A DNA stretch of 64,000 bases from Gemmatimonadota bacterium. GTDB lineage: Bacteria > Latescibacterota > UBA2968 > UBA8231. Where the stretch lies: NCBI GenBank assembly GCA_038128265.1, contig JAYPJE010000008.1, forward strand, positions 1-64,000. The letters run 5' to 3'. The translations under genes were made by a program, and so were the position numbers. Under the pieces are notes generated by a model. That model did no database searches. It saw only the letters and a program-made list of their open reading frames with translations, and had not been told where the DNA came from. Shown here piece after piece: positions 1-64,000 of this stretch (the first letter of the stretch is position 1; each line of letters starts with the position of its first letter).

Positions 1-629
1 TGCGCAACGGACAGTTTTACGGCATGTTTTCCTCGCCGCCGGGCAATCCCACCGATCGCTCCGACGAGTTGGTCGAGCGCTTTCGCGTCATGTTTGGACC
101 CGTGATGGAAGTGGCCGAAGACCTCGATATCAAGGTCTCGCTCGACGTGGCCGTGCGCATGGGGCAGATCGGCTGCAACCCAGAGATGTGGGAAAAAATC
201 CTCGACGCTGTTCCCTCGCCCCACCTCGGTCTGTCCTGCGACCCATCGCACTGGCTGTGGATGGGCATGCTGCCCGTTGAAGACGTTATTCGCGACTTTG
301 CCGGCAAATGGTATTTCGCCGACGTCAAAGACTGCGAGATCAGCGAGCGCATGCGCTACCGCCAGGGCATTATCGGCAACTGGTGGTGGCAGTATCGGGT
401 ACCCGGCCGCGGCCAGCTCAACTGGGCCACCATTATCGGTGCCCTACTCGAATCGGGCTACGGCTATGTGCTATGCGTGGAGAACGAGGACCGCGGCTTT
501 CCCGGCCTCGAGGGCTTTGCCTATGGCTGCAAACACCTGCGCCAGTTCCTGCCGCCCAGGGGCTCCGACTACGCACGCCCGTCACAGCACTGGAAAACGA
601 GCTCGTGGGAGCGACGCACCGACGTCTGA
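1..629 (+). CDS. Sugar phosphate isomerase/epimerase family (xylose isomerase-like TIM barrel), 5'-truncated
   Basis: C-terminal AP_endonuc_2-type motifs: DPSHWLW, DVKDCE, RVPGRGQLNW, GYGYVLCVENED. The frame is probably open past the window edge. Confidence 0.75.
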   Translation, partial: RNGQFYGMFSSPPGNPTDRSDELVERFRVMFGPVMEVAEDLDIKVSLDVAVRMGQIGCNPEMWEKILDAVPSPHLGLSCDPSHWLWMGMLPVEDVIRDFAGKWYFADVKDCEISERMRYRQGIIGNWWWQYRVPGRGQLNWATIIGALLESGYGYVLCVENEDRGFPGLEGFAYGCKHLRQFLPPRGSDYARPSQHWKTSSWERRTDV

Positions 630-633
630 TGGC

Positions 634-661
634 TTGACTTCAGAGCGTATTGCGCTATCCT
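634..661 (+). promoter_or_regulatory. sigma70-like promoter of the glnS leader
   Basis: TTGACT (634-639), N16, TATCCT (656-661), immediately after the upstream stop codon. Confidence 0.55.
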
Positions 662-697
662 TAAGTGCACTGCACGACTGACCCTGAGCCGAGTGAT

Positions 698-757
698 ATG
701 CCCATCCGCCAACAACAGCGACAGCAAGAGCCACTGCCATTATCCGTCGGCGGATAG
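698..757 (+). CDS. Putative Gln-rich attenuator leader peptide MPIRQQQRQQEPLPLSVGG (19 aa)
   Basis: ATG at 698, codons CAA CAA CAG CGA CAG CAA (710-727), TAG at 755-757. Lies between the promoter and a terminator upstream of glnS; SD is weak. Confidence 0.75.
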   Translation: MPIRQQQRQQEPLPLSVGG

Positions 758-789
758 TCCTGTGCACCAGCAAACCACTTTGCAAAACC

Positions 790-825
790 AGCCCGCTGCC
801 GACTCCGCGCAGCGGGTTTTTATTT
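790..825 (+). terminator. Attenuator terminator (3:4 hairpin) in the glnS leader
   Basis: Stem CCCGCTGC (792-799)/GCAGCGGG (809-816) followed by TTTTTATTT (817-825), about 50 nt before the glnS start. Confidence 0.8.
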
Positions 826-877
826 GGCCCGAGCGCGAACCCAGCGTGGAGTCGGCGCGGCTTGTAAACGAGGAACT

Positions 878-2593
878 ATGAGCGACGCAAAAACGGATCG
901 CGGTAGCGAACAAGACGGCACCGAAACAGTGCGCGACTTTCTGCGCGAAGAAATTGACTCCGACCTCCAAAGCCGGCGCTACGACGCCGTCGTAACCCGC
1001 TTTCCTCCCGAGCCTAACGCCTATATGACGATTGGCAACGCCAAGGCCATCTGCATCAACTTTGGCATAGCCGCCGAGTATGGAGGGCGCTGCCACCTGC
1101 GCTTTGACGACACCAATCCAGCGCGCGAGGAGCAGGAGTTCGTCGACGCCATTAAGGAAGATATTCGCTGGCTCGGCTTTGACTGGGGTGAGCACGAGTA
1201 CTACGCCTCGGACTACTTCCCGCAGCTTTACGAATGGGCCGTCGCGCTGATCGAGAAGGGCCTGGCCTACGTAGACGACCAGTCGGCCGACGAAATACGC
1301 GCCAACCGCGGCACGCTCACCGAACCCGGCACCAACAGCCCGCACCGCGAGCGCACGGTCGAGGAAAATCTCGACCTCTTCGAGCGCATGAAAAACGGCG
1401 AGTTTGCCGACGGCGCCAAGGTGCTGCGCGCCAAAATCGACATGGCCTCCGCCAACATCAACCTGCGCGATCCCGTCATGTATCGCATTCTCCACATGCC
1501 TCACCACCGCAGCGGCGACCAGTGGTGCATCTATCCGATGTATGACTGGGCGCACGGCCAGAGCGATTCGCTGGAGGGCATAACCCACTCACTGTGCTCG
1601 TACGAATTTGCCAACAACCGCCCGCTCTACGAATGGTTTATCGAACAGTTGGGCATCTTCCCCTCGCGCCAAATCGAGTTTGCGCGCGGCAATATAACGT
1701 ATACCGCACTGTCTAAACGCTATATTCGCGAGATGATGGAACGGGGCATTATCAGCGACTGGGACGATCCGCGCACCTACACGCTGCGCGGCCTGCGCCG
1801 ACTGGGCTGCCCGCCCGAAGCCGTGCGCCGCTTCTGGCGCGAAGTGGGCGTCGCCAAGCGCGATAACAACATCGACATCGCACTCCTCGAGTACTGCATG
1901 CGCGACCAGCTCAACCGGACGGCGCTGCGCCGCATGGCCGTGCTGCGACCGCTCAAAGTCGTTATTGAAAATTATCCAGAGGGCGAGAGCGAATTGCTCG
2001 AAGCGGTTAACAACCCAGAAGACGAGCGGGCGGGCACGCGCCAGGTGCCCTTTTCGCGCGAGCTCTACATTGAGCGCGAAGACTTTATGGAAGATCCGCC
2101 GCGCAAGTTTTTCCGCCTGGCACCGGGCCGCGAAGTGCGCCTGCGCTACGCCTACTTTATCACCTGCACCGACGTCATAAAAGACGAAAAGGGCGAGGTC
2201 GTCGAGCTGCGCTGCACCTACGACCCGGCCACGCGCGGCGGCGACGCACCCGACGGGCGCAAGGTAAAGGCCACGCTGCACTGGGTCTCCGCCCAGCATG
2301 CCGCCCAGGCGGAAGTGCGCCTCTATGACCGCCTGTTCAAGGTGGAAAACCCGCGTAAATTTCCCGAGGGCGGCAGCATTATCGATAACGTCAACCCCGA
2401 CTCGCTCGAGGTCATTTCGCCGGCGTATCTGGAGCCCGCCCTAACCGAAGCCGCGCCGGGCGACGCCTTCCAATTCGAGCGCATCGGCTATTTTTGCGCC
2501 GACGCCAAAGACCACGAAAGAGAGCACCCAGTATTTAACCGCACGGTCACGCTGCGCGACACCTGGGCACGCGTGCAAAAACAGGGCGCATAA
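878..2593 (+). CDS. glnS: Glutamine--tRNA ligase (divergent HIGH motif)
   Basis: [65 protein letters not shown] at 878 follows GAGGA. Confidence 0.95.
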
Positions 2594-2611
2594 GGCCCCA
2601 CTCGCAGAGCG

Positions 2612-2650
2612 CAGAAACGGCTCGGGTTAACGAGAGCCCAAGCCGTTTCC
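2612..2650. terminator. Hairpin between convergent glnS and gltX
   Basis: GAAACGGCT...AGCCGTTTC inverted repeat with an inner GGGTT/GAGCCC stem; only short U tracts. Confidence 0.45.
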
Positions 2651-2731
2651 AAACGCCTTGTTTTCAACGCGATCAAGGAGCCTGTATAGAGGGGTGCCGC
2701 TGGCCAATTACCTGCTGCACCGCCAACAGGC

Positions 2732-4225
2732 CTAAGAGGCGGACGGAGGCTTCTTCCACTCCTTTTCCAGCTTGGTCGCCTTCTTTTTTGACAGCCCACC
2801 CAGCGCGTTCATCGCCTGCAGCAGGCGCATGCGCACGATGTCTTGTCCCAACAGATGCGCGGTGTCAAAAAGCGGCGGGCCGACGCGCGATCCAACTAGC
2901 GCAGCCGTCAGCGGAACCGTTACATCGCGCACCGGCCAGGACCAGTACTCGGCCAGCGAGCGCACGGCCGACTCGATACCTTCGCGGTTCCATTCCAACA
3001 GAGCATCAAACGTCCAAATAGCCGTCTGCAGCATTTCAACTGCCTCTTCTGGTGCCCGCTTTTTGGGCACCAGGTCGTCAGCGACAGGCGCAACTTCGCG
3101 CGCCCAAAAAAACGCCGCCTTGGGCATAAAGTCTCCCAGCGTTTCCATGCGCTGCTGCAGCAGCGGAACGATCTGCCCAACGAATTCGTCGTTGAGCATC
3201 CACGCCTTTAGCTCGTCTAATACCTGCTCTGCCGTGCGCTCTTCGCGCAGATAGCGACCGTTGAGCCAGTTGAGCTTTTCCAGATCGAAAATCGACCCCC
3301 CGAGATTGATCCGGTCGGCATCGAAATGCTCGGTGAGCTGTGCAAAGCTAAACTTCTCCTCTTCTCCCAGCGGTGGGTACGCCATGAGCGCCAGGTAGTT
3401 GAGCAGCGCATCGCTGAGATAGCCCGCACGGCGATAGTACTCGATGGAGGTGGGATTGCGCCGCTTGGACATCTTGGTGCCGTCGGGGTTGAGCAAGAGC
3501 GGCAGGTGCATATACTCGGGCGGCTGCCAGCCAAAAGCCTCGTATAGAACCAGGTGTTTCGGCGTCGAGGTAATCCACTCTTCGCCGCGAATTACGTGCG
3601 TAATGCGCATGTGGTGATCGTCGACAACGGCGGCCAGGTGATAGGTCGGAAAACCGTCCGACTTTAACAGCACCTGGTCATCGGACTGGGCGTATTCCAA
3701 CTCCACGGTGCCGCGCAGGCGGTCGCGCACAACACAGGTGCCTTGCTGAGGCATCTTGAGGCGAATCACGTGTGCCTCGCCGCTGGCTACTCTGCTATCG
3801 ACTTCGTCCTTGGCCAGGTGCATGCAGTGGCGATCGTAGCCCAAACGCTCTCGGTTTTTCGCCTGCTCGGCGCGCAGCGCGCTCAGGCGCTCGGCCGAGC
3901 AAAAGCAGGGATAGGCGTGCCCCGATTCGACCAGTTGGTCGACGTGCTCGCGATACAGTGCCAGGCGCTCGCTCTGGCGATAGGGCCCGTGGGGACCGCC
4001 AATATCCGGCCCCTCATCCCATTCCAATCCGATCCAGCGCAACGACTGTATTAGCGACTCTTCGTACTCTCTGCGCGAACGCGTCTGATCCGTGTCTTCG
4101 ATGCGCAGCACAAACTGCCCACCATACTTCTTGACGTATAGCAGATCGAACAAACCTTGGTAGGCCGTTCCCACGTGAGTGGGCCCCGTCGGCGAGGGCG
4201 CCAGACGCACGCGAACTTCGCTCAT
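2732..4225 (-). CDS. gltX: Glutamate--tRNA ligase
   Basis: RLAPSPTG, HVGT, LRIEDTD, PYRQSER, IRGEEW and KMSKR motifs. Confidence 0.96.
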   Translation of the reverse strand: MSEVRVRLAPSPTGPTHVGTAYQGLFDLLYVKKYGGQFVLRIEDTDQTRSRREYEESLIQSLRWIGLEWDEGPDIGGPHGPYRQSERLALYREHVDQLVESGHAYPCFCSAERLSALRAEQAKNRERLGYDRHCMHLAKDEVDSRVASGEAHVIRLKMPQQGTCVVRDRLRGTVELEYAQSDDQVLLKSDGFPTYHLAAVVDDHHMRITHVIRGEEWITSTPKHLVLYEAFGWQPPEYMHLPLLLNPDGTKMSKRRNPTSIEYYRRAGYLSDALLNYLALMAYPPLGEEEKFSFAQLTEHFDADRINLGGSIFDLEKLNWLNGRYLREERTAEQVLDELKAWMLNDEFVGQIVPLLQQRMETLGDFMPKAAFFWAREVAPVADDLVPKKRAPEEAVEMLQTAIWTFDALLEWNREGIESAVRSLAEYWSWPVRDVTVPLTAALVGSRVGPPLFDTAHLLGQDIVRMRLLQAMNALGGLSKKKATKLEKEWKKPPSAS

Positions 4226-4441
4226 AATCGACTTCCTCTCGAGTGTAAAACCAGCTTAGACAAAGAATTAAAAAGTAAGGAGTTCCACATCAAACGCAAC
4301 GCACCGGGTTTGCATTATTCGTCCCCATACGTCATCTTAAGTGCATAACATGCTGTATGTTCCGCCTCTCGAAGATCGCCGCATCACTCCCATATCAGCG
4401 CCTCCTCGATAGCGACAACGCACCACCACTGAAAGGGTTAT

Positions 4442-5677
4442 ATGCTCTTTAGAGACCTAGACCTACCTGCCGCTGTGCTCAAAGCTCTCGATGAGATGGG
4501 CTACGAGGAGACCACACCTATCCAGGAAAAGACGCTGCCCCACATTTTGGCCGGCAAGGATGTGCTTGGCTTAGCCGAGACGGGCTCGGGCAAAACCAGC
4601 GCCTGCGCCATTCCGCTCGTCTCGAAAATAGACGAGGAAAATCGCGGCATTCAGGTGCTTATTCTCGTTCCCACGCGCGAGTTGGCGCTGCAGTACGTGC
4701 AGGAAGTCGACGAAGTATCCAAACACTCCGGCGTCGTGCCCTTTGCCGTATTTGGCGGATTTGATATGGATATCCAGAAGGCCAAACTCAAGCACGGCGT
4801 GCACATTCTGGTGGCCACGCCCGGACGGCTAATCGACTTGATATGGAATCACCGCCTCGACCTGGAGCAGGTAAAGAGCGTCGTCCTCGACGAAGCCGAT
4901 GAAATGCTCAAAATGGGTTTTATCGAAGACGTCGATTTTATCATGTCCTGCATGATGCAAGAACACCAGACACTGCTATTCTCGGCGACCATGCCCAAAG
5001 AGGTCGAGCGCCTGACGCAGCAGTACCTGCGCGATCCCGAGCGCGTTGAGCTCAACCGCGAGCAGCGCGCGCCGCAGTCGCTCAAACACTATTTCCAGCA
5101 CGTCGGTCGCAACCGCATCGACGCGCTCGTCGAGTACGTCGACGCCAACGACGTCAAACAGGGCATTATCTTTTGCAACTCGCGCGACAAGGCGTCGGAA
5201 CTGCTCAACAGCCTACAAAAGCGCATCCGCTCACTGGAAATTATCCACGGCGGCTTGGACCAAGATCGTCGCACGTCGATTTTTCGCCGCTTTCGCCAGA
5301 AGAAAGTGCGCTTTATGATCGCCACGGACGTAGCGGGCCGCGGACTCGACTTTAGCCACGTAACCCACGTCATCAACTACGACTTCCCGTTCAATCCGGA
5401 AATATACACGCACCGCACGGGGCGGGCCGGACGCATGGGACGCGAGGGAGTGGCCATCACCTTTGTCGGCGATCGCGATCTGACCGAACTCAAGCGCCTT
5501 TTTCGCTCGCATCCCATCGAAGCGCACTGGATCGGCGAGGAGCCCGACCTCGAGGCCGTGCGCGCCAAGCGCAACGGGCGCGGGGGTGGACGTGGGCGCG
5601 GAGGGGGGCGCGGGCGCGGCACCGGACAGCCCCGCGGTCGAAGTGGGAAGGGCAGAAAAGCCGCAGCCAGCACCTAA
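4442..5677 (+). CDS. DEAD-box RNA helicase with RGG-rich C-terminal tail
   Basis: Q motif TPIQ, AETGSGKT, PTRELA, TPGRL, DEAD, SAT, RGLD, HRTGRAGR; tail GRGGGRGRGGGRGRG. Confidence 0.95.
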   Translation: MLFRDLDLPAAVLKALDEMGYEETTPIQEKTLPHILAGKDVLGLAETGSGKTSACAIPLVSKIDEENRGIQVLILVPTRELALQYVQEVDEVSKHSGVVPFAVFGGFDMDIQKAKLKHGVHILVATPGRLIDLIWNHRLDLEQVKSVVLDEADEMLKMGFIEDVDFIMSCMMQEHQTLLFSATMPKEVERLTQQYLRDPERVELNREQRAPQSLKHYFQHVGRNRIDALVEYVDANDVKQGIIFCNSRDKASELLNSLQKRIRSLEIIHGGLDQDRRTSIFRRFRQKKVRFMIATDVAGRGLDFSHVTHVINYDFPFNPEIYTHRTGRAGRMGREGVAITFVGDRDLTELKRLFRSHPIEAHWIGEEPDLEAVRAKRNGRGGGRGRGGGRGRGTGQPRGRSGKGRKAAAST

Positions 5678-5728
5678 CGCACCACGGATGTACATAACTG
5701 CACTACACCCAAAACCAAGGAGTCCATC

Positions 5729-6214
5729 GTGCACATTGCCGACAACAGCGTCGTAACCATCCACTACACGTTGACCAATGACGCAGGTGAAATGGTCGAC
5801 ACATCCGATGGCCGCGAACCGCTGGTCTATCTGCACGGCGCGCAAAACATTATCCCCGGCTTGGAAAGGGAACTGTCAGGTAAAGTCGTAGGCGATTCTT
5901 TCGATGTCACCATCCAGCCCGAAGACGGCTATGGCATTGCCAATCCCGAGTTGGTGCAGACGGTGCCACACAGCGCGTTTGAAGGCGTCGATAAAGTAGA
6001 ACCCGGCATGCAGTTTCAAGCACGCGGCGACGACGGCAATACGCAGGTAATCACCGTCACCGAAATCGGCGACGACGGCATCACGGTCGATGGCAACCAT
6101 CCGCTGGCCGGACAGGTGCTCAATTTCTCCGTAAGCGTCGAAGACATCCGCGAGGCCAGCCAGGAAGAGCTCGAGCACGGACACGTGCACGGTCCCGGCG
6201 GCCATCATCACTGA
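5729..6214 (+). CDS. slyD: FKBP-type peptidyl-prolyl isomerase SlyD
   Basis: VVTIHYTL, PLVYLHG, VDGNHPLAG and a His-rich C-terminus; GTG start after AAGGAG. Confidence 0.93.
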   Translation: MHIADNSVVTIHYTLTNDAGEMVDTSDGREPLVYLHGAQNIIPGLERELSGKVVGDSFDVTIQPEDGYGIANPELVQTVPHSAFEGVDKVEPGMQFQARGDDGNTQVITVTEIGDDGITVDGNHPLAGQVLNFSVSVEDIREASQEELEHGHVHGPGGHHH

Positions 6215-6227
6215 GAATGCCCTGGCC

Positions 6228-6974
6228 GTGCGCGCTGAGATTGCCGTTGAAATCTGCATCGACGCCAGCGATCCACACAATGCAGAAAGCGCACTGCTGG
6301 CCGCATGGAAGGGCGGCGCCGATCGCGTTGAAGTCTGCGCTGCTATGGACGTCGGTGGCGTGACGCCCGATCGCCAGCGCATTCGCACTGCCCGCTCTAT
6401 TTTTGCCGACCGTCCCGGCGTCGTATGCATGATTCGACCCCGGGGCGGTGATTTTTTTTACAGCCCAGCCGAGATCGACGCCATGTCCGCGCATATTGAG
6501 GGAGCCGCCGAAGCGGGCGCTAATGGCGTGGCCCTGGGCGCCCTGCAGCCGTCGGACAGCAGTCTCGACGTCGAGGCCATGCGCCATCTGACGGACCGCG
6601 CCCGTGCGCTGGGACTAGCCGTGACCCTACACCGCGCGTTCGACGCCACACCCAACCGGGCGGCGGCGCTGGAAACCGCCATCGAGCTGGGTGTGCAGCG
6701 CGTGCTGAGCAGCGGCACGCCCTGGGGTAGCGACGACGGGGCTCTGACCGGCCTGAGCGTGCTGGAACAGCTCTGCGCACAGGCCAGTGGGCGCCTAGAG
6801 CTCATCGCTGCCGGCCGCATCTGCCCCCAAAGCGCCCAGCCCATTGCCCGCGCACTGGGCGCGTCGACCACCCCCCTGAGCCTGCACGCCTTCTCTGGAG
6901 CATGTGCACAGGGAGCCACTTCGGCCGCACTCGTCGATGCCATAAAAACCGCGGCCAATCGCGATCGACCATAG
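6228..6974 (+). CDS. cutC: Copper homeostasis protein CutC family
   Basis: EICID, GGADRVEVC, GGVTP, MIRPRGGDFFYS, TLHRAFD, RVLSSG. Confidence 0.9.
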   Translation: MRAEIAVEICIDASDPHNAESALLAAWKGGADRVEVCAAMDVGGVTPDRQRIRTARSIFADRPGVVCMIRPRGGDFFYSPAEIDAMSAHIEGAAEAGANGVALGALQPSDSSLDVEAMRHLTDRARALGLAVTLHRAFDATPNRAAALETAIELGVQRVLSSGTPWGSDDGALTGLSVLEQLCAQASGRLELIAAGRICPQSAQPIARALGASTTPLSLHAFSGACAQGATSAALVDAIKTAANRDRP

Positions 6975-7018
6975 GAAGCAACCCGAGCGATTGCGCCATC
7001 CGAGCGGTTTTTCGCCCC

Positions 7019-7047
7019 TTGACACATGCACACCTGTTCACTATACT
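7019..7047 (+). promoter_or_regulatory. sigma70 promoter of parE-parC with an operator-like 12-mer in the spacer
   Basis: TTGACA-N17-TATACT; the spacer contains GCACACCTGTTC (7028-7039). Confidence 0.75.
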
Positions 7048-7225
7048 GAAGCGCGGAGATTTTCTTACATTAGCAGCGCCCACGCGCCAGCGGCTCCCCC
7101 GCCTCTTCCCCTAAACCTGGCCTCGGCACCTCCCCATACGTAGCGTAAACGCACTCCCATATGTCCACAGCTGGCGGCGCGCCCCTGCGCAATACGCCGG
7201 CCTTTTCAGCCCAACTATATCTCTT

Positions 7226-9061
7226 ATGGAAGCAATGGCACTCACTGCAGCAAACGGCAAAACCGCCAAAAACGGCGCCGTTCACTACGACGAATCCAAA
7301 ATAAAAACGCTCTCCTCGTTAGAGCATATTCGCCTGCGCACCGGCATGTATATAGGCCGCCTCGGTTCGGGCGCCGATCCAGATGACGGCATTTACATCC
7401 TGCTCAAAGAAGTGGTCGACAACGCCATCGATGAGTTCATTATGGGACACGGCAAGCAGGTCGATGTATCCATAGAGGACGCCACGGTGCGCATACGCGA
7501 CTACGGGCGCGGTATTCCCTTGGGCAAGATCGTCGAGTGCGTATCCGTTATCAATACGGGCGCCAAATACAACGACGACGTCTTCCAGTTCAGCGTCGGC
7601 CTAAACGGCGTTGGCACCAAGGCCGTCAACGCGCTGTCCTCACACTTTCGCGTCAAGGCGTTTCGGGGCGGCCAGTACGCCGAGGCCGTCTTCGCGCGCG
7701 GTGGCTTGGTCTCGCATACGCGCAAGGGCAAAACCGACGAGGCCGACGGCACGTTTGTAGAATTCCTTCCCGACGCAGAAATATTCGGCGAATACGAATT
7801 CAACTACGAATTTGTCGAACGCCGCATGTGGAATTATGCCTGCCTAAATAGTGGCTTACGCCTCGCGTTTAATGGCCAGAAATTTGACTCTAAGCACGGC
7901 CTGCTCGACCTGCTCAAAGGCGAGGTGGGTGACGGCACCGTTTACGAACCGGCCCACTACGCGTCTCAGTACCTGGAGTTTTCTCTGACGCATGTTCAGG
8001 GCTACGGCGAATCCTACCGCTCGTTTGTCAACGGCCAGTACACCAGCGATGGAGGCACCCACCAGAGCGCTTTCCGCGAGGGCGTTTTCAAGGGCGTCAA
8101 CGAATTTTACAAAAAGAGCTTCAACAGCATCGATGTGCGCGATGGCACCTTTGCCGCCGTGGCCGTCAAAGTCAAAGAGCCCGTCTTCGAATCGCAGACC
8201 AAGAACAAGCTCGGCAATACCGATGTGCGCGGCTGGATCGTCAACGAGACCAAAGAGGCGATCGTCGATTTCCTCCATAAAAACCAGGAGGCCGCCCAGC
8301 GCCTCGAACAGCGCATCGTCTACAACGAAAAGCTGCGCAAAGAGCTCAACGCCGTTAAGAAAGAGGCCAAAGAAGCCGCGCGGCGCATCGAGATAAAGAT
8401 TCCCAAACTCAAAGACTGCAAATTTCATCTCGGAGACAAAAAGCGCGGCGAGGAGTCGACGATCTTTATCACCGAGGGCGTATCGGCAGCTGGTTCGATC
8501 GTCTCTTCGCGCAACCCAGAAACGCAGGCCATTTTCACCCTTAAGGGCAAACCGCAAAATCTATTTGGCAAGAGCCGCGCCGACATTTACAAAAACGAAG
8601 AACTCTACAATATGATGATGGCGCTCGGCATTGAGGAAGACGTAGAAAACCTGCGCTACAACCAAGTCGTCATCGCCACCGATGCGGATGTCGACGGCTT
8701 CCACATTCGCAACCTGCTAATGACCTTTTTCCTAACCTACTTTGAGGAATTGGTAACGAGCGGCCACGTCTATATTCTCGAAACGCCGCTCTTTCGCGTG
8801 CGCGACAAGCAGCAGACCATATACTGCTACAGCGAAAAGGAGCGCGATCGCGCCTTCAAAAAATTGAAGAGCGCAGAAATCACCCGTTTCAAGGGCCTGG
8901 GTGAGATCTCACCCAAGGAATTTGGGCAGTTTATCAACGGCGATATGCGCCTAGTTAAGGTCAGCGTGCGCACCATGGCTGCCGTGCCCGACACGCTGTC
9001 TTTCTTTATGGGCAAGAACACGCCCGAGCGACGCGATTTTATTATGGAGCACCTCGTCTAA
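7226..9061 (+). CDS. parE: DNA topoisomerase IV subunit B
   Basis: EHIRLRTGMYIG, EVVDNAIDE, GLNGVG, ITEG, DADVDG, RFKGLGE. Short type IIA B subunit; alternative start at 7235. Confidence 0.88.
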   Translation: MEAMALTAANGKTAKNGAVHYDESKIKTLSSLEHIRLRTGMYIGRLGSGADPDDGIYILLKEVVDNAIDEFIMGHGKQVDVSIEDATVRIRDYGRGIPLGKIVECVSVINTGAKYNDDVFQFSVGLNGVGTKAVNALSSHFRVKAFRGGQYAEAVFARGGLVSHTRKGKTDEADGTFVEFLPDAEIFGEYEFNYEFVERRMWNYACLNSGLRLAFNGQKFDSKHGLLDLLKGEVGDGTVYEPAHYASQYLEFSLTHVQGYGESYRSFVNGQYTSDGGTHQSAFREGVFKGVNEFYKKSFNSIDVRDGTFAAVAVKVKEPVFESQTKNKLGNTDVRGWIVNETKEAIVDFLHKNQEAAQRLEQRIVYNEKLRKELNAVKKEAKEAARRIEIKIPKLKDCKFHLGDKKRGEESTIFITEGVSAAGSIVSSRNPETQAIFTLKGKPQNLFGKSRADIYKNEELYNMMMALGIEEDVENLRYNQVVIATDADVDGFHIRNLLMTFFLTYFEELVTSGHVYILETPLFRVRDKQQTIYCYSEKERDRAFKKLKSAEITRFKGLGEISPKEFGQFINGDMRLVKVSVRTMAAVPDTLSFFMGKNTPERRDFIMEHLV

Positions 9062-10947
9062 TGGCCTACGTCGACACCCTCTACAACGACTACTTTATCG
9101 AGTACGCCTCTTACTATATCAAAGAGCGCGCCATACCGTACCTGGAAGACGGGCTCAAGCCAGTGCAGCGACGCATTCTTCACTCACTGCACGAATTGGA
9201 TGACGGCAAGTTTCACAAAGTGGCCAATATTGTCGGTCACACCATGAAGTACCATCCCCACGGCGACCAATCGATCAACGGTGCGCTGGTCGTGCTGGCC
9301 AACAAAGATCTCTTTATCGATAAACAGGGGAACTTCGGCAACATCTATACCGGCGACGAGGCAGCCGCCGGACGCTATATCGAGTGTCGTCTGACTCCGC
9401 TGGCGCGCGAGGTACTGTTCAACAAGGAGCTAACGGAATACGTCGACTCCTATGATGGACGCAACCGAGAGCCCGTCGTCTTTCCCGCCAAGATACCGGT
9501 GCTACTCGCGCAGGGCGCCGAGGGCATCGCCGTGGGCATGTCGACGCGCGTGCTGCCGCACAATCTCATCGAATTGCTCGAGGCGCAGATCAAGTACCTC
9601 AACGACGAGCCCTTTGAAATTCTACCCGACTTTCCCACCGGCGGATTTGCCGACGTTTCCGACTACGATAGCGGCAACGGCAAGGTGCTGCTGCGCGCGC
9701 GCCTCGACACGGATGACCCTAAGCGCATCGTCGTGCGCGAAGTGCCGTTTGGCACCACCACGGAGAGCCTCATTACCTCTATTGAGGACGCCGTGCGCAA
9801 AAACAAGGTCAAGATCTCGTCGATAAGCGATTACACCGCAGAAAACGTAGAAATCGAGTTAAAGCTGGCGCGCGGTGTATACACCGATGAGGTCGTCGAT
9901 GCACTCTACGCATTTACTGACTGCGAGGTTTCCATATCGGCTAACTTGATGCTCATTCAGGATGGCCACCCGCGCGTGATGAGCACGGCCGAAGTGCTGC
10001 AGCACAACGTGGACCAGCTAGTCAATATTCTGACAGCCGAACTCCGCCTCGAGCAGGACAAGCTCAACGCACGCCTGCACGCCAAAACACTCGAACAAAT
10101 CTTTATCGAGAACCGCGTATACAAGGCCATCGAGGAGCAGACCAGCGCCGCCGATGTGCAGCGCGCCGTGCAGCGCGGCTTGGAACCGTTTGCCGACCAG
10201 ATCAAGCGCGAGGTCAGCGACGAAGATATCGAGACGCTGCTCAAGATTCCCATTCGCCGCATTTCGCTCTACGACATTCAGCGCGCGCAAAAAGAGATGC
10301 GAGAAATCCGCGCGCGCCTGCGCGAAGTAAAGGCCCACCTCGACGCCATCATCCCGTATGCCATATCCTTTATCGAAGATATCGTCGAGCGCTACCGCAC
10401 CCAGTTCCCGCGGCGCACCGAACTGCGCTCTTTCCAGAAAGTCGACGTGCGCGAAGCAGCCAAACGCGACCGCAAGCTGCGCTACGATGCCAAGGGCGGT
10501 TATCTGGGCTACGACGTCAACGGCAACGTGCTATTCGACGTGTCGCAGTACGACCGCATACTGGTCATACGCAAAGATGGCATATACTCGGTGATCGACG
10601 TGCCCGACAAGCTCTTTGTCGACAAAGGCATGCTGCACTGTGGATTTGTCGATAAGGACGTCGTGTTTAACGTCGTTTACCGAGACGCCAAAGGCTTTCC
10701 CTATATCAAGCGCTGCACCATTGAAAAGTTTATTCTCAACAAAACCTACGATCTTATTCCCGACAGCTGTAAACTTCTCAAGCTGACGACAGACTCCGAT
10801 AAGATCGTCGCCCTCGACTACAAACCGCGACCGCGCCTGCGCAAACTCAACGAGGAGTTTTCCATCGCCCAGTATCCCGTGCGCGGCCTGCGCGCGGGCG
10901 GCATTCGCCTGGCGACCAAAGAGCTGCAAAACTGCAAGATCGTCTGA
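9061..10947 (+). CDS. parC: DNA topoisomerase IV subunit A
   Basis: [22 protein letters not shown] catalytic Tyr; short CTD with no GyrA box; TAATG overlap with parE. Confidence 0.88.
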
Positions 10948-10969
10948 CCTGAGATAGGTTCTGCTCGCT

Positions 10970-11008
10970 GAGACCGGTGGCGTCCCTTCGCACCGGTCTC
11001 TATTTTTT
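10970..11008 (+). terminator. Intrinsic terminator after parC
   Basis: GAGACCGGTG/CACCGGTCTC stem followed by TATTTTTT. Confidence 0.8.
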
Positions 11009-11071
11009 GTCTTCCACCGCGCGCCGGCGCAGGCGTGCAGCGGCGCACCCCCACAACCGCGAGCAGCGCCC

Positions 11072-12391
11072 ATGGTTATCTTTTCGGCCATCTCGGCAAT
11101 AGTCAGTGCCGCCCTGGCCGCCCTCATTCTCTACGAGCGCTACTATATACAGGGCTTCCTCGACAACTTTACCATCCTGCTCGTCGGCAGCCTATCAATC
11201 GTCGCCGCGTTCTCGCTCTATTCTACCTATGCCATAGGCGTGCGCTGCGCACAGCGCATTGAACGCGTGTGGATTGTCGCGCTCTCAGTCGCCCTAACCT
11301 ATGGCGCGGCCGACGTGCTGGCCGGTCTGTTGCTCATTCCCCCGCTCTCGCCGGCGCTAGTGGGGGATGCAACCGTTCATCATCGCCTGGTGGCCAATTC
11401 CAATTCAGCGCTTGCAAGCCGGGATTTTAGCTACATACAGCGGGTCAATAATCTCGGTCTGCGCGGAGGCGATATCGCTCCGCAGAAAGACGCGCATACG
11501 TTCCGCATCGCCATGCTCGGCGATTCCTTTACGATGGGCAAAGGCGTCGAAGACGGCGAAACGTTTTCGGCCCTGCTCGAGGCCGAGTTAAACGGCGCGG
11601 CCGGTCGACGCGTCGAAGTGCTCAACGCCGGCGTCGACAGCTACGCCCCCATTCTCTCCTTCCTACAGCTCAAAGCCCAGCTGCTGCCGCTCGCTCCCGA
11701 CCTGGTGATGCTCCACCTCGACATGAGCGATCTGCAGCAGGAAATCGCCTATCGTCAGCGCGCTGTCTACGATGCAGATGGACAGCTCGCCGGCGTCGAT
11801 GGACGCGAAGACCAACTCGCCCTTACGCGCATCCAGAGGGCGCGCAACTGGATCAACGAACACCTTTTTTTTAGTCGCCTGCTGGTCTACTACACCCAGC
11901 GCATGGTCCATGGAAGCGCGGGCATCAACGTGGCCAACGTCGTTGGTATGGCCAATCCAATGGTGCTCGCCCATACGCTAACCGGCTATGACGAAGTTCG
12001 CCGACAGAACGAGTGGCAGCAGCTTTTTGCCAGCGTGCGCGCGATAAAGACGCTGTGTGCAGAGCGCGGCATCGACTTTGTCCTGACGACGTATCCTTGG
12101 GGGCACCAGGTCGGCCCCGGCGAATGGCAACCCGGGCGATTTGCCTTTGTCGAAGAGAGGAGCATAGTTTCGGATGCCAGCTTGGACGTCATTCGCTCTC
12201 TAGCGCGCGCCGCCGACATACCCTTTATCGACCTATTTGCCCCGCTGCGCGCCTATGGCGGCAGCGAGAGCCTATACCATCGCTACGACATGCATTGGAC
12301 CCCTGTCGGCCACCGCATCGTAGCCGATGCACTAAAAGAGTATTTAACGAGGCATTACCCCCTCTTCTCACCGGAGACACAATCGCTATGA
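11072..12391 (+). CDS. Membrane-anchored SGNH/GDSL hydrolase
   Basis: Three N-terminal hydrophobic helices, LGDSFTMG, VLNAGV, DMHWTPVGH. Confidence 0.8.
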   Translation: MVIFSAISAIVSAALAALILYERYYIQGFLDNFTILLVGSLSIVAAFSLYSTYAIGVRCAQRIERVWIVALSVALTYGAADVLAGLLLIPPLSPALVGDATVHHRLVANSNSALASRDFSYIQRVNNLGLRGGDIAPQKDAHTFRIAMLGDSFTMGKGVEDGETFSALLEAELNGAAGRRVEVLNAGVDSYAPILSFLQLKAQLLPLAPDLVMLHLDMSDLQQEIAYRQRAVYDADGQLAGVDGREDQLALTRIQRARNWINEHLFFSRLLVYYTQRMVHGSAGINVANVVGMANPMVLAHTLTGYDEVRRQNEWQQLFASVRAIKTLCAERGIDFVLTTYPWGHQVGPGEWQPGRFAFVEERSIVSDASLDVIRSLARAADIPFIDLFAPLRAYGGSESLYHRYDMHWTPVGHRIVADALKEYLTRHYPLFSPETQSL

Positions 12392-14205
12392 GCACGGCTA
12401 TGGACTGGGATCTTACCAGCTATTTCCCCCAATTTGACGGGGAGGAAATGCGGCAGTTTAGGGATAGCTTGAGCAGCGATCTACAGGCGCTGTGCCAGCG
12501 CGCTAGGCAGCTCTCCCCGCTCGACTCAAGTAACGGCGCGACCTGGGAAGACGTGTTCCTACAGGCCGAAAAAATCGCTGAGCGCCTTTCGCACTTGGGA
12601 TCGTATTTGGGCTGCCTGTCGGCTGCCGATGCTAAAAACGAAGAGTATAGCCGACAAGAGGCGGCATTTGCCCTCCTTGAAGCAGAGGGCGAAAAGCTCG
12701 ATGTCGAACTGCTGCGCGCTCTGAAGAACGCCGACGACGCGCTCTTTGCCGACTTTGCCGACCGGCCCGCCCTGCGCGATGCCGGCTACTTCCTACAGCG
12801 CCAGCGCACCGAAGCGCAGCGCAGTATGGAGGCGGACAAAGAAGTGTTGGCCGCCGACCTCGGCGTCGATGGCCTGCACGCATGGGGACGCCTGTATAGC
12901 ACCGTCGCAAGCAAGCTCGAGTTTGAAATGCACTATCCCGACGGACGCAGCGAATGGCGACCCATGGCCCAGCGCCGCGCCCTTATGGAACATGCCGACC
13001 GCCGCGTGCGCAAGGCCGCTTTCGACGGCGGCAATGCGGCCTGGGAGCGCGTTGAAGACGTGACGGCCGCTGCGCTCAACGCCATTTCCGGCACGCGCCT
13101 AACCCTCAACCGCCACCGCGGCGTCGACCACTTTCTCGACATCGCGCTGTTCCAAGCTGGCATCGAACGACGCACGCTCGATGCGATGTTTGAAGCCATA
13201 TTCGACTCCATCGAACTACCGCGACGCGCGCTGCGCCTTAAAGCACAGCTGCAGCGGACCGACGGCATTGCCTGGTATGACCTGGGCGCCCCGCTGCCGG
13301 TGGGCCAGCGCGCTGCGCTCTCCTGGGAAGAGGGAAAGGCCCTGGTTGAAGCCTCGTTTTCGGAGGCCTATCCGCTGCTGGGAGAATACCTGCGCCAAAC
13401 CTACGCCAAAAACTGGATCGACTGGTCGCCGCGTCCCGGCAAGCGCCCCGGTGCGTTTTGCACGGGCTCTCTGCTCACGCGCGAGTCGCGCGTCTATATG
13501 ACTTACAACGATACGCTGGGCGACGTGCGCACGCTGGCGCACGAGATCGGGCATGCCTTCCACAGCTATGTTATGCGCGACGTGCGCGCGTTTGCTCGCT
13601 TCTATCCGATGACGCTAGCTGAGTCGGCCTCGACCTTCGGCGAGATGCTGCTGACAGCCGGTGCCCTTGCCGATCCTTCGATCACGCCAGAGCAGAAGGC
13701 CAGCCTGCTCGATATGGAAGTGGGACACGGCGCAATCTTTCTGCTCGACATTCCCGTTCGCTACCACTTTGAGAAGAAGCTCCACGAAGAACGCGCGCGC
13801 GGTGAGCTTTCCTCCAGCCAACTCAAGCAACTGATGGGCGAAACGCAGCGAGACATTCTCGGAGACACCTTGGAAAGCGGCGGCGAAGATCCCTTTTTCT
13901 GGGCCTCTAAACTGCACTTCTACATTACCGGTGTCACGTTTTACAACTTCCCCTACACATTTGGCTTTCTGCTCAGCCGCGGCCTCTTTGCCGCGTTTCA
14001 ACGCGAAGGTGCCGACTTTCTGCCGCGCTACGAAGCGTTTCTGCGCCTCACCGGCAGCGATAGCGCCGAAGGCGTTGCACGTCGCACGCTCGATTGCGAC
14101 TTAGGCGATCCCGCGTTCTGGTCCGATGCCATCGCTACGCTCAACGAACCGCTCAACCAGCTCGAAACCCTCTTACCCCAGCTCGCCTCGAGCGATGCCT
14201 CTTAG
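12388..14205 (+). CDS. M3 family oligoendopeptidase (PepF-like)
   Basis: WDL N-terminus, GKRPGAFC, HEIGHAFH, LAESASTF, FYNFPYTFG. ATG at 12388 overlaps the upstream stop. Confidence 0.9.
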   Translation: MSTAMDWDLTSYFPQFDGEEMRQFRDSLSSDLQALCQRARQLSPLDSSNGATWEDVFLQAEKIAERLSHLGSYLGCLSAADAKNEEYSRQEAAFALLEAEGEKLDVELLRALKNADDALFADFADRPALRDAGYFLQRQRTEAQRSMEADKEVLAADLGVDGLHAWGRLYSTVASKLEFEMHYPDGRSEWRPMAQRRALMEHADRRVRKAAFDGGNAAWERVEDVTAAALNAISGTRLTLNRHRGVDHFLDIALFQAGIERRTLDAMFEAIFDSIELPRRALRLKAQLQRTDGIAWYDLGAPLPVGQRAALSWEEGKALVEASFSEAYPLLGEYLRQTYAKNWIDWSPRPGKRPGAFCTGSLLTRESRVYMTYNDTLGDVRTLAHEIGHAFHSYVMRDVRAFARFYPMTLAESASTFGEMLLTAGALADPSITPEQKASLLDMEVGHGAIFLLDIPVRYHFEKKLHEERARGELSSSQLKQLMGETQRDILGDTLESGGEDPFFWASKLHFYITGVTFYNFPYTFGFLLSRGLFAAFQREGADFLPRYEAFLRLTGSDSAEGVARRTLDCDLGDPAFWSDAIATLNEPLNQLETLLPQLASSDAS

Positions 14206-14215
14206 GAAGATTGCC

Positions 14216-14983
14216 ATGCACCCTCTGCCAGTTGCCGTAGGTACCCTAATACTCGCCGCACTACCTCTATTCGCGGAGGCCTATCCCGCCGCGGAGGGAT
14301 TTAACGCCGACGCTTCTGACGCACGCGCCATCGCCGTTGCCGACGCCACGATGGAAGCGATGGGCGGCTATGCGGCCTGGGACCAGACGCGCTACATAAC
14401 ATGGCGTTTTTTTGGTGGACGCCTGCACGTATGGGATAAATGGACGGGCAACGTGCGCTTTGAGCAAGATGATCTCACCGTGCTGATGAACCTGCATACG
14501 CGCAGTGGACGCGCCTGGCGCGAGGGACGCGCGCTGGCCGATGCCGAACTGCAGGCCGCACTCGACCGCGGCTATCGCTCGTGGATCAACGATGCCTACT
14601 GGTTGGTCATGCCCTACAAGCTCAAGGACAGCGGCGTTACACTCAACTATGTGGGAACCGCCGACAGCCAAGACGGGCGCCCAGCCGACGTGCTAGAGCT
14701 CACGTTTGAAGGCGTCGGCGTCACTCCGCAGAACAAGTATCGAGTGTGGGTTGACCAAGAGACCCACCTAGTCTCACAGTGGGCTTTTTACCCGCAGGCG
14801 AGCGACTCCGAGGCACGCTTTATTGGACCATGGAACAACTGGCGGCGCTATGGACAAATCCTGCTCTCTGACAACCGCGGCGAACGCAGCCACACCGGCG
14901 TGGCCGTTTTCGCCGACTTGCCCGCCGCCGTATTTGACGACCCACAGCCGCTCGGGGACGAAGTGCTCAGCCCAGTCAAGTAG
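14216..14983 (+). CDS. Secreted hypothetical protein
   Basis: Signal peptide (LILAALPLFA) followed by AMGGxxAW, WINDAYWLVMPYKLKD and GVTPQNKY. Confidence 0.7.
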   Translation: MHPLPVAVGTLILAALPLFAEAYPAAEGFNADASDARAIAVADATMEAMGGYAAWDQTRYITWRFFGGRLHVWDKWTGNVRFEQDDLTVLMNLHTRSGRAWREGRALADAELQAALDRGYRSWINDAYWLVMPYKLKDSGVTLNYVGTADSQDGRPADVLELTFEGVGVTPQNKYRVWVDQETHLVSQWAFYPQASDSEARFIGPWNNWRRYGQILLSDNRGERSHTGVAVFADLPAAVFDDPQPLGDEVLSPVK

Positions 14984-15003
14984 GCTGTTGCAAATGCCGA
15001 TAT
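14976..15003 (+). promoter_or_regulatory. sigma28 (FliA/SigD)-like promoter
   Basis: TCAA-N16-GCCGATAT, about 40 nt upstream of the SprA-related gene. Confidence 0.55.
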
Positions 15004-15042
15004 TCTAGGTAGGTCGGATGCCCCGTATTTGGAGCAGCAATT

Positions 15043-15813
15043 ATGCGGATTGAATCGCCACACACTATACCGCTTTCTGCAGTCAGCGAGCAGGGCCGCG
15101 CAGCGCCCAACGAACAGGAGCGTATCGACGATACCTCGAGCACACGCGGCAGCCGTGCGAACGACTCCGTCGAACTGCGCCAAATCGTCAGCACGCTGCG
15201 CGCAGAGTTGGCTATAGAATTGCCCGGCGACACGCGGACTGCGGCGAGTGTGCCATCGGATAGCGCAGCGCCCGCCCAGCAGGGGCTGGATGCTGCTGCT
15301 GAAGGCTCTGTGCCGCAGGACGCCGCAGCGAACGCCCCGGGGCAGGCAGAGCTCACGCCAGAAGAAGCAAGGGAAGTCGAACAGCTCAGAGCCCGCGATC
15401 GCGAAGTCCGCGCGCACGAACAGGCCCATCTGGCCGCCGCCGGCCCCCATGCCATAGGCGGGCCCACATACGAGTATGAGCGCGGTCCGGACAACCGGTC
15501 CTATGCCGTTGGTGGCGAGGTAGAAATCGACACCTCACCCGAGCGCGACCCGGAAGCCACTCTGCGCAAAGCGCAAACGGTGCGCCGGGCTGCGCTGGCA
15601 CCGGCTCAGCCCTCGCCGCAGGACCGACGCGTTGCTGCTCAGGCGGCGCGCATGGAAGCCGAAGCCCGCAGAGAATTGGCCCTACAGCGCGTAGAAGAAC
15701 ACCGTCCGCATGGAGGCGAGCCCCCCGCAGAGGGAAGCACAGTGGAAGGACGAGGAACAGGGGCAAAAGCGGATACTAAAGCAAAGGGGCACGTTGTCGA
15801 TATGATTGCCTAA
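15043..15813 (+). CDS. SprA-related family protein (putative metalloprotease, HEQAH)
   Basis: RDREVRAHEQAH, YAVGGEVEID, AALAPAQPSPQDRRVAA. Confidence 0.85.
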   Translation: MRIESPHTIPLSAVSEQGRAAPNEQERIDDTSSTRGSRANDSVELRQIVSTLRAELAIELPGDTRTAASVPSDSAAPAQQGLDAAAEGSVPQDAAANAPGQAELTPEEAREVEQLRARDREVRAHEQAHLAAAGPHAIGGPTYEYERGPDNRSYAVGGEVEIDTSPERDPEATLRKAQTVRRAALAPAQPSPQDRRVAAQAARMEAEARRELALQRVEEHRPHGGEPPAEGSTVEGRGTGAKADTKAKGHVVDMIA

Positions 15814-15830
15814 CGCGAACCCATTGCCGC

Positions 15831-15874
15831 AAAAGAGCGGGCCGGGAAAACCTCCCGGCCCGCTCTTTTTTTAT
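15831..15874. terminator. Bidirectional intrinsic terminator
   Basis: AAAAGAGCGGGCCGGGA/TCCCGGCCCGCTCTTTT perfect inverted repeat between convergent genes. Confidence 0.9.
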
Positions 15875-15896
15875 TCTGATGTCAATGGCTCGGGCG

Positions 15897-16712
15897 CTAG
15901 GCGGCCTGCAGTTCCCGTTCCGGCATATTTTCTATGCGCGAGAGCCAGTAAGACACGTCGTAGCGATCGTCACCGATTAAAAAGCGCCACATCTTTATGC
16001 GGTTAACCACCTCGATGCGCGACTCGTTGCCATACCAGCGATGGTCGGCACTGAGCAGCGAGGGAATTTCGCCGTCTTCCAGATCATCCGTATTCCACAG
16101 GAGCTTCTGGCGCACCGTTGGGTTCAGGCGCAGCTTAAACATATAGCGCATCATGCCGGTCGTGTTGGGCTGTGCGCAGTGCCATATGCCGTGATGGGCA
16201 ACGGCTACTGTGCCCGCCTTGCACACCATGGGCACCTGGCCGACAAAATTCTGGTAGCGCGCAATGTCCGACTCGCTGATGCGCCGGTACTGGCTGCCGG
16301 GCAGGAACATCGTACCCCCCATCTCGCGCGGCGTATCGTGAGCAAAGTAGAACAGCTGTATATCGAAGTGCATGCGCGTGTCGATAATAGCGTCGGCGTG
16401 CCATATCTGACCATGCTCGTTATTGGCCTGCACCGTGTGCACCGCGTGGTGGTCGTACAGTGGCCCAGGGCCGACTAGACTGTGGATAATGGCCTGGATT
16501 TTCGGCAGGCGCACCACCTGACCAATAGCCTGCTCCTGCCAGAGGTCTGACAGCGCTTGGCCGCTGTGAACGCGGGGAATTTCGCCCCGCTCCATCTCTT
16601 GGCAAACCGCCTCGTTAAGCTCGCTCGGCACCAATTCGTCAAAGCGCAAAAAACCATCCGCCACAAAGCGGGCCATCTCCTTGCTCGTCAGCAGGTCGCT
16701 CTTTTCAACCAT
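15897..16712 (-). CDS. Phytanoyl-CoA dioxygenase (PhyH) family Fe(II)/2OG oxygenase
   Basis: F..DGFLRF, WHAD (HxD), GGTMFLPGS, GIWH. Confidence 0.85.
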   Translation of the reverse strand: MVEKSDLLTSKEMARFVADGFLRFDELVPSELNEAVCQEMERGEIPRVHSGQALSDLWQEQAIGQVVRLPKIQAIIHSLVGPGPLYDHHAVHTVQANNEHGQIWHADAIIDTRMHFDIQLFYFAHDTPREMGGTMFLPGSQYRRISESDIARYQNFVGQVPMVCKAGTVAVAHHGIWHCAQPNTTGMMRYMFKLRLNPTVRQKLLWNTDDLEDGEIPSLLSADHRWYGNESRIEVVNRIKMWRFLIGDDRYDVSYWLSRIENMPERELQAA

Positions 16713-16977
16713 TGCTATCCTCCAGTTTTTCGAGAATATATTCGTAGCGCAGGTACGAAGTATTGTATTCCATACCCGGATAAGCCGGATATTGCTGAGG
16801 AAACTGTATCACGCGCCAGCCATCGCGCATCGCGGCGACAACGGAGCCGTACGGCGGCGCTTCGGCATCGCCCGTAGTGTGCTTTTCCTTGCCCGTTCCA
16901 TCGTACATCGCCCAAGCAACCGCCGCGCTGTTCAGATCGGGCGAATGGGCGTAGAGGACCAATAATTTCTGTCGCAT
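16705..16977 (-). CDS. Small hypothetical protein (90 aa), overlapping the phyH start
   Basis: MRQKLLVLY...PPYGSVVAAMRDGWRVIQFP...YEYILEKL; 8-nt overlap with the downstream gene. Confidence 0.75.
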   Translation of the reverse strand: MRQKLLVLYAHSPDLNSAAVAWAMYDGTGKEKHTTGDAEAPPYGSVVAAMRDGWRVIQFPQQYPAYPGMEYNTSYLRYEYILEKLEDSNG

Positions 16978-17112
16978 ATGCGTTGTATTGCCTTGTCGCA
17001 GGTGGATACTACAGCACCGTCCGCGCTTCAATATAGGGAGCGCGGATCGCAACGGCAATCGGCGCTCCCTTGTGCAAAAAGCGGCGCCCGTTACATTTCG
17101 CCAGTCCACTCC

Positions 17113-18312
17113 ATGCTCCCAACATCCGAGCCCAACGTGAACCAACAGCGCATTCTACTTTCGACTTTCTTCGTCAACTTCGTCTTTTTTGGCGCAGCCG
17201 CTATTCTCGTCGGCGCCGCCGTACCCGAGATATTGCGCACCTTCGCCTGGAGCTACTCCGATATGGGAGCCGTCATGGCCAGCGGTGCCATCGGCTACTT
17301 CACCTCAACCCTGCTCTGCGGCATCTTGCTACGCCGCTGGGGACCGCGCCCCGTCCTCGTCTGTGGGCTGATTTTACAGGCGGCAGGGCTGGCCGCCTTT
17401 GGCCAGACTCCTTCCTTTTGGCTCAACCTACTGGCACTAGCGCTTTTTGGACTAGGCGAAGGTGCCAGTGAGGTGGTAACCAATTTCAGTCTAGTCCGCA
17501 TCGAGTACAGCGGGCGCAGCAATTTGATGAACTTTATCCACTCCGCATTTACCGCCGGTGCCATCGGCGGACCGCTGGTCGTCGGCCTGCTCATAGAACG
17601 CGGCCTACCGTGGCAACACGCATTCGAGGGCCTAGCTGCCATATCTGTGCTAATGGCTATTGCCTTTTGGCTACAGCCTTCCGTCGAAGCACCCGCCACC
17701 GGTGCGCAGCGAGCGCAGGCGGCACTAGTCGATTTGCTGCGCCAGCCGCTAATGGCCTTCCTAGCGCTGGCGATCTTGCTATACGTGGGCGTGGAAATCG
17801 GCGTATCGAATTGGATCGCCGAGTATTTTGTGCAGAAACTCGGTACGTCGGCCGCGATGGGAGCCTATATGGTTTCGGTCTTTTGGCTCGGCCTGCTGGT
17901 GGGCCGCCTGGCCACCGCCGCCCTTTACCGCAGTGAGGATCAGGAGACGCTGCTTATCGCCTCGTGTGCATTGGCTACGCTGGCACTCGCGCTGGCGCTT
18001 TTGGATTTGGGTTTTGCCTGGACGGCGGCGTGCTTTTTTACCAGCGGCATGGGCTTCGCCTCGATATATCCCGTCGTCGTCGTGCTGGCTGGGCGCCACT
18101 TTGCCAGCGAACAGGGGCTGGCTATTGCCATTATATCGACCGGCGGCGGCATCGGTTCCTTTGCATTCCCCTTTGCCATTGCCGCGCTGGCCGACTATTG
18201 GGGCATTGAGCGGGCCTTCTGGGCCTATGCCTTTACCGCCGTCGCCATGAGCGCGAGCGCAGCAGCCGCTCTTGTGTGGATTCGCCGTGCGAATACATCG
18301 CACGGCGTTTAG
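17113..18312 (+). CDS. MFS transporter
   Basis: About 12 hydrophobic segments, RRWGPR loop, YVGVEIGVSNW. Start uncertain (17113 or GTG near 17137). Confidence 0.85.
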   Translation: MLPTSEPNVNQQRILLSTFFVNFVFFGAAAILVGAAVPEILRTFAWSYSDMGAVMASGAIGYFTSTLLCGILLRRWGPRPVLVCGLILQAAGLAAFGQTPSFWLNLLALALFGLGEGASEVVTNFSLVRIEYSGRSNLMNFIHSAFTAGAIGGPLVVGLLIERGLPWQHAFEGLAAISVLMAIAFWLQPSVEAPATGAQRAQAALVDLLRQPLMAFLALAILLYVGVEIGVSNWIAEYFVQKLGTSAAMGAYMVSVFWLGLLVGRLATAALYRSEDQETLLIASCALATLALALALLDLGFAWTAACFFTSGMGFASIYPVVVVLAGRHFASEQGLAIAIISTGGGIGSFAFPFAIAALADYWGIERAFWAYAFTAVAMSASAAAALVWIRRANTSHGV

Positions 18313-18440
18313 CCATTTTGCGCAGCGAAGGAAAAAGCCTTCTCCGTCGCATCACCCTTCGTCAAACTTGGCGTGCGGAGGGCGGCGAGAAATGCAGCGA
18401 TCAAGCCAACAAGCGGTGCGATAAACAGCGCGTATTGCAT
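18309..18440 (-). CDS. Small single-TM peptide, 43 aa (below the ORF-track cutoff)
   Basis: GGGGAG-N5-ATG, MQYALFIAPLVGLIAAFLAALRTPSLTKGDATEKAFSFAAQNG; stop overlaps the MFS stop. Confidence 0.55.
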   Translation of the reverse strand: MQYALFIAPLVGLIAAFLAALRTPSLTKGDATEKAFSFAAQNG

Positions 18441-18564
18441 GGTTACTCCCCAATAGTAGAGGTGAGTCGAGTGCGACAGTCCTACCGATATAGTAGCAGC
18501 GATCGTTTACATTTACGTTGCAAGTAGGTGATTTTATGTCTTTAACACACCCCATCGAGCGTCT

Positions 18565-19875
18565 ATGCAACCACTCTTTCTCGCGCTAATCGCGCTCGTT
18601 TGCAGTTCCGCCTCGGCTGCCGAACTCAGCCGTGATGCGCTCGACGCCCTAGCCGGACGCACGGTGAGTTCAATCGCAATAGAGGGCAACCGCATTACGC
18701 GCGACTACGTAATCTACCGCGAAGTGCGCACGCGCATCGGCCACCCTTTGGACGCAGAGATCCTGCGCGCCGATCTGCAGCGCCTCGACAATCTGGACAT
18801 CTTTTCTTCAGTGCGCGTGCGCGTCGAGGAACGGGGCGACGAGATTGACCTGACGCTCAGAGTGCGCGAATTGCCCTTCGCCATTCCCTATGTGAGCAGC
18901 AACGTCACGGACGAAGATGGATGGTCCTTCGGACCGGCGCTGAAGTCGGTCAATATGCTGGGACGAGACATCTTTGTGGCTGGCTACGCGCTCTTCGGCG
19001 GCAAAACGACCTTTTTACTCGACCTCGACTACCCGTGGATAGCGGCAAACCACCTCTCGTTTCACCTTGATCTCAGCCGCATCAAACGCCTCAATGAGTT
19101 AGATGGATTCGACGAAGAAAGCATTGAACTGAGCCCAGCGCTGGGCCTGTATATAGGGGAGTCCGGCCGAGCGGCTGCCGGCGTTAGTTACTTTCGCTTT
19201 CGCAGCGACCGGGACGGCCACACGCTTACGCCCGACAATACCGACCAATTGCTGCAGGTAGCGCTGCGCGCCGGCTACGACACGCGCGATAATTGGGGTG
19301 ACCCACACGCGGGCTGGCTCAACGAATTTGAGGTGCGCCGCACGGGCGGTCCCCTGCCCGGCGACGGCGACTTTTGGACAACGCACATGGATCTGCGCCG
19401 CTTCCAGCCGGTAGGCACGACCCATACGCTAGTTGCAGCGTCTCTGCTATCCCTGCAGTCGGGCCGCGTCGGCATTGACCTACCCGAGTATATGGACTAT
19501 CACCTCGGCGGCTCCAACAGCCTGCGCGGCTACGATATCCGCGAGTTGGGAGCGACGCTGGCCGGAAAAAACCAGTGGCTTGGCACGCTCGAGTACCGCG
19601 TGCCGCTGCTGCCGCGGCGCGAATACGACCTCCTTGGTATGACTTCTAATATCGGCCTGTCGGCGGCGCTGTTTGCCGACGGAGGCATGGCCTGGGACCG
19701 GGGTGAGCAATGGGGACGCCAGCGGCTGCGGATGGGATTTGGAGCGGGCCTTCGCGTGCTGGCGCCAGCGATCGATATGATGCGCATGGACATCGGCTTC
19801 GATACCGAGGGCCATTGGAAAATACATATCGCTTCATTCTCCAAGATGCGCGCCCAGCGCCTGCGGCTACGCTGA
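18565..19875 (+). CDS. Omp85 (BamA/TamA) family protein with a single POTRA domain
   Basis: Signal peptide, IEGNRITRDYVIYRE (POTRA), LGGSNSLRGY, LEYRVP, GFGAGLR. Confidence 0.8.
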   Translation: MQPLFLALIALVCSSASAAELSRDALDALAGRTVSSIAIEGNRITRDYVIYREVRTRIGHPLDAEILRADLQRLDNLDIFSSVRVRVEERGDEIDLTLRVRELPFAIPYVSSNVTDEDGWSFGPALKSVNMLGRDIFVAGYALFGGKTTFLLDLDYPWIAANHLSFHLDLSRIKRLNELDGFDEESIELSPALGLYIGESGRAAAGVSYFRFRSDRDGHTLTPDNTDQLLQVALRAGYDTRDNWGDPHAGWLNEFEVRRTGGPLPGDGDFWTTHMDLRRFQPVGTTHTLVAASLLSLQSGRVGIDLPEYMDYHLGGSNSLRGYDIRELGATLAGKNQWLGTLEYRVPLLPRREYDLLGMTSNIGLSAALFADGGMAWDRGEQWGRQRLRMGFGAGLRVLAPAIDMMRMDIGFDTEGHWKIHIASFSKMRAQRLRLR

Positions 19876-19889
19876 ACGCCCAGCGGCAC

Positions 19890-19919
19890 AAAAAAACCGG
19901 CCCCATGCGAGGAGCCGGT
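19890..19919 (-). terminator. Intrinsic terminator of the sigma-factor gene
   Basis: Minus strand ACCGGCTCC...GGGGCCGGT followed by a T run. Confidence 0.7.
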
Positions 19920-19946
19920 CGGTCTGAACAGGGCGAAGAGAGGGCG

Positions 19947-20780
19947 TCAGTTCTGCGAAAACTCCACTAGCTGATCGCCGCATTGAACGCGCATTTTTTC
20001 GAGGGCTCGGTTGCGCAGCTGGCGCACGCGCTCGCGCGTAACGCCCATTGCATCACCGATTTCTTCCAGCGTCATAGGCGCCATGCGATCCAGGCCAAAG
20101 TAGGAACGCACAATCTGCGACTCGCGCGGATCCAAAATATCCAGGCACGCGTTGACCATCTCTTCCATCTGCGTGCGCTCTAACCGCTCGTCGACACCTT
20201 CCTGATCGGCGACAAACATCTGCACCAGCGTCGTTTCCTCGTCGAGAAAAGCCGGCGCGTCGAGCGATACGTCCTGCTGCGAAACCTCCAGCGCATTGCG
20301 CGTGCGTTCTATGCTGATGTCGACCTTTTCGGCGATTTCGTCAAACGTCGGCGCCCTGCCCAACGCCTGGGCAAGCGCTCCGGTTTCCTTCTCCACTTTC
20401 TGCCAGTCGTTAACCTGACTCATCGGCGGCCGCGCTATTTTGCCCTGCTCGGCCAACGTCTTGAGAATGGCCTGGCGGATCCACCATACGGCATAGGTGA
20501 TAAATTTGAAACCGCGCGTCTCGTCAAAGCGCTTGATTGCTTCCATAAGGCCTACATTGCCCTCCGAAACCAATTCGATCAGCGACAGTCCGTAGTCCTT
20601 ATACGTGCGCGCCACGCTGACGACAAAGCGCAGATTCGCGCGCACCAACACCTGGCGTGCCTCTTCATCTCCGGCGCGCGCGCGCTCGAAATAGCGCACC
20701 TCATCCGCCCTACTCAGCGGCTGAACATCCTTGATATCGCGCCAATACAGCTCTATTGTATCGCGTACTTCTCTCGCCAT
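19947..20780 (-). CDS. RNA polymerase sigma factor, RpoD/SigA family, lacking region 1.1
   Basis: ANLRFVVSVA, RFDETRGFKFITYAVWWIRQAI, VSLDAP, TLEEIG..TRERVRQ. Confidence 0.92.
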   Translation of the reverse strand: MAREVRDTIELYWRDIKDVQPLSRADEVRYFERARAGDEEARQVLVRANLRFVVSVARTYKDYGLSLIELVSEGNVGLMEAIKRFDETRGFKFITYAVWWIRQAILKTLAEQGKIARPPMSQVNDWQKVEKETGALAQALGRAPTFDEIAEKVDISIERTRNALEVSQQDVSLDAPAFLDEETTLVQMFVADQEGVDERLERTQMEEMVNACLDILDPRESQIVRSYFGLDRMAPMTLEEIGDAMGVTRERVRQLRNRALEKMRVQCGDQLVEFSQN

Positions 20781-20841
20781 AGTTCCCCCTAATTACAGCC
20801 CGGTACACAAAAGACCATACTTTACCCTAACGTTAAAGTTA

Positions 20842-20870
20842 AAAATACGCGAACAGGTGTGCCAAAGCAA
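20842..20870 (-). promoter_or_regulatory. sigma70-like promoter of the sigma gene with the same operator-like 12-mer
   Basis: Minus strand TTGCTT-N17-TATTTT; the spacer contains GCACACCTGTTC (20851-20862). Confidence 0.65.
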
Positions 20871-20914
20871 GTTTTTCTCGCTTCTGATCCAGAGGAGTGC
20901 GGGGGAAAAAACGG

Positions 20915-21340
20915 CTATATCTGCGGGCGCCGGCGGCCGCTTTTCTTTTCGCCATGGCGCTTTTTGGCGTCTAGGCGGCGCCTCTGTGCGGCGCGGGTAG
21001 GGCGCGTCTTTCTGCGCTTAGGCGGAGGTGGTTTTAGCGCTTCGGCCAGCAGTTGCACCAGGCGCTCCTGGCAGTCTTCGCGATTGCGCCCCTGCGTGCG
21101 ATGCCTGTCCGAGTGGATTACGAGCACCCCATCCCCTGTCAGGCGCGAGGCGAGCTGGTCGAGTAAACGGGCGCGCTGCCCCTCGCTCAGCGCGGCGCTC
21201 TTGGCCACGTCAAAACGCACTTCCACGCGGGTATTCACCTTGTTCACGTTTTGACCACCCGCACCGGAGCTGCGCGAAAAGGCCATGCTCAGTTCCGCCA
21301 CGGGTATGGACAGCGTTCTGGTTATGTATAGCGCATCCAT
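20915..21340 (-). CDS. arfB: Alternative ribosome rescue peptidyl-tRNA hydrolase ArfB
   Basis: RSSGAGGQNVNKV, RTQGRNR and the basic tail RKTRPTRAAQRRRLDAKK. Confidence 0.93.
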   Translation of the reverse strand: MDALYITRTLSIPVAELSMAFSRSSGAGGQNVNKVNTRVEVRFDVAKSAALSEGQRARLLDQLASRLTGDGVLVIHSDRHRTQGRNREDCQERLVQLLAEALKPPPPKRRKTRPTRAAQRRRLDAKKRHGEKKSGRRRPQI

Positions 21341-21432
21341 CGGCTCACTCGACCGCAATTGATTGGACTCTGTAGATGATTTAATTTAGCCGCGCCGATT
21401 GCAATGACCAGTTTTTTTTGAGGAGAATGCGC

Positions 21433-22599
21433 ATGAGCACCCAGTATAAAGCCGCCATTGTCGGCTGTGGATCCATCGGACACGCGCACATGGAGGGCTA
21501 TCAGCTCGTCGACGAAGTCGAAGTCGTCGCTGTTGCCGACCCGGTCCCAGCCGCGCGACAGCGCTACATAGAACAGTACGGTATTCCCCAGCAGTACGAT
21601 ACCGTCGAAGAAATGCTCGCGCAGGCACAGCCCGATATCGTCAGCGTATGCACCTGGCATCTGCTGCACCCCGCTCCGACCATTGCCGCAGCACAGGCCG
21701 GCGTCAAAGCCGTCATATGCGAGAAACCAATGGCCATTGGCATGGAGGCCGCCGATGCCATGGTCGACGCCTGTGCCGCCAGCGGCACCAAGCTCGTCAT
21801 CAGCCACCAGCGACGCTTCACGCCAGGCTGGGAAAAGGCGCGCCAGCTCATAGCAGAGGGCGTGATCGGCACGCCGCTCTTTGTCACCAACAAGGTCGCC
21901 GATGGCTTGACCAATTGGGGAACGCACTCGATCGACGGCTCGCGTTTTGTGCTGGGCAATCCCAAGGCGAGCTGGGTTATGGGCGCCGTCGAACGCCGCA
22001 CCGACCGCTACGAGCGCGATACGGCCGTCGAAGACGCCTGTATGGGCCTCGTGCAGTTCGACGACAACCTGCAGCTGTTTATCCAGTCAGACCTGATGCG
22101 CGAGGGAGCGGCCGCAGGCCACTTCCAAATTCGCGGCAGCGAGGGTTATATGGAAGTAACCGAACTCGGCGTGCGGCTACACACCACGGACAGCGCGGGC
22201 TGGCAGGACGTGGAAATCGAGCTACCCGAAGGGGCGAAGGCAATTGGCGGCTACACCAACGCCGCCCAGGTGCGCGAGCTGTTGGCCTGGATTGAAGGCC
22301 GCGTCGAGGAGCACCGCAATGCCGGCACCATCGCCCGCGATACGGTGGAGATTATGATGGCGCTCTACGAATCGGCTCGGCGCAACGCGGTCGTTCATTT
22401 GCCCTTAGCAGAGAAGGGGTACCCGCTCGAGCGCATGATCGATGAGGGCAAGCTGCCCGTGGAGATCGAAGGGCGCTACGATATTCGCTCGTTTCTCAAA
22501 TGGGACGGTATCGACGAAGAAAAATACAAGGCGCTGCGCGCCAGCGGCATGGGGCACCATCAGATTATGCGCCAGCTGCACGAAGAGATGGGGCAGTAA
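21433..22599 (+). CDS. Gfo/Idh/MocA family oxidoreductase
   Basis: IVGCGSIG, CEKPMA, HQRRF, GTHSID; GAGGAG RBS. Confidence 0.9.
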   Translation: MSTQYKAAIVGCGSIGHAHMEGYQLVDEVEVVAVADPVPAARQRYIEQYGIPQQYDTVEEMLAQAQPDIVSVCTWHLLHPAPTIAAAQAGVKAVICEKPMAIGMEAADAMVDACAASGTKLVISHQRRFTPGWEKARQLIAEGVIGTPLFVTNKVADGLTNWGTHSIDGSRFVLGNPKASWVMGAVERRTDRYERDTAVEDACMGLVQFDDNLQLFIQSDLMREGAAAGHFQIRGSEGYMEVTELGVRLHTTDSAGWQDVEIELPEGAKAIGGYTNAAQVRELLAWIEGRVEEHRNAGTIARDTVEIMMALYESARRNAVVHLPLAEKGYPLERMIDEGKLPVEIEGRYDIRSFLKWDGIDEEKYKALRASGMGHHQIMRQLHEEMGQ

Positions 22600-22652
22600 A
22601 AAAATACGGCCGCTTTCGAGAAGTGTTAACCAGACTTCCCGCAAGCGGCCGT
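22598..22652 (-). terminator. Minus-strand terminator hairpin
   Basis: ACGGCCGCTT (22606-15)/AAGCGGCCGT (22643-52), extended inner stem, A-run on the left side (U tail on the minus strand). Confidence 0.65.
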
Positions 22653-22800
22653 TACCGATGTATGTAGTGCGGAAGGAGTGGGGACTCCATCCCACAGCGT
22701 GTCTGTTTTCAGGGTGGGTAGCCCCGAGGGGAGATCTATTTGAGGGATCGGGTAGCTTCAGAGGTTCGACTCATACTTAGTATCAAATAGTCTCTAATAA
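22598..22800 (-). ncRNA. Candidate ~200-nt small RNA
   Basis: 260-bp gap between convergent genes, bounded by a sigma28-like promoter (22803-22829) and a minus-strand terminator. No convincing ORF; family not recognised. Confidence 0.3.
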
Positions 22801-22857
22801 TACTATCGTCTATTGGATCAATTTCTTTAGAGATATTTTCCCGGAGCCCCCAAATCT

Positions 22858-24237
22858 CTATAAGTTATTGTTATTAAACCTTTTTTCGCCCTGCTCACCC
22901 AGAGCGACGCCCAGGCAAACCCAAAAAAACAGGCCGTTAAAGGGCAAGCGCAGCGGATAGCTGACCAGACTGTGCAGCAGCATGGCGACCAAAGCGGCAA
23001 CCAGCGACCACGCATAGGGCGAGGCGCCGCGCCGCAGGCCGGCAATCAACCACCCCCCCAAACGACCCACGAGCCACATAAAGCCCAGCAGGCCGAGCGC
23101 GCCGCTTTCCGCCCACAGATGCAAGTATTCGTTGTGGGCATAGCGCGTGTTTTCATACTGCTGCGTCTCGATAAGGCTGCTATACCATGGGTCGCTGCGC
23201 AGCCCGTCGCGGTAGCGGGGGAAATGGTCGGCAAAAGCGCCGTAGCCTACGCCCACTAGGGGCTGATCGGCCACCATGGCCCAGGCAACGCGCCAGATAA
23301 AGTAGCGGTGGTTTATCGTCGTATCATTGACCTGCACGTCGCCCAGCTGCACGGAGGTGGCCGAGGCCGGAGCCCCTTCGTCGGACTTCTTGGCCTCTGC
23401 ACCGCGGCTGTGCGGCGAAACGATGTAGCGCGCACTCAACAAACGCTCGCCGACCGAGACCTTGCCCTGTGCGTTGGCTATGATCGGAGCGCGCGTGGCA
23501 ACATACGTCGTGGCGGCTAGCGCCAACGCCAATAGCGCAATATCTAGCCAGCGCATGCGCAGCCCTCCATGCCGCACCGCGAGAACAACGCCGAGGCAGG
23601 CAAGGGCCGTGCCCGCCATGCCGGCCAGCCAGGCACCGCGACTACCCGCCAAAATGCAGGCGCCGTAGCTGAGCGCGACCGCAAGCCCGGTTAGCAGGCG
23701 CTCATAGGGCTTTCCCGCGCCGAGAAAAAAGACCAGCAGGAGGGGCAGTGCACAGGCGGCTACATTACCCAGATAATTTGGATTTTCGAAGGTGGCAACG
23801 ATCCGCCGCCCTTCAAAGGGGGTTGCCGATGGCAGCGGATCCCACCCGTTGCTTTGCACAAACGCGTAGGCCCCCAATGCGATGCACCCCGCTACGAGCG
23901 CGCGTGCTGCGATCCCACGCGCCAGCGCATCGCGCGCCATCCAGCAGCTCAACCACAGCAAAAAGAGCTGCGACAGGAGTTCCAATAGGGCAACATTACC
24001 CCATGTGCCGTTGAGCCAGAGCGAGAGGCAGACCGCTCCTACCAGCGGAGCTACGGACCACGTCAGCAGGCGCCTGAGTTCGGGAATAGCCGGTGACAGC
24101 AGCGCCCAGCCACCCGCTATACAGCACGGCACCCAAACCCACCAATACGCACTGCTGCGGGCGTATACGCCCGGATGCGCCAAGAGCACGACCAAGCCGG
24201 CGGCGGAAACGAGCAGAGCCACTACGGCGCTGGGCAT
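22858..24237 (-). CDS. O-antigen ligase (Wzy_C) family membrane protein
   Basis: Multiple TM helices, ATFENPNYLG, SRGAWL, RYFIW, PLVGVGYG, AHNEYLHLWAESG. Confidence 0.88.
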   Translation of the reverse strand: MPSAVVALLVSAAGLVVLLAHPGVYARSSAYWWVWVPCCIAGGWALLSPAIPELRRLLTWSVAPLVGAVCLSLWLNGTWGNVALLELLSQLFLLWLSCWMARDALARGIAARALVAGCIALGAYAFVQSNGWDPLPSATPFEGRRIVATFENPNYLGNVAACALPLLLVFFLGAGKPYERLLTGLAVALSYGACILAGSRGAWLAGMAGTALACLGVVLAVRHGGLRMRWLDIALLALALAATTYVATRAPIIANAQGKVSVGERLLSARYIVSPHSRGAEAKKSDEGAPASATSVQLGDVQVNDTTINHRYFIWRVAWAMVADQPLVGVGYGAFADHFPRYRDGLRSDPWYSSLIETQQYENTRYAHNEYLHLWAESGALGLLGFMWLVGRLGGWLIAGLRRGASPYAWSLVAALVAMLLHSLVSYPLRLPFNGLFFWVCLGVALGEQGEKRFNNNNL

Positions 24238-24264
24238 CCACCCTCCGACCGGACACTAACCATA

Positions 24265-24293
24265 TTGACTTTAGTCCACACAGTATCTATTTT
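24265..24293 (+). promoter_or_regulatory. sigma70-like promoter of rpsR-BMC
   Basis: TTGACT-N17-TATTTT. Confidence 0.6.
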
Positions 24294-24357
24294 TTTTCTT
24301 TCAATTGTCGCCTATAACCATGCACCCTGCCGGGTGCGTCGGCAAGGAGTAGTAGCC

Positions 24358-24585
24358 ATCGCTAAGTTTCGCAGCAATCGCCGAGAGGCCGTAGCCAAGC
24401 TCAAGCCCGAGGAAATCGATTATAAGCGCATCGACGTCCTCGCCAAATTCGTCACGCCCACTGGCAAGATCGAAGCAGCGCGCCGCACGGGCGCTTCTCG
24501 CAAACAGCAGACGCGCGTAGTGCGTGCGATCAAGCGCGCCCGCTATCTAGCGCTGCTGCCTTTCACGATCGACGATTCCCGCTAG
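24358..24585 (+). CDS. rpsR: 30S ribosomal protein S18 (Cys-less), apparent ATC start
   Basis: IDYK, FVTPTGKI..RRTG..KQQ..RAIKRARYLALLPF. AAGGAG (24344-49) is followed 8 nt later by ATC GCT AAG. Confidence 0.9.
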   Translation: MAKFRSNRREAVAKLKPEEIDYKRIDVLAKFVTPTGKIEAARRTGASRKQQTRVVRAIKRARYLALLPFTIDDSR

Positions 24586-24602
24586 TACACGGGCGACCGA
24601 CC

Positions 24603-25094
24603 ATGGCGCAGGGGGCGATTGGATTCATCGAAACCCGCGGCTTAGTCGGCGCAGTAGAAGCGGCCGATGCCGCGGCCAAAGCCAGTTCGATCGACCTGCT
24701 CGCTTTTGAACAGATTGGCGGCGGCTTGGTGTCGGTGCGCTTTCGCGGCGATGTAGCCGCTGTCCAGGTTGCCGTTCAGGCAGGAGTGGAAGCGGCCAAG
24801 CGCCTCGGCGAAGTGATAAGCCACAACGTCATACCCGCACCCCATGCCGACCTGCTGGCCACGCTGGTAGCGCCACCGACCGCGCCGCGCACTACACGGC
24901 CTGAACCCACCACACCAACCGCACCCGCCGATGCGCCGGCCCGGCCCGAGCGGCTCGATGACGTCCCCGTTGCTCGCCTGAGACAGCTCGTCCGCCAGCT
25001 GCCGGACGCACAGCTCAAAGGTCGACAGGTCTCGCGCGCCAACAAAAAAGCCCTCATTGCCGAGCTAGAGCGCGCCCAACGAGAGTCCAGATAA
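24603..25094 (+). CDS. BMC shell hexamer-domain protein with C-terminal extension (PduK/EutK-like)
   Basis: AIGFIETRGLVGAVEAADAAAKA, GDVAAVQVAV, VIPAPH; Pro-rich linker and a small helical domain. Confidence 0.9.
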   Translation: MAQGAIGFIETRGLVGAVEAADAAAKASSIDLLAFEQIGGGLVSVRFRGDVAAVQVAVQAGVEAAKRLGEVISHNVIPAPHADLLATLVAPPTAPRTTRPEPTTPTAPADAPARPERLDDVPVARLRQLVRQLPDAQLKGRQVSRANKKALIAELERAQRESR

Positions 25095-25098
25095 AACT

Positions 25099-25413
25099 AT
25101 GTTAGATAATATAGCAAAGAGCCTGCGAGAAAGCTTTCACATCGCCGCCGACCTAGCCGGCGATATGACCCGAGTCGCGCGCGCGCGGCTCGATATCGCC
25201 TCTACCAAAAAGCAGATACAGCGAACGCAGACGGCGCTGGGGGCCTATGTCCACCAAAACCTGGCGCAGGGCGATCTGGCCGACCAGCCGCAGGTAAAGG
25301 AATGGGCGAGCGAATTGGACGAGTTGCTGCGCGAATTGGACGCACGCCAAGCCGCGCTTGAGGAACTACAGTGCCAGCAGGAAACGCCCGAGCAGGACGA
25401 AGAAGTGCACTGA
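25099..25413 (+). CDS. Hypothetical coiled-coil protein
   Basis: 104-aa helical ORF starting 4 nt after the BMC gene. Confidence 0.65.
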   Translation: MLDNIAKSLRESFHIAADLAGDMTRVARARLDIASTKKQIQRTQTALGAYVHQNLAQGDLADQPQVKEWASELDELLRELDARQAALEELQCQQETPEQDEEVH

Positions 25414-25450
25414 GTTTGTAGGTGAGTGCGAGCGGCCTACGACGGGTCGC

Positions 25451-26650
25451 TCAGGAGGGATTCTTCCGTTTAACGGCCACCTTCCGACCGTCTACCACGC
25501 GATACAGCCGGCCGTCTTTGGTCCGGTACACCTTGCCTTCTTGCAGCTTGTTCTTGGCTTCCCTTTTCTTCTCAGCGACTTTTTTGCTCGCCTTTTTAAC
25601 TTGTGGAACCGCGTTGTCGAACGGCAGCGAGTCAATATCGTCGTCTAGGCCATCGGGCGCTTCGTCCTCATCAAACGCCGAACTCCAGGCAGCTAGCTGT
25701 TCTTCCATCTCGGCGCGATGGCGCTCGGCCATCTCCTCTTCCGATGGCTGTGGCCAGTTGAGAAAAAAGTCCTCTACCGCCACCGACAGCATCGTTCCTT
25801 TGAGATAGCGCTCGAACGTAGACGCTATAATGTGCGCACTGAGCGCGTCGATATCGGGTGTATTCTCACTCAGCCACAGCTCGACAATTTCGTGCAGCAG
25901 CAGGGCGTCCAACAGCGTGAATCGCTCAATGCCGCCCGTGGCCATCGAATCCTGATCCCAGCTCTCGAGCACTTCGCGCACATCCGTAACGAGATGGATG
26001 TCGCCCTCGCGCTCGTACGCAACCGTCTTACTGGCAGCCAGTTCCAACAAGTCGGTGCTGCGCACGTCCTCAAAGGCGTGGCCAATAATGCGAAAACCCT
26101 GTTCGTTGGTCGGACTTAGCCTATCGGCCAGCAAGCGTCCCACGTGAGCGGGCTGGTGAATGATAAAATCGAGGAGGGACTCCTGCGTCGGAGCCCACGC
26201 ATCGGCCAGACGCTTGGCTTGGGCGCGCAGAATAGCCGTAAAATCATCGCCTTCTGGTTCGACAAAGATCGCAGCAATTTTGGCTTTTTTCTGTTCGGGA
26301 CTATCGACGGAGCGGAACTTAAACGAGCCCAATGCCTGGAGAACGGCCACCCGACTGCGCATATCTTCTGGGGCGAAGTCCAGCAGTGCCTGAAAAAATG
26401 TGCACATACCGTCTTCATCCGTCCAAGTTCTGAACTCACCCGGCGTGCGCTTAAGCGAATCCATTTCGCCGTACAGCCCTCTGATGATTTCGGCATATTC
26501 GCCGGTGCCTTCGACGCTGTTGTAGAGCTCCTCACCCCCGCCCTCAGCCTTCTCTGCGGCTTCTACAACCTGCGCATCAACCGGTTCTTTGCCACCATAC
26601 CAGGCTCGCACCTTGCGCGTGTTATCGCTCTCCATTCGATCCTTTGCCAT
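25451..26650 (-). CDS. Hypothetical protein (399 aa)
   Basis: Long ORF filling the interval; LLHEIVE...AH motif; acidic then basic C-terminus. Confidence 0.75.
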   Translation of the reverse strand: MAKDRMESDNTRKVRAWYGGKEPVDAQVVEAAEKAEGGGEELYNSVEGTGEYAEIIRGLYGEMDSLKRTPGEFRTWTDEDGMCTFFQALLDFAPEDMRSRVAVLQALGSFKFRSVDSPEQKKAKIAAIFVEPEGDDFTAILRAQAKRLADAWAPTQESLLDFIIHQPAHVGRLLADRLSPTNEQGFRIIGHAFEDVRSTDLLELAASKTVAYEREGDIHLVTDVREVLESWDQDSMATGGIERFTLLDALLLHEIVELWLSENTPDIDALSAHIIASTFERYLKGTMLSVAVEDFFLNWPQPSEEEMAERHRAEMEEQLAAWSSAFDEDEAPDGLDDDIDSLPFDNAVPQVKKASKKVAEKKREAKNKLQEGKVYRTKDGRLYRVVDGRKVAVKRKNPS

Positions 26651-26731
26651 CGCTGATCACTTTGCTACGAGGCGTATCTAGTGACACCTAAGTGTCTCAT
26701 ATCGCTAAATTTAACAAAATTCGACATTTCT

Positions 26732-27772
26732 TCAAGCCGTTTCCCAAACGCGCAGACCAAAGCGGCTCAGATAGATGGCTATGTTCTGAAATAAGGGGTT
26801 GGCCCCTTCGATCTCTTCGATCAGATTTCGCTTCTGCGAAGAATCGCCCCCCACCAACAGCGTCAGCGACCCCCCATCGCCTCCGGCACCGTTGACCTTC
26901 CAGCCCAGCGCACCGGCGCGACGCGCACGCTCGATAATGTCGCGTGCGTCGGCCGACACCAATTCGGGATGTAAGCGCATCTGGGCCTCGGTATTCTCGG
27001 TCATAGCCTGTCCCAGGGCGTGGAAATCACCGGCATACACCGCGTCGCGCGAACGACCCGCCGTGCGACGCAGATCCTCCATTCGCACGTCGTCGGGCGG
27101 CGCGCCCTCGAGATCGGCGATGACATTCTCGTGCACCTGCGAGGACGAGTGCGATTTGCCGAGAAAGATCAGCACTAGGCGCCGCTCCATTTCCCACCAA
27201 ATGGCGTTGGAAACGTGCAGCTGAGACACCGAGGCGTGCGGATACTGGTACATCTCGATGTAGTTGATGCCGCCGAAAGCCGAGCACAGTTGGTCCTGTA
27301 TGCCGCACTGCTGTCCGAGCATCTCCGTTTCGACGCGCTGCGCGGTCTGCGCCACCTCGTAGGGCGTCATGCGGCCCGGCGTCAGCAGGTCGAGTGCACC
27401 GATTAGAGCCACGGTCACAGCTGCCGACGTGCCGGTGGAAGCGCCGGCCGGCGCCTCGGAGAAGATGCTCACTTCAAAAGCGACCTCGTCCGGCACGTTC
27501 ATATACTCGACGGCGGCCTCCAGCAGCGGATGATGCGTCCAATCGGCTCTACCCCGCTCCACCGCAAAGCGCTGTCCATAGTTCTCGGCGTGGATGACGA
27601 GGCGATGTTCGACGTCTTCACGGCGAAACACCTTGAGCTGCGCCTCGGCATAGGGATATACACCGATATTGAAAATCGCACCGTACTCGGCAAACCACGT
27701 ATCGGTCCACCCGCCGTTGTCGCAGATGCGAATAGGCGCTACGCTATTGATAATTCGTATCGGTTCGGCCAT
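26732..27772 (-). CDS. GHMP kinase (heptose-7-phosphate kinase HddA-like)
   Basis: APIRI..GGWTD, APAGASTGTSAA, GIQDQ..AFGGIN, GWKVNGAGG.GG. Confidence 0.85.
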   Translation of the reverse strand: MAEPIRIINSVAPIRICDNGGWTDTWFAEYGAIFNIGVYPYAEAQLKVFRREDVEHRLVIHAENYGQRFAVERGRADWTHHPLLEAAVEYMNVPDEVAFEVSIFSEAPAGASTGTSAAVTVALIGALDLLTPGRMTPYEVAQTAQRVETEMLGQQCGIQDQLCSAFGGINYIEMYQYPHASVSQLHVSNAIWWEMERRLVLIFLGKSHSSSQVHENVIADLEGAPPDDVRMEDLRRTAGRSRDAVYAGDFHALGQAMTENTEAQMRLHPELVSADARDIIERARRAGALGWKVNGAGGDGGSLTLLVGGDSSQKRNLIEEIEGANPLFQNIAIYLSRFGLRVWETA

Positions 27773-27848
27773 GTATATCGCTTTTCCTCTCGCTCCTACC
27801 TATACCATCGGTGCCAATCGGCACAAACTGAAGTTTTGTCGTTGGCGC

Positions 27849-28589
27849 TCAGCGGGTAAAAATCGTGCCGCGCACGTACGATCCCTCTTCCGAGGCGAGG
27901 AACGCCAGTATCCGCGCCACGCCAATGGGCTCACCCAGATTGGCATTGCGCTGGGCCGCCTCTGGGTCCTGGCCGCTGGCCGCCGCTCCCTGCGCGACGT
28001 TCTCCAATTTTAGCGGCGTGGCAATGCCGCCGGGGCAAATTACGTGAAGACGCACGCCCTTGGGGGTCAACTCCTGCTCCATCTTATAGTGCATACCGTG
28101 CATGCCCGCCTTGCTAGCAGCATATGCATAAGAAGACGATGCGCCGCGCACGCCCGCGCCCGAGGCAATAAGCAGCAGCACCGACTCGCCGGCTTTTTCC
28201 AGCAGCGGCGCCACATACTTAACGGTCAGAAAAGTGCCTTTTAGGTTGGTATCTATCGTCGCGTCCCAATCGCCTTCATCCAATTCATCAATCCCCTTGA
28301 ACGCTCCTTTTAACACGCCGGCCGCCACCACGGCGACATCGACCTTGCCGCTTTCAGCCGCCACCTGCGACACGGAGCGCGACACGCTCTCCTCGCTGCG
28401 CACATCGGTCGCGTAGAACTTGGCCTGCCCGCCGGCTCGAGCAATCGCCTCTACGGCGGCCTTCCCCTCGGCTTCGTTGTAATCGATAATGTGCACGAGG
28501 GCACCTTCCGACGCATAGAGCTCGGCCGTGGCTCGGCCAATACCCGTAGCACCTCCCGTTATCAGGGCAATTTTTCCACTCAGCTTCAT
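27849..28589 (-). CDS. SDR family oxidoreductase
   Basis: TGGATGIG, NLKG, YAASK; AAGGA RBS before MKLSGK. Confidence 0.9.
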   Translation of the reverse strand: MKLSGKIALITGGATGIGRATAELYASEGALVHIIDYNEAEGKAAVEAIARAGGQAKFYATDVRSEESVSRSVSQVAAESGKVDVAVVAAGVLKGAFKGIDELDEGDWDATIDTNLKGTFLTVKYVAPLLEKAGESVLLLIASGAGVRGASSSYAYAASKAGMHGMHYKMEQELTPKGVRLHVICPGGIATPLKLENVAQGAAASGQDPEAAQRNANLGEPIGVARILAFLASEEGSYVRGTIFTR

Positions 28590-28611
28590 GGGATATTCCT
28601 TTCTCTCATGT

Positions 28612-29973
28612 TTAACGTTGCCAAATCCGCAGGCGCTGTCCATCGTGTCCGGCACCCACTAATATGCTGCCATCGGCGAGTGCGGCAGCGGCTATATTCG
28701 TCGTTATCTCTCCGCCCAACGCCACCTGCCACAGGCGCCGCGCTCCGCCGTCGACGCGCCCGATAGCAGCCAGGTGGGTGCGCGCCTGGTTGGGCAGCAG
28801 CAGTTCGAGCCCCCCGTCGCCATCAAAGTCACCCACCAGCCCCATATCGAGGTTGCGCGTCCCAATGACGTGCGAAGTGAAGCCATCCAGCTGCGCGGCG
28901 ATTTCCAAACGACCTGCGCGCCGCGCGTAAAACTCGACAGTGCCTCCTATATGCGGCGTGCGCACGGCGACCAATTCGCTCTCGCCCCCGGCCAGCGGCG
29001 CCCACGCCAGAACGTGCCGCCAGCGAAAACCCCTGCCCACCGGCTCACTCGTCGCCAGCGCCGTTCCGTCTTCGGCAAAAATCGCCACGCGCGCACCCGC
29101 ATGTTCGTCGCTCAGCGTCGCAATCAGTTCGCGCTGCCCATCGCCATCCCAATCGACCCAGAGCGGCGCCAGCCCTTCGGCCACCAAAGGCGGCGAGAAA
29201 TCGATCTGCGCCTCTACGCGCAGCCCCCCCGCAGTGGCGACGATGACTGCGCCCCCGGCCTCGATCGCATCGCCGAGCACGCCGTGCGCATAGCGCGTCG
29301 TGGGCCGGTTATACAGCGCCAAACGCCCTTCTTCATCGACGAGCAAACGCGCGTCGGGTAGCGGGTCGACAAATAGGCGCTCCCGTTCACCTTCGGCAGA
29401 CACGACGAGATAGCCGCCGTGATCGATGTGTGCCGTGCGCCCGTCGGGCAAGGCTACCGGGTGCGAGAATGGCGCGGCCATCCCGTCGCCGACCATAAGC
29501 CGCGCGCGCAGAGCCCCTTCCACCGCTAGGGCGGGCGGCGCGCCGACGGGCAGCTGGTCGCTTCCCACCCCCACCGGCGCATACGTCCCGTCAGCTAGGC
29601 GGAAGGCCTGCACGCGCCCGTCGTCCAGCGTCACAACCCACACGCTGCTGCGACCGGTCGGTGCCGCAACGACCCACGCCGGCACACCATCAAGCGCAAT
29701 ATCCACCGCGCGCGCATCGGGCAACGCCCCGCGCCCCTCAACGAGGCGATTGCCATCGGCGCGGTGGTGCGTGTAGGCCGCGCGTTGCACCGGGTCGAGA
29801 TCGGCTACATCCGCATCATCTCCTGCCGTTGTTTGCACGGGACCATCGCCGCATCCCAACGCAATCAGAGCCCAAACCAGCCCTCGCAGCGCAACCCGTA
29901 CACAAGCGACTGCGCGGATATTGCCCAAACAGAACTCTCGGCTATTTTCTCTTATCGACACCAACCCAATCAA
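28612..29973 (-). CDS. Putative lipoprotein with FG-GAP-like repeats
   Basis: Lipobox-like LIALGC, VDWDGDGQRELI, GDFDGDGGLELL, YAHGVLGDAIEA. The true start is probably further downstream (about 29900). Confidence 0.65.
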   Translation of the reverse strand: MIGLVSIRENSREFCLGNIRAVACVRVALRGLVWALIALGCGDGPVQTTAGDDADVADLDPVQRAAYTHHRADGNRLVEGRGALPDARAVDIALDGVPAWVVAAPTGRSSVWVVTLDDGRVQAFRLADGTYAPVGVGSDQLPVGAPPALAVEGALRARLMVGDGMAAPFSHPVALPDGRTAHIDHGGYLVVSAEGERERLFVDPLPDARLLVDEEGRLALYNRPTTRYAHGVLGDAIEAGGAVIVATAGGLRVEAQIDFSPPLVAEGLAPLWVDWDGDGQRELIATLSDEHAGARVAIFAEDGTALATSEPVGRGFRWRHVLAWAPLAGGESELVAVRTPHIGGTVEFYARRAGRLEIAAQLDGFTSHVIGTRNLDMGLVGDFDGDGGLELLLPNQARTHLAAIGRVDGGARRLWQVALGGEITTNIAAAALADGSILVGAGHDGQRLRIWQR

Positions 29974-29979
29974 GAGCCA

Positions 29980-30996
29980 ATGAACACAGAAGAAGCAAAC
30001 CGCTCTGTAGGCCTATGGCTGCTCTCTGTCTGCACCATCATCACCATTCTCATCGTCTTTGGTGGCTGGGTGCGCTTGACGCGCTCGGGGCTATCCATCG
30101 TCGAATGGAACGTGATCACCGGCATTATTCCCCCACTCAGCGAGAGTGATTGGCACAGCGAGTTCGCCAAGTATCAACAGTCACCTGAGTACAAAAAAAT
30201 AAACGCCGGCATGCCGCTGGAAGAGTTCAAATTCATCTACCACATGGAATTTTGGCATCGCTTCCTGGGACGCATCGCCGGTCTCAGCTATGTGCTGCCA
30301 CTGCTCTACTTCATAAAGCGCGGCGTCATCCAACGCGCACAGATGATCACCTACCTAGGCATCGGCCTGCTCTTTGCCCTGCAGGGGCTCATCGGCTGGC
30401 TGATGGTCAAGAGCGGTCTCGAAGATCGCCCCAGCGTGAGTCATCTACGCTTAACGCTGCACCTCAGCGGCGCGCTGCTGCTGCTGGCGACCTGTCTCTG
30501 GCAGGCCTTCCGGCACCTGTGGCCGCGCATTCGCCCCGGCATGCCCCATTCGCTGTGGCAACCTAGCGCACTGTTCTTCACCGCGCTCTGCCTGCAAATC
30601 GTCGCCGGCGGATTCGTGGCCGGCTTAAAGGCCGGCTATATCTCCGACACGTTTCCCCTCATGTTCGGCCAGCTCATTCCAGGCGGCCTGCTGAGCCATA
30701 CCCCTGCCTGGATCAATCTGCTAGACAACGCTGCCACGGTGCATTTCCAACACCGCTGGTTCGCCTTTATAGTGCTGGGATTGGCCTGCTGGCTCTACTA
30801 CAAAGGGCGCGCGCCAGATGCTACGCCCCTGCTGCGCCGCAGCACGCAGGCCGTATTGGGCATCTGCCTCCTACAGGTGCTGTTGGGCATCGCCACCGTG
30901 CTGGGCGGCATGCCCATCGCCGTAGCCTCGCTACACCAGGCCACGGCAGTCGCCCTATTCGGCGCAGGACTGTTCACCTGCTACTGTTCGTCCTAG
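29980..30996 (+). CDS. ctaA: Heme A synthase (COX15/CtaA, type 2)
   Basis: GGWVRLTRSGLSIVEW, EFWHRFLGR, GWLMVKSGL, HFQHR, HQ. Confidence 0.92.
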   Translation: MNTEEANRSVGLWLLSVCTIITILIVFGGWVRLTRSGLSIVEWNVITGIIPPLSESDWHSEFAKYQQSPEYKKINAGMPLEEFKFIYHMEFWHRFLGRIAGLSYVLPLLYFIKRGVIQRAQMITYLGIGLLFALQGLIGWLMVKSGLEDRPSVSHLRLTLHLSGALLLLATCLWQAFRHLWPRIRPGMPHSLWQPSALFFTALCLQIVAGGFVAGLKAGYISDTFPLMFGQLIPGGLLSHTPAWINLLDNAATVHFQHRWFAFIVLGLACWLYYKGRAPDATPLLRRSTQAVLGICLLQVLLGIATVLGGMPIAVASLHQATAVALFGAGLFTCYCSS

Positions 30997-31520
30997 ACCA
31001 GCGGCTGTTCCTCTTCACTTACAGAGGCGACCAGCACCTCTAATAGGCGCTGTAAATCGCTGTGACGCCGGTGTGCGAAGCTGCTCCACGCGGCACGCGC
31101 AGCGGCGTACGAGGCGAAAAAGCCCACGATCCCGATGAGTGCCATGCCCTCGATTGAGCTAGGCTGAAACGCAAAGCCGCCGATGGCCGCCGCTACGAAC
31201 ATTCCGGAGAATAGTATCGCAAAGAAGGCGAAAAACGTCATCGAAGCATAGTCTGCGCGGATGTGCACGTGTGCGCACTCTGCCCGGTTTTGCGCTGTGA
31301 CCTGCAGCGCTTCGACATCGCTGCTATTGCGCCAGTCTAAGCGCTCGCCCGATTCGACAATCTGTCCGCGCCGATTGGTGAGACGCGTGATGAGTTCAAC
31401 AAGCGCAGCGTGGTGCTCTGCTGCCAGCGGCGCTTCGCTGCGGGCCGATAGATCGAAGCGCATGGGCGCTCCCAATAGCGTGGTTATCCACGCGGCATGT
31501 CCACTCTTCACATCGGACAT
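30993..31520 (-). CDS. Hypothetical membrane protein
   Basis: 175-aa ORF with two TM segments, collinear with the upstream minus-strand genes. Confidence 0.65.
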   Translation of the reverse strand: MSDVKSGHAAWITTLLGAPMRFDLSARSEAPLAAEHHAALVELITRLTNRRGQIVESGERLDWRNSSDVEALQVTAQNRAECAHVHIRADYASMTFFAFFAILFSGMFVAAAIGGFAFQPSSIEGMALIGIVGFFASYAAARAAWSSFAHRRHSDLQRLLEVLVASVSEEEQPLV

Positions 31521-31530
31521 CGCTAAACCG

Positions 31531-32250
31531 TCATATCATTTCGTTGGCAGCTAAAAAGCCGCGCAGGCTGGACAGTACATTTTCCTTCATGATCAAATAC
31601 CCCCTGCCGTTGGGATGCAACTCATCAAACATGAGCTGGGCATTCCACCATATACCCTCGAAGAGGTATTCAACGAGTGGAAGCTGGTACTGGTCGGCCA
31701 AATCGACCACCATGGCATGGTAATCCAATAGAGGCTCAGACATGGACTGCAGCCGATGTCCCGTTGGCGTGCTCTCTATCATATCGGGATGCAGCGCACT
31801 AATCAGGGCCACGGCGCTGCCCTCTGCGTGCAGGCGCTCAATAATCTGCTGCATGTTCGCGCGCGCGTCCTCCACCGACACGCCCCGTATCAAATCGTTT
31901 GCGCCGTATTCCAGCAGGACCAGAACAGGATTGTGCAGCAGCGTTTCGCTCAGCAGTGCAAGCCCATCACGCGTGGTCGATCGCGGCTGTGCCAAGTTGA
32001 CTATAGGCAGGCGCAAATCAGCACTCAGCAGCGTCGGGTAGGCCGAATCGCCCGCACAGGGCACGCGCGGAGGCAGCACCCGACAGCCCGAGCCATAGCC
32101 GAAGGTCAGACTGGTGCCCATGGCGACAATTACGTCGCCTTCACCCCATTCGATGCGCGCGGGCTGACCGGGATCTACCGGATTGGGCGCATCTCCAGAG
32201 CAGCCGAGCAGAGCGATACACGACGCAAAGAAGACCAAGCGATGCATCAT
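31531..32250 (-). CDS. GDSL/SGNH arylesterase-like lipoprotein (TesA-like)
   Basis: Lipobox LLGC, MGTSLTFG, LEYGAND, DELHPNGRGY. Confidence 0.82.
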   Translation of the reverse strand: MMHRLVFFASCIALLGCSGDAPNPVDPGQPARIEWGEGDVIVAMGTSLTFGYGSGCRVLPPRVPCAGDSAYPTLLSADLRLPIVNLAQPRSTTRDGLALLSETLLHNPVLVLLEYGANDLIRGVSVEDARANMQQIIERLHAEGSAVALISALHPDMIESTPTGHRLQSMSEPLLDYHAMVVDLADQYQLPLVEYLFEGIWWNAQLMFDELHPNGRGYLIMKENVLSSLRGFLAANEMI

Positions 32251-33314
32251 GCGCATTGCTCCAGGCCGGCGCGCAAACGCTCGATGCGCTGGCAAGAAGC
32301 CTCAATGCGCGCGCGGCTTATCTGACCGGCTTCGACCATACCGGCGATCGCAGCGACGGCACGGGGCACGACGTCGGGCTCGTATAGCGTGTTGTTGGCC
32401 AGCGCGATCATATCGACACCTGCCTCTATAGCCAGGCGCAACGCCTGCTCAAAGCCATAGTGGTTCGCTATGGCACCCATCTGCATATCGTCGCTTACGA
32501 CGACGCCTTCAAAACCCAGTTCGTCGCGCAATAGGCCCTGTAGTATCGCCGATGAGAGCGTCGCCGGATGGTTTGGGTCGAGGCCGCGATGAAATACGTG
32601 CGCCGTCATAACAGCGTCGACACCCCCCTCTCCCAGCAGCCGGCGATAGGGCTCCAGCTCGCTAGGCGACCACGTATCGGTAACGTCGGCCACGCCCAGA
32701 TGCGAATCCGCGGTCGATGAACCGTGTCCAGGGAAATGCTTTAGCGCGCACAATACGCCGGCGCGCCGATGGGCTTCGACAAACGAGCGGGCCTGGCGAA
32801 TAACGACCTCCGCATCGGCAGAAAAACTGCGCTCATTGCCGCCAATGACGGGGTTGTCCGGGCGCAGGTTGACGTCGACAACGGGGGCCAGATTAAAGCG
32901 TATGCCCAGATCGGCTAGCGCCCGGGCGACAGCGCCTGCCAACCGCGCCGTCTCCTCGCCGTCATCGGCGGTGCCCAAGGCCTGTGCCGATGGCAGAGCG
33001 GGAAACCCAAGGCGCTCTTTAATACGGCAAACGCGCCCACCCTCCTGATCGACGCATACCAACACCTCGCGCTCGGCGCGCGCCTGCAGCGACGCAACGA
33101 GCTGCTCGACCTGCTCGAGTGACGCAATATTGCGCGGTCCACTTTGCAGGGTGACATCAAAGTCAAACAGCACGACGGTGCCCACGCCGTATTCGCGTAT
33201 ATCGCGCAAAATAGGATCGCCCTCATCGACAGAGAGGCCGCGAAATCCAACCATGAGCATCTGCCCAATCTGACGCTCTAATTCCACCCTCTTATTCCTC
33301 CCCGCAACGGCCAT
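32247..33314 (-). CDS. nagZ: GH3 beta-N-acetylhexosaminidase (NagZ-like)
   Basis: DQEGGRV, NLAPVVD, KHFPGHGSSTADSH, VMTAH, SDDMQM. Confidence 0.88.
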   Translation of the reverse strand: MAVAGRNKRVELERQIGQMLMVGFRGLSVDEGDPILRDIREYGVGTVVLFDFDVTLQSGPRNIASLEQVEQLVASLQARAEREVLVCVDQEGGRVCRIKERLGFPALPSAQALGTADDGEETARLAGAVARALADLGIRFNLAPVVDVNLRPDNPVIGGNERSFSADAEVVIRQARSFVEAHRRAGVLCALKHFPGHGSSTADSHLGVADVTDTWSPSELEPYRRLLGEGGVDAVMTAHVFHRGLDPNHPATLSSAILQGLLRDELGFEGVVVSDDMQMGAIANHYGFEQALRLAIEAGVDMIALANNTLYEPDVVPRAVAAIAGMVEAGQISRARIEASCQRIERLRAGLEQCA

Positions 33315-33356
33315 GCCGGCTCCGGGCGGCGCCTACCAATTCGTCCCACGTCGATT

Positions 33357-34082
33357 TCATGCGGCTCGATATCGATTCTCGACGAGAATTTCGGCAGCGC
33401 CGCTGTGTGGGTCGATCGAGCGCACCGCCAGGGAAATCTTATTGTCGCTATTCAGATGCGACCAAAAATGCGCGGCGATTGACGATGCACCGCCCGATAA
33501 GTCCAAAACGTAGGGCGCGCCGTCAAACGAGGGCAGCGGATTGCCGTCCCCGCAGTACGTAGTTATAGCATAGCCGCTGCCGGGCGGTATGTCGTCATAG
33601 CGGAAAAAGTGGCGCTCGGATGCATCGTCGCTAAAGGGACTTTTCTTTAGTATGGAGAGCCAGCAAACGCCCGCTTCCAGGTCCGTGCATCCCGAAATGC
33701 GCGGCGTAAAGTTTGGCGCATCGGGTTCGTGATGCCACGCGGCGAGCGAGTCGGCAAACGACCCACCCGCTTCTACCCCTCGCCAAATCGCATCCGTCTG
33801 CACGCCATTGCTCACGACAAAACGGCGCCCGCTGGTGCGCATGGCATTGTATATGATGAGCGAGGGATCTTCGACCTTGGCCGGATCAGCCGCCTGCGTG
33901 CGCAACATACCCTCTTCGCAGACAAAGATGCGGTTGCGACTATTTTCGCTGCGCCCCATGATCCAATACACCTGTATCCACGCTCCATCCTCCGCCCTTC
34001 CAAGCACGATGCCGCGACCGGGATACGGATTGTTTGCCAGGCGTTCGCGCAGATTATGCGCTGACAGCGATTGGGACATCAC
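33357..34082 (-). CDS. IMP cyclohydrolase (PurO-like Ntn fold)
   Basis: YPGRGIVLG, YWIMGRSENSRNR, DPSLIIY, VSNGVQTD, EPDAPNFTPRISG. Confidence 0.85.
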   Translation of the reverse strand: MMSQSLSAHNLRERLANNPYPGRGIVLGRAEDGAWIQVYWIMGRSENSRNRIFVCEEGMLRTQAADPAKVEDPSLIIYNAMRTSGRRFVVSNGVQTDAIWRGVEAGGSFADSLAAWHHEPDAPNFTPRISGCTDLEAGVCWLSILKKSPFSDDASERHFFRYDDIPPGSGYAITTYCGDGNPLPSFDGAPYVLDLSGGASSIAAHFWSHLNSDNKISLAVRSIDPHSGAAEILVENRYRAA

Positions 34083-34164
34083 TACCTCCTAACCAATTAT
34101 TTCTGCGCGGAATATACCATAAGACCTACGCGACAACAACGTCCATACGGCCTTTGCCAAACGC

Positions 34165-34212
34165 AAAACGGCGGCGTTTCCACACAGGGGGTCTGCTTGG
34201 AAAACGCCGCCG
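34165..34212 (-). terminator. Terminator of the 65-aa gene
   Basis: CGGCGGCGTTT...AAACGCCGCCG stem with a T run on the minus strand. Confidence 0.65.
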
Positions 34213-34257
34213 AGCACATGCGATAGAGCCAGCGCGCAAAAAATGTGATTTAGCGTA

Positions 34258-34455
34258 CTAGGCGCTGCGCTTCAATACGGGCAAACCGTTTTTGCTCTCG
34301 GAAACTTCATATCCGGCCGGCACGCTGTCTAAAACACCTTCCTTCTCCGTCTTAGCAAAGAAGTAAATCGTTTGCGTATTGCCGTTTTTCAGCGTTGTGG
34401 TCCGCGAGTGCAAGATATAAGTCGACCCCTTTGAATTGGTATATGTGAAGGCCAT
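34258..34455 (-). CDS. Small hypothetical protein (65 aa)
   Basis: AAAGGAG RBS, own terminator; MAFTYTNSKG..YILH..IYFFAK..PAGYEV.E..NGLPVLK. Confidence 0.85.
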   Translation of the reverse strand: MAFTYTNSKGSTYILHSRTTTLKNGNTQTIYFFAKTEKEGVLDSVPAGYEVSESKNGLPVLKRSA

Positions 34456-34620
34456 GAGCGGCGCTCCTTTGAAAATGGTGCCGAACTGCGTAGGATCTGC
34501 GCGGTGGGGCGCGCTCTGTTACAGCACCAGTGCGACAGAGGGGCTATTGGGTACAAAGCTAGCGTTTCCGCCCAATTGCGCAACCAGATTTTACCCCATA
34601 CACCGAAAGTCGATACCCCG

Positions 34621-35607
34621 TTACGCACTCAGAATCGCTTCTATGCGCTGTAACTCTTCTGCAGAAAAGTCCGCTCCTTCCAGGCAGGCGACGTTTTCCT
34701 CTATCTGCTGCGGCCGGCTCGCGCCGATCAACGCCGTCGTCATGGCCTCGTGGCGCAGGACCCAGCGCAGGGCCATTTGCGCCAGACTCTGCCCTCGCGC
34801 GGCGGCCAGTTCGTCGAGCTGACGGATCACCGCGAGCTTGTCTTCGGTGATCTGATCGCTCTTGAGAAAGCCGTGACTCTTGGTAGCGCGCGATCCCTCG
34901 GGAACGCCAGCTAGGTATCGGTTAGTCAACAAGCCCTGGGCAAGAGGGCAGAACGCGATGCAGCCTATGCCTTGTTCTGCCAGCACTCTTAGCAAGCCGT
35001 TCTCTTCAATGCGCCGGTTGAACATGCTATACGATGGCTGATGTATCAGGCAGGGCGTGCCCAAGTCGCGCAGCATCTGCGCCGCTTCGCGCGTGTGCTC
35101 TGGACTGTATGACGAAATGCCCACATAGAGCGCCCGGCCGCTGCGCACGGCGTGATCAAGTGCCGCCATCGACTCTTCGAGAGGCGTCTCCTCATCCGGC
35201 CTGTGGTGGTAGAAAATATCCACGTAGTCGACGCCAAGTCGCCCTAGGCTCTGATCGAGGCTGGCCAGCAAATACTTGCGCGATCCAAAGTCGCCATAGG
35301 GGCCCGGCCACATGCCGTAACCGGCCTTGGTAGAGATGATGAGCTCGTCGCGATGCGCCGCTAGATCTCCCGCCAGAATGCGCCCCATATTTTCTTCGGC
35401 TGACCCCGGCGGAGGGCCGTAGTTATTGGCCAGATCGAAATGGGTTATTCCCAAATCAAAGGCGCGCAAAACCATGGCACGCGAGGTTTCAAAGGGATCG
35501 ACGCCGGCGAAATTGTGCCAGAGCCCGAGGGAAATAGCCGGTAGTTTCAAGCCGCTGCGTCCACAGCGGTTGTATGTCATATTGTCGTAGCGGTCCGAAG
35601 ATGGCAT
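34621..35607 (-). CDS. Aldo/keto reductase, L-glyceraldehyde-3-phosphate reductase (YghZ/Gpr)-like
   Basis: RCGRSGLKLPAISLGLWHNF, FDLANNYGPPPGSAE, STKAGY.MWPGPYG. Confidence 0.92.
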   Translation of the reverse strand: MPSSDRYDNMTYNRCGRSGLKLPAISLGLWHNFAGVDPFETSRAMVLRAFDLGITHFDLANNYGPPPGSAEENMGRILAGDLAAHRDELIISTKAGYGMWPGPYGDFGSRKYLLASLDQSLGRLGVDYVDIFYHHRPDEETPLEESMAALDHAVRSGRALYVGISSYSPEHTREAAQMLRDLGTPCLIHQPSYSMFNRRIEENGLLRVLAEQGIGCIAFCPLAQGLLTNRYLAGVPEGSRATKSHGFLKSDQITEDKLAVIRQLDELAAARGQSLAQMALRWVLRHEAMTTALIGASRPQQIEENVACLEGADFSAEELQRIEAILSA

Positions 35608-35781
35608 GTGCTTCCCGTCTCCTCTCAGATGTGAATGGGATTGGCAATCAAGATAGGCCGGACGCGTGGCCTCTACAAGCACCTCTTGACGGATCGGCCC
35701 GGATGCCATAAAATATTGTTTTGCTGTATCCAGCACAGAAAAGCAGCGAATTCTACTTTCGGCAATACACGGGAGCCCATT

Positions 35782-36021
35782 ATGAGCAATTTTAGCGTGG
35801 AAGTGCGGTCGGATGAGCCTTTCGAGAAGGCGTTGCGCCGATTCACTTCTAAGACGCGGCGCGCCGGCCTGCTGCGCGACCTGAAAAAGCGCCGTTTCTA
35901 CACCAAGCCATCGGTGCAGAAAAAGATCGATAAGCAAAAGAGCGTTCGGCGCCAGCAGAAGGCCCTGCGCATGGCCGCAACCGGTCAGACGCGCGGCGGA
36001 CGCGGACGCACTCCCCGCTAA
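35782..36021 (+). CDS. rpsU: 30S ribosomal protein S21
   Basis: VEV..EPFEKALRRF...RRFYTKPS; GGGAG RBS. Confidence 0.92.
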   Translation: MSNFSVEVRSDEPFEKALRRFTSKTRRAGLLRDLKKRRFYTKPSVQKKIDKQKSVRRQQKALRMAATGQTRGGRGRTPR

Positions 36022-36040
36022 GGGACGACCCATATCGACG

Positions 36041-36074
36041 GACGGCGGCACTCTTGGAGTGCCGCCGTTTTTTT
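36041..36074 (+). terminator. Intrinsic terminator after rpsU
   Basis: ACGGCGGCACTC/GAGTGCCGCCGT followed by a T run. Confidence 0.88.
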
Positions 36075-36091
36075 ATGCGCACCGCAGGGCG

Positions 36092-36514
36092 TTAGTGCGT
36101 CTGAAAAAATTCAATGCTCTCGCCGCTGGGACCGCGAAAAAAGGCAATCGTCACGCTCAGACCGCCCAAATCGAGATCCTTCGGTTCTACCGTCACTTCG
36201 TAGCCGGCCTGGCGCACGTGCTCGATGGCCGCCCGCGCGTCCGTAGTAGCCAGCGCAAAGTGGGTCAGCGGATCGTTGACACTTTCGCTGTCGGGCGCCG
36301 GTGATGACGTCGTTGGAGCAAAAAGCTCCATATGGCTGCCATCACCTATATCGAGCAGGATTATCTTGCGCTCGGGCGAGCCAAACTCCGCTACCAGTTC
36401 CATTCCCAGCACGTCTCTATAGAGCGCAAGGGATGCTTCCCAGTCGCGCGCCTGTACGGCGATGTGATGCGTTCCACAGCCGGCTATAACGGCATTCTTT
36501 TTTCCAATTGGCAC
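36092..36514 (-). CDS. VOC (glyoxalase) family protein
   Basis: HHIAV..SLALYRDVLG, HFAL, FFRGPSGESIEF; GTG start after AGGAGGA. Confidence 0.88.
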   Translation of the reverse strand: MPIGKKNAVIAGCGTHHIAVQARDWEASLALYRDVLGMELVAEFGSPERKIILLDIGDGSHMELFAPTTSSPAPDSESVNDPLTHFALATTDARAAIEHVRQAGYEVTVEPKDLDLGGLSVTIAFFRGPSGESIEFFQTH

Positions 36515-36711
36515 GATGTCCTCCTATCGCTTGAGTGTGTAGAATCTCTCTCGCCAACGCACAGAGCGCAAATTATCCAATCGCTGGAGTGCAAGCATCT
36601 ATACAGCCGCGCTACCGCACGGCCTGCCGATGCCAGAAAGGCGCTTGCCCAAAACAGCACAGACCCCATCTTTGGATAAGGCACGCCGCTACACGGAGGG
36701 AGCCATTGGCT

Positions 36712-37938
36712 ATGATCCGCCGCTTTACTATTCCCGTGCGCAAGGTACTAATCGGCCTGCTGCTGTTGGGCGCAGTCGAGCCTGCTGTAGCAATCCGCTT
36801 GGGACTGCGCACGACGCGCATACACCCCCTTACTGATCTGCCCGACCAATCGGGTCTGGGCGCGGGCGCCTTTGCGCGCGCTTCGCTCAACCCGCGCTGG
36901 CAAGGCGAACTCAATGCAGGCTACGGTGGCCTGCGCGGAGACGACTACACCACGCACGCTATCAGCGGCGAGAGTCGTTTGCTCTACGGATCGCACAGCA
37001 GCCCGCAGTGGGCATTGGGGCTCTTTGCCGGCGTAGGCGTAATGGGCTACAAAATAGCCTCTTCCCCTGCGCAGCGAACGCTCGGTGCGCCCGCCAGCGG
37101 TTGGACCACCGTTGTTCCCGTTGGCCTGCGCCTGAGCAAGGGTGCCACTTCGAGCGTAGAAGTAGCGGCGTCTTACACATACACGCTGAGCGATGAATTG
37201 AATCGCGCGGCCCTCACCAAGGGCAACGATGCGCTGTGGAGTATCGAAGTTGGCATTTCCTTTGGCAGCGCAGCACCCGCCCGCCAACCGGCGTCACCGG
37301 CGACCGCCTCGGTTGCACCACAGCCGCAGAACACCACCGACAGCGACGGCGATGGACTGAGTGACTGGCTGGAAACGCAGCGCTATTTCACCAATCCCGT
37401 CATGGCCGACAGCGACGGCGATGGGCTGGACGACCGCGAGGAAATTGAGATATACGGCACCTATGCCAACCGCTTGGACAGCGATAACGGCGGCGTGCGC
37501 GACGGCGATGAGGTGAAGCGCGGTTCCAACCCACTCGACGCCGGTGACGATTTCTTGCCCGAGTACATTCTCGAAGAGGACCCGCCGACCGTTCCAGCCG
37601 TCGCGTACGAGCTACCGGTCATCTACTTTCCGAGCAGCGGCGTTCAGCTGGTAGCCGAAGCGCGCGAAAGCCTCGAGCGCACGGCCGCCTATATGCGCAT
37701 GCAGCCCAATGTGCTCTTGGAACTGCGCGGACACTCCGACGGCGAGGGAGCCCGCGCCGTCAACCTGCAGCTATCGAGGCGGCGTGCGGAAAAGGTAAAG
37801 GCCTACTTGGTCAAACTGGGAATACCGGCCGACCGCCTGCGCGTGCGCGCCTTTGGCGAAGCACACCCCGTCGCCTCCAATGCCACGCAGGAAGGACGCC
37901 TGCTCAACCGACGCGTAGAGCTGGTTCCCATACGCTAA
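36712..37938 (+). CDS. OmpA family protein (beta-barrel, DxDGDG Ca-binding repeats, OmpA_C)
   Basis: Signal peptide, DSDGDGLSD repeats, LRGHSD..NLQLSRRRA, GRLLNRRVE. Confidence 0.88.
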   Translation: MIRRFTIPVRKVLIGLLLLGAVEPAVAIRLGLRTTRIHPLTDLPDQSGLGAGAFARASLNPRWQGELNAGYGGLRGDDYTTHAISGESRLLYGSHSSPQWALGLFAGVGVMGYKIASSPAQRTLGAPASGWTTVVPVGLRLSKGATSSVEVAASYTYTLSDELNRAALTKGNDALWSIEVGISFGSAAPARQPASPATASVAPQPQNTTDSDGDGLSDWLETQRYFTNPVMADSDGDGLDDREEIEIYGTYANRLDSDNGGVRDGDEVKRGSNPLDAGDDFLPEYILEEDPPTVPAVAYELPVIYFPSSGVQLVAEARESLERTAAYMRMQPNVLLELRGHSDGEGARAVNLQLSRRRAEKVKAYLVKLGIPADRLRVRAFGEAHPVASNATQEGRLLNRRVELVPIR

Positions 37939-39074
37939 GCGTCCGCTGCGCCCGACAGCGCACCGTCTTCAACCAAACGGGCAAAGCGCGCTGCGCGCGC
38001 CTCTAAGTCAATCCCATAGACGGTACGATTGGCATCGATCACCTGCTGCACGACATCGGACGGCAGTTCCGCCGCACCGCACACTGCACCAATCAGGCTA
38101 CCGGTGATGCTCGCATAGCAGTCGATGTCCGCGTAGCGCCGCCAGCGGCCCCCGGCGTCGAGGTCGCCCTGGTTGGCCGCGACCTGAAGTGCGCACAGTG
38201 GCTCATCGGCATGGGCAAGCAGAGCGCAGAACGCAACGGCAAGCGCTCGATAGGGATCAAAGACGCCCATGTGGCGCAATTCGAAGGAGAGGTAATCCGC
38301 AAGCGCGGCGCCCCGCTTACCGCGCGCCCGCTCCAGCAGGGGCGGAAGGTGTTCCACGACAAAGGGCGGACCAAAATACCCGCCTAATTGCAGGGGGTCC
38401 AGCGCCAGAACGCGCTCGACTAGAGCGCCGGGGGCAACGCCGGCTGCCGCCAAACTCTGCGCTGCAGCCAATAGCGCCGTAGCCTCACGCGCGTAGCCCA
38501 CGTCGAAAAACGCCGCTTCGTATGCGGCGCAATAAGCGCGCTCCGGCTGGCCGATGGAGAGCAGTCCGGCGAAGGGCATTGCTAGCATGCCAGCAATAGT
38601 GGGGTAGTTGAGCCCGACGCTGCGCGTGGCCAGCGCACTCGGCGAAACACCCGGATAGAGCGGCGATGGCTGGCCCAAATAACCGCGACTCACGCCCTCC
38701 CACATAGCAAACTGCGCGCGCGCCAGCGGCGCGTGGTTGGGGAAGACGTCGCCCGGTCGTTCGTGTAGGTCGATCAGATGCTGCGCCAGCGCGGCCGCCG
38801 TCGGCATGCCTCGCACCTCATGCGCCAGGTCCATAAAGAGCCAGGCGTAGCGCACATCATCTGTGCCGGTGCCGGCCGGTGCCGGCGAAACCCAGGGCCC
38901 GTGCGGACCCACCCGACCGGTAAACGGCTGCAGGCGATCGATCCACTCGACGCGCTGCGCACTAAACTCGAACGGCGCACCGAGCGCATCACCCAGCGCC
39001 TGAGCCCACACCGCACCTCGCACGCGCTCCGCTCTATTTGCCGGGAGCACAATGGCATCCTTCTGACGCCCCAC
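37935..39074 (-). CDS. ADP-ribosylglycohydrolase family protein
   Basis: GDALGAPFE, TDD, DIDCYASITGSLIGA. Confidence 0.8.
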   Translation of the reverse strand: MGRQKDAIVLPANRAERVRGAVWAQALGDALGAPFEFSAQRVEWIDRLQPFTGRVGPHGPWVSPAPAGTGTDDVRYAWLFMDLAHEVRGMPTAAALAQHLIDLHERPGDVFPNHAPLARAQFAMWEGVSRGYLGQPSPLYPGVSPSALATRSVGLNYPTIAGMLAMPFAGLLSIGQPERAYCAAYEAAFFDVGYAREATALLAAAQSLAAAGVAPGALVERVLALDPLQLGGYFGPPFVVEHLPPLLERARGKRGAALADYLSFELRHMGVFDPYRALAVAFCALLAHADEPLCALQVAANQGDLDAGGRWRRYADIDCYASITGSLIGAVCGAAELPSDVVQQVIDANRTVYGIDLEARAARFARLVEDGALSGAADA

Positions 39075-39081
39075 GCACCCC

Positions 39082-40689
39082 CTACAGCACGGAAAAATCG
39101 GCGAAGACGACGTAGATCAGCACCACGACGACCAATAGCGCGATGCTAGTCGTGCGCACGTGCTCCCAGGGCGTCAGATCGACATCGCCCGAGTAGTGCT
39201 GTTCCCACGCTTCGGCACGCGGCTGCACGGCGCCAATGATCAGCATGAGTGCGATCAGCGCAGCAAAGACGGCCCCCAAGAAGTGAAACTCGTGCATGCG
39301 ATCAACCACGGCAGCTAACGACGGCACAAAGTAACCCAACGCAATGCTGGCAAAGCCGGCGACGAGTGCCACCTTGGCGGCGATGGCCGGAACGCGACGA
39401 AAGAGCATGCCGACGAGCACGACGGAGAAAATCGGAATAAAGTAGAGGCCGTTCATCTTCTGCAGATAGCCAAAAATACTCGCTTGACCTATGAGAAGCG
39501 GCGCCATGCTCATGGAGACGAGCGCTATGATCCAGCCAAATATTTTGCCGGATTTCACCACCTGTTCTTCGCTGGCATCGCGATTGATCATCGTCTTGTA
39601 AATGCCGAGACTAAACAGCGTCGTCGTGCTGTTGAGCGCCGAGTTGTACGAGCTCAAAATGGCGCCGACCATAATGGCTGCGAAAAACCCAGTCAGCGGC
39701 CCGGGCAGCACGTCGCGCACCAACTGGCCGTAGGCCATATCCGCCTTAATCGAACTATCGCCGCTGTAGAGATAGAATGCCATCATACCGGGCAAGACCA
39801 AGTAGAGCGGACCGAGCAGCTTGAGCGCGCCGCACAGCAACACGCCCTTCTGCCCCTCGCGCAGATTGCGCGCGCCAAAAGTGCGCTGGATGATTTGCTG
39901 ATTGGTGGTCCAATAGAACATGCCCAGCAGCGTCACGCCGGTAAATAGCGTGGAAAAGGGCACGGATTGATCCGCAGACCCTATCGAGTTAAAGCGCTCG
40001 GGATGGGCCGCCTGCAGCGTGGCCAAACCGGCCAGTATCCCCTCGCCGCCGCTAACCGCCTGCAATCCGAAATAGGCGATTAGAAAGCCGCCTGTCAGCA
40101 GGCCAATGCCGTTGAGCGTGTCCGAGACGGCCACTGTGCGCAGGCCGCCAAAGATGGCATACGTCGTGCCGATAAGACCGACCAGCCACACGGTGAACGT
40201 AATGATGCTCTGCTCGGATTGGATGCCGGTCAACGCCGCCATATCGAGCATGCCGTTGAGACCGCGCGCCCCGGTGTAAAGAACGATCGGCAGCAAAATG
40301 GCAGCGTATGCGACGAGAAAGATAAACGTAGTGATGGTGCGCGTGCCCGCATCAAAGCGCTCTTCGAGAAACTGCGGAACCGTGGCGATACCGCTCTTGA
40401 GAAAGCGCGGCAGGAAAAATAGGGCCGAGGCGACGAGGGCGACTACAGCCAGCACTTCCCACGCCATAACGCTGAAGCCATCGTTAAACGCGGCGCCGTT
40501 TAGACCCACCATCTGTTCGGTAGACAGATTGGTCAGCAGCAGCGAGCCGGCAATAATGGGGCCGGTTAGGCGACGTCCCGCCAAAAAATAGCCGTCTGAG
40601 CTGGCGTGGTCGTCACTGCGCGTGAGCGCATACGTCACGACGGCGATCAGTCCAGTGAACAGAACAAATGAAATCAATACCATGCGCAT
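39082..40689 (-). CDS. Sodium:solute symporter (YidK-like)
   Basis: [39 protein letters not shown]. Confidence 0.92.
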
Positions 40690-40790
40690 CTACTCCTGGC
40701 GTTTGAATAGCGTGTACGAGCGCTCAAAGTATACAAAGCAATATGCGTATTGTGAACGGTTTTTATGCGCACCGGGAGCGCCTTCGGGAC

Positions 40791-41159
40791 CTACTCGTAG
40801 CCGTGTTGGCGCACGGCTTCTTCGTCGAGCCCCATGAAGTGCGCAATTTCGTGGACGAGCGTTATCTCTATTTCCTCGACCAGTTGGTCCACGTCGGGAA
40901 AGTCTTCGAGCAGAGGGCCCTGGTAAATTTCTATCACGGGGGGCAGGTCACCGCTATCCTCCACGCGCTGTTCGGGCAGCGGTGTGCCGCTGAAAAGGCC
41001 GTAGATTAATTCACTTCGGTCACCGGTGATTTCCTCAACGACATCCGGATCGGGCCAGTCTTCTACCAGCACGGCCACGTTGTGCATCGCCAGGCGAAAC
41101 GGTGCCGGGATACGCTCCAGTGCCCTCTCGACGAGTCGCTCAAATTCGCTCCGATGCAC
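40791..41159 (-). CDS. Minimal zincin-like metallopeptidase family protein
   Basis: FERLVERAL, YGLFSG, TLVHEIAHFMG. Confidence 0.88.
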   Translation of the reverse strand: MHRSEFERLVERALERIPAPFRLAMHNVAVLVEDWPDPDVVEEITGDRSELIYGLFSGTPLPEQRVEDSGDLPPVIEIYQGPLLEDFPDVDQLVEEIEITLVHEIAHFMGLDEEAVRQHGYE

Positions 41160-41162
41160 GCG

Positions 41163-42305
41163 CTACCAATCGGCGACGCTGCCGTCGCTCTCGTAGTAGT
41201 GTTCGCCACCCAGCTCCTCCTGATATTCGGCCTGCTGGGCCACTTCGCGCTCGTCTATCTCAAAACCCAACCCAGGCCTGTCTGGCACGACGATGTGCCC
41301 CTCTTCTACTTCCCAAGCCGAACTGAGCACGTCAAAGAGATGCGTCGGCCCGATCTGCTCTTGAATGAGAAAATTGGGCACGACCATATCCACGTGCATA
41401 CAGGCAGCCAGCGCTACCGGACCAATCGCACAGTGCGGCATAATGTGCACGTAGTACGTCTCGGCCATATTGGCGATGCGCTTTAGCTCGCTGATACCGC
41501 CCGCGTGCGAACCGTCGGGCTGGATATACGATACGGCGCCCTTTTCCAACACGTCGCGAAACTCCCAGCGCGAAAGCAGCCGCTCGCCGGTAGCAATGGG
41601 AAAGGTCACTTTGTCGGATACCAGCTTCAGCGCGTCGACGTTTTCCTGCGGCACCGGTTCTTCGACAAACATTGGCCGCATCCCCTTGAGCTCTTGGCAG
41701 ACCTCGACGGCCAGACCAGGCGTCATCTTGCCGTGAAAATCAAAGCACAGCTCGACGTCGTCGCCGACCCATTCGCGCATCAGATACGCGCGCTGTACAA
41801 ATTCATCGATGCGCGCGGGCGGCTCATGGGCGCGCCACGTGCCGCCCGGACCGGTCTTAAAAGCCGTATAGCCGTATTTGAGCAATTCTTCTAAGCGATC
41901 GCGCGATGCCTGTAGCGCTTCATCGCTGTCGCCGCGAATACCCCAATGCGCATAGACGCGCACGCGGTCGCGCACCGCACCACCACCCAACAGCTTGTAG
42001 ACGGGCACGCCATAGTGCTTGCCGGCGATATCCCAAAGCGCCTGGTCGATGCCGGACAGCGCCGACATGACAACGCTGCCGCCGCGAAAAAACGACGAGC
42101 GGTAAATGTGCTGCCAGTGGTGCTCAATGCGCAGCGGGTCCTTGCCAACCAAATAGTCGGCCATTTCGTCAACGGCGGCGCAGGTGCTGCGCGGACGTCC
42201 TTCCAGCGTTGACTCGCCCCAGCCGACGACGCCCGTATCCGTTGTAATCTTGACTAAGCGCATGCGGTTGCGCGGAAAAAACTGCTCGATCTTAGCTATC
42301 TTCAC
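41163..42305 (-). CDS. dgoD: Galactonate dehydratase-like (mandelate racemase/enolase superfamily)
   Basis: GWGESTLEG, IEHHWQ, SGIDQALWDIAGK, DFHG, FVEEP, IATGERL, DGSVADW. Confidence 0.8.
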   Translation of the reverse strand: MKIAKIEQFFPRNRMRLVKITTDTGVVGWGESTLEGRPRSTCAAVDEMADYLVGKDPLRIEHHWQHIYRSSFFRGGSVVMSALSGIDQALWDIAGKHYGVPVYKLLGGGAVRDRVRVYAHWGIRGDSDEALQASRDRLEELLKYGYTAFKTGPGGTWRAHEPPARIDEFVQRAYLMREWVGDDVELCFDFHGKMTPGLAVEVCQELKGMRPMFVEEPVPQENVDALKLVSDKVTFPIATGERLLSRWEFRDVLEKGAVSYIQPDGSHAGGISELKRIANMAETYYVHIMPHCAIGPVALAACMHVDMVVPNFLIQEQIGPTHLFDVLSSAWEVEEGHIVVPDRPGLGFEIDEREVAQQAEYQEELGGEHYYESDGSVADW

Positions 42306-42341
42306 CAGACATTCTCCCGTTGCTGTATTATGCCATTGGAA

Positions 42342-44051
<1,710 letters not shown>

Positions 44052-44227
44052 AGCACTGCCTCTCATTTTTAGATCCGGTCGTCACTGCAGCCCCGTCGAC
44101 CGCGCCGCAGCGCCGCATATAGTACGCTTCCCACTCGACGCCATCAAGCGGGCCTTCTCTTGCCGGACCGCACCGACTCCATTATACTAGTCCATCCCAT
44201 TCCTCTCCTTGCAACTCATTATACGAC

Positions 44228-45079
44228 ATGGACTTCAAAACAATTGGTGTGCTCGGATCCGGCGCGATGGGCAGCGGTATTGCCCAGCTACTTCTACAGC
44301 GCGGCTATGCCGTCCGGCTGTGCGACGTCGATGCGCAGGTGCTCGAGCGCGGCGCTACAACTATCCGACGACGACTCGACGGGCAGGTGCGCCAGAGCGC
44401 GCTATCGGCTTCCCAACGCGATGCCGCCGATAGCGCCCTGCAAACAACCACCCAGTTGGAAGTGGCCTGCGCGGTCGATTTAGTTATCGAGGCCGTGCCC
44501 GAACGCCTCGAGGCGAAAAGGGCCGCATTTACCCAGCTCGACCAGGCCGCTCCCCCGACTACCGTTTTGGCCAGCAATACCTCGGGACTCGACATCGATC
44601 AGCTCGCCGCTGCGACCCAGCGCGCCGACCGCGTTATCGGCCTGCATTTTTTCAACCCACCTCCGCGCATGCCGCTGGTGGAAATTGCGCGCGGGCGCTC
44701 CACGAGCGACGCGACCTTCGACGCCGTATATGCACTCGCTCAGCGCCTGGACAAGACACCCATCGCCGTGGCCAATTCGCCGGGGTTTGCCGTCAACCGC
44801 ATTCTCTTTCCCATGGTTAACGAGGCGATCTACGCGCTGGCAGAGGGCGTGGCCAGCGCCGAGGACATCGATCGCGCCATGCAGCTGGGTGCCAGCCATC
44901 CGCTGGGGCCGCTCGCCCTAGCTGATTTTGTCGGATTGGACGTGACGCTGGACATTCTAGACTCCTTTGAACGCACATTCGGCAACCCCAAGTATAGAGC
45001 GTGCCCTCTGCTGCGCGAAAAAGTGGCGCGCGGAGAGTTGGGTCGCAAAACGGGCCGTGGCTTTTTCTCCTATTCCTAA
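44228..45079 (+). CDS. 3-hydroxybutyryl-CoA/3-hydroxyacyl-CoA dehydrogenase
   Basis: GSGAMGSGIA, EAVPE, SNTS, GLHFFNP, HPLGPL, GRKTGRGF. Confidence 0.92.
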   Translation: MDFKTIGVLGSGAMGSGIAQLLLQRGYAVRLCDVDAQVLERGATTIRRRLDGQVRQSALSASQRDAADSALQTTTQLEVACAVDLVIEAVPERLEAKRAAFTQLDQAAPPTTVLASNTSGLDIDQLAAATQRADRVIGLHFFNPPPRMPLVEIARGRSTSDATFDAVYALAQRLDKTPIAVANSPGFAVNRILFPMVNEAIYALAEGVASAEDIDRAMQLGASHPLGPLALADFVGLDVTLDILDSFERTFGNPKYRACPLLREKVARGELGRKTGRGFFSYS

Positions 45080-45599
45080 CCGTCGATATGCGCGTTCTGT
45101 AATCCTATGCGCCATAAGCCTGATGCTCTTTCAGGCCTGCGCATCCGTGCGTCCAGCGCCGCGCTATACCCATGCGAGTTCCCCTTCTATAGTGCGCGAA
45201 TTGGAAGCGCGCCAGCGCGGCGGCAACCAGCGCCTGCGCCAAGTAGTGGATAGCTATCTCGGCGTGCCGTATAAATGGGGTGGCACGACGCGCAGCGGCA
45301 TGGACTGTTCGGCCTTTACGCGCGCGGCATACCGCGAAACCTACGGTATTGAACTGCCCCGCACCTCCAAACAGATGTATCAGCTCGGCCGATTTATATC
45401 CCGCCGTCAGGATTTGGACTCCGGCGATCTGGTCTTTTTTAAAGACACCTATTCGGGCGCTGGCATATCGCACGTCGGCGTCTACCTGGGCGACGGTCAA
45501 TTTGCGCACGCCAGCTCGAGCCGGGGAGTGACCATCACGCCGCTCAGCAATCCCTATTTCACCAAGCGCTACGCCGGCGGACGCCGCATTGAGCGCTGA
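45057..45599 (+). CDS. NlpC/P60 (C40) peptidase lipoprotein
   Basis: FQAC lipobox-like, GVPYKWGG, DCS, GDLVFF, HVGVY, HASS. Start uncertain. Confidence 0.88.
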   Translation: MAFSPIPNRRYARSVILCAISLMLFQACASVRPAPRYTHASSPSIVRELEARQRGGNQRLRQVVDSYLGVPYKWGGTTRSGMDCSAFTRAAYRETYGIELPRTSKQMYQLGRFISRRQDLDSGDLVFFKDTYSGAGISHVGVYLGDGQFAHASSSRGVTITPLSNPYFTKRYAGGRRIER

Positions 45600-46944
45600 G
45601 CGACTGCGTCCCGTGGTCCCGTGGCTGCTGGCCGCCGGGATCGAAGCGGCGCTGCTCTACATCGTCTCCCTAGGCGATTTGCGCCAGAGCGTGCAGCCGT
45701 TTTGGGCCGGCGCCTTCGGCGCGTTTGCGCTCTATGCGTGTGCCGCGCTGTGGACGCTGCGCACACCCCATGGCTCGACGCGGGCCATACTGATCTGCGC
45801 GCTGCTGTTCCGCCTGACCATGTGCTACAGCCCCGCTAGCCTATCCGACGATATCTATCGCTATGTGTGGGACGGACGCGTGCAGCTGGCCGGTACCAAC
45901 CCCTACCGCTACGCGCCGGACGCAGACGAACTGGCGCCGCTACGCGACGCGCTGCACGCCCAAATCAACCATCCGCATATACCGACGATTTACCCCCCGC
46001 TAGCACAGCTCTTCTTTACTCTTGTGGCTTCGGTGTACGAAAGTCCCGGCGCCATAAAGCTCGCTCTTACCGCCTTTGATATGGGCCTCTGCCTGCTGCT
46101 AGCGCGCCTGCTGGCGACGCGCACTATAGATCCGCGCCGCGTCCTGCTCTATGCCTGGCATCCGCTGCCGCTGGTAGAAATTGCCGGCAGCGGCCACGTC
46201 GATGTACTCGGCACATTCTTTGTCATGGCTGCGCTCTACGCACTCACCACGGCGCGCACAACGCTCGCCAGTGTGACGCTGGCCGCAGCGGCGCTGGCCA
46301 AGCTGGTGCCCATTATACTCTTGCCCATTTTTTGGCTGCACACGGGTCCTGATAAAACCCATCGGCTGCGCAACCTGTGGACGCTGCGCGGTCGCGCGCC
46401 CCTATGGGCGTTTCCCATCTGCATACTCGCCGGCTTTGCTCCGTATGCCGAACTAGGCACCGAACTTTTCGCCGGCTTAGCTACCTATCTGAGCCACTGG
46501 CATTTTAACGATTTTGCCTATTCGGCTATCCGCAGCGCCTTGGCACCCATCGATCCGGCAGCCGCCGTACACGCCCGCTGGCTGTGCTCCCTGCTGCTGG
46601 TCATTGCCCTCGTACAGACTCTGCGCCAGACAGCCGATCCGCTGCGTGCAGCCTATTGGTCCCTCGGCGCCTACGCGCTGCTGTCGCCCACCATGCACCC
46701 CTGGTATCTGCTATGGGTTCTACCCTTTATGCCCCTTTTCCCGAGCGCCGCCTGGACGCTCCTGGCAGGTCTTGTATTGCTCGCCTACGAAGTGCTCATC
46801 GACTACGGGCTAAGTGGAATTTGGGTTGAGAAATCGTGGGTGCGATGGGCCCAGTACGGGCCTTTTTACAGCGTGCTCGCCTTTGATCTCTTTGTCCGTC
46901 GGCGCAATCGCAGTCACTGCGCGCAGCCCACGGCCTCAATTTGA
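45589..46944 (+). CDS. GT-C fold membrane glycosyltransferase (GT87-like)
   Basis: LSDDIYRYVWDG, NPY, TIYPPLAQ, YAWHPL, GHVD, HPWY; many TM helices. Confidence 0.78.
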   Translation: MSAERLRPVVPWLLAAGIEAALLYIVSLGDLRQSVQPFWAGAFGAFALYACAALWTLRTPHGSTRAILICALLFRLTMCYSPASLSDDIYRYVWDGRVQLAGTNPYRYAPDADELAPLRDALHAQINHPHIPTIYPPLAQLFFTLVASVYESPGAIKLALTAFDMGLCLLLARLLATRTIDPRRVLLYAWHPLPLVEIAGSGHVDVLGTFFVMAALYALTTARTTLASVTLAAAALAKLVPIILLPIFWLHTGPDKTHRLRNLWTLRGRAPLWAFPICILAGFAPYAELGTELFAGLATYLSHWHFNDFAYSAIRSALAPIDPAAAVHARWLCSLLLVIALVQTLRQTADPLRAAYWSLGAYALLSPTMHPWYLLWVLPFMPLFPSAAWTLLAGLVLLAYEVLIDYGLSGIWVEKSWVRWAQYGPFYSVLAFDLFVRRRNRSHCAQPTASI

Positions 46945-47111
46945 CACTCGATATGCTAACATCCCAAGGGCATACTGGTTTTTTGGGAATAAATGTGCCC
47001 CTGTATATGTCCAAAACACAGAACTAATTTTTCCGTGCCGCATCGACCGATGTGATATTGGCCCACTTACTGCGTATATTCATCTCTCGACCTATTTACT
47101 ACGGAAAGACC

Positions 47112-47720
47112 ATGGCGAACTACCACAGCGTACTTGCACTTTTAGCAGCGGCTGTTCTTCTCTCGGGCTGTCTAGAATTAGTGCGACGCCCCGGCGTGGG
47201 CGAGCGCGAACGCACTGTGCCCCGTGCAGCAGCTCCAACTGTGCGTGAAGAGATCACCGTGGAAGGGAACCCCGCACCCGACGCAGCGGTTGAAAAAGAG
47301 CGCGCCGTAGCACCCACAGCCCATGCCGAGCGCAGCGGTGGACAGCGCCGCAGCGTTAAGCGGGTCAACGAGTACGCGCTCTGGTGCATTGAAAACGATA
47401 TGTGGAACGAGGCGCGCTCGCATATGGAACGCGCGCTAAGCGAGGACAGCCTGTCGGCCAGCCTGCACAACAATCTGGGCATTGTATACGAGCGCCTCGG
47501 ACAAACCGACAGAGCGAGTGCATTTTACCAGCGCGCTCTGCTTCTCAACCCAGGCGAGGAAGCCTATCAGATGAATTTGCAGGAGCTGCGAGAGCGCCAA
47601 CAGGCGCTGGCAGATACGTCAGCGGAGTTTGACCTATTCCGACCAAGCGAGCGCGACGGACGCCGCGGGCGACCCAGCGGCGAGGGGGACGATATGCCCC
47701 CCACTTTTATAGGAGGGTGA
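47112..47720 (+). CDS. TPR-containing lipoprotein
   Basis: Lipobox LSGC; HNNLGIVYERLG..A..YQRALLLNP. Confidence 0.8.
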   Translation: MANYHSVLALLAAAVLLSGCLELVRRPGVGERERTVPRAAAPTVREEITVEGNPAPDAAVEKERAVAPTAHAERSGGQRRSVKRVNEYALWCIENDMWNEARSHMERALSEDSLSASLHNNLGIVYERLGQTDRASAFYQRALLLNPGEEAYQMNLQELRERQQALADTSAEFDLFRPSERDGRRGRPSGEGDDMPPTFIGG

Positions 47721-47724
47721 GCAG

Positions 47725-50700
47725 GTGCAGCAAGACCTTACAAAAGGGCGCTTTCACCGTTTTTGGCTGCTTATTGCTGCGCTGCTGATCGCCTCGGGCG
47801 TGCGCGATGTGTGCGCCCAAGACATTTTGACCATGCAGCTCCAGCAGGGCTTTGGAAAAAACAAAGTCCGCTACAAAGACTTCCAATGGGAGATTCTCGA
47901 GAGCGAACATCTCGAGCTGCACTTTGAAGCCGAGTTTCACGAACTGGCCGTGCGCGCCGTCGACTACTTAGAAGAGGCGTACGACCACATCAGCGCCATC
48001 ATGCACCACGAGCTCTCGCACCGCCCACCCATTGTTATCTATCAGTCCCAGTACGAATTTCAGCAGACCAATATCATACACGAGTTTCTGCCGCCCGGCG
48101 TGGCCGGCTTTGCCGAGCCGCTGCGCTACCGCATGGTCATTCCCTTTGACGGCGATCTCGACGAATTCCGCAACGTTCTGGTGCATGAACTAGCGCATAT
48201 TTTCCAGTACGACATCATCTACAAGGGACCGATCAAGCGCATCACCAACCCGCTGTCGTCTCCACCGACGTGGATTATGGAAGGACTGGCTGAATACACG
48301 ACGCCCGGACGCAATACCATAGACGAAATGGTGCTGCGCGACGCCGTATTGACCGATGGCCTGATTCCCATAGAAGCGATGGATGCGGCCTGGGGTACGG
48401 GCAACGTGTTCTTAGCCTACAAACAGAGCCACTCCATAATGGAGTATATCGCCGCCAATTACGGCCCGGAAAAAGTGAGCCGTATTTTGCGCCTGTGGGA
48501 CAGCCAGAAGGACACCGACAAACTGCTCGAGCGCCTGATCGATATGGATATGCAGGAGTTGGACGAGCGCTGGTCGGCGCATATGCGCAAGCATTACTGG
48601 CCGCTGTTACAAACGCGCGATTACGCCTCCGAAATTGCCGATAAGATCGCCGGAGAAGACGACGACGCGTATCAAATGTTTGCCAGCCCACGCTGGTCGC
48701 TCAGCGGCGATATGCTCGCCGTGCTCTCCTCTGACGGCATCGAAGAGCACGTCGACATCATACGCCTTGAGGATGCCTCCCTCGTCGAGCGCATTACGCG
48801 CAGCATGCGCGCATCGCGCTTTGACCACCTAACAGCCGGAGGCGGCACGGTCGCCTGGGCGCCCGATGGCCACACCATTGCCTTCGTCGCTAAAGACGGC
48901 GCGCGCGACCGCATTCTGCTGTGGGACCTCTACGACAAAGACATCGTTAAAACGCTCCGCGTCGCCAATATAGAGACCATTGAATCGCTCAACTGGGCGC
49001 CCGACAGCCGCCGCCTCGCCCTAATCGGAACCGGCTACGGTCAGAGCGATCTGTACGTGCTCGACGTCTACGATGAAACGCTCCAACAGCTTACGGGCTC
49101 GCCCCAGCGCGAAGACCACCCGGTCTTTTCCCCCGACGGCAGCAAGATTGCCTATAGCAGCAAGTACAACAATCAATTCGATATTAAGATTTACGATATG
49201 GAGACAGGTGAAGCGCACACGGCTATTGCCAGTCCAACCGACGACCTGTGGCCGCAGTGGCTTCCCGAAGGCAACAAACTCCTCTTTGTGTCAACGCGCG
49301 ATACGATAAATGACCTCTTCGTATACCATCTCGACGAGGGCCGCGAATACAGACTCACGCGAACGCTCAGCGGCATCTCCAACCCAGCGCTGTCACCCGA
49401 CGGACGCCAGGTCGTTTTCAGCACCTATTTTAAGGGCCGTAGCGAACTCTACCTGATGGACATGCCCGACATGCCGTCCATCAAGCGCAGGGATGCCGAA
49501 CTGCTGGCGCGCCTGGGCCAAAGCGAAGCGACCGCTTCCGACTCGGCACGAACCGACAGCGGCTCGGCGGTTAGCGCACTCGACTTGCCTGCCGATACCA
49601 GCGCCGCACAGCCCTTGATCCGTCCGGTCGCCCCCCTAACCGATCAAGGGGGGCGTCCGGATCTGCGCAGTGCAGCGCCGCTGGTAGATAGCCGCATCTC
49701 CAGCGCCGTGCTGCTGGCCAACACGTCGAGCGACAGTGCCCCCGAGGCACCGCCCGCCCCACAGACCCAGGTTCCAGCTCCGACGCTGCCAGATGGCGAC
49801 GGCGCGGACGACGAGCCTCTTGGCGACGACGGCGTGGAGCGCAGACTCTACACCCCCAAACTGGAATTCGACGGCATTTCCGTGCAAATGGGCTATTTCG
49901 ACGGATTCTTTTCCTCTATCGCCCAGTTGAGCATGAGCGACCTGCTCGGCAATCACGCCCTATCGCTGGCGACCGACTACGTAGCATCGCAGGAGGTCAA
50001 CAACGACTTTAACTTCGCCGTTAGTTATGAGTACTACGGCAAGCGGCCCACCTATCGCGCATCGATCTTCAACTGGAACCAGTACTACAACAACAGCAGG
50101 ACGTTTATCTACCGGGGCCTGTTAGTTTCAGGCATCAGTAAAATACAGCAGCGCGGCATGCTGGCCGATGCGAGCTATCCCCTCGACCTCTATCGCCGCT
50201 TAGAGCTCAGCTATACGTACGTGGGAGAACAGGAGGTGTTGGTGTGGCCGATAGAAGAAATTGGCGCCAGCACCAGCACACACCTATTTAAATCGGCCTT
50301 TGTGCACGACTCCATTAACTACGGCCTACTCGGCCCGACGGCGGGTAAGCGCTATTTTCTCTCCGTCGGACGCACGCTCGACGTCGGCGGCTCGACGCGC
50401 TCTTTTTCCCATCTCGAACTCGACTACCGAACCTACCTGCGTCTGGGGCGCTGGTCGGTCTTGGGCCTACGCGCTTACGGCGTTGGCTCGCTGGGCAGCG
50501 ACGCGCTGTCCTACAACCTCGGCGGTCCAACCTGGTTTCTCCCCTTCTATACCGGATTCAACCTCAATACCGGCCCGCTGCGCGGCTACGACTTCTCTGA
50601 GTTTTCCGGCAGCCGCGTCGCCTTGGCCAACGTCGAACTGCGCGTGCCCTTTGTGCGCGGCATTCTCTTCGGATGGCCTACCACCTTCCTGGTGCCGGCC

Positions 50701-50988
50701 ATCGATGGCAGCGTGTTCCTAGATATAGGCACCGCATGGAACAAGGGCGAAACGCTAGACCCGTGGCCGCTGTTCAATCCCGACCTAGAGCCCGACCAAC
50801 TATCCCTCGAAGCCGAGCAGCGCATGGAAGCGGGGCCGTCGATGCGCAGACCGCTGCGCGCCAGCGTTGGCTTCGGTCTATTAGTCTACTTTATGCTGCC
50901 CATCAACCTCGAGTTTGCCAAGCAAACGGACCTACAGGGGCACTACTCCGACTACAAATTTCACCTGAGCTTTGGTAAGAGCTTTTGA
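47725..50988 (+). CDS. Gluzincin peptidase + TolB/PD40 propeller + Omp85 barrel fusion
   Basis: FGKNKVRY, HELAH..WIMEGLAEY, PxxSPDG repeats, PLRGY, NVELRVP, terminal F. Confidence 0.85.
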   Translation: MQQDLTKGRFHRFWLLIAALLIASGVRDVCAQDILTMQLQQGFGKNKVRYKDFQWEILESEHLELHFEAEFHELAVRAVDYLEEAYDHISAIMHHELSHRPPIVIYQSQYEFQQTNIIHEFLPPGVAGFAEPLRYRMVIPFDGDLDEFRNVLVHELAHIFQYDIIYKGPIKRITNPLSSPPTWIMEGLAEYTTPGRNTIDEMVLRDAVLTDGLIPIEAMDAAWGTGNVFLAYKQSHSIMEYIAANYGPEKVSRILRLWDSQKDTDKLLERLIDMDMQELDERWSAHMRKHYWPLLQTRDYASEIADKIAGEDDDAYQMFASPRWSLSGDMLAVLSSDGIEEHVDIIRLEDASLVERITRSMRASRFDHLTAGGGTVAWAPDGHTIAFVAKDGARDRILLWDLYDKDIVKTLRVANIETIESLNWAPDSRRLALIGTGYGQSDLYVLDVYDETLQQLTGSPQREDHPVFSPDGSKIAYSSKYNNQFDIKIYDMETGEAHTAIASPTDDLWPQWLPEGNKLLFVSTRDTINDLFVYHLDEGREYRLTRTLSGISNPALSPDGRQVVFSTYFKGRSELYLMDMPDMPSIKRRDAELLARLGQSEATASDSARTDSGSAVSALDLPADTSAAQPLIRPVAPLTDQGGRPDLRSAAPLVDSRISSAVLLANTSSDSAPEAPPAPQTQVPAPTLPDGDGADDEPLGDDGVERRLYTPKLEFDGISVQMGYFDGFFSSIAQLSMSDLLGNHALSLATDYVASQEVNNDFNFAVSYEYYGKRPTYRASIFNWNQYYNNSRTFIYRGLLVSGISKIQQRGMLADASYPLDLYRRLELSYTYVGEQEVLVWPIEEIGASTSTHLFKSAFVHDSINYGLLGPTAGKRYFLSVGRTLDVGGSTRSFSHLELDYRTYLRLGRWSVLGLRAYGVGSLGSDALSYNLGGPTWFLPFYTGFNLNTGPLRGYDFSEFSGSRVALANVELRVPFVRGILFGWPTTFLVPAIDGSVFLDIGTAWNKGETLDPWPLFNPDLEPDQLSLEAEQRMEAGPSMRRPLRASVGFGLLVYFMLPINLEFAKQTDLQGHYSDYKFHLSFGKSF

Positions 50989-51674
50989 ACTATGCGCTCG
51001 CAATCAGCCTGAGCCTGCTGCTAGCCGGCTGCGCTCATAATAGCCGCTTTGAACGCGTGGAATTTCGCGCCCCATCGCAGCCGGACGCCGCTCTGAAGCC
51101 CTTTTTAGAGGACGTCGATCGCATGGGCGTTATTTGCGTGACCAATATCGAGCCGTCGCGCGAAATCGACGTAGAAAAGGTCATGGCCCTGCTTTCCAAT
51201 GCCACGGTGCGCGGCCTGAGCAGACTCCCCGATATGACCATCGTACCCCAGGATGAAATCACTTGGAAATTAAAGGACGTGCACTTTGATTCGACCAGCG
51301 TATACGCAGACTCCGTGCGCGCGGCTCTGCGCGACACGCTGTCACTAGACGCCATCGTCTTTGTCGAACTGCGCCACCTACAGGCACGGGTGATGCCCGT
51401 GATGCCGACAGCCTACGGCATGAGTCCCAGCCCCAGCGTCGACATGAGCGTTGACTTGCAGGTCAGCCTGCTCAACATCCACACGGGGCAAGCGTGGAAG
51501 CAGGGCGGCCAGGAGCGCAATTTTGAACCCGTGCGGCTGCAGTTAATGGGGGCAAACAATCAGGGCGAACGCCAGTTGCTCATGGCGTTGGGTAAACCCA
51601 TGCAGCGATTTCTATCGCGCATAGCGCCGCCGCCACGACCGCAAACGCGCCATTTTGAAACGGACGGCAACTGA
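50985..51674 (+). CDS. Hypothetical lipoprotein
   Basis: Lipobox LAGC; TTG start overlapping the upstream stop. Confidence 0.72.
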   Translation: MNYALAISLSLLLAGCAHNSRFERVEFRAPSQPDAALKPFLEDVDRMGVICVTNIEPSREIDVEKVMALLSNATVRGLSRLPDMTIVPQDEITWKLKDVHFDSTSVYADSVRAALRDTLSLDAIVFVELRHLQARVMPVMPTAYGMSPSPSVDMSVDLQVSLLNIHTGQAWKQGGQERNFEPVRLQLMGANNQGERQLLMALGKPMQRFLSRIAPPPRPQTRHFETDGN

Positions 51675-51686
51675 ACTGAAGGGCAC

Positions 51687-51728
51687 AAAAAGAAGGGCGG
51701 TAATCCCAGTGGATTACCGCCCTTCTCG
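51687..51728. terminator. Terminator between convergent operons
   Basis: AGAAGGGCGGTAATCC-CAGT-GGATTACCGCCCTTCT perfect 16-bp stem. Confidence 0.9.
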
Positions 51729-51744
51729 CGTTCTGTTCAAGCAC

Positions 51745-52440
51745 CTAACGCCGCCGTTTTTTCGGAGCCGCACTTTCTTTGCTACCCGTTGATTTGGAAG
51801 CCGGAGCCGACGTGCTCACGGCACTCGGACGCGAAGACGATGACGACGGAGCCGACGGCGTCGCAATCGAACTCGTGCTGCGCGGCGTGGGATCGGGTCT
51901 ACGCATTTGCGGAGCCGCGCGCCGTATCCACACGTCCTCTTTTTCGCGCAGCTGCTCGCGCGCGCTGGCCTCGTCAACGGAAGCGGGCACGCCATTCCTC
52001 ATATCGGCCAGCGAGGCGCGAATATCGTCGAGTTCGCGCGTGCTGACCAGTTCGTAACCCGGCGGAACGTAGTAGCCGCGGCTGTCCGTGTAGTAGGGGT
52101 CATAGCCATAGCTGTAAGGCCCGTAGCCTTGGTAGCCGTAGGACGAGTAGGCGCCGTAGGGCAAGGGATACGCACCATAGCCACCCGAGCCGTAGTAGCC
52201 GCCCCGCAGCGGGTAGCCCGTTCCGTAGGCACCATAGCTGCCCGGCACGCCCGGATAGCGATAAAAATCATCTTCTGCGGCGGTATCGCGCTCTGCGCGC
52301 CGCTCGTAATCGCCGTCGCGCTCCGCACGCTCGTGCAGCGTTTTCACGGCATACGGGTCGGACAGCACGGTATAACAGCCGCTCAGCGCAACGCTGATAC
52401 AGCCGACAAAGGCCAGGGCTTTCAGTTTTTCGCAGCTCAT
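51745..52440 (-). CDS. Tyr/Gly-rich hypothetical lipoprotein
   Basis: Lipobox LSGC; YG-rich middle; Ser-rich, basic tail. Confidence 0.75.
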   Translation of the reverse strand: MSCEKLKALAFVGCISVALSGCYTVLSDPYAVKTLHERAERDGDYERRAERDTAAEDDFYRYPGVPGSYGAYGTGYPLRGGYYGSGGYGAYPLPYGAYSSYGYQGYGPYSYGYDPYYTDSRGYYVPPGYELVSTRELDDIRASLADMRNGVPASVDEASAREQLREKEDVWIRRAAPQMRRPDPTPRSTSSIATPSAPSSSSSRPSAVSTSAPASKSTGSKESAAPKKRRR

Positions 52441-52542
52441 ACAATCACCACCTGATCAAAAGGCTTAGCGCAAAGTGCCACTGTGTTTAATATATCTAGC
52501 GTCGCCCAATAGACCAAATTGGGCCGTTATTGAAGCCACGGG

Positions 52543-53868
52543 TCAGAAGCGATAGGCCAGGCCAACAAAGAGGCGCGTAATCACATTTTCCTCGCCCAGT
52601 TCGTTGGTGCGTCCGTCCCCGGCGACCTCTTCTACCTGTTCAAACCGACCGCGCACCCAGGCCATATCCATCTGGACGACTTCGTCTACTAGCAGGCCGG
52701 CACCCAAGGTGAAAAACTGCCGGTCCTCAACAATTCGAATCGGCGGATCGCCGCTAAAGGGATCGGGATTGCGCGGACCGACAAAGGGTAGCGGGTCGGT
52801 GTAGAAGCCAGCGCGCAGATCGAGCGCAATAACCGGCACCTGCCACTCTGCGCCCACGTGGTAGCGCGCAACATCGCGATACTGGCGTTCGAACGCGGTA
52901 TCGGCGCGCAGCTGCCGGTCGTCTCCACCTTCGTACTCGCTCTGCGACCACTCGGCAAAATGGACGCCCGCCGCCAGTAGCACACCCGGAAACGGCACAT
53001 AGGATCCCCCAAACGAAAACTCCAGCGGCAGGGCGATCTGGTAGCGCCCGCGGATCTCCTCGCTATCGGACCGAATCGTCGATCCGTCGTCGTAATCGAT
53101 GCGATTATAACCATCGGGACTGCCGCGAAAAACATAGCGGACTTCCTGACCCAGCCCAGAAGCGATCGACGCGCCCAAGCGCAGACGAGGCCGCTCGCGC
53201 GGCATGCGCACCATAGCACCCAATTTGGCGTACCAAGAGCTTCTATAGTCGTCGGAGAACGTATCGGAAGCCAAAAAGCGACGCTCCAGATAGATATCCT
53301 GGCGATCCTCCCACGAAAAGTCGTTGCTCGCCTCGTCCTCGCCGCCAGTAACGCCCAGCGTAAGCCCCAGCGACAGCGAAGGCGAAACGTCTATCGCTGC
53401 AGACAGCGAAGAAAGCGCCAGCTCGCCTTCATGTTGAAATAGATGATCGACGTGCAGGCTGTCCACTGCATCGACACCCGTCTGACGCAGGCTCCAATCA
53501 AAGTCCTTTATCCGACTAAAACCTATGGCAAATACCAGGCTGCCCTGATACACGGGATAGGGATATACGAAACCCAGCGAGCCAAAGCGCGTATTGCTCA
53601 ACTGGCCGCTGGCCGACGTCCCATTAAAGACCGATTTAGCATCTCGACTGTTGCGCAGAAAGCCGACGCGCACTTCGCGCTGACGCATCTGGGCCAAGCC
53701 AGCCGGGTTCCAGTATACGGCCGTAAAGTCATCTGCCACGCCGGCAAAAGCACCGCCCATACCCATGGCGCGCACGCCGACGCCGGCAAAGTTATCGATC
53801 GCCCGCTCTTCCTGTGCCCAAGCCGTCGCGCTCAGTAGCAGCAAGCCTATCAGCCCGTGAATTCGCAT
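52543..53868 (-). CDS. OmpP1/FadL family outer-membrane protein
   Basis: RAMGMGGAF..DDFTAVYWNPAGL; C-terminal LAYRF. Confidence 0.85.
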   Translation of the reverse strand: MRIHGLIGLLLLSATAWAQEERAIDNFAGVGVRAMGMGGAFAGVADDFTAVYWNPAGLAQMRQREVRVGFLRNSRDAKSVFNGTSASGQLSNTRFGSLGFVYPYPVYQGSLVFAIGFSRIKDFDWSLRQTGVDAVDSLHVDHLFQHEGELALSSLSAAIDVSPSLSLGLTLGVTGGEDEASNDFSWEDRQDIYLERRFLASDTFSDDYRSSWYAKLGAMVRMPRERPRLRLGASIASGLGQEVRYVFRGSPDGYNRIDYDDGSTIRSDSEEIRGRYQIALPLEFSFGGSYVPFPGVLLAAGVHFAEWSQSEYEGGDDRQLRADTAFERQYRDVARYHVGAEWQVPVIALDLRAGFYTDPLPFVGPRNPDPFSGDPPIRIVEDRQFFTLGAGLLVDEVVQMDMAWVRGRFEQVEEVAGDGRTNELGEENVITRLFVGLAYRF

Positions 53869-54644
53869 CAGAACTCCTCGGTATAAACGACGGCCAGTTC
53901 GCGGCTGGGTTCGGGTTCGTCCATACCGCGCTGCAGCACATTCTTAAAGAAAATCGACAGCTTTAGCTGTGGCGCTACGACCCAGCGGGCGCCGGCATTC
54001 AGGTAGCCAACCTCATCGCTGCCGTCGTTGCGCGCCAGCTCGTATTCAACTAGCAGCGATACGTCCTCGTTGATGCTCTTGTCGGCACCAACCCACCCGC
54101 TCATATCGTCGCCGTCCACTTCTTCGCGACTCCTATTGGCCCCGGCGTGTATGCCGAACTGCCCCAGCGCCGAAGTAAAATTTTTGCTCAGCGCCACAAA
54201 TGCCCCCTTTGACTTGCTCTGGTAGCGCCCTCCGCCGTAGTGGCCAAAGCCCTGCGTCTCATAGCCCAACACCAGCGCCGGCCACGCGGCGCTTTCCTCA
54301 ATAGCGCGGTAACGCGCGGCAACCTCGACGCGCGGATTCCATTCGACCGCCCCCTGGCCTATGATATTGCCACCGCCAAAGGAGAGGCCGATCGTCAGCC
54401 GTTTTAGCGCACCGGCTTGCACCTGTCCAAGCACGCCCCCTTCGGAAAAAAGCCGCAGCCCAATCGCATAGCGCCCCTTGCCAACCAAACCCGCCGTAGG
54501 GCTATCTATCAGACGCGCCAGTTCAGCCGCCTCGGCTCCCTCTGCACGACCGGACGGCCACACCACACCCAGCAATACGCACAACGCGCACTGGACAATC
54601 CTCCTGTATTTGCGCAATACGCCCTCCCTTTTTAGCAAACGCAC
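53868..54644 (-). CDS. Outer-membrane beta-barrel protein (YjbH-like)
   Basis: Signal peptide, LIDSPTAG, GYLNAGARW, terminal F. Confidence 0.65.
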   Translation of the reverse strand: MRLLKREGVLRKYRRIVQCALCVLLGVVWPSGRAEGAEAAELARLIDSPTAGLVGKGRYAIGLRLFSEGGVLGQVQAGALKRLTIGLSFGGGNIIGQGAVEWNPRVEVAARYRAIEESAAWPALVLGYETQGFGHYGGGRYQSKSKGAFVALSKNFTSALGQFGIHAGANRSREEVDGDDMSGWVGADKSINEDVSLLVEYELARNDGSDEVGYLNAGARWVVAPQLKLSIFFKNVLQRGMDEPEPSRELAVVYTEEF

Positions 54645-54648
54645 TCAG

Positions 54649-55095
54649 CTATCCCCTGTGCTCAATAGCGACGCTGCGCTCTTCATCTCCCCTATATTCC
54701 AACTGCACTTCGACCCGACGCGGCGGCAAGAGCTGCCCGGCGCGCTCGGCCCACTCCACCAAGCAGATGCCGTCGCCGTAAAAATACTCCTCCGCTCCCA
54801 GCGCATACAGTTCGTCTTCACCGCCTAGCCGATACAGATCAAAGTGATAGATCGGCAGCGGCCGCTCAGCCCGCGTGCCGGCGTACTCGTTGATCAGAAT
54901 AAAGGTCGGGCTTGTAACGTAGTCGCGCACGTCGAGTGCCTGGCATACACCCTGTATCATGCAGGTCTTGCCGCTGCCCAAATCGCCGCGAAAAGCCACC
55001 ACGCTCCCCGGCCCCAGCGCTTCGCCCAAGGCCCGCCCCAAGGCCTGTGTCTCACCGGGCGAGTGCGTAGAAAACATTCCTGTCGGTGCCCGCAT
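54649..55095 (-). CDS. tsaE: tRNA threonylcarbamoyladenosine biosynthesis ATPase TsaE
   Basis: GDLGSGKT, VTSPTF, HFDLYRL, VEW. Confidence 0.95.
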   Translation of the reverse strand: MRAPTGMFSTHSPGETQALGRALGEALGPGSVVAFRGDLGSGKTCMIQGVCQALDVRDYVTSPTFILINEYAGTRAERPLPIYHFDLYRLGGEDELYALGAEEYFYGDGICLVEWAERAGQLLPPRRVEVQLEYRGDEERSVAIEHRG

Positions 55096-56658
55096 CTACT
55101 TGGGCTCCATAATGGCTACGGGCAAGACCATTTCTTGCAGCGATATACCTCCGTGCTGAAACGAGTCTTTGAACTGGCGCTGATACTCGTTGAAGTTGGT
55201 CGGATAGACCAGGGAGAAATCTTCCTTGGCAATAATGAAATTGGCCCCGAGCCCGGCGCTGGGCAGCCCGTAGCGCTGGGGGTCTTCAATGTGCAGCGCA
55301 TCGCGCTCTTCGCAGCGCAGATTGCGGCCGTATTTATAGCGCAAATTATTTGACGTATCGCGGTCGCCGTGCACTACAGTGGCGCGATTGCTGCGCACGG
55401 CACCGTGATCGGTCGTCAGCACGACGACGGCATCCGTGCGCGCGACGCCCTTGAGCGTTTCAAAGAGCGACGAATGGCCAAACCAAGACTGCACCAAATC
55501 GCGAAAGGCCTGCTCGTCGGGCGCCATCTCCTTAAGCAGTTCCGACTGGGCGCGGCCGTGCACGAGCATATCGAGAAAGTTGTATACCACGGATACCAAA
55601 GGCCACTTGCGCAGCGAAGTGACTTTGCGCGTCAGGTTTTGCGCCTCGCCGGTATCCAGCACTTTGACGTAGTGCGAGCCCGGTTTGAGGGCGACCCCCA
55701 TATCGGCGATCTGGTCGTCGATAAATTGGTGTTCGTGACGATTTAAACTGTGCTCGTTGTCCTGCGCATTGCCCCATACCTTGGGATATTTAGCGGCAAT
55801 TTCGGCGGGAAATAGGCCACTAAATATGGCGTTGCGCGAATAGGGCGTAGCCGTTGGCAAAATAGAATAGTGATAGGATCGCTTGATGTTAAAATGCTCG
55901 GCCAACTGCGGCTCCATGACCATCCAGTGGTCGAGGCGCAAACAGTCGACGACGATGAAAAACACCTGGCGTCCAGCTTCGATATAGGGCATGACAAATT
56001 CGGGCACCACGTCGACGGAAAGAGGCGGCGAGTCGTCTTCGTCGTCAATCCACGTCGCGTAGTGACGCTCGACAAAGCGCGCAAATTCCTGGTTGCACTC
56101 GCGCTGCTGGTCTTCGACCATCTGCTGCAAACCCGGATCACCGAGGCGGCCCACTTCGATATCCCATTCACAGAGCTGGCGATAGACATCGATCCAGGTC
56201 TTCCAGCCCGTTTCCCCGGAAATCTGCTCGCGAATTTGCCCGGATTTCGATACGTAGTTCTGCCCGGCCTGGCTCTGGCGAATCTGGCGCGTGTCGAGAA
56301 TTCTCTTGCAGGCCATAAAAATCTGACTCGGATTGACCGGCTTGGTCAAGTAGTCGTCTATGCGCCGACCAATCGCCTCGTTCATGAGGTGTTCTTCTTC
56401 GTTTTTAGTGATCATAATAACCGGCACATTGGGATCGACTTCTTTGATGCGCTCCAGCGTTGACAGTCCGTCTAGGCCGGGCATCATTTCGTCTAGTAGG
56501 ACGATATCAAAGGGACGCTGACCAATGAGTTCTATCGCGTCTTTGCCGTTGTTGACCGGCGTAACTTCATAGCCCTTGTCGCCGAGAAAACGGTGGTGGG
56601 GCCGCAGCAGTTCAATTTCGTCGTCGGCCCACAGGATCTGTCGCTTATTGTCTTCCAT
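55096..56658 (-). CDS. Response regulator with PglZ/alkaline-phosphatase domain (PorX-like)
   Basis: ILWADDE, LDEMMPG, TKNEEE, DCLRLD, LPTATPYSRNAIF, TTDHG, FQHGGIS. Confidence 0.9.
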   Translation of the reverse strand: MEDNKRQILWADDEIELLRPHHRFLGDKGYEVTPVNNGKDAIELIGQRPFDIVLLDEMMPGLDGLSTLERIKEVDPNVPVIMITKNEEEHLMNEAIGRRIDDYLTKPVNPSQIFMACKRILDTRQIRQSQAGQNYVSKSGQIREQISGETGWKTWIDVYRQLCEWDIEVGRLGDPGLQQMVEDQQRECNQEFARFVERHYATWIDDEDDSPPLSVDVVPEFVMPYIEAGRQVFFIVVDCLRLDHWMVMEPQLAEHFNIKRSYHYSILPTATPYSRNAIFSGLFPAEIAAKYPKVWGNAQDNEHSLNRHEHQFIDDQIADMGVALKPGSHYVKVLDTGEAQNLTRKVTSLRKWPLVSVVYNFLDMLVHGRAQSELLKEMAPDEQAFRDLVQSWFGHSSLFETLKGVARTDAVVVLTTDHGAVRSNRATVVHGDRDTSNNLRYKYGRNLRCEERDALHIEDPQRYGLPSAGLGANFIIAKEDFSLVYPTNFNEYQRQFKDSFQHGGISLQEMVLPVAIMEPK

Positions 56659-56727
56659 ATATACGCTTTCTTAAATACAGTCTTCGGGTTGCCGGCAAAA
56701 CGGTCGCACTGCTTCTAAAACGGCTCG

Positions 56728-58554
56728 CTACGCGCCGGCGTTCCCCGTGCGGTCCAAGGGCAGTATGATTTCAAAAGTAGTTCCCTCACCGGGCACGCTC
56801 TGCACTACGCTGATACGGCCCGCGTGGTATTCCTCTACAATGCGCCGCACAAAGGCCAGCCCCAACCCCCAACCGCGCTTTTTCGTGCTAAAACCGGGCT
56901 CGAAGACGCGCTTTACATTCTCTGGCTCAATGCCACGGCCGTCGTCCTGAAAGGTGATCTGCACGACGCCATCCTCGGGTATGGTCGCCAAGTTGATTTG
57001 CATTTCGCCGGTCTTTCCATCCATTGCGTCGATGGCATTTTTAAACAGGTTTTCGAATGCCCAGCTCATTAACTCCGCGTTGAGCGGAACAACCATGCTC
57101 TCCCCTTGACCTTCTACGCGAATCTCGTGGCGACCAAATTGCGGCCCGCGATGGCGGAAGTAGTCAATCGTATCCTCTAGCACTCGACCAACGTCGGCCG
57201 GCACGAGCTCGGGCACTGAGCCTATTTGGCTAAAGCGCGAAGCGATCTGATTGAGATGGCGCATATCTTCGTCCATTTCACCAATCATCTGCTCCATGCG
57301 CTGCAGTCGTTCGTCGCGCTGGTCCGGTGCGAGAGAATCTACTTCATTTCGCATCAGTTCCAACCAGCCGGCCAGCGAAGACAGCGGCGTTCCCAGCTGA
57401 TGCGCGGTCTCCTTGGCCATACCAACCCATATGGAGCGCTGCTCGCTGCGCTTTATGTTGCGATAGCCAATATAGCCCACCAACAAAAAGAGAAAGAGCA
57501 CGCCGATTTGTATGATCGGCGCCACCGAGATGCGGTTGACCAAGTCGGAACTGCCGTAGTGGATGTAGTGCTCCGAAGGAATGTAAAAAGGCAGCGGATC
57601 GCTGTTTTGGGGCATGGCATTAAGGTGCTGTTGCACCGCCAGACGCGTCGACTCATCGAGCTGATCTTCTGGCGGCAGACCGCGCCCGCGCCAGGCGACG
57701 ACCCGCCCCCTGCCATCGGTGATCACCGCCTGCACACCGTCGTAGTACAGGTAGCTAAACCCCTCGGCCGGAATGGCGAAGCGCAGCGGCTGTCGACGGG
57801 CCATCTGCTCGAGCGAAAGGCGCACCCCGATCATCGCCGCCGCCGTCGTATCCGTCTCGGCGGGCAACCCCTCGCCTCGCCACCGCAGTATATCACCCCG
57901 GATATCGGTGAGCACGGCGCGCCCCTTGTCCAAGTAGAGCAAACCGGGCGTTTCGGCAGACCAGTAAAATTTTATCGGCGCGTTTTCGGCATCCATTTTG
58001 CGCAATAGGCGGTGTACCATCTCGTCCTGCACGCTGTCGTTTCGGGCCGCCGTTTCCTGGCGACTGCGCCAAAAGGCCAGCGATGCCCAAAGGCCGCTGC
58101 GCTCTTCGCTAACCATATCGCCCAATCCGCGCTTCTCGATGATTTCGCCACGGTAATTGGTAATGATACAGGGAAAATCGACCTGCGGATTGTTGATGAC
58201 CTGAGTGAATATGGTCATCGTCTGTTCCTGCGTTGCCAGCGGAGCAAAGGAAATCAGCCGCGCGTAGAGGTCGACGCGATTCTTCTCCTGCTCTCGCAGT
58301 TCACTGGTCAGCGATTCGTTGTAGAGTAGAAAGGCGAGAATGGCAACGATACTGCCGAGAAAGATGTAGGCGCGAAAGATCGGAGAAATGCCAAGCGAAG
58401 ACAGGGCTTCGCGTCGCCAATGGCGCCAGCGCCCCGTCGCAGGTGGTGCCTGCACGGCCTGCCCACCCGCTACGACCTCGACGGGTGCACGACCTCGTCG
58501 ACGGCGGCGCTTGGACGTAGGTTCGGCAGTATCTCTTTCCATCATCTCTTCCAT
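56728..58554 (-). CDS. Sensor histidine kinase
   Basis: Two TM helices, WVGMAKETAHQLGTP H-box, ENLFKNAIDA, DDGRG, GWGLGL. Confidence 0.92.
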   Translation of the reverse strand: MEEMMERDTAEPTSKRRRRRGRAPVEVVAGGQAVQAPPATGRWRHWRREALSSLGISPIFRAYIFLGSIVAILAFLLYNESLTSELREQEKNRVDLYARLISFAPLATQEQTMTIFTQVINNPQVDFPCIITNYRGEIIEKRGLGDMVSEERSGLWASLAFWRSRQETAARNDSVQDEMVHRLLRKMDAENAPIKFYWSAETPGLLYLDKGRAVLTDIRGDILRWRGEGLPAETDTTAAAMIGVRLSLEQMARRQPLRFAIPAEGFSYLYYDGVQAVITDGRGRVVAWRGRGLPPEDQLDESTRLAVQQHLNAMPQNSDPLPFYIPSEHYIHYGSSDLVNRISVAPIIQIGVLFLFLLVGYIGYRNIKRSEQRSIWVGMAKETAHQLGTPLSSLAGWLELMRNEVDSLAPDQRDERLQRMEQMIGEMDEDMRHLNQIASRFSQIGSVPELVPADVGRVLEDTIDYFRHRGPQFGRHEIRVEGQGESMVVPLNAELMSWAFENLFKNAIDAMDGKTGEMQINLATIPEDGVVQITFQDDGRGIEPENVKRVFEPGFSTKKRGWGLGLAFVRRIVEEYHAGRISVVQSVPGEGTTFEIILPLDRTGNAGA

Positions 58555-58671
58555 AGGTGCGCCCGTGCAGAGTCCCTTCACTCCATGTCGGGAGTCGGCC
58601 AATCCCGTATATTAATTAAGCTATCGCACTGCATTTTGTCACTCGCTTAGAAGGCCATTTCACCGAGAAAC

Positions 58672-59613
58672 ATGCCCCTTTCCGCGCTCATTCACCTGCT
58701 ACTAGCGACCGCCCTCGCTGCGCCCATGACGGCGCGTGGCACAGATCACACGCCTGCGTCCGAGCACGATGCCGGCATCCATCTCGACCGCCTCGCACTA
58801 GTAGGCGGCAGTGCGCTTGCCGTTCGCTATCTGGGATTCAAATATTTTGACCGCGCCTGGTATCAAGGCCAAAAGACAGACCGCATTCGCTGGATATACG
58901 ATTGGGGAGGCGATACCTATGTGAACCTCGACAAAGGCGGCCACTTTATGGGCGGCGCCTTTATGGCGCAAAAGCTCAGCGAGGCCTATACCTGGGCCGG
59001 ATTCGGCCCGCGCGCAGCCGCTGCGCTGGGAACGGCCACTAGTTGGGCGGCTCTGCTCGAGATAGAAATGCGCGATGCCCACTTTGATCAGTGGGGATTC
59101 AGCGTGCCGGATTTTCTGGCCAATACGCTAGGAGCAAGTCTGCCGATGTTGCACGCCTTTTTCCCGCGCAGCCGCGCCGTGCAGCTCAAATTCAGCTATC
59201 ATCCCTCGCGCCTGTTTTTAGATCGAGACGAACGCGCGGCTACAGACCGCCCTCACGTGCAGCACCTAATCGACGATTACGAGGGTATGGCGTTCTGGCT
59301 GAGCGTACCCATCGACCCGCTCCTGCGCCAATTCGCACAGCAAGAGCACCCCAACTGGATCCGCCTGGCCATCGGCTATGGCGCCACGGGGCTACACGGC
59401 AGCAACGCGAAAAGTCGCGGTCGATTTAGGCTCTACCCCGACCGCCCCGAAGCGCAGCCAGAGCTTTTTCTGGCGTTAGATTACGACGTGAGAGCGCTGC
59501 CGGGTGACGGCCCGCTCTGGCGCTATTTTAAACGGCAGCTCGACTGGCTGCACTGGCCAGCACCTGCCGTGCGCGTCTACCCCGACCTGCGATTTTACCT
59601 GCTGTTTATGTAG
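58672..59613 (+). CDS. DUF2279/YfiM-like exported protein
   Basis: Signal peptide, DKGGH, WGFS..D..AN..G, KFSY, DDYEG..FWLS. Confidence 0.7.
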   Translation: MPLSALIHLLLATALAAPMTARGTDHTPASEHDAGIHLDRLALVGGSALAVRYLGFKYFDRAWYQGQKTDRIRWIYDWGGDTYVNLDKGGHFMGGAFMAQKLSEAYTWAGFGPRAAAALGTATSWAALLEIEMRDAHFDQWGFSVPDFLANTLGASLPMLHAFFPRSRAVQLKFSYHPSRLFLDRDERAATDRPHVQHLIDDYEGMAFWLSVPIDPLLRQFAQQEHPNWIRLAIGYGATGLHGSNAKSRGRFRLYPDRPEAQPELFLALDYDVRALPGDGPLWRYFKRQLDWLHWPAPAVRVYPDLRFYLLFM

Positions 59614-59621
59614 CGGTGCGC

Positions 59622-60449
59622 CTACTGCAGCAGCGAGAGCAGGCGACTGATATCGGCGTCGGCTTCTCTGGCCACATTGGTCGCCGTCTGCGAGAGAATC
59701 TGCGAACGCGTAAGGTTGGATATCGCGCGCGCCACATCGACATCGCGCACGCTGGACTCTGCGCCCTGCATGCGCTCGACGATACTGGCCGTCGTTTCCG
59801 CGCTCATCTGCAGGCGATTTTGAAAGGCGGCGATGCGGTTGCGCTGGTCTAACACCTTTAGGTGCGCTTCATCCAACAGGTCAACGGCCTTTTGCGCACC
59901 ACCTACGACATCGATAGTGACGGGCTCCAGGTTTAGCTTGGCACCCGAAGCGCGCATATCGCCAAACTGTATATGCGACACATCGTTGCCCGTTTCCGTA
60001 GGACCAGCCTGAATGGCGAGCTGGCGCTCGTCGTCTAACAGCGGCATGCCGTTATATACCGTAAATTCCGCGACGCGATCTATCTCGTTTTTTAGCTGTT
60101 GGAATTCGCTATTGGCCAGGCGACGGTTGTCGTCGTTATAGGTCATCGAACTGGACTGCACGGCCAGTTCGCGCATGCGCCGCACCATATCGGAGATTTG
60201 CGACAGAGCGCCTTCGGCCACCTGCAGCATGTGAACGCTGTGCTGCACGTTGCGGCCGCCCTCTTGCAGGGCCCGCGTCTCCGCTTCAATGCCGTTGGCC
60301 AATGCCAAATTAGCCGCGTCATCGCTCGATCGATTGACCCGGTATCCGGAAGCAACCTGTTCCATCTGACGACTGGCATTTTCAAAGTGCACATTGAGAT
60401 TGCGATGCATGCTCTGCAAATGAGCATTGTGGTTTATGCGCGCTGGCAT
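59622..60449 (-). CDS. Flagellin-family protein (minimal, divergent)
   Basis: RINHN, SGYRVNRSSDDAA, LQVAEGAL, MRELAVQ, QNRL, ESSVRDVD, QIL..LLSLLQ; AGGAG RBS. Confidence 0.88.
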   Translation of the reverse strand: MPARINHNAHLQSMHRNLNVHFENASRQMEQVASGYRVNRSSDDAANLALANGIEAETRALQEGGRNVQHSVHMLQVAEGALSQISDMVRRMRELAVQSSSMTYNDDNRRLANSEFQQLKNEIDRVAEFTVYNGMPLLDDERQLAIQAGPTETGNDVSHIQFGDMRASGAKLNLEPVTIDVVGGAQKAVDLLDEAHLKVLDQRNRIAAFQNRLQMSAETTASIVERMQGAESSVRDVDVARAISNLTRSQILSQTATNVAREADADISRLLSLLQ

Positions 60450-60557
60450 AGCGGGCCTCTCCTGTATAGAGGAAGGATTCCCCACGTGGGAAGCAAAGGC
60501 TATACCAACAAAAGCGACTGCTCTACTATGTTATTTTTATGTAACTTACACAGAACT

Positions 60558-60592
60558 AAAAAAACCATCCTGCTCAAATAGGATGGTTTTTT
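60558..60592. terminator. Terminator after bactofilin
   Basis: AAAAAACCATCCT/AGGATGGTTTTTT inverted repeat. Confidence 0.85.
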
Positions 60593-60615
60593 CTCAGGGA
60601 TGGGGGAAAATTAGT

Positions 60616-61047
60616 TCAGTTTTCGGCGACTCCGCTGGCAAGCGCCTGCTCCGGCTTGACCGCTGGGCTCTTCTGACCGCTACCGGCCTTTTCGTCGTGA
60701 TCCATCACGCAGCTACCGTGCAGAATCGCTCCCTCAGCCACCGACAGTGCTTTGGTATAGAGGTCGCCAACAAAGTGTGCTTGGCTGTCCAATCGGACTT
60801 TCTCAGCGTGCACCGTACCGCGCACAACGCCGTTGATGTAAATCTCTTTACCTTCCAAATGGGCGTGTGTCTCACCGGATTGGCTGATGGTGAGCGCGCC
60901 AGAACAGCTCAGTTCGCCCTTAAATACGCCATCGATGCGCACGCTGTTGTCGACCTTCATCGTGCCCTCAAATACCGTACCACGCCCTATAATAGTGTTT
61001 AGCGTCTGACCGCCTGCTACCGCCCCATTGTCTTTCTTACCCAACAT
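60616..61047 (-). CDS. Bactofilin (polymer-forming cytoskeletal protein)
   Basis: TIIGRG..FEG, RIDG..GEL, INGVVRG, GAILHGSCVM. Confidence 0.9.
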   Translation of the reverse strand: MLGKKDNGAVAGGQTLNTIIGRGTVFEGTMKVDNSVRIDGVFKGELSCSGALTISQSGETHAHLEGKEIYINGVVRGTVHAEKVRLDSQAHFVGDLYTKALSVAEGAILHGSCVMDHDEKAGSGQKSPAVKPEQALASGVAEN

Positions 61048-61160
61048 TTCTCTATCCTGAATATGCGCCCATAATGCCGTTTTACTCCCTTTACGCTCTG
61101 CGCGAGAGAACGCTCAATATAGGTCTGTGCACGAGGCGATGCAACACAAATTCGCCGCCC

Positions 61161-62345
61161 TCAGCCGTCCTTATTGGCCTTGCTCTTTGTCTCGGCCTGT
61201 AGCAACTGACGAATCTCCGCGTGATCGGCCAACTGCTCGTTGACCATCATCGCCGCCGTCGCCACGAAGTTTTCCACCGACGAATTGGAAATGACGGGCA
61301 GGTCCTCTCGCCTGTAGCATTCCATCATATGGTCCTGAATCCTAAAAATTTCTCGGATGTGCGACAGGTAGCGATGCTTGGAACGCGACGGGGCCTGTTC
61401 GGCACGGCGCGTAAAGCGCTTTTCATACTCTTTCTCATCGGTCAAACCGATGCACAGCGGTGCGACAAAGGCCGTGCTTCCATAGCGCGATAGATGGAGG
61501 AAATCCGGCAATAGGTGAACGCCGTCAATTACGACGCTGGTATTTTCCTCTAAGCAGCGATCGATGATCGCGTCGACCCCTACGCATATCGTGCGCGCCT
61601 GTTCGCGATAGCCGGCGACGACCGGGTCGTCGCTCAGCGAGGAGTCGGGCAAGCGCTCCCACGCGTTATACGTCGATGTATGCAGCGTCGGCATGAGCTC
61701 TTTGGTCAACGTCAGGCGCATCATCTGGCGAATGTCGTCGGTGGCCACCACGCGCGCGATGTCGAGCAAATTGGCCAGTGCCACCGCCAGCGTTGTCTTA
61801 CCGGCGCCGCTGGGGCCGCCAATTAGGATGATGAGCGGTTTTTCGGAATCCCTCCACGCGCGCCAAACCCGATAGCGCTCGGCGTAGTCTTCGCCGTGCT
61901 CTTTGCCCAGTAAATCAGCCGTCATCCGCATCAATTCGCGGTGGCCAATTTCCTCGCGCCGCAGGTCGATGATTTTGTTCTCTATTTGGCTAGCTATGCC
62001 GTAGGCCAGATCAGGCGCCAGACCCGTTACTTCGAGCGAACGGGCGAGCAGGCCTTTGGAGAAGGGATGTGCGCCGTTCTGTCGCACCACGGTAATCTGC
62101 GTGACCTGGCGCTGCCAAAAGACGAGGTCGCCCGGCGCGGCGCCGTCGGAGCGCTCGCCGATAATCTCTTCTACAAGGCGCACCATCTCCTTCTTGCGCA
62201 CGTCGTTCTGCTTGCCCAGGCGCTCGCGCACTTCGTTGGCAATATCGCGCGATTCTTCGTGGGCAAACCCGCGTTGAATGAGGTAGTGCACCAACATGCC
62301 GCGCATAAAGGGTATGCGGCTCTTGCCGTCTACTATAGTCGCCAT
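61161..62345 (-). CDS. 2-phosphoglycerate kinase-like P-loop protein with two ATP-cone-like domains
   Basis: PFMRGML and PFSKGLLARSL cone starts, PLIILIGGPSGAGKT, TDDIRQMMR, LHTSTY, IDGVHL.P. Confidence 0.78.
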   Translation of the reverse strand: MATIVDGKSRIPFMRGMLVHYLIQRGFAHEESRDIANEVRERLGKQNDVRKKEMVRLVEEIIGERSDGAAPGDLVFWQRQVTQITVVRQNGAHPFSKGLLARSLEVTGLAPDLAYGIASQIENKIIDLRREEIGHRELMRMTADLLGKEHGEDYAERYRVWRAWRDSEKPLIILIGGPSGAGKTTLAVALANLLDIARVVATDDIRQMMRLTLTKELMPTLHTSTYNAWERLPDSSLSDDPVVAGYREQARTICVGVDAIIDRCLEENTSVVIDGVHLLPDFLHLSRYGSTAFVAPLCIGLTDEKEYEKRFTRRAEQAPSRSKHRYLSHIREIFRIQDHMMECYRREDLPVISNSSVENFVATAAMMVNEQLADHAEIRQLLQAETKSKANKDG

Positions 62346-62429
62346 ATATGGAAACTTTCCACGTCGTCTGTATTTGGAAGACGGCGCATTTTCCCCAATA
62401 TCGAGCTATTGATAGCGAACGGCAAGCAC

Positions 62430-63374
62430 CTATGAAGACTCGGCGGCAGTGCGCATCCATTCTATTACATCGCGCAGCCCCTCCTGCAGCGAGGTCGCCG
62501 GCGCATAGCCTAGCTCGCGTCGGGCGCGATCGATATCGGCCAGCGAGTCCCGCACGTCGCCGGAGCGCGACTCGGCAAAGTCGGCTTTGATATTCGATTC
62601 CAGCACGCGATTGAGGGCGCTCAGCAGATCCAGCAGGCTCGAGCTAGATCCGCTACCAATGTTGTAGACTTGCCCCTGCGCGCGTTCGACTCGGCAGGCC
62701 AGCATATTGGCGGCGACGACGTCGCGCACGTAGACAAAATCGCGCGTCTGCGTGCCATCGCCAAAAACAACGGGCGCTCGGCCACCTAGCATCTGGCGCG
62801 CGAATATGGAAATCACGCCGGAATAGGGCGATGCGGGATCTTGGCGCGGTCCGTAAACATTGAAATAGCGCAGGCAAACGGTCTGCAGTCCGTGCAGATT
62901 GCTGTACACGCGACAGTAGTGCTCGCCGCACAGCTTCGAAATGGCATAGGGCGACTCGGGTGTCGGTACCATATCTTCGCGCTTGGGCACGCGCGGGTCA
63001 TTTCCATAGGCGGCGGCCGATGCGGCAAAAACCACGCGGCGAACCCCCGCCTTGCGCGCCGCCTCGAGCAGGCGCAGCGTGCCCACCGCATTGGTCTGCT
63101 GTTCCAACAGCGGCTGCTCGACCGAGGTCTGCACCGACGCGACAGCGGCGTGATGCAGTATGCAGTCAATACCCTCTACGCTGCGCTGTAGGGCAGCATC
63201 ATCGCATAGATCGGCCTCGCGAAAATCAATATCGCCAGCGATATCGGCTACGTTCTCGCGCTTGCCCGAGGATAGGTTATCCAGCACGCGCACGGCATTT
63301 CCATCTTGCAAGAGCGTTCTGCACAAATGGGAACCAATAAATCCGCTGCCGCCCGTAACCAGGAAATGCTCCAT
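62430..63374 (-). CDS. NAD-dependent epimerase (UDP-glucose/GlcNAc 4-epimerase-like)
   Basis: TGGSGFIG, ASAAAYG, YAISK, LRYFNVYGPRQDP, GDGTQTRDF. Confidence 0.92.
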   Translation of the reverse strand: MEHFLVTGGSGFIGSHLCRTLLQDGNAVRVLDNLSSGKRENVADIAGDIDFREADLCDDAALQRSVEGIDCILHHAAVASVQTSVEQPLLEQQTNAVGTLRLLEAARKAGVRRVVFAASAAAYGNDPRVPKREDMVPTPESPYAISKLCGEHYCRVYSNLHGLQTVCLRYFNVYGPRQDPASPYSGVISIFARQMLGGRAPVVFGDGTQTRDFVYVRDVVAANMLACRVERAQGQVYNIGSGSSSSLLDLLSALNRVLESNIKADFAESRSGDVRDSLADIDRARRELGYAPATSLQEGLRDVIEWMRTAAESS

Positions 63375-63489
63375 TCACCAACCTCCCGCATCTTGTTCTG
63401 CGCGTTGCATATTGGCCTCCGAATATAATTTATCGCCGCAGGTCACTCAATGATCGAACCAGGAAAAAAGGCCGTATATACCTAAAAAT

Positions 63490-63533
63490 AAACGCATTAT
63501 GCGTTTGACATTTTTCTTGCATACCGTTACACT
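63490..63533 (+). promoter_or_regulatory. sigma70 promoter with an overlapping palindromic operator
   Basis: TTGACA (63505-10), N17, TACACT (63528-33); palindrome AAACGCAT-T-ATGCGTTT (63490-63506). Confidence 0.75.
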
Positions 63534-63537
63534 TGGG

Positions 63538-63595
63538 ACAGCTCACACGAGGCGGTGTGGGGGGCCATGGCGCGCAAGTGCCGTGGCCTTTTGTT
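63538..63595 (+). ncRNA. Candidate ~55-nt two-hairpin RNA or attenuated leader
   Basis: CTCACAC/GTGTGGG hairpin, then a terminator GGCCATGGCGC-GCAA-GTGCCGTGGCC-TTTT. Confidence 0.45.
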
Positions 63596-63621
63596 GTATA
63601 TGCCCCCCGCAAGCAGCGCAT

Positions 63622-63650
63622 TTTACCCGTCTGATGCCGTGGGTTATATT
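63622..63650 (+). promoter_or_regulatory. Second sigma70-like promoter, proximal to zwf
   Basis: TTTACC-N17-TATATT. Confidence 0.5.
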
Positions 63651-63702
63651 GTGCTGCACTATTGCTTATGGGCGTTGCAACGCCTGCAACTACATCATAG
63701 AA

Positions 63703-64000
63703 ATGAGTCGATGCATGTCGGGCACATTCATGGCGGCAGACCGCATTCCCGATCCCTGCAATTTGATCATTTTTGGCGCGTCGGGCGATCTGACCCGGCG
63801 CAAACTAGCTCCAGCCATTTGGCACCTGGCGCAGCAGGGGCGCCTGCCCGCATCCTTCGCTCTGATCGGCGTGGCGCGCCGCCCCATGGACGACGATGCG
63901 TTTCGCCAGCACGTGCGCGAAGCGCTCGGCGAATTTGTCGACCAGCTCGATGCCGAACACCTGGATGCCTTTCTCGCTGGCCTGTACTACGTGCGCGGCG
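63703..64000 (+). CDS. zwf: Glucose-6-phosphate 1-dehydrogenase, 3'-truncated
   Basis: Manual translation DPCNLIIFGASGDLTRRKLAPAIW..IGVARR; in-frame ATGs at 63703, 63715 and 63730. Confidence 0.9.
   Translation, partial: MSRCMSGTFMAADRIPDPCNLIIFGASGDLTRRKLAPAIWHLAQQGRLPASFALIGVARRPMDDDAFRQHVREALGEFVDQLDAEHLDAFLAGLYYVRG

Follow-up and report, generated by a model that had tools for sequence, protein, structure and literature searches.

A candidate glutamine-codon leader-peptide attenuator upstream of glnS in an uncultivated bacterial lineage

We suggest that the glnS gene described here follows a leader-peptide attenuator of transcription that works through the ribosome and adjusts glnS to the level of charged tRNA(Gln), a reading to which we assign a probability of roughly 80%. 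The first-pass annotation of the window, the whole 64,000-nucleotide stretch of DNA analysed, had proposed Gln-sensing attenuation at this locus, and the comparative sequence evidence supports it. In brief, the anatomy of the element comprises a promoter, a short upstream open reading frame (uORF) with a run of Gln codons, mutually exclusive RNA pairings and an intrinsic terminator. The whole is self-contained and measures approximately 155 nt. Coordinates are those of the window and all features lie on the plus strand.

The leader-glnS transcript is assigned to a sigma-70-type promoter at 634..661, with TTGACT at 634-639, a 16-nt spacer and TATCCT at 656-661, and these positions match those given by the first-pass annotation. 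The promoter sits between the upstream gene and the leader and is the sole promoter-like site that a promoter scan returned on the plus strand of 400-1100. Both strands of this region together hold two such sites against 0.2 expected from shuffles. The promoter is conserved among the leaders of the type found in the window (alignment A1), and transcription probably starts near 668. The leader ends in an intrinsic terminator, formed by a 5' arm, CCCGCTGC (792-799), a 3' arm, GCAGCGGG (809-816, segment 4), and a U tract, TTTTTATTT (817-825), so that 3' arm and tail together occupy 809..825. The terminator and U tail annotated upstream of glnS are correct to the base. The hairpin at 792-816 has a folding energy of -17.8 kcal/mol, and the fold of the leader at 668-830 gives z = -2.69 against shuffles. 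The regulated gene, glnS (878..2593), encodes a glutamine--tRNA ligase of 571 aa (TIGR00440, 689 bits against a cut-off of 426), and a Shine-Dalgarno sequence, GAGGA, can be read at 870..874. No promoter-like site was returned by the promoter scan between terminator and glnS (826-877), and in one leader type the U tract lies only about 12 nt 5' of the glnS start codon; glnS would therefore be transcribable only via read-through of the terminator. One contig from an RNA library spans 560-764 and ends at the contig's own end, and it is silent on transcription, transcript ends and transcript level. Two public sequencing runs had small word shares, and other pieces fall within glnS and are uninformative on transcription.

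The uORF (698..757, MPIRQQQRQQEPLPLSVGG) has 19 codons, runs from an ATG at 698 to a TAG stop at 755-757 and begins approximately 30 nt 3' of the presumed transcription start. The sensor codons, CAA CAA CAG CGA CAG CAA (710..727), were delimited from the sequence and from a comparison of 15 leaders. They comprise five Gln codons (CAA at 710, 713 and 725, CAG at 716 and 722) and one rare Arg codon (CGA at 719), and every coordinate of the annotated uORF with five Gln in six codons proved correct. In this genome about 4% of codons specify Gln, of which 21% are CAA, and 7% of those specifying Arg are CGA. In the 4.29-Mb assembly only eight ORFs that start with ATG and measure 8-40 codons reach a density of four or more Gln in six, and among these 698-757 alone is both intergenic and followed by a strong terminator. 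The Gln run exceeds chance expectation. We rejected one of the Gln-rich small ORFs as spurious, since it lies antisense within a 643-codon frame, and another, at the head of a gene cluster, as chance-like by inspection. When the genome was screened for leader ORFs that precede a terminator and are enriched in amino acids other than Gln, hundreds of spurious intragenic frames came up and the result was unreadable. The genome encodes both tRNA(Gln) genes, with CUG and UUG anticodons, and CAA is enriched in the uORFs of the 15 leaders, at 35 of 81 Gln codons against 21% genome-wide. The uORF is probably translated. Its ribosome-binding site is no more than a weak GAG, some 6 nt 5' of the start, where glnS instead has GAGGA, and a Shine-Dalgarno sequence is not consistent among related uORFs, which have a GAG or an A-rich stretch at best.

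Three pairings are available to the leader RNA, and all were located in the sequence exactly as annotated. Segment 1, ATCCGCC (704..710), lies within the uORF and forms seven perfect pairs with GGCGGAT at 749-755, with a duplex energy of -14.6 kcal/mol. Segment 2, GTCGGCGGAT (746..755), overlaps the stop codon and can pair with either segment 1 or segment 3. Segment 3 (792..803), defined from sequence and folds, consists of the terminator 5' arm and the bases of the antiterminator (796-803) that fall in the terminator loop. The 2:3 antiterminator joins GTCGGCGG (746-753) to CTGCCGAC (796-803) by eight pairs including one G-U, and the 3:4 pairing is the terminator stem.

We propose that the element works as follows. 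Transcription from 634-661 would begin near 668, and a ribosome would enter the 19-codon uORF. When Gln-tRNA(Gln) is plentiful, the ribosome would reach the stop at 755-757 and cover segment 2, or, if it has already left, 1:2 would re-form. In either case the terminator and its U tract would form, and most transcripts would end near 820-825. When Gln-tRNA(Gln) is scarce, the ribosome would stall with a Gln codon of 710-727 in its A site, covering segment 1 and leaving free segment 2, which lies 12-17 nt 3' of the last Gln codon. Segment 2 could then pair with the terminator 5' arm as this emerges, the terminator would be blocked, and RNA polymerase would continue into glnS. Since GlnRS makes Gln-tRNA(Gln), this would amount to a feedback loop on enzyme level and glutamine supply. 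Both the 3' end near 820-825 and a response of read-through to Gln-tRNA(Gln) charging are predictions of the model.

The element is conserved in relatives and exclusively associated with glnS. A glnS match was found in 72 of 76 genomes of the family, and 71 upstream regions, two of them truncated, were examined for ORFs that are 8-45 codons long and include four or more Gln in six. Nine of the 71 carry such a uORF, followed in every case by a terminator-like hairpin with an energy of -16 kcal/mol or below; a Gln-run uORF was found in 0 of the other 62. We also scanned metagenomes with a pattern that is free of Gln codons and thus independent of the uORF, GCGGA..CCCGCTGC..GYAGYGGGTTT. This gave 52 matches at 51 loci. 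Nine of the matches lie 15-63 nt 5' of a glnS start, and all nine have a Gln-run uORF, eight identified by script and one (L169) by inspection. Among the remaining 43 matches none has a Gln-run uORF, the maximum being two Gln in six codons. Gln-run uORF, segment 2 and terminator thus recur together upstream of glnS in 9/71 genomes and on nine metagenome contigs, which bears out the conservation expected of the annotated element. Across 132 genomes of the class the pattern matched in nine, at glnS in eight and elsewhere in one. At least 80 GlnRS loci, mostly from other phyla, gave no upstream ORF of 6-70 codons with at least four Gln in six. Among the matches listed, the closest named relatives of glnS come from assemblies labelled Latescibacterota and Gemmatimonadota.

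Two relatives of the same genus, L007 and L008, carry a long terminator-like hairpin at the same place without a Gln uORF. This is what would be expected if the hairpin were a constitutive partial terminator, or one under control by something other than tRNA(Gln), that lowers glnS transcription or blocks read-in from upstream, with the uORF no sensor at all. Such a role would also fit the weak ribosome-binding site of the uORF and a 2:3 pairing within the range of chance. It leaves unexplained, however, the perfect co-occurrence of Gln run and terminator (9/9 against 0/62 in the family, 9/9 against 0/43 in the metagenomes) and an in-frame Gln run, with ATG and stop, across three diverged leader types. 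Blocking of read-in is further at odds with a promoter placed between the upstream gene and the leader. We therefore consider a terminator with no Gln sensor very unlikely.

The leaders from family and metagenomes collapse to 15 distinct sequences of three diverged types, A (the eight window-type leaders), B and C. Common to the three types are only the Gln run, a segment 2 motif that pairs with the terminator 5' arm, and the terminator itself, the stem of which is invariant across the 15 leaders except for G-U variants. An ATG-started in-frame ORF of 14-25 codons, with its stop at or after segment 2, is present in 15/15, as is a density of at least four Gln in six codons. In 14/15, 10-17 nt separate the last Gln codon from segment 2, a spacing at which a stalled ribosome would leave segment 2 free. 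It should be noted that the stop codon, annotated as lying on segment 2, does so in the window and overlaps or abuts segment 2 throughout type A, whereas in types B and C it comes 24-33 nt after segment 2 has begun, so that a terminating ribosome would not cover segment 2 by its simple footprint. In the type A leaders segment 1 sits 0-6 nt 5' of the first Gln codon, and RNAalifold on these eight returned the annotated 1:2 helix together with the terminator as the consensus fold. The 1:2 helix is weak or otherwise placed in types B and C.

It is only in the Gln run that the peptides of the three types agree, which fits a role for the codons but not for the peptide, and the C-terminal residues are dictated by the RNA motif of segment 2. 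These observations also bear on whether promoter, uORF and terminator could be an independent small gene, producing a 19-residue peptide or an RNA of about 155 nt, with read-through into glnS incidental. The unit does have its own promoter and terminator, and trans-acting leader transcripts have been described for other attenuators (PMC7298713 and PMC7968998). A peptide conserved only in the Gln run and at the C terminus that the RNA dictates is nevertheless a poor candidate for a product in its own right. The unit is moreover seen only 5' of glnS, apart from the one pattern match elsewhere, and glnS has no promoter-like site of its own. A role in trans would in any case supplement attenuation, not exclude it, and we regard an independent small gene as the least probable of the alternatives considered here.

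The core of the run, CAG CGA CAG CAA, is conserved at synonymous positions in 12/15 leaders. It embeds a third copy of the motif of the terminator 3' arm (CAGCG). Runs of CAA and CAG form A-R-N repeats, which are the Hfq motif. The run might thus be read as RNA, with GlnRS, an Hfq-like protein or the tRNA(Gln) anticodon binding the CAR repeat and shifting the balance between terminator and antiterminator; synonymous conservation and the ability of the CAGCG copy to pair with the 5' arm are both in keeping with this. Binding of the RNA would not, on the other hand, account for the ATG that 15/15 leaders keep, or for their in-frame stop, which falls at segment 2 or beyond it; no hfq gene was found in the genome, which is 84% complete, and neither a T-box nor another Rfam family matches 500-1000 (best E-value 9). 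Recognition of the repeat as RNA is accordingly an alternative that we hold to be improbable, even more so than a terminator without a sensor.

The attenuation model was further examined by folding. When segment 4 is left out and only the transcript downstream of the ribosome is folded, for a stall at either the first or the last Gln codon, the 5' arm pairs with segment 2 in 15/15 leaders, and segment 2 is also the best partner of segment 3 within the whole upstream leader in 15/15. Once segment 4 is included, the terminator has the lowest energy in 15/15, even with a stalled ribosome, and read-through must therefore be kinetic. In classical attenuators, too, the terminator is the more stable structure and the choice is kinetic. 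A stretch of the 5' untranslated region, 671..692, competes with 2:3 by pairing with 744-768, and in the window's minimum-energy fold this helix takes the place of 1:2; relatives have only short GCAC/GUGC-type versions of it (columns 49-52 with 124-127). Among the masked folds of the whole window leader, the antiterminator has the lowest energy just with a ribosome stalled at the first Gln codon. With the A site at 716, 722 or 725 the 5'UTR helix has -25.6 kcal/mol against -21.6 kcal/mol for 2:3, and in the model it would prevail at these later stalls unless a helix enclosing the ribosome is sterically barred. The folding expected under a ribosome mask was hence obtained in all leaders for downstream RNA, and for the whole leader of the window just at the first Gln codon.

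The 2:3 complementarity on its own does not exceed that of shuffled sequences. In the window 144 of 300 shuffled upstream leaders pair equally well or better with segment 3, and in six of the eight window-type leaders 84 to 204 of 300 do so; pairing energy is therefore not counted as evidence. The annotated eight-pair register holds in the window and its closest relatives, and elsewhere just a core of 5-6 pairs, (C)GGCGG with CCGCUG, is conserved. In alignment A2, 81% of cells are paired in one 2:3 register and 84% in another, and meaningful covariation is absent. The search for covarying helices in relatives gave minimal support from covariation, since these helices hardly vary.

Leader-peptide attenuators that have been studied in depth respond to Trp, His, Phe, Leu, Thr, Ile/Val and, more recently, Cys. 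In trpL and hisL, to which the four-segment model applies, the regulatory codons lie one ribosome's reach 5' of segment 2, and the trpL stop codon is near segment 2. The glnS leader of the window resembles them in having segment 1 in the uORF, a segment 2 at or after the uORF's end that can pair with 1 or 3, and a 3:4 intrinsic terminator. The glnS leader differs in preceding a single synthetase gene rather than a biosynthetic operon and, from trpL, in the stop of types B and C, 24-33 nt beyond the start of segment 2. The pheM-pheST system of Escherichia coli and other gamma-proteobacteria uses a leader with Phe codons, and a shortage of charged tRNA induces the synthetase. It is likewise a classical leader-peptide attenuator with cognate codons before an aminoacyl-tRNA synthetase gene, but it is gamma-proteobacterial, its sequence is unrelated and its codons are Phe instead of Gln; the glnS leader further interrupts its run with a rare Arg codon, CGA, that is invariant. 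The short ORF, cognate codons, antiterminator and terminator that led the first-pass annotation to liken the geometry to trp, his and pheST are all present.

A comparative genomics survey names the pheST leader as a known synthetase attenuator and predicts classical attenuators for trpS and leuS of Streptomyces (PMC1262725). The Streptomyces cases share with ours a leader peptide, antiterminator and terminator before synthetase genes outside the proteobacteria, for other amino acids and in another phylum. The text of the survey contains 0 occurrences of 'gln' or 'glutamin'. A structured 5'UTR predicted before Shewanella glnS bears the label 'tRNA synthetase leader' in a list that predicts both a terminator and an attenuator there (PMC2659441, Table 3). 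The supporting reference of this entry concerns growth-rate control of E. coli glnS, and the Shewanella description, as given there, differs from the present leader in naming neither a leader peptide nor Gln codons. T-box leaders and glutamine riboswitches are alike in being RNA leaders that sense tRNA charging or glutamine. We rejected a T-box leader, as the T-box covariance model had no match in 500-1000 (E <= 10) and the leader is too short and has no specifier loop or T-box sequence. A glutamine riboswitch (glnA RNA or Downstream-peptide motif) was also rejected, with no Rfam match in the same region and threshold and no glnA-type architecture. The Rfam scan of 500-1000 at E <= 10 gave two chance-level matches only, both with E = 9.

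A full-text literature search covering few subscription journals found no described Gln leader peptide, in agreement with the first-pass annotation, which knew of no Gln-sensing leader peptide before glnS. The glnS leader is most likely a new, Gln-specific leader-peptide attenuator of the classical kind. Glutamine is the cell's main signal of nitrogen status. If the assignment is right, a direct readout of tRNA(Gln) charging would open a new way into the control of nitrogen and translation, and classical attenuation would be at work in an uncultivated lineage.

The Gln run can itself pair with the terminator 5' arm through CAGCG, at -5.7 to -12.7 kcal/mol, a pairing that the simple attenuation model ignores. 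We speculate, as an unlikely extension of that model, that the leader is more than a plain Gln sensor, namely a three-state switch with run:3 pairing and CGA as a pace-setter. A leader that is translated with charged tRNA would be off, one with a stalled ribosome would be on via 2:3, and an untranslated one would be partly on via run:3. CGA is decoded through inosine-A wobble. If this reading were true, an essential synthetase gene would be spared classical 'superattenuation', and CGA would hold the ribosome within the sensing window.

The element is small, self-contained and easily tested, with three natural variants and leaderless relatives that carry the same promoter usable as controls. 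By eye, TTGCC..TATYCT versions of the promoter can be seen in the other leader types and in the leaderless relatives, where they lie approximately 30-45 nt 5' of glnS.

The glnS gene, encoding glutamine--tRNA ligase, is located at 878-2593 on the forward strand (TIGR00440, 689 bits; cut-off 426) and is preceded by a leader on the same strand. A promoter (TTGACT 634-639, 16 nt spacer, TATCCT 656-661) is followed by a 19-codon uORF running from ATG 698 to TAG 755-757 and encoding MPIRQQQRQQEPLPLSVGG. Codons 5-10 of this uORF (710-727) read CAA CAA CAG CGA CAG CAA. In brief, segment 1 (ATCCGCC, 704-710) is fully complementary to segment 2 (GGCGGAT, 749-755), the 2:3 antiterminator pairs GTCGGCGG (746-753) with CTGCCGAC (796-803), one of the pairs being a G-U, and the 3:4 terminator pairs a 5' arm, CCCGCTGC (792-799), with a 3' arm, GCAGCGGG (809-816), directly followed by the U tract TTTTTATTT (817-825). 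Promoter, uORF, pairings and terminator had all been described in the first-pass annotation, exactly to the base. The terminator hairpin has a folding energy of -17.8 kcal/mol, and the whole leader is more stable than its shuffles (z = -2.69). A promoter scan found 634-661 as the sole forward-strand promoter-like site within 400-1100 and none between the U tract and glnS, so that glnS depends on read-through. An Rfam scan of the leader region gave no family match, even at E <= 10.

The leader is a real, conserved element. Judging from sequence, we suggest with a probability of roughly 0.8 that it is a leader-peptide attenuator of glnS sensing Gln-tRNA(Gln). It would work as the trp, his and pheST attenuators do in the classical model. 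This kind of attenuator is well known; the Gln specificity and the lineage would be new.

We searched for GlnRS in the whole genomes of relatives and found a glnS match in 72 of the 76 family genomes. Upstream DNA was inspected for 71 of these glnS genes (2 truncated by contig ends); one more genome, with glnS cut at a contig end, was left out. In 9 of the 71 upstream regions, a short ORF reaches 4 or more Gln in 6 codons. It occurs in 5 of the 7 genomes of the window's genus that have glnS, the window's own included, and in 4 of 29 genomes of the neighbouring genus. In each of the nine, a strong terminator-like hairpin, at -16 kcal/mol or lower, lies 3' of the ORF. The Gln-run ORF is absent from the remaining 62 regions, 13 of which have terminator-like sites, weaker ones only. 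The Gln-run uORF of the first-pass annotation thus recurs, each time with a terminator, before 9 of the 71 glnS genes. Most leaderless relatives appear by eye to retain the same promoter (TTGCC..TATCCT), approximately 30-45 nt before the glnS start, so that the leader resembles a cassette inserted between promoter and glnS or lost from there. No such ORF was found at 12 loci of the class outside this family, nor, at 4 or more Gln in 6, at loci of other phyla among the at least 80 matches listed. The nearest named GlnRS relatives among the matches listed are 75-77% identical and labelled Candidatus Latescibacterota and Gemmatimonadota.

Two genomes of the window's genus (loci L007 and L008, 1150-1500 in each) lack the Gln uORF; at the leader position they have a long perfect hairpin followed by a T run. 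The attenuator was apparently replaced there, or it decayed. Both are lower in GC, the perfect hairpin is about 20 bp long around a CCCGCYGC..GYRGYGGG core, and a CAGCAG relic is left in one of them. The AT-rich stretch after the hairpin may hold a new promoter.

A pattern blind to the uORF was built from the end of segment 2, both arms of the terminator and the first bases of the U tract (GCGGA, 30-55 nt, CCCGCTGC, 8-12 nt, GYAGYGGGTTT). In a metagenome collection it matched 52 times, at 51 loci. Nine matches precede a GlnRS start (tblastn) by 15-63 nt, and all nine have a Gln-run uORF, eight found by script and one, at locus L169, by inspection. The script missed the L169 leader (MTICQRQRQQQPVP) since its stop codon falls 3 nt short of segment 2. 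At the other 43 matches, any ORF ending there has at most 2 Gln in 6 codons. The same pattern matched 9 of 132 class genomes, 8 of them at glnS. G061:C79:9786-9854 (locus L210) is the sole class match away from glnS.

The Gln run exceeds chance. Gln makes up about 4% of codons genome-wide, and among ATG-started ORFs of 8-40 codons in the entire 4.29-Mb assembly only 8 reach 4 or more Gln in 6. A terminator-like hairpin follows three of these, the glnS uORF included; the other two were judged spurious by inspection. The 2:3 complementarity by itself is not beyond chance: when the window's upstream leader is shuffled, 144 of 300 versions pair with segment 3 equally well or better.

The 18 leader sequences, 15 of them distinct, sort into three types that align poorly beyond a few motifs. 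Type A, which includes the window, has a peptide ending in ..GG-stop, type B one ending in ..RRRFLHW or similar, and type C the peptide M(L/I)QRQQQP...QRKRLCL. The Gln run is the only peptide feature common to the types, and the conserved C-terminal residues merely translate the RNA motif GCGGCGGA or GCAGCGGA. The core CAG CGA CAG CAA (CAGCGACAGCAA, 12 nt) is kept in 12 of the 15 leaders, synonymous sites too. The Arg codon within the run is invariably the rare CGA, which accounts for 7% of this genome's Arg codons. The core includes CAGCG, a copy of the terminator 3'-arm motif that could pair with the 5' arm at -5.7 to -12.7 kcal/mol, a pairing for which the simple attenuator model offers no role. 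A consistent Shine-Dalgarno sequence was not found before the uORFs compared.

The segment-2 motif duplicates the terminator 3' arm, and in all 15 leaders the 5' arm finds no better partner than segment 2 anywhere upstream in the leader (-11 to -24 kcal/mol). The gap from the last Gln codon to this motif is 10-17 nt in 14 of 15. Assuming a ribosome footprint of -15 to +12 around the A-site codon, we folded the RNA 3' of a ribosome with the first or last Gln codon in the A site. Without segment 4, segment 2 captures the 5' arm in 15/15; with segment 4 included, the terminator has the lowest energy in 15/15, and the choice between the two would therefore have to be kinetic. The choice in the trp attenuator is likewise kinetic. 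The proposal that a stalled ribosome favours 2:3 holds in these downstream-only folds as long as segment 4 is absent, but not throughout in masked whole-leader folds of the window. There, a helix between a 5'UTR stretch (671-692) and 744-768 beats 2:3 (-25.6 vs -21.6 kcal/mol) with the A site at the later Gln codons tested (716, 722 and 725). This helix would have to close a loop of about 50 nt around the stalled ribosome, which seems sterically doubtful.

RNAalifold on the eight type-A leaders gave a consensus of 26 pairs, 4 with compensatory changes, comprising a short outer helix beside the start codon, the terminator and the 1:2 helix, as the first-pass annotation had it. Its 8-pair 2:3 helix is complete in the window and closest relatives, whereas only a 5-6-pair core extends across type A. 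Likewise, the stop codon said to lie on segment 2 overlaps it in type A but lies 24-33 nt past its start in types B and C, so that simple ribosome coverage would not suffice there. Termination in Gln-replete cells of these types would need 1:2 re-forming behind the ribosome, or steric hindrance. Covariation adds little because the helices are nearly invariant, and support for the predicted helices is positional, not statistical. An Actinobacteria survey remarks on such invariance in segments having several partners (PMC1262725).

Both tRNA(Gln) genes (CUG and UUG anticodons) and gatB are present in the genome, and no asnS was found above cut-off in this 84% complete assembly. GatCAB probably serves Asn-tRNA formation, and GlnRS would probably be the direct route to Gln-tRNA(Gln). 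The sole RNA-library run sharing words with the region yields a contig covering 560-764 that terminates at its own end and is uninformative on 3' ends.

Classical attenuators before synthetase genes include the known pheST case and the predicted trpS and leuS cases of Streptomyces (PMC1262725). We found none for glutamine in the mostly open-access literature searched. A survey of premature terminators contains no occurrence of glnS or glutamine (PMC2965389). In a Shewanella study, glnS appears in a list of 5'UTRs predicted to carry terminators and attenuators; no leader peptide is described in its passages on them (PMC2659441). We found no description of a Gln leader peptide before glnS in the literature searched, in agreement with the first-pass annotation; older print reports are possible.

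In the neighbouring genus, many of loci L115-L138 have a G+C-rich palindrome of the GTAGGGGGCGGTTTSAAACCGCCCCCTAC type between the upstream gene and the promoter, and several (e.g. L116, L125, L135, L137) have GGAATTRR repeat runs inserted there. Locus L112 of this genus has neither Gln uORF nor terminator in its 250-nt glnS upstream region, where the sequences of segments 1 and 2, ATCCGCC and GGCGGAT, stand about 95 nt apart; they may be the relic of a lost leader. Upstream of glnS in the window, a forward-strand ORF of 208 codons (3-629), reaching the window edge, gave no NCBIfam match; it adjoins glnS in many family members too. Convergent with glnS, a reverse-strand ORF of 497 codons (2732-4225) matches the GlnRS class weakly (E 8e-9) and resembles gltX, the gene for glutamyl-tRNA synthetase, and the ORF list for 4226-4441 contains no Glu-rich uORF before it. 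The forward-strand ORF at 4442-5677 (411 codons) encodes what we take, from its motifs, to be a DEAD-box RNA helicase, with an Arg/Gly-rich C-terminal tail (GRGGGRGRGGGRGRG...).

Follow-up and report, generated by a model that had tools for sequence, protein, structure and literature searches.

Within the window, which is the whole stretch of 64,000 nucleotides that was analysed, a glutamine--tRNA ligase gene (glnS) is found between a gene for a TIM-barrel protein and a convergent glutamate--tRNA ligase gene (gltX). These genes, and the segments in which the glnS product departs from E. coli GlnRS, are as follows.

24..629, + strand: gene for a xylose-isomerase-like TIM-barrel protein, the upstream syntenic neighbour of glnS (PF01261)
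870..875, + strand: Shine-Dalgarno-like GAGGAA of glnS (direct reading of the sequence)
878..2593, + strand: glnS, glutamine--tRNA ligase, 571 aa (TIGR00440, 689.3 bits; PF00749, PF03950, PF20974; match to 5BNZ)
1028..1039, + strand: TIGN replacing HIGH, E. coli His40-Ile41-Gly42-His43 (alignment to E. coli GlnRS)
1589..1609, + strand: SLCSYEF, E. coli SLCTLEF, substitutions T230S and L231Y (alignment)
1706..1720, + strand: ALSKR, the KMSKS-equivalent loop, E. coli VMSKR, substitutions V267A and M268L with Lys270 kept (alignment)
1763..1783, + strand: DDPRTYT, E. coli DDPRMPT, substitutions M290T and P291Y (alignment)
2732..4225, - strand: gltX, bacterial glutamate--tRNA ligase, convergent with glnS (TIGR00464, 459 bits)

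The glnS reading frame is intact from the ATG at 878 to the stop at 2593. The product exceeds the cut-off of the TIGR00440 glnS profile (425.8 bits) and covers profile positions 1-523 of 524. The three Pfam domains, corresponding to the catalytic Rossmann domain and two beta-barrel anticodon-binding domains, are all above threshold. The P. aeruginosa GlnRS 5BNZ matches the protein with E = 1e-216, the identity to E. coli GlnRS is 53%, and the AlphaFold model has a mean pLDDT of 82. The gene is a GlnRS gene, and the first-pass annotation, which had described a GlnRS with an otherwise intact ORF, was correct on this point.

Class I aminoacyl-tRNA synthetases are defined by two motifs, of which HIGH is one; its histidines act in amino acid activation by stabilising the transition state. 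In several class I synthetases the first histidine is worth about 1000-fold in rate, according to PMC10485003. The GlnRS encoded at 878-2593 lacks this signature, which has His in the first and fourth positions, and has TIGN instead. With the E. coli K-12 enzyme as reference for the motif columns (HIGH, SLCTLEF and DDPRMPT), the earlier readings of TIGN, SLCSYEF and DDPRTYT were all confirmed at 1028-1039, 1589-1609 and 1763-1783. A further substitution relative to E. coli is G37A. The KMSKS-type loop with the catalytic lysine is present, and an alignment of 11 sequences, among them E. coli GlnRS, shows no variation in the columns corresponding to E. coli Arg30, Asp66, Tyr211, Cys229, Phe233, Gln255 and Lys270. 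We take these columns, some of which belong to the glutamine pocket, to have the roles usually assigned to them, and presumably the same holds for the structural roles of His40, His43, Thr230 and Lys270. The loss of both HIGH histidines is accompanied by changes in the KMSKS-type loop and in a further three conserved segments.

TIGN is found in all seven genus genomes that have glnS, the present one counted, and in 34 of the best 120 database proteins; it recurs across genomes and proteins and is no sequencing slip. In a survey of the best 150 representatives of 50%-identity clusters, 132 of which align over the motif, 129 of these diverse GlnRS have HxGH, two have HIGS and one a doubtful TFGH. 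Judged from these sequence sets, TIGN is rare among GlnRS at large.

The GlnRS tree was built from a MAFFT alignment of 190 out of 213 sequences, after removal of 22 (duplicates, sequences below 450 aa and sequences with X) and of one fragment without the motif (P0024). It contains a clade of 84 sequences with support 1.0, within which a clade of 53 sequences with Thr in the first motif position is nested. The substitutions G37A, M/T268L and P291Y and the loss of Leu231 come first, at the larger clade, and H40T together with V267A follows at the subclade. The fourth motif position, His43, has switched repeatedly between H, N and S in the clade, and the sister species have natural intermediates: HIGH, HIGS/HIGN, TIGH and TIGN. 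TIGN is the lineage-wide form, and by this phylogeny the signature of the ATP site changed step by step through vertical descent.

No second glnS was found in the genome, which is 84% complete; its only two PF00749 genes are glnS and gltX. One glnS match each was found in 39 of 41 relatives, and in the family 72 of 76 genomes have exactly one. In a further genome (G053) two glnS fragments represent one gene split over two contig ends, and three incomplete genomes gave no match, so that none of the 73 family genomes having the gene has two. A homolog of the TIM-barrel gene precedes glnS in 57 of 93 loci, genera with canonical HIGH included, and the order of TIM-barrel gene, glnS and convergent gltX is common to sister genera whose glnS has the canonical HIGH. 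The gene is therefore the ortholog at its ancestral locus and not an extra copy.

These results bear on the role that the first-pass annotation had proposed, namely an auxiliary, inducible back-up GlnRS beside a canonical enzyme, switched on when Gln charging fails. The suggestion drew on the leader with Gln codons and a terminator upstream of the gene, described below, and on the likeness of the altered ATP site to cases in which a second, resistant synthetase exists. The canonical second glnS that it called for was not found in the 84% complete genome or in any of the 73 family genomes with the gene, the one glnS present is at the ancestral position, TIGN is genus-wide, and similar leaders stand before ordinary thrS and aspS genes. 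The auxiliary role has to be given up, and we attach almost no probability to it.

The dN/dS of glnS against four congeners was 0.07, 0.05, 0.045 and 0.08, and the whole gene is under strong purifying selection. Genes for both tRNA-Gln(CUG) and tRNA-Gln(UUG) are found in the same genome, and charging of tRNA-Gln by the altered enzyme is the predicted activity. The loss of both signature histidines could instead mean that the enzyme is catalytically crippled or repurposed and that Gln-tRNA-Gln is supplied by GluRS and GatCAB. GatB was found in 8 of 8 genus genomes searched, the present one included, which also has gatA; an indirect route to Gln-tRNA is therefore formally conceivable. AsnRS is also present, in 6 of 7 congeners; its absence from the matches in the present genome is for this reason probably due to assembly incompleteness. 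An explanation of GatCAB as the route to Asn-tRNA in place of a missing AsnRS was dropped on these grounds. However, GatCAB and GlnRS occur together across the whole class, members with canonical HIGH included, and GatCAB is therefore not tied to the loss of the motif. In the GluRS of this genome the column that corresponds to T. thermophilus GluRS Arg358 also holds Arg, which we take to be typical of discriminating enzymes; such a GluRS would imply a need for GlnRS. A crippled enzyme also agrees poorly with a dN/dS of 0.05-0.08 over the whole gene and with intact Lys270 and Gln-pocket columns. TIGN itself is read in TrpRS of E. coli K-12, which was used for the comparison since the TrpRS gene of the present genome is truncated at a contig end and the region of the motif is missing from it. 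The TIGN-bearing TrpRS is an active class I enzyme, so HIGH is not obligatory for class I catalysis, and by analogy TIGN may be competent in GlnRS as well. Loss or change of function is thus very improbable, and we infer that the enzyme is catalytically competent.

The same substitutions might record selection by an inhibitor. A housekeeping GlnRS remodelled under a natural mimic of glutaminyl-adenylate or ATP, with TIGN and its companions giving intrinsic resistance, would have a precedent in IleRS2, in which the G/AXHH signature raises the Ki for mupirocin up to 1000-fold with no catalytic cost (PMC10485003). On one branch, several conserved residues close to the signature motifs were exchanged, and the fourth motif position changed repeatedly, in keeping with such selection. 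Compensated drift fits the pattern equally well, though, and the sister enzyme GluRS naturally does without His at the fourth position, the motif being HVGT in the GluRS of this genome, of P. aeruginosa and of T. thermophilus. We know of no natural inhibitor of GlnRS. Resistance as the cause of the remodelling is accordingly unlikely. A slightly wider version, in which the ATP/adenylate pocket was rebuilt after exposure to a putative natural inhibitor and a Gln-codon attenuator added induction when charging drops, is improbable too. If true, GlnRS would be the second natural case, after IleRS2, of a class I signature given up in return for drug resistance, and a natural product directed at GlnRS would await discovery.

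Upstream of glnS the following elements were identified.

634..661, + strand: promoter-like site TTGACT-16-TATCCT (consensus scan; both hexamers kept in relatives)
698..757, + strand: leader ORF of 19 codons (homologous ATG-started ORFs in related loci)
704..710, + strand: region 1, able to pair with 749-755 and so to enclose the Gln codons (free-RNA folds)
746..755, + strand: region 2, the antiterminator arm, made up of the last leader codons and the first base of the stop codon (constrained folds, helix counts)
790..825, + strand: intrinsic terminator with arms 790-801 and 806-818 and T-run 817-825 (folds, consensus helix)

The promoter lies between the stop codon of the upstream gene and the leader ORF; in a sister group without the leader the same promoter is found about 35-40 nt before glnS. 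Leader codons 5-10 (710-727) read Gln-Gln-Gln-Arg-Gln-Gln, giving five Gln codons. A clear Shine-Dalgarno sequence was not found before the leader ATG, where there is only a GAG. A search of 400-4700 against Rfam, the T-box covariance model included, found no family at E up to 1.

An ATG-started, Gln-rich ORF is found in 16 of the 24 assessable loci with Thr in the first motif position, in one of the 25 loci of the 84-sequence clade with His there, and in none of the 43 outside the clade; the device is thus present in 17 of 49 assessable loci of the clade. The only two Gln-ORF matches outside the clade were rejected, both being the C-terminus of the upstream gene. The homologous ORFs in the 17 related loci have 14-25 codons, each with a Gln run, and differ by CAA/CAG changes and an in-frame 6-nt indel, with ATG, frame and stop kept. 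An AT-rich sublineage has kept a hugely extended hairpin and has no ORF start codon. Conservation in the leader is higher than at fourfold sites of glnS (0.88 vs 0.75, 0.83 vs 0.66 and 0.74 vs 0.53). The expectation that TIGN enzymes form a clade co-occurring with Gln-rich leaders was largely borne out; the association is incomplete, as the leader also accompanies a HIGS enzyme and is absent from 8 of the 24 assessable Thr-first loci.

The leader sequences compared are those of close kin, and the helix cores are invariant, so that covariation is thin. Pairing between regions 1 and 2 is kept in 81% of cells over 14 sequences, compared with 36-50% when the partner is slid, and the antiterminator helix is 90% paired, compared with 28-69% when slid, with one compensatory pair. 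The terminator hairpin alone has about -18 to -24 kcal/mol in the 14 leaders, and compensatory changes are seen in two of the inner pairs of its consensus helix. A covariance model of the leader gave one strong match in the genome; its matches upstream of family glnS genes are all training sequences, and no independent members were therefore added.

Equilibrium folds of the full leader, ribosome masks included, always retained the terminator, and the transcript was therefore folded with its end before the 3' arm of the terminator. Pairing of 746-753 with 796-803 forms when a ribosome is stalled on the Gln codons and is impossible when it has reached the stop codon. In the stalled state 6-14 bases of the terminator 5' arm pair upstream in 14 of 14 distinct leaders (7-8 in ten of them). 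The fold energies over the 14 leaders are -13.5 to -25.6 kcal/mol when stalled and 0 to -7.3 at the stop codon. In every case region 2 is located at the leader stop codon or no more than about 12 nt from it. By this computational evidence the leader has a predicted antiterminator that overlaps the 5' arm of the terminator and would be hidden once a ribosome occupies the stop codon. The first-pass annotation had proposed a cognate-codon attenuator, and the anatomy it implied, with promoter, Gln-codon ORF, terminator and competing antiterminator, is conserved in relatives.

The upstream element might nevertheless not be read by ribosomes, the hairpin simply ending the upstream gene, or the CA-rich run binding a protein or a small RNA, with the ORF incidental. 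The Gln run is conserved at the nucleotide level with a fixed CGA, and in the fold of G020 a 6-nt piece of it is complementary to the terminator 5' arm; given the central Arg CGA and this piece, the run could be conserved as RNA and not as codons. The missing Shine-Dalgarno sequence before the leader ATG, and the AT-rich sublineage with its extended hairpin but no ORF start, would agree with this. It is harder to reconcile with a conserved promoter located after the upstream stop codon, with the retention of ATG, frame and stop through indels while the length varies between 14 and 25 codons, and with the constant placement of region 2 near the stop codon. The lack of an Rfam match and the occurrence of other leaders with cognate-type codons before thrS, aspS and asd speak in the same direction. 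An element of this kind is therefore rather unlikely, and attenuation by a translated leader is preferred.

The same architecture is found in the family before thrS, aspS and asd, with leaders rich in Thr, Asn or Thr/Lys. The glnS leader is therefore a habit of the lineage and no mark of a back-up role. Together with its occurrence beside a HIGS enzyme and its absence from a third of the assessable Thr-first loci, these look-alikes mean that no special back-up function is indicated.

The best explanation, with a probability of roughly 0.7, is that the gene encodes the sole housekeeping GlnRS of an uncultured marine lineage labelled Latescibacterota, with a stepwise-altered ATP site and probably a Gln-codon attenuator upstream. 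The remodelling began with G37A, M/T268L, P291Y and the loss of Leu231; the replacement of His40 by Thr came next, along with that of Val267 by Ala in the KMSKS-type loop, and the position of His43 has drifted among His, Asn and Ser. Thr and Asn may stand in for the two histidines, as they do in bacterial TrpRS. A classical leader-peptide attenuator probably governs the expression of glnS. A ribosome translating the leader and stalled on its Gln codons would allow the 3' end of the leader ORF to pair with the terminator 5' arm, and transcription would continue into glnS; a ribosome that reaches the stop codon would cover this 3' end, and the terminator would form.

A sole GlnRS without both histidines is a natural experiment on the dispensability of HIGH and on compensating second-site changes, for which G37A, V267A, M268L and P291Y are the candidates. 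After IleRS2, it also makes testable whether a change in a signature motif marks intrinsic resistance to an inhibitor. The candidate leader adds glnS and glutamine to the synthetases under classical attenuation; considered along with those of thrS, aspS and asd, it suggests an uncultured phylum that relies on this mode of control. No paper describing a Gln-codon leader for glnS was found in the literature searched; in Shewanella a different 5'-UTR motif is predicted upstream of glnS (PMC2659441).

The canonical bacterial GlnRS, such as E. coli GlnS and P. aeruginosa 5BNZ, is of the same family, has the same domain order and is likewise the single copy used in translation, but the present enzyme differs by TIGN, G37A, T230S, L231Y, V267A, M268L, M290T, P291Y and the Gln-codon leader. 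Streptomyces reportedly have an auxiliary, indolmycin-resistant TrpRS as a second copy beside the housekeeping one, behind a cognate-codon leader. Such a leader is common to both cases, whereas the present GlnRS is the only copy; it is an unusual natural enzyme variant and not a back-up copy. Bacterial TrpRS is a housekeeping enzyme with the same TIGN at the class I signature position, but it belongs to a different subclass in which TIGN is the family norm, whereas in GlnRS TIGN arose recently and convergently within an HxGH family. IleRS2 with G/AXHH (Brkic et al. 2023, PMC10485003) is a widespread housekeeping enzyme in which signature residues were exchanged and the surroundings co-adapted; its histidines were moved and the link to mupirocin resistance was measured, whereas those of the present GlnRS were lost and a link to any inhibitor would be hypothetical. 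The order of promoter, cognate-codon ORF, antiterminator, terminator and synthetase gene is shared with pheM-pheST of gamma-proteobacteria and with the candidate trpS and leuS attenuators of Streptomyces (PMC1262725); in the present lineage the amino acid would be glutamine, the gene glnS and the phylum another one.

The product of the reading frame at 878-2593 is a GlnRS by all tests except the HIGH signature. The frame is intact from the ATG at 878 to the stop at 2593 and encodes 571 amino acids, with the catalytic domain and both anticodon-binding domains of GlnRS. The protein scored 689.3 bits against the NCBIfam equivalog for glutamine--tRNA ligase (cut-off 425.8 bits). Its top NCBIfam match was the "GlnRS/YqeY fusion" model, of which only positions 9-561 of 769, the GlnRS part, were matched; the YqeY domain is therefore absent. 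Close homologs are publicly named 'glutamine--tRNA ligase/YqeY domain fusion protein'; the 571 amino acid proteins match the GlnRS part alone and the label is a naming artefact. Among the matches listed, close proteins and contigs carry the organism label "Candidatus Latescibacterota" and in some cases "Gemmatimonadota". The protein was aligned to E. coli K-12 GlnRS (from NC_000913.3; literature numbering, Met1 not counted), in which SLCTLEF and DDPRMPT correspond to SLCSYEF and DDPRTYT here. All three altered motifs of the first-pass annotation, as well as the intact frame, were confirmed.

1028-1039, forward strand: TIGN, aligned to E. coli His40-Ile41-Gly42-His43
2732-4225, convergent with glnS: gltX, bacterial-type

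This glnS and gltX are the two genes of the Glu/Gln synthetase family in the genome's own assembly, which is 84% complete and consists of 102 contigs. A glnS match was found in 39 of 41 relatives, one in each, and in 73 of 76 family genomes. It is single in 72 of the latter and consists of two fragments at contig ends in one relative (G053); the three family genomes without a match are 73-81% complete. The gene is not an extra copy: one glnS was found in the own genome and one in each of 72 of the 76. The gene order of a xylose-isomerase-like TIM-barrel gene, glnS and a convergent gltX is common to genera with a canonical glnS, and the TIGN gene is therefore the positional ortholog of the ordinary glnS. 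Of 93 loci, 57 have a TIM-barrel homolog upstream of glnS, and every locus with a long enough flank has a true gltX on the downstream side. The auxiliary role that had been proposed for the enzyme is refuted: it is the sole glnS found, and TIGN is present in all seven genus genomes that have the gene.

An inverted repeat at 2614-2650 lies in the 138 nt that separate the stops of the convergent genes glnS and gltX. It has no T-run and was not called by the terminator scan, and may be a bidirectional terminator.

Pairwise glnS dN/dS values against four congeners were 0.07, 0.05, 0.045 and 0.08. In the alignment with E. coli GlnRS the KMSKS-type Lys is invariant, as are the columns of Arg30, Asp66, Tyr211, Cys229, Phe233 and Gln255, which we take to have functional roles in GlnRS. 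Genes for tRNA-Gln(CUG) and tRNA-Gln(UUG) are present in the genome. E. coli TrpRS naturally has TIGN as its signature, and the likeness of this GlnRS to TrpRS is confined to those four residues. GatB was found in all eight genus genomes searched, the own genome included, and in 23 of 25 searched overall, so that canonical GlnRS is also accompanied by GatB. AsnRS was above the cut-off in six of seven congeners, and its absence from the own assembly is therefore probably a gap. In the GluRS of the window the column of T. thermophilus Arg358 is occupied by Arg, which is typical of discriminating GluRS. Together these observations favour the view that the GlnRS would be active and needed.

The genus has GlnRS, AsnRS and GatCAB side by side, a combination also known from Deinococcus and Thermus, which suggests that GatCAB in the genus serves tRNA-dependent asparagine synthesis.

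A precedent for a housekeeping class I synthetase with a rebuilt signature is IleRS2 with G/AXHH, a signature that increases the Ki for mupirocin by up to about 1000-fold (PMC10485003). Inhibitor resistance as the meaning of the altered GlnRS signature is speculation.

Among the 120 closest database proteins, two of which were not parsed for the motif, TIGN was found in 34, TIGH in 12, TIGS in 1, HIGN in 7, HIGS in 3 and HxGH in 61. The sister genus is mixed, with TIGH, TIGN, HIGS/HLGS and HIGH. In the wider family, sampled as the 132 proteins aligning over the motif among the best 150 representatives of 50%-identity clusters, 129 had HxGH, two HIGS and one TFGH, the last resting on a doubtful, two-piece alignment. 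Judged by these representatives, the GlnRS motif is very stable. In GluRS the fourth position is naturally not His (HVGT in the enzymes of the window, P. aeruginosa and T. thermophilus); it is therefore the first His whose loss is truly unusual.

The maximum-likelihood tree comprised 190 distinct GlnRS sequences, after removal from 213 of 22 that were duplicates, short or containing X and of one fragment. It contained a clade of 84 sequences (support 1.0, stem 0.104). Within it, 53 sequences with Thr at the first motif position form the T-clade, with a support of only 0.56, and the other 31 have kept His (H-first). Stem changes were scored at positions at least 85% conserved outside the clade. 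They are Gly37 to Ala and residue 268 to Leu (both 84/84), Pro291 to Tyr (77), Ser (5) or Cys (2), residue 234 to an aliphatic residue and Ser531 to His; Leu231 is replaced in the clade by Tyr, His, Asn, Asp or Gly. The T-clade differs from the 31 at eight columns. In the two signature loops these are His40 to Thr and Val267 to Ala, whose new states occur rarely or not at all in the rest of the tree; at the remaining six (E. coli Ile11, Phe65, Val71, Ser80, Ile81 and Ala170) the states are frequent outside the clade as well. Within the clade of 84 the fourth motif position has changed several times between His, Asn and Ser, and HIGN has at least three further origins elsewhere in the phylum.

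In the sister-genus loci L153-L173 a subgroup nested among HIGS species reads HIGH again, and here His replaces the conserved Tyr38 two residues upstream of the motif. This is either a reversion or a repeated loss at position 43.

The region upstream of glnS (630-877), which matched no Rfam family, has the following structure.

634-661: promoter-like site TTGACT-16-TATCCT, both hexamers conserved in relatives
698-757: leader ORF of 19 codons, codons 5-10 being three Gln, one Arg (CGA) and two Gln
790-825: intrinsic terminator
870-875: ribosome-binding site GAGGAA of glnS

The sister group without the leader has this promoter about 35-40 nt before glnS. In the 93 loci, the 650 nt preceding glnS were scanned for ORFs that start with ATG, have 10-45 codons and carry three or more Gln within seven residues. 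The first-pass annotation had asked whether TIGN enzymes form a clade that co-occurs with Gln-rich leaders, and this largely held: such an ORF was present in 16 of the 24 T-variant loci that could be assessed (in another the flank was too short) and in none of 43 outside the clade of 84, where the sole two matches were the C-terminus of the upstream gene, but it was missing from the other eight T-variant loci and present in one of 25 H-first loci, a HIGS species. The leader-bearing loci are kin, some identical, and give 14 distinct leaders. Their ORFs have 14-25 codons; ATG, frame and stop survive indels, and the Gln run shows an in-frame 6-nt insertion and CAA/CAG exchanges. In the three closest comparisons the leader was more conserved than fourfold-degenerate glnS sites (0.88 vs 0.75, 0.83 vs 0.66 and 0.74 vs 0.53).

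At equilibrium the full leader always formed the terminator. In a second set of folds the transcript ended before the terminator 3' arm, as during transcription, and bases covered by the ribosome were barred from pairing. With the ribosome stalled on the Gln codons, 6-14 bases of the terminator 5' arm paired upstream, with the last codons of the leader ORF, in all 14 leaders (7-8 bases in ten), at total energies of -13.5 to -25.6 kcal/mol. With the ribosome at the stop codon the pairing segment was covered; 0-8 bases of the arm could still pair and weak structures of 0 to -7.3 kcal/mol remained. By alignment pair counts the antiterminator helix was 90% paired vs 28-69% in slid controls, and the helix enclosing the Gln codons 81% vs 36-50%. 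Compensatory changes were found at one antiterminator pair (CG 6, GC 4, GU 2) and two inner terminator pairs; the helix cores are invariant and the covariation support is therefore modest. Weak points of the attenuator reading are that no clear Shine-Dalgarno sequence precedes the leader ATG, that the central CGA codon is fixed, that part of the Gln run itself is complementary to the terminator arm, and that the ORF is missing in an AT-rich TIGN sublineage and one TIGH group.

In the AT-rich TIGN loci L038, L047, L133 and L142 the start codon of the Gln-rich ORF is lost and the terminator core lies inside a perfect hairpin of about 27-36 bp, about 60-200 nt upstream of glnS.

A covariance model built on the glnS leader gave strong matches in nine of 76 family genomes, all nine in the training set and solely before glnS. 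The own genome (G000) had one strong match and a weak one before thrS (TIGR00418). Weak matches of the model pointed to similar leaders before three other genes.

G000 contig C2:36391-36525: 44-codon ORF with a Thr-rich stretch, then a strong terminator, directly upstream of thrS
Locus L188, ORF 1455-1589, terminator about 1600-1650: the same thrS leader
Locus L206, G009:C1:3794400-3795800, minus strand: aspS leaders
Locus L207, G005:C362:700-4100, minus strand: Thr/Lys-rich leader

The thrS terminator is conserved in the six fully assessable congeners and two further genera; in the two AT-rich congeners it is absent or the contig end is reached. The Thr-rich ORF was found in two of the six (G001 and G005), and the leader is a candidate Thr-codon attenuator. 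In the relative G009 two tandem Asn-rich short ORFs, each with its own terminator, precede aspS; since this lineage also has GatCAB, its AspRS may feed Asn-tRNA synthesis. The G005 leader, a short ORF with a terminator, precedes a gene resembling aspartate-semialdehyde dehydrogenase (N-terminus judged by eye). Leader-peptide attenuation is therefore probably a habit of the lineage for synthetase and amino-acid genes, which lends weight to the attenuator reading for glnS and takes away the leader as an argument for a back-up role. Of the earlier claim, the attenuator anatomy stands, supported by conservation and folds, and its value as a sign of a back-up enzyme falls with the look-alikes before thrS and aspS. 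The glnS leader is found in both parts of the clade of 84, T-clade and H-first, and the simplest history would be a single origin close to the stem on which the active site also started to change, and then three or more losses. This origin beside the active-site changes is a single coincidence, not a correlation.

A search of available literature outside the subscription journals found neither a paper describing a GlnRS with TIGN nor one on a leader with Gln codons before glnS. The TIGN GlnRS is a real, uncommon natural variant of a well-known enzyme. For glnS of Shewanella a different 5'-UTR motif has been predicted, without a leader peptide (PMC2659441). The control-element anatomy is the same as in pheM-pheST and in the candidate attenuators of Streptomyces trpS and leuS (PMC1262725). 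The glnS leader is plausibly a new member of this known class of control element.
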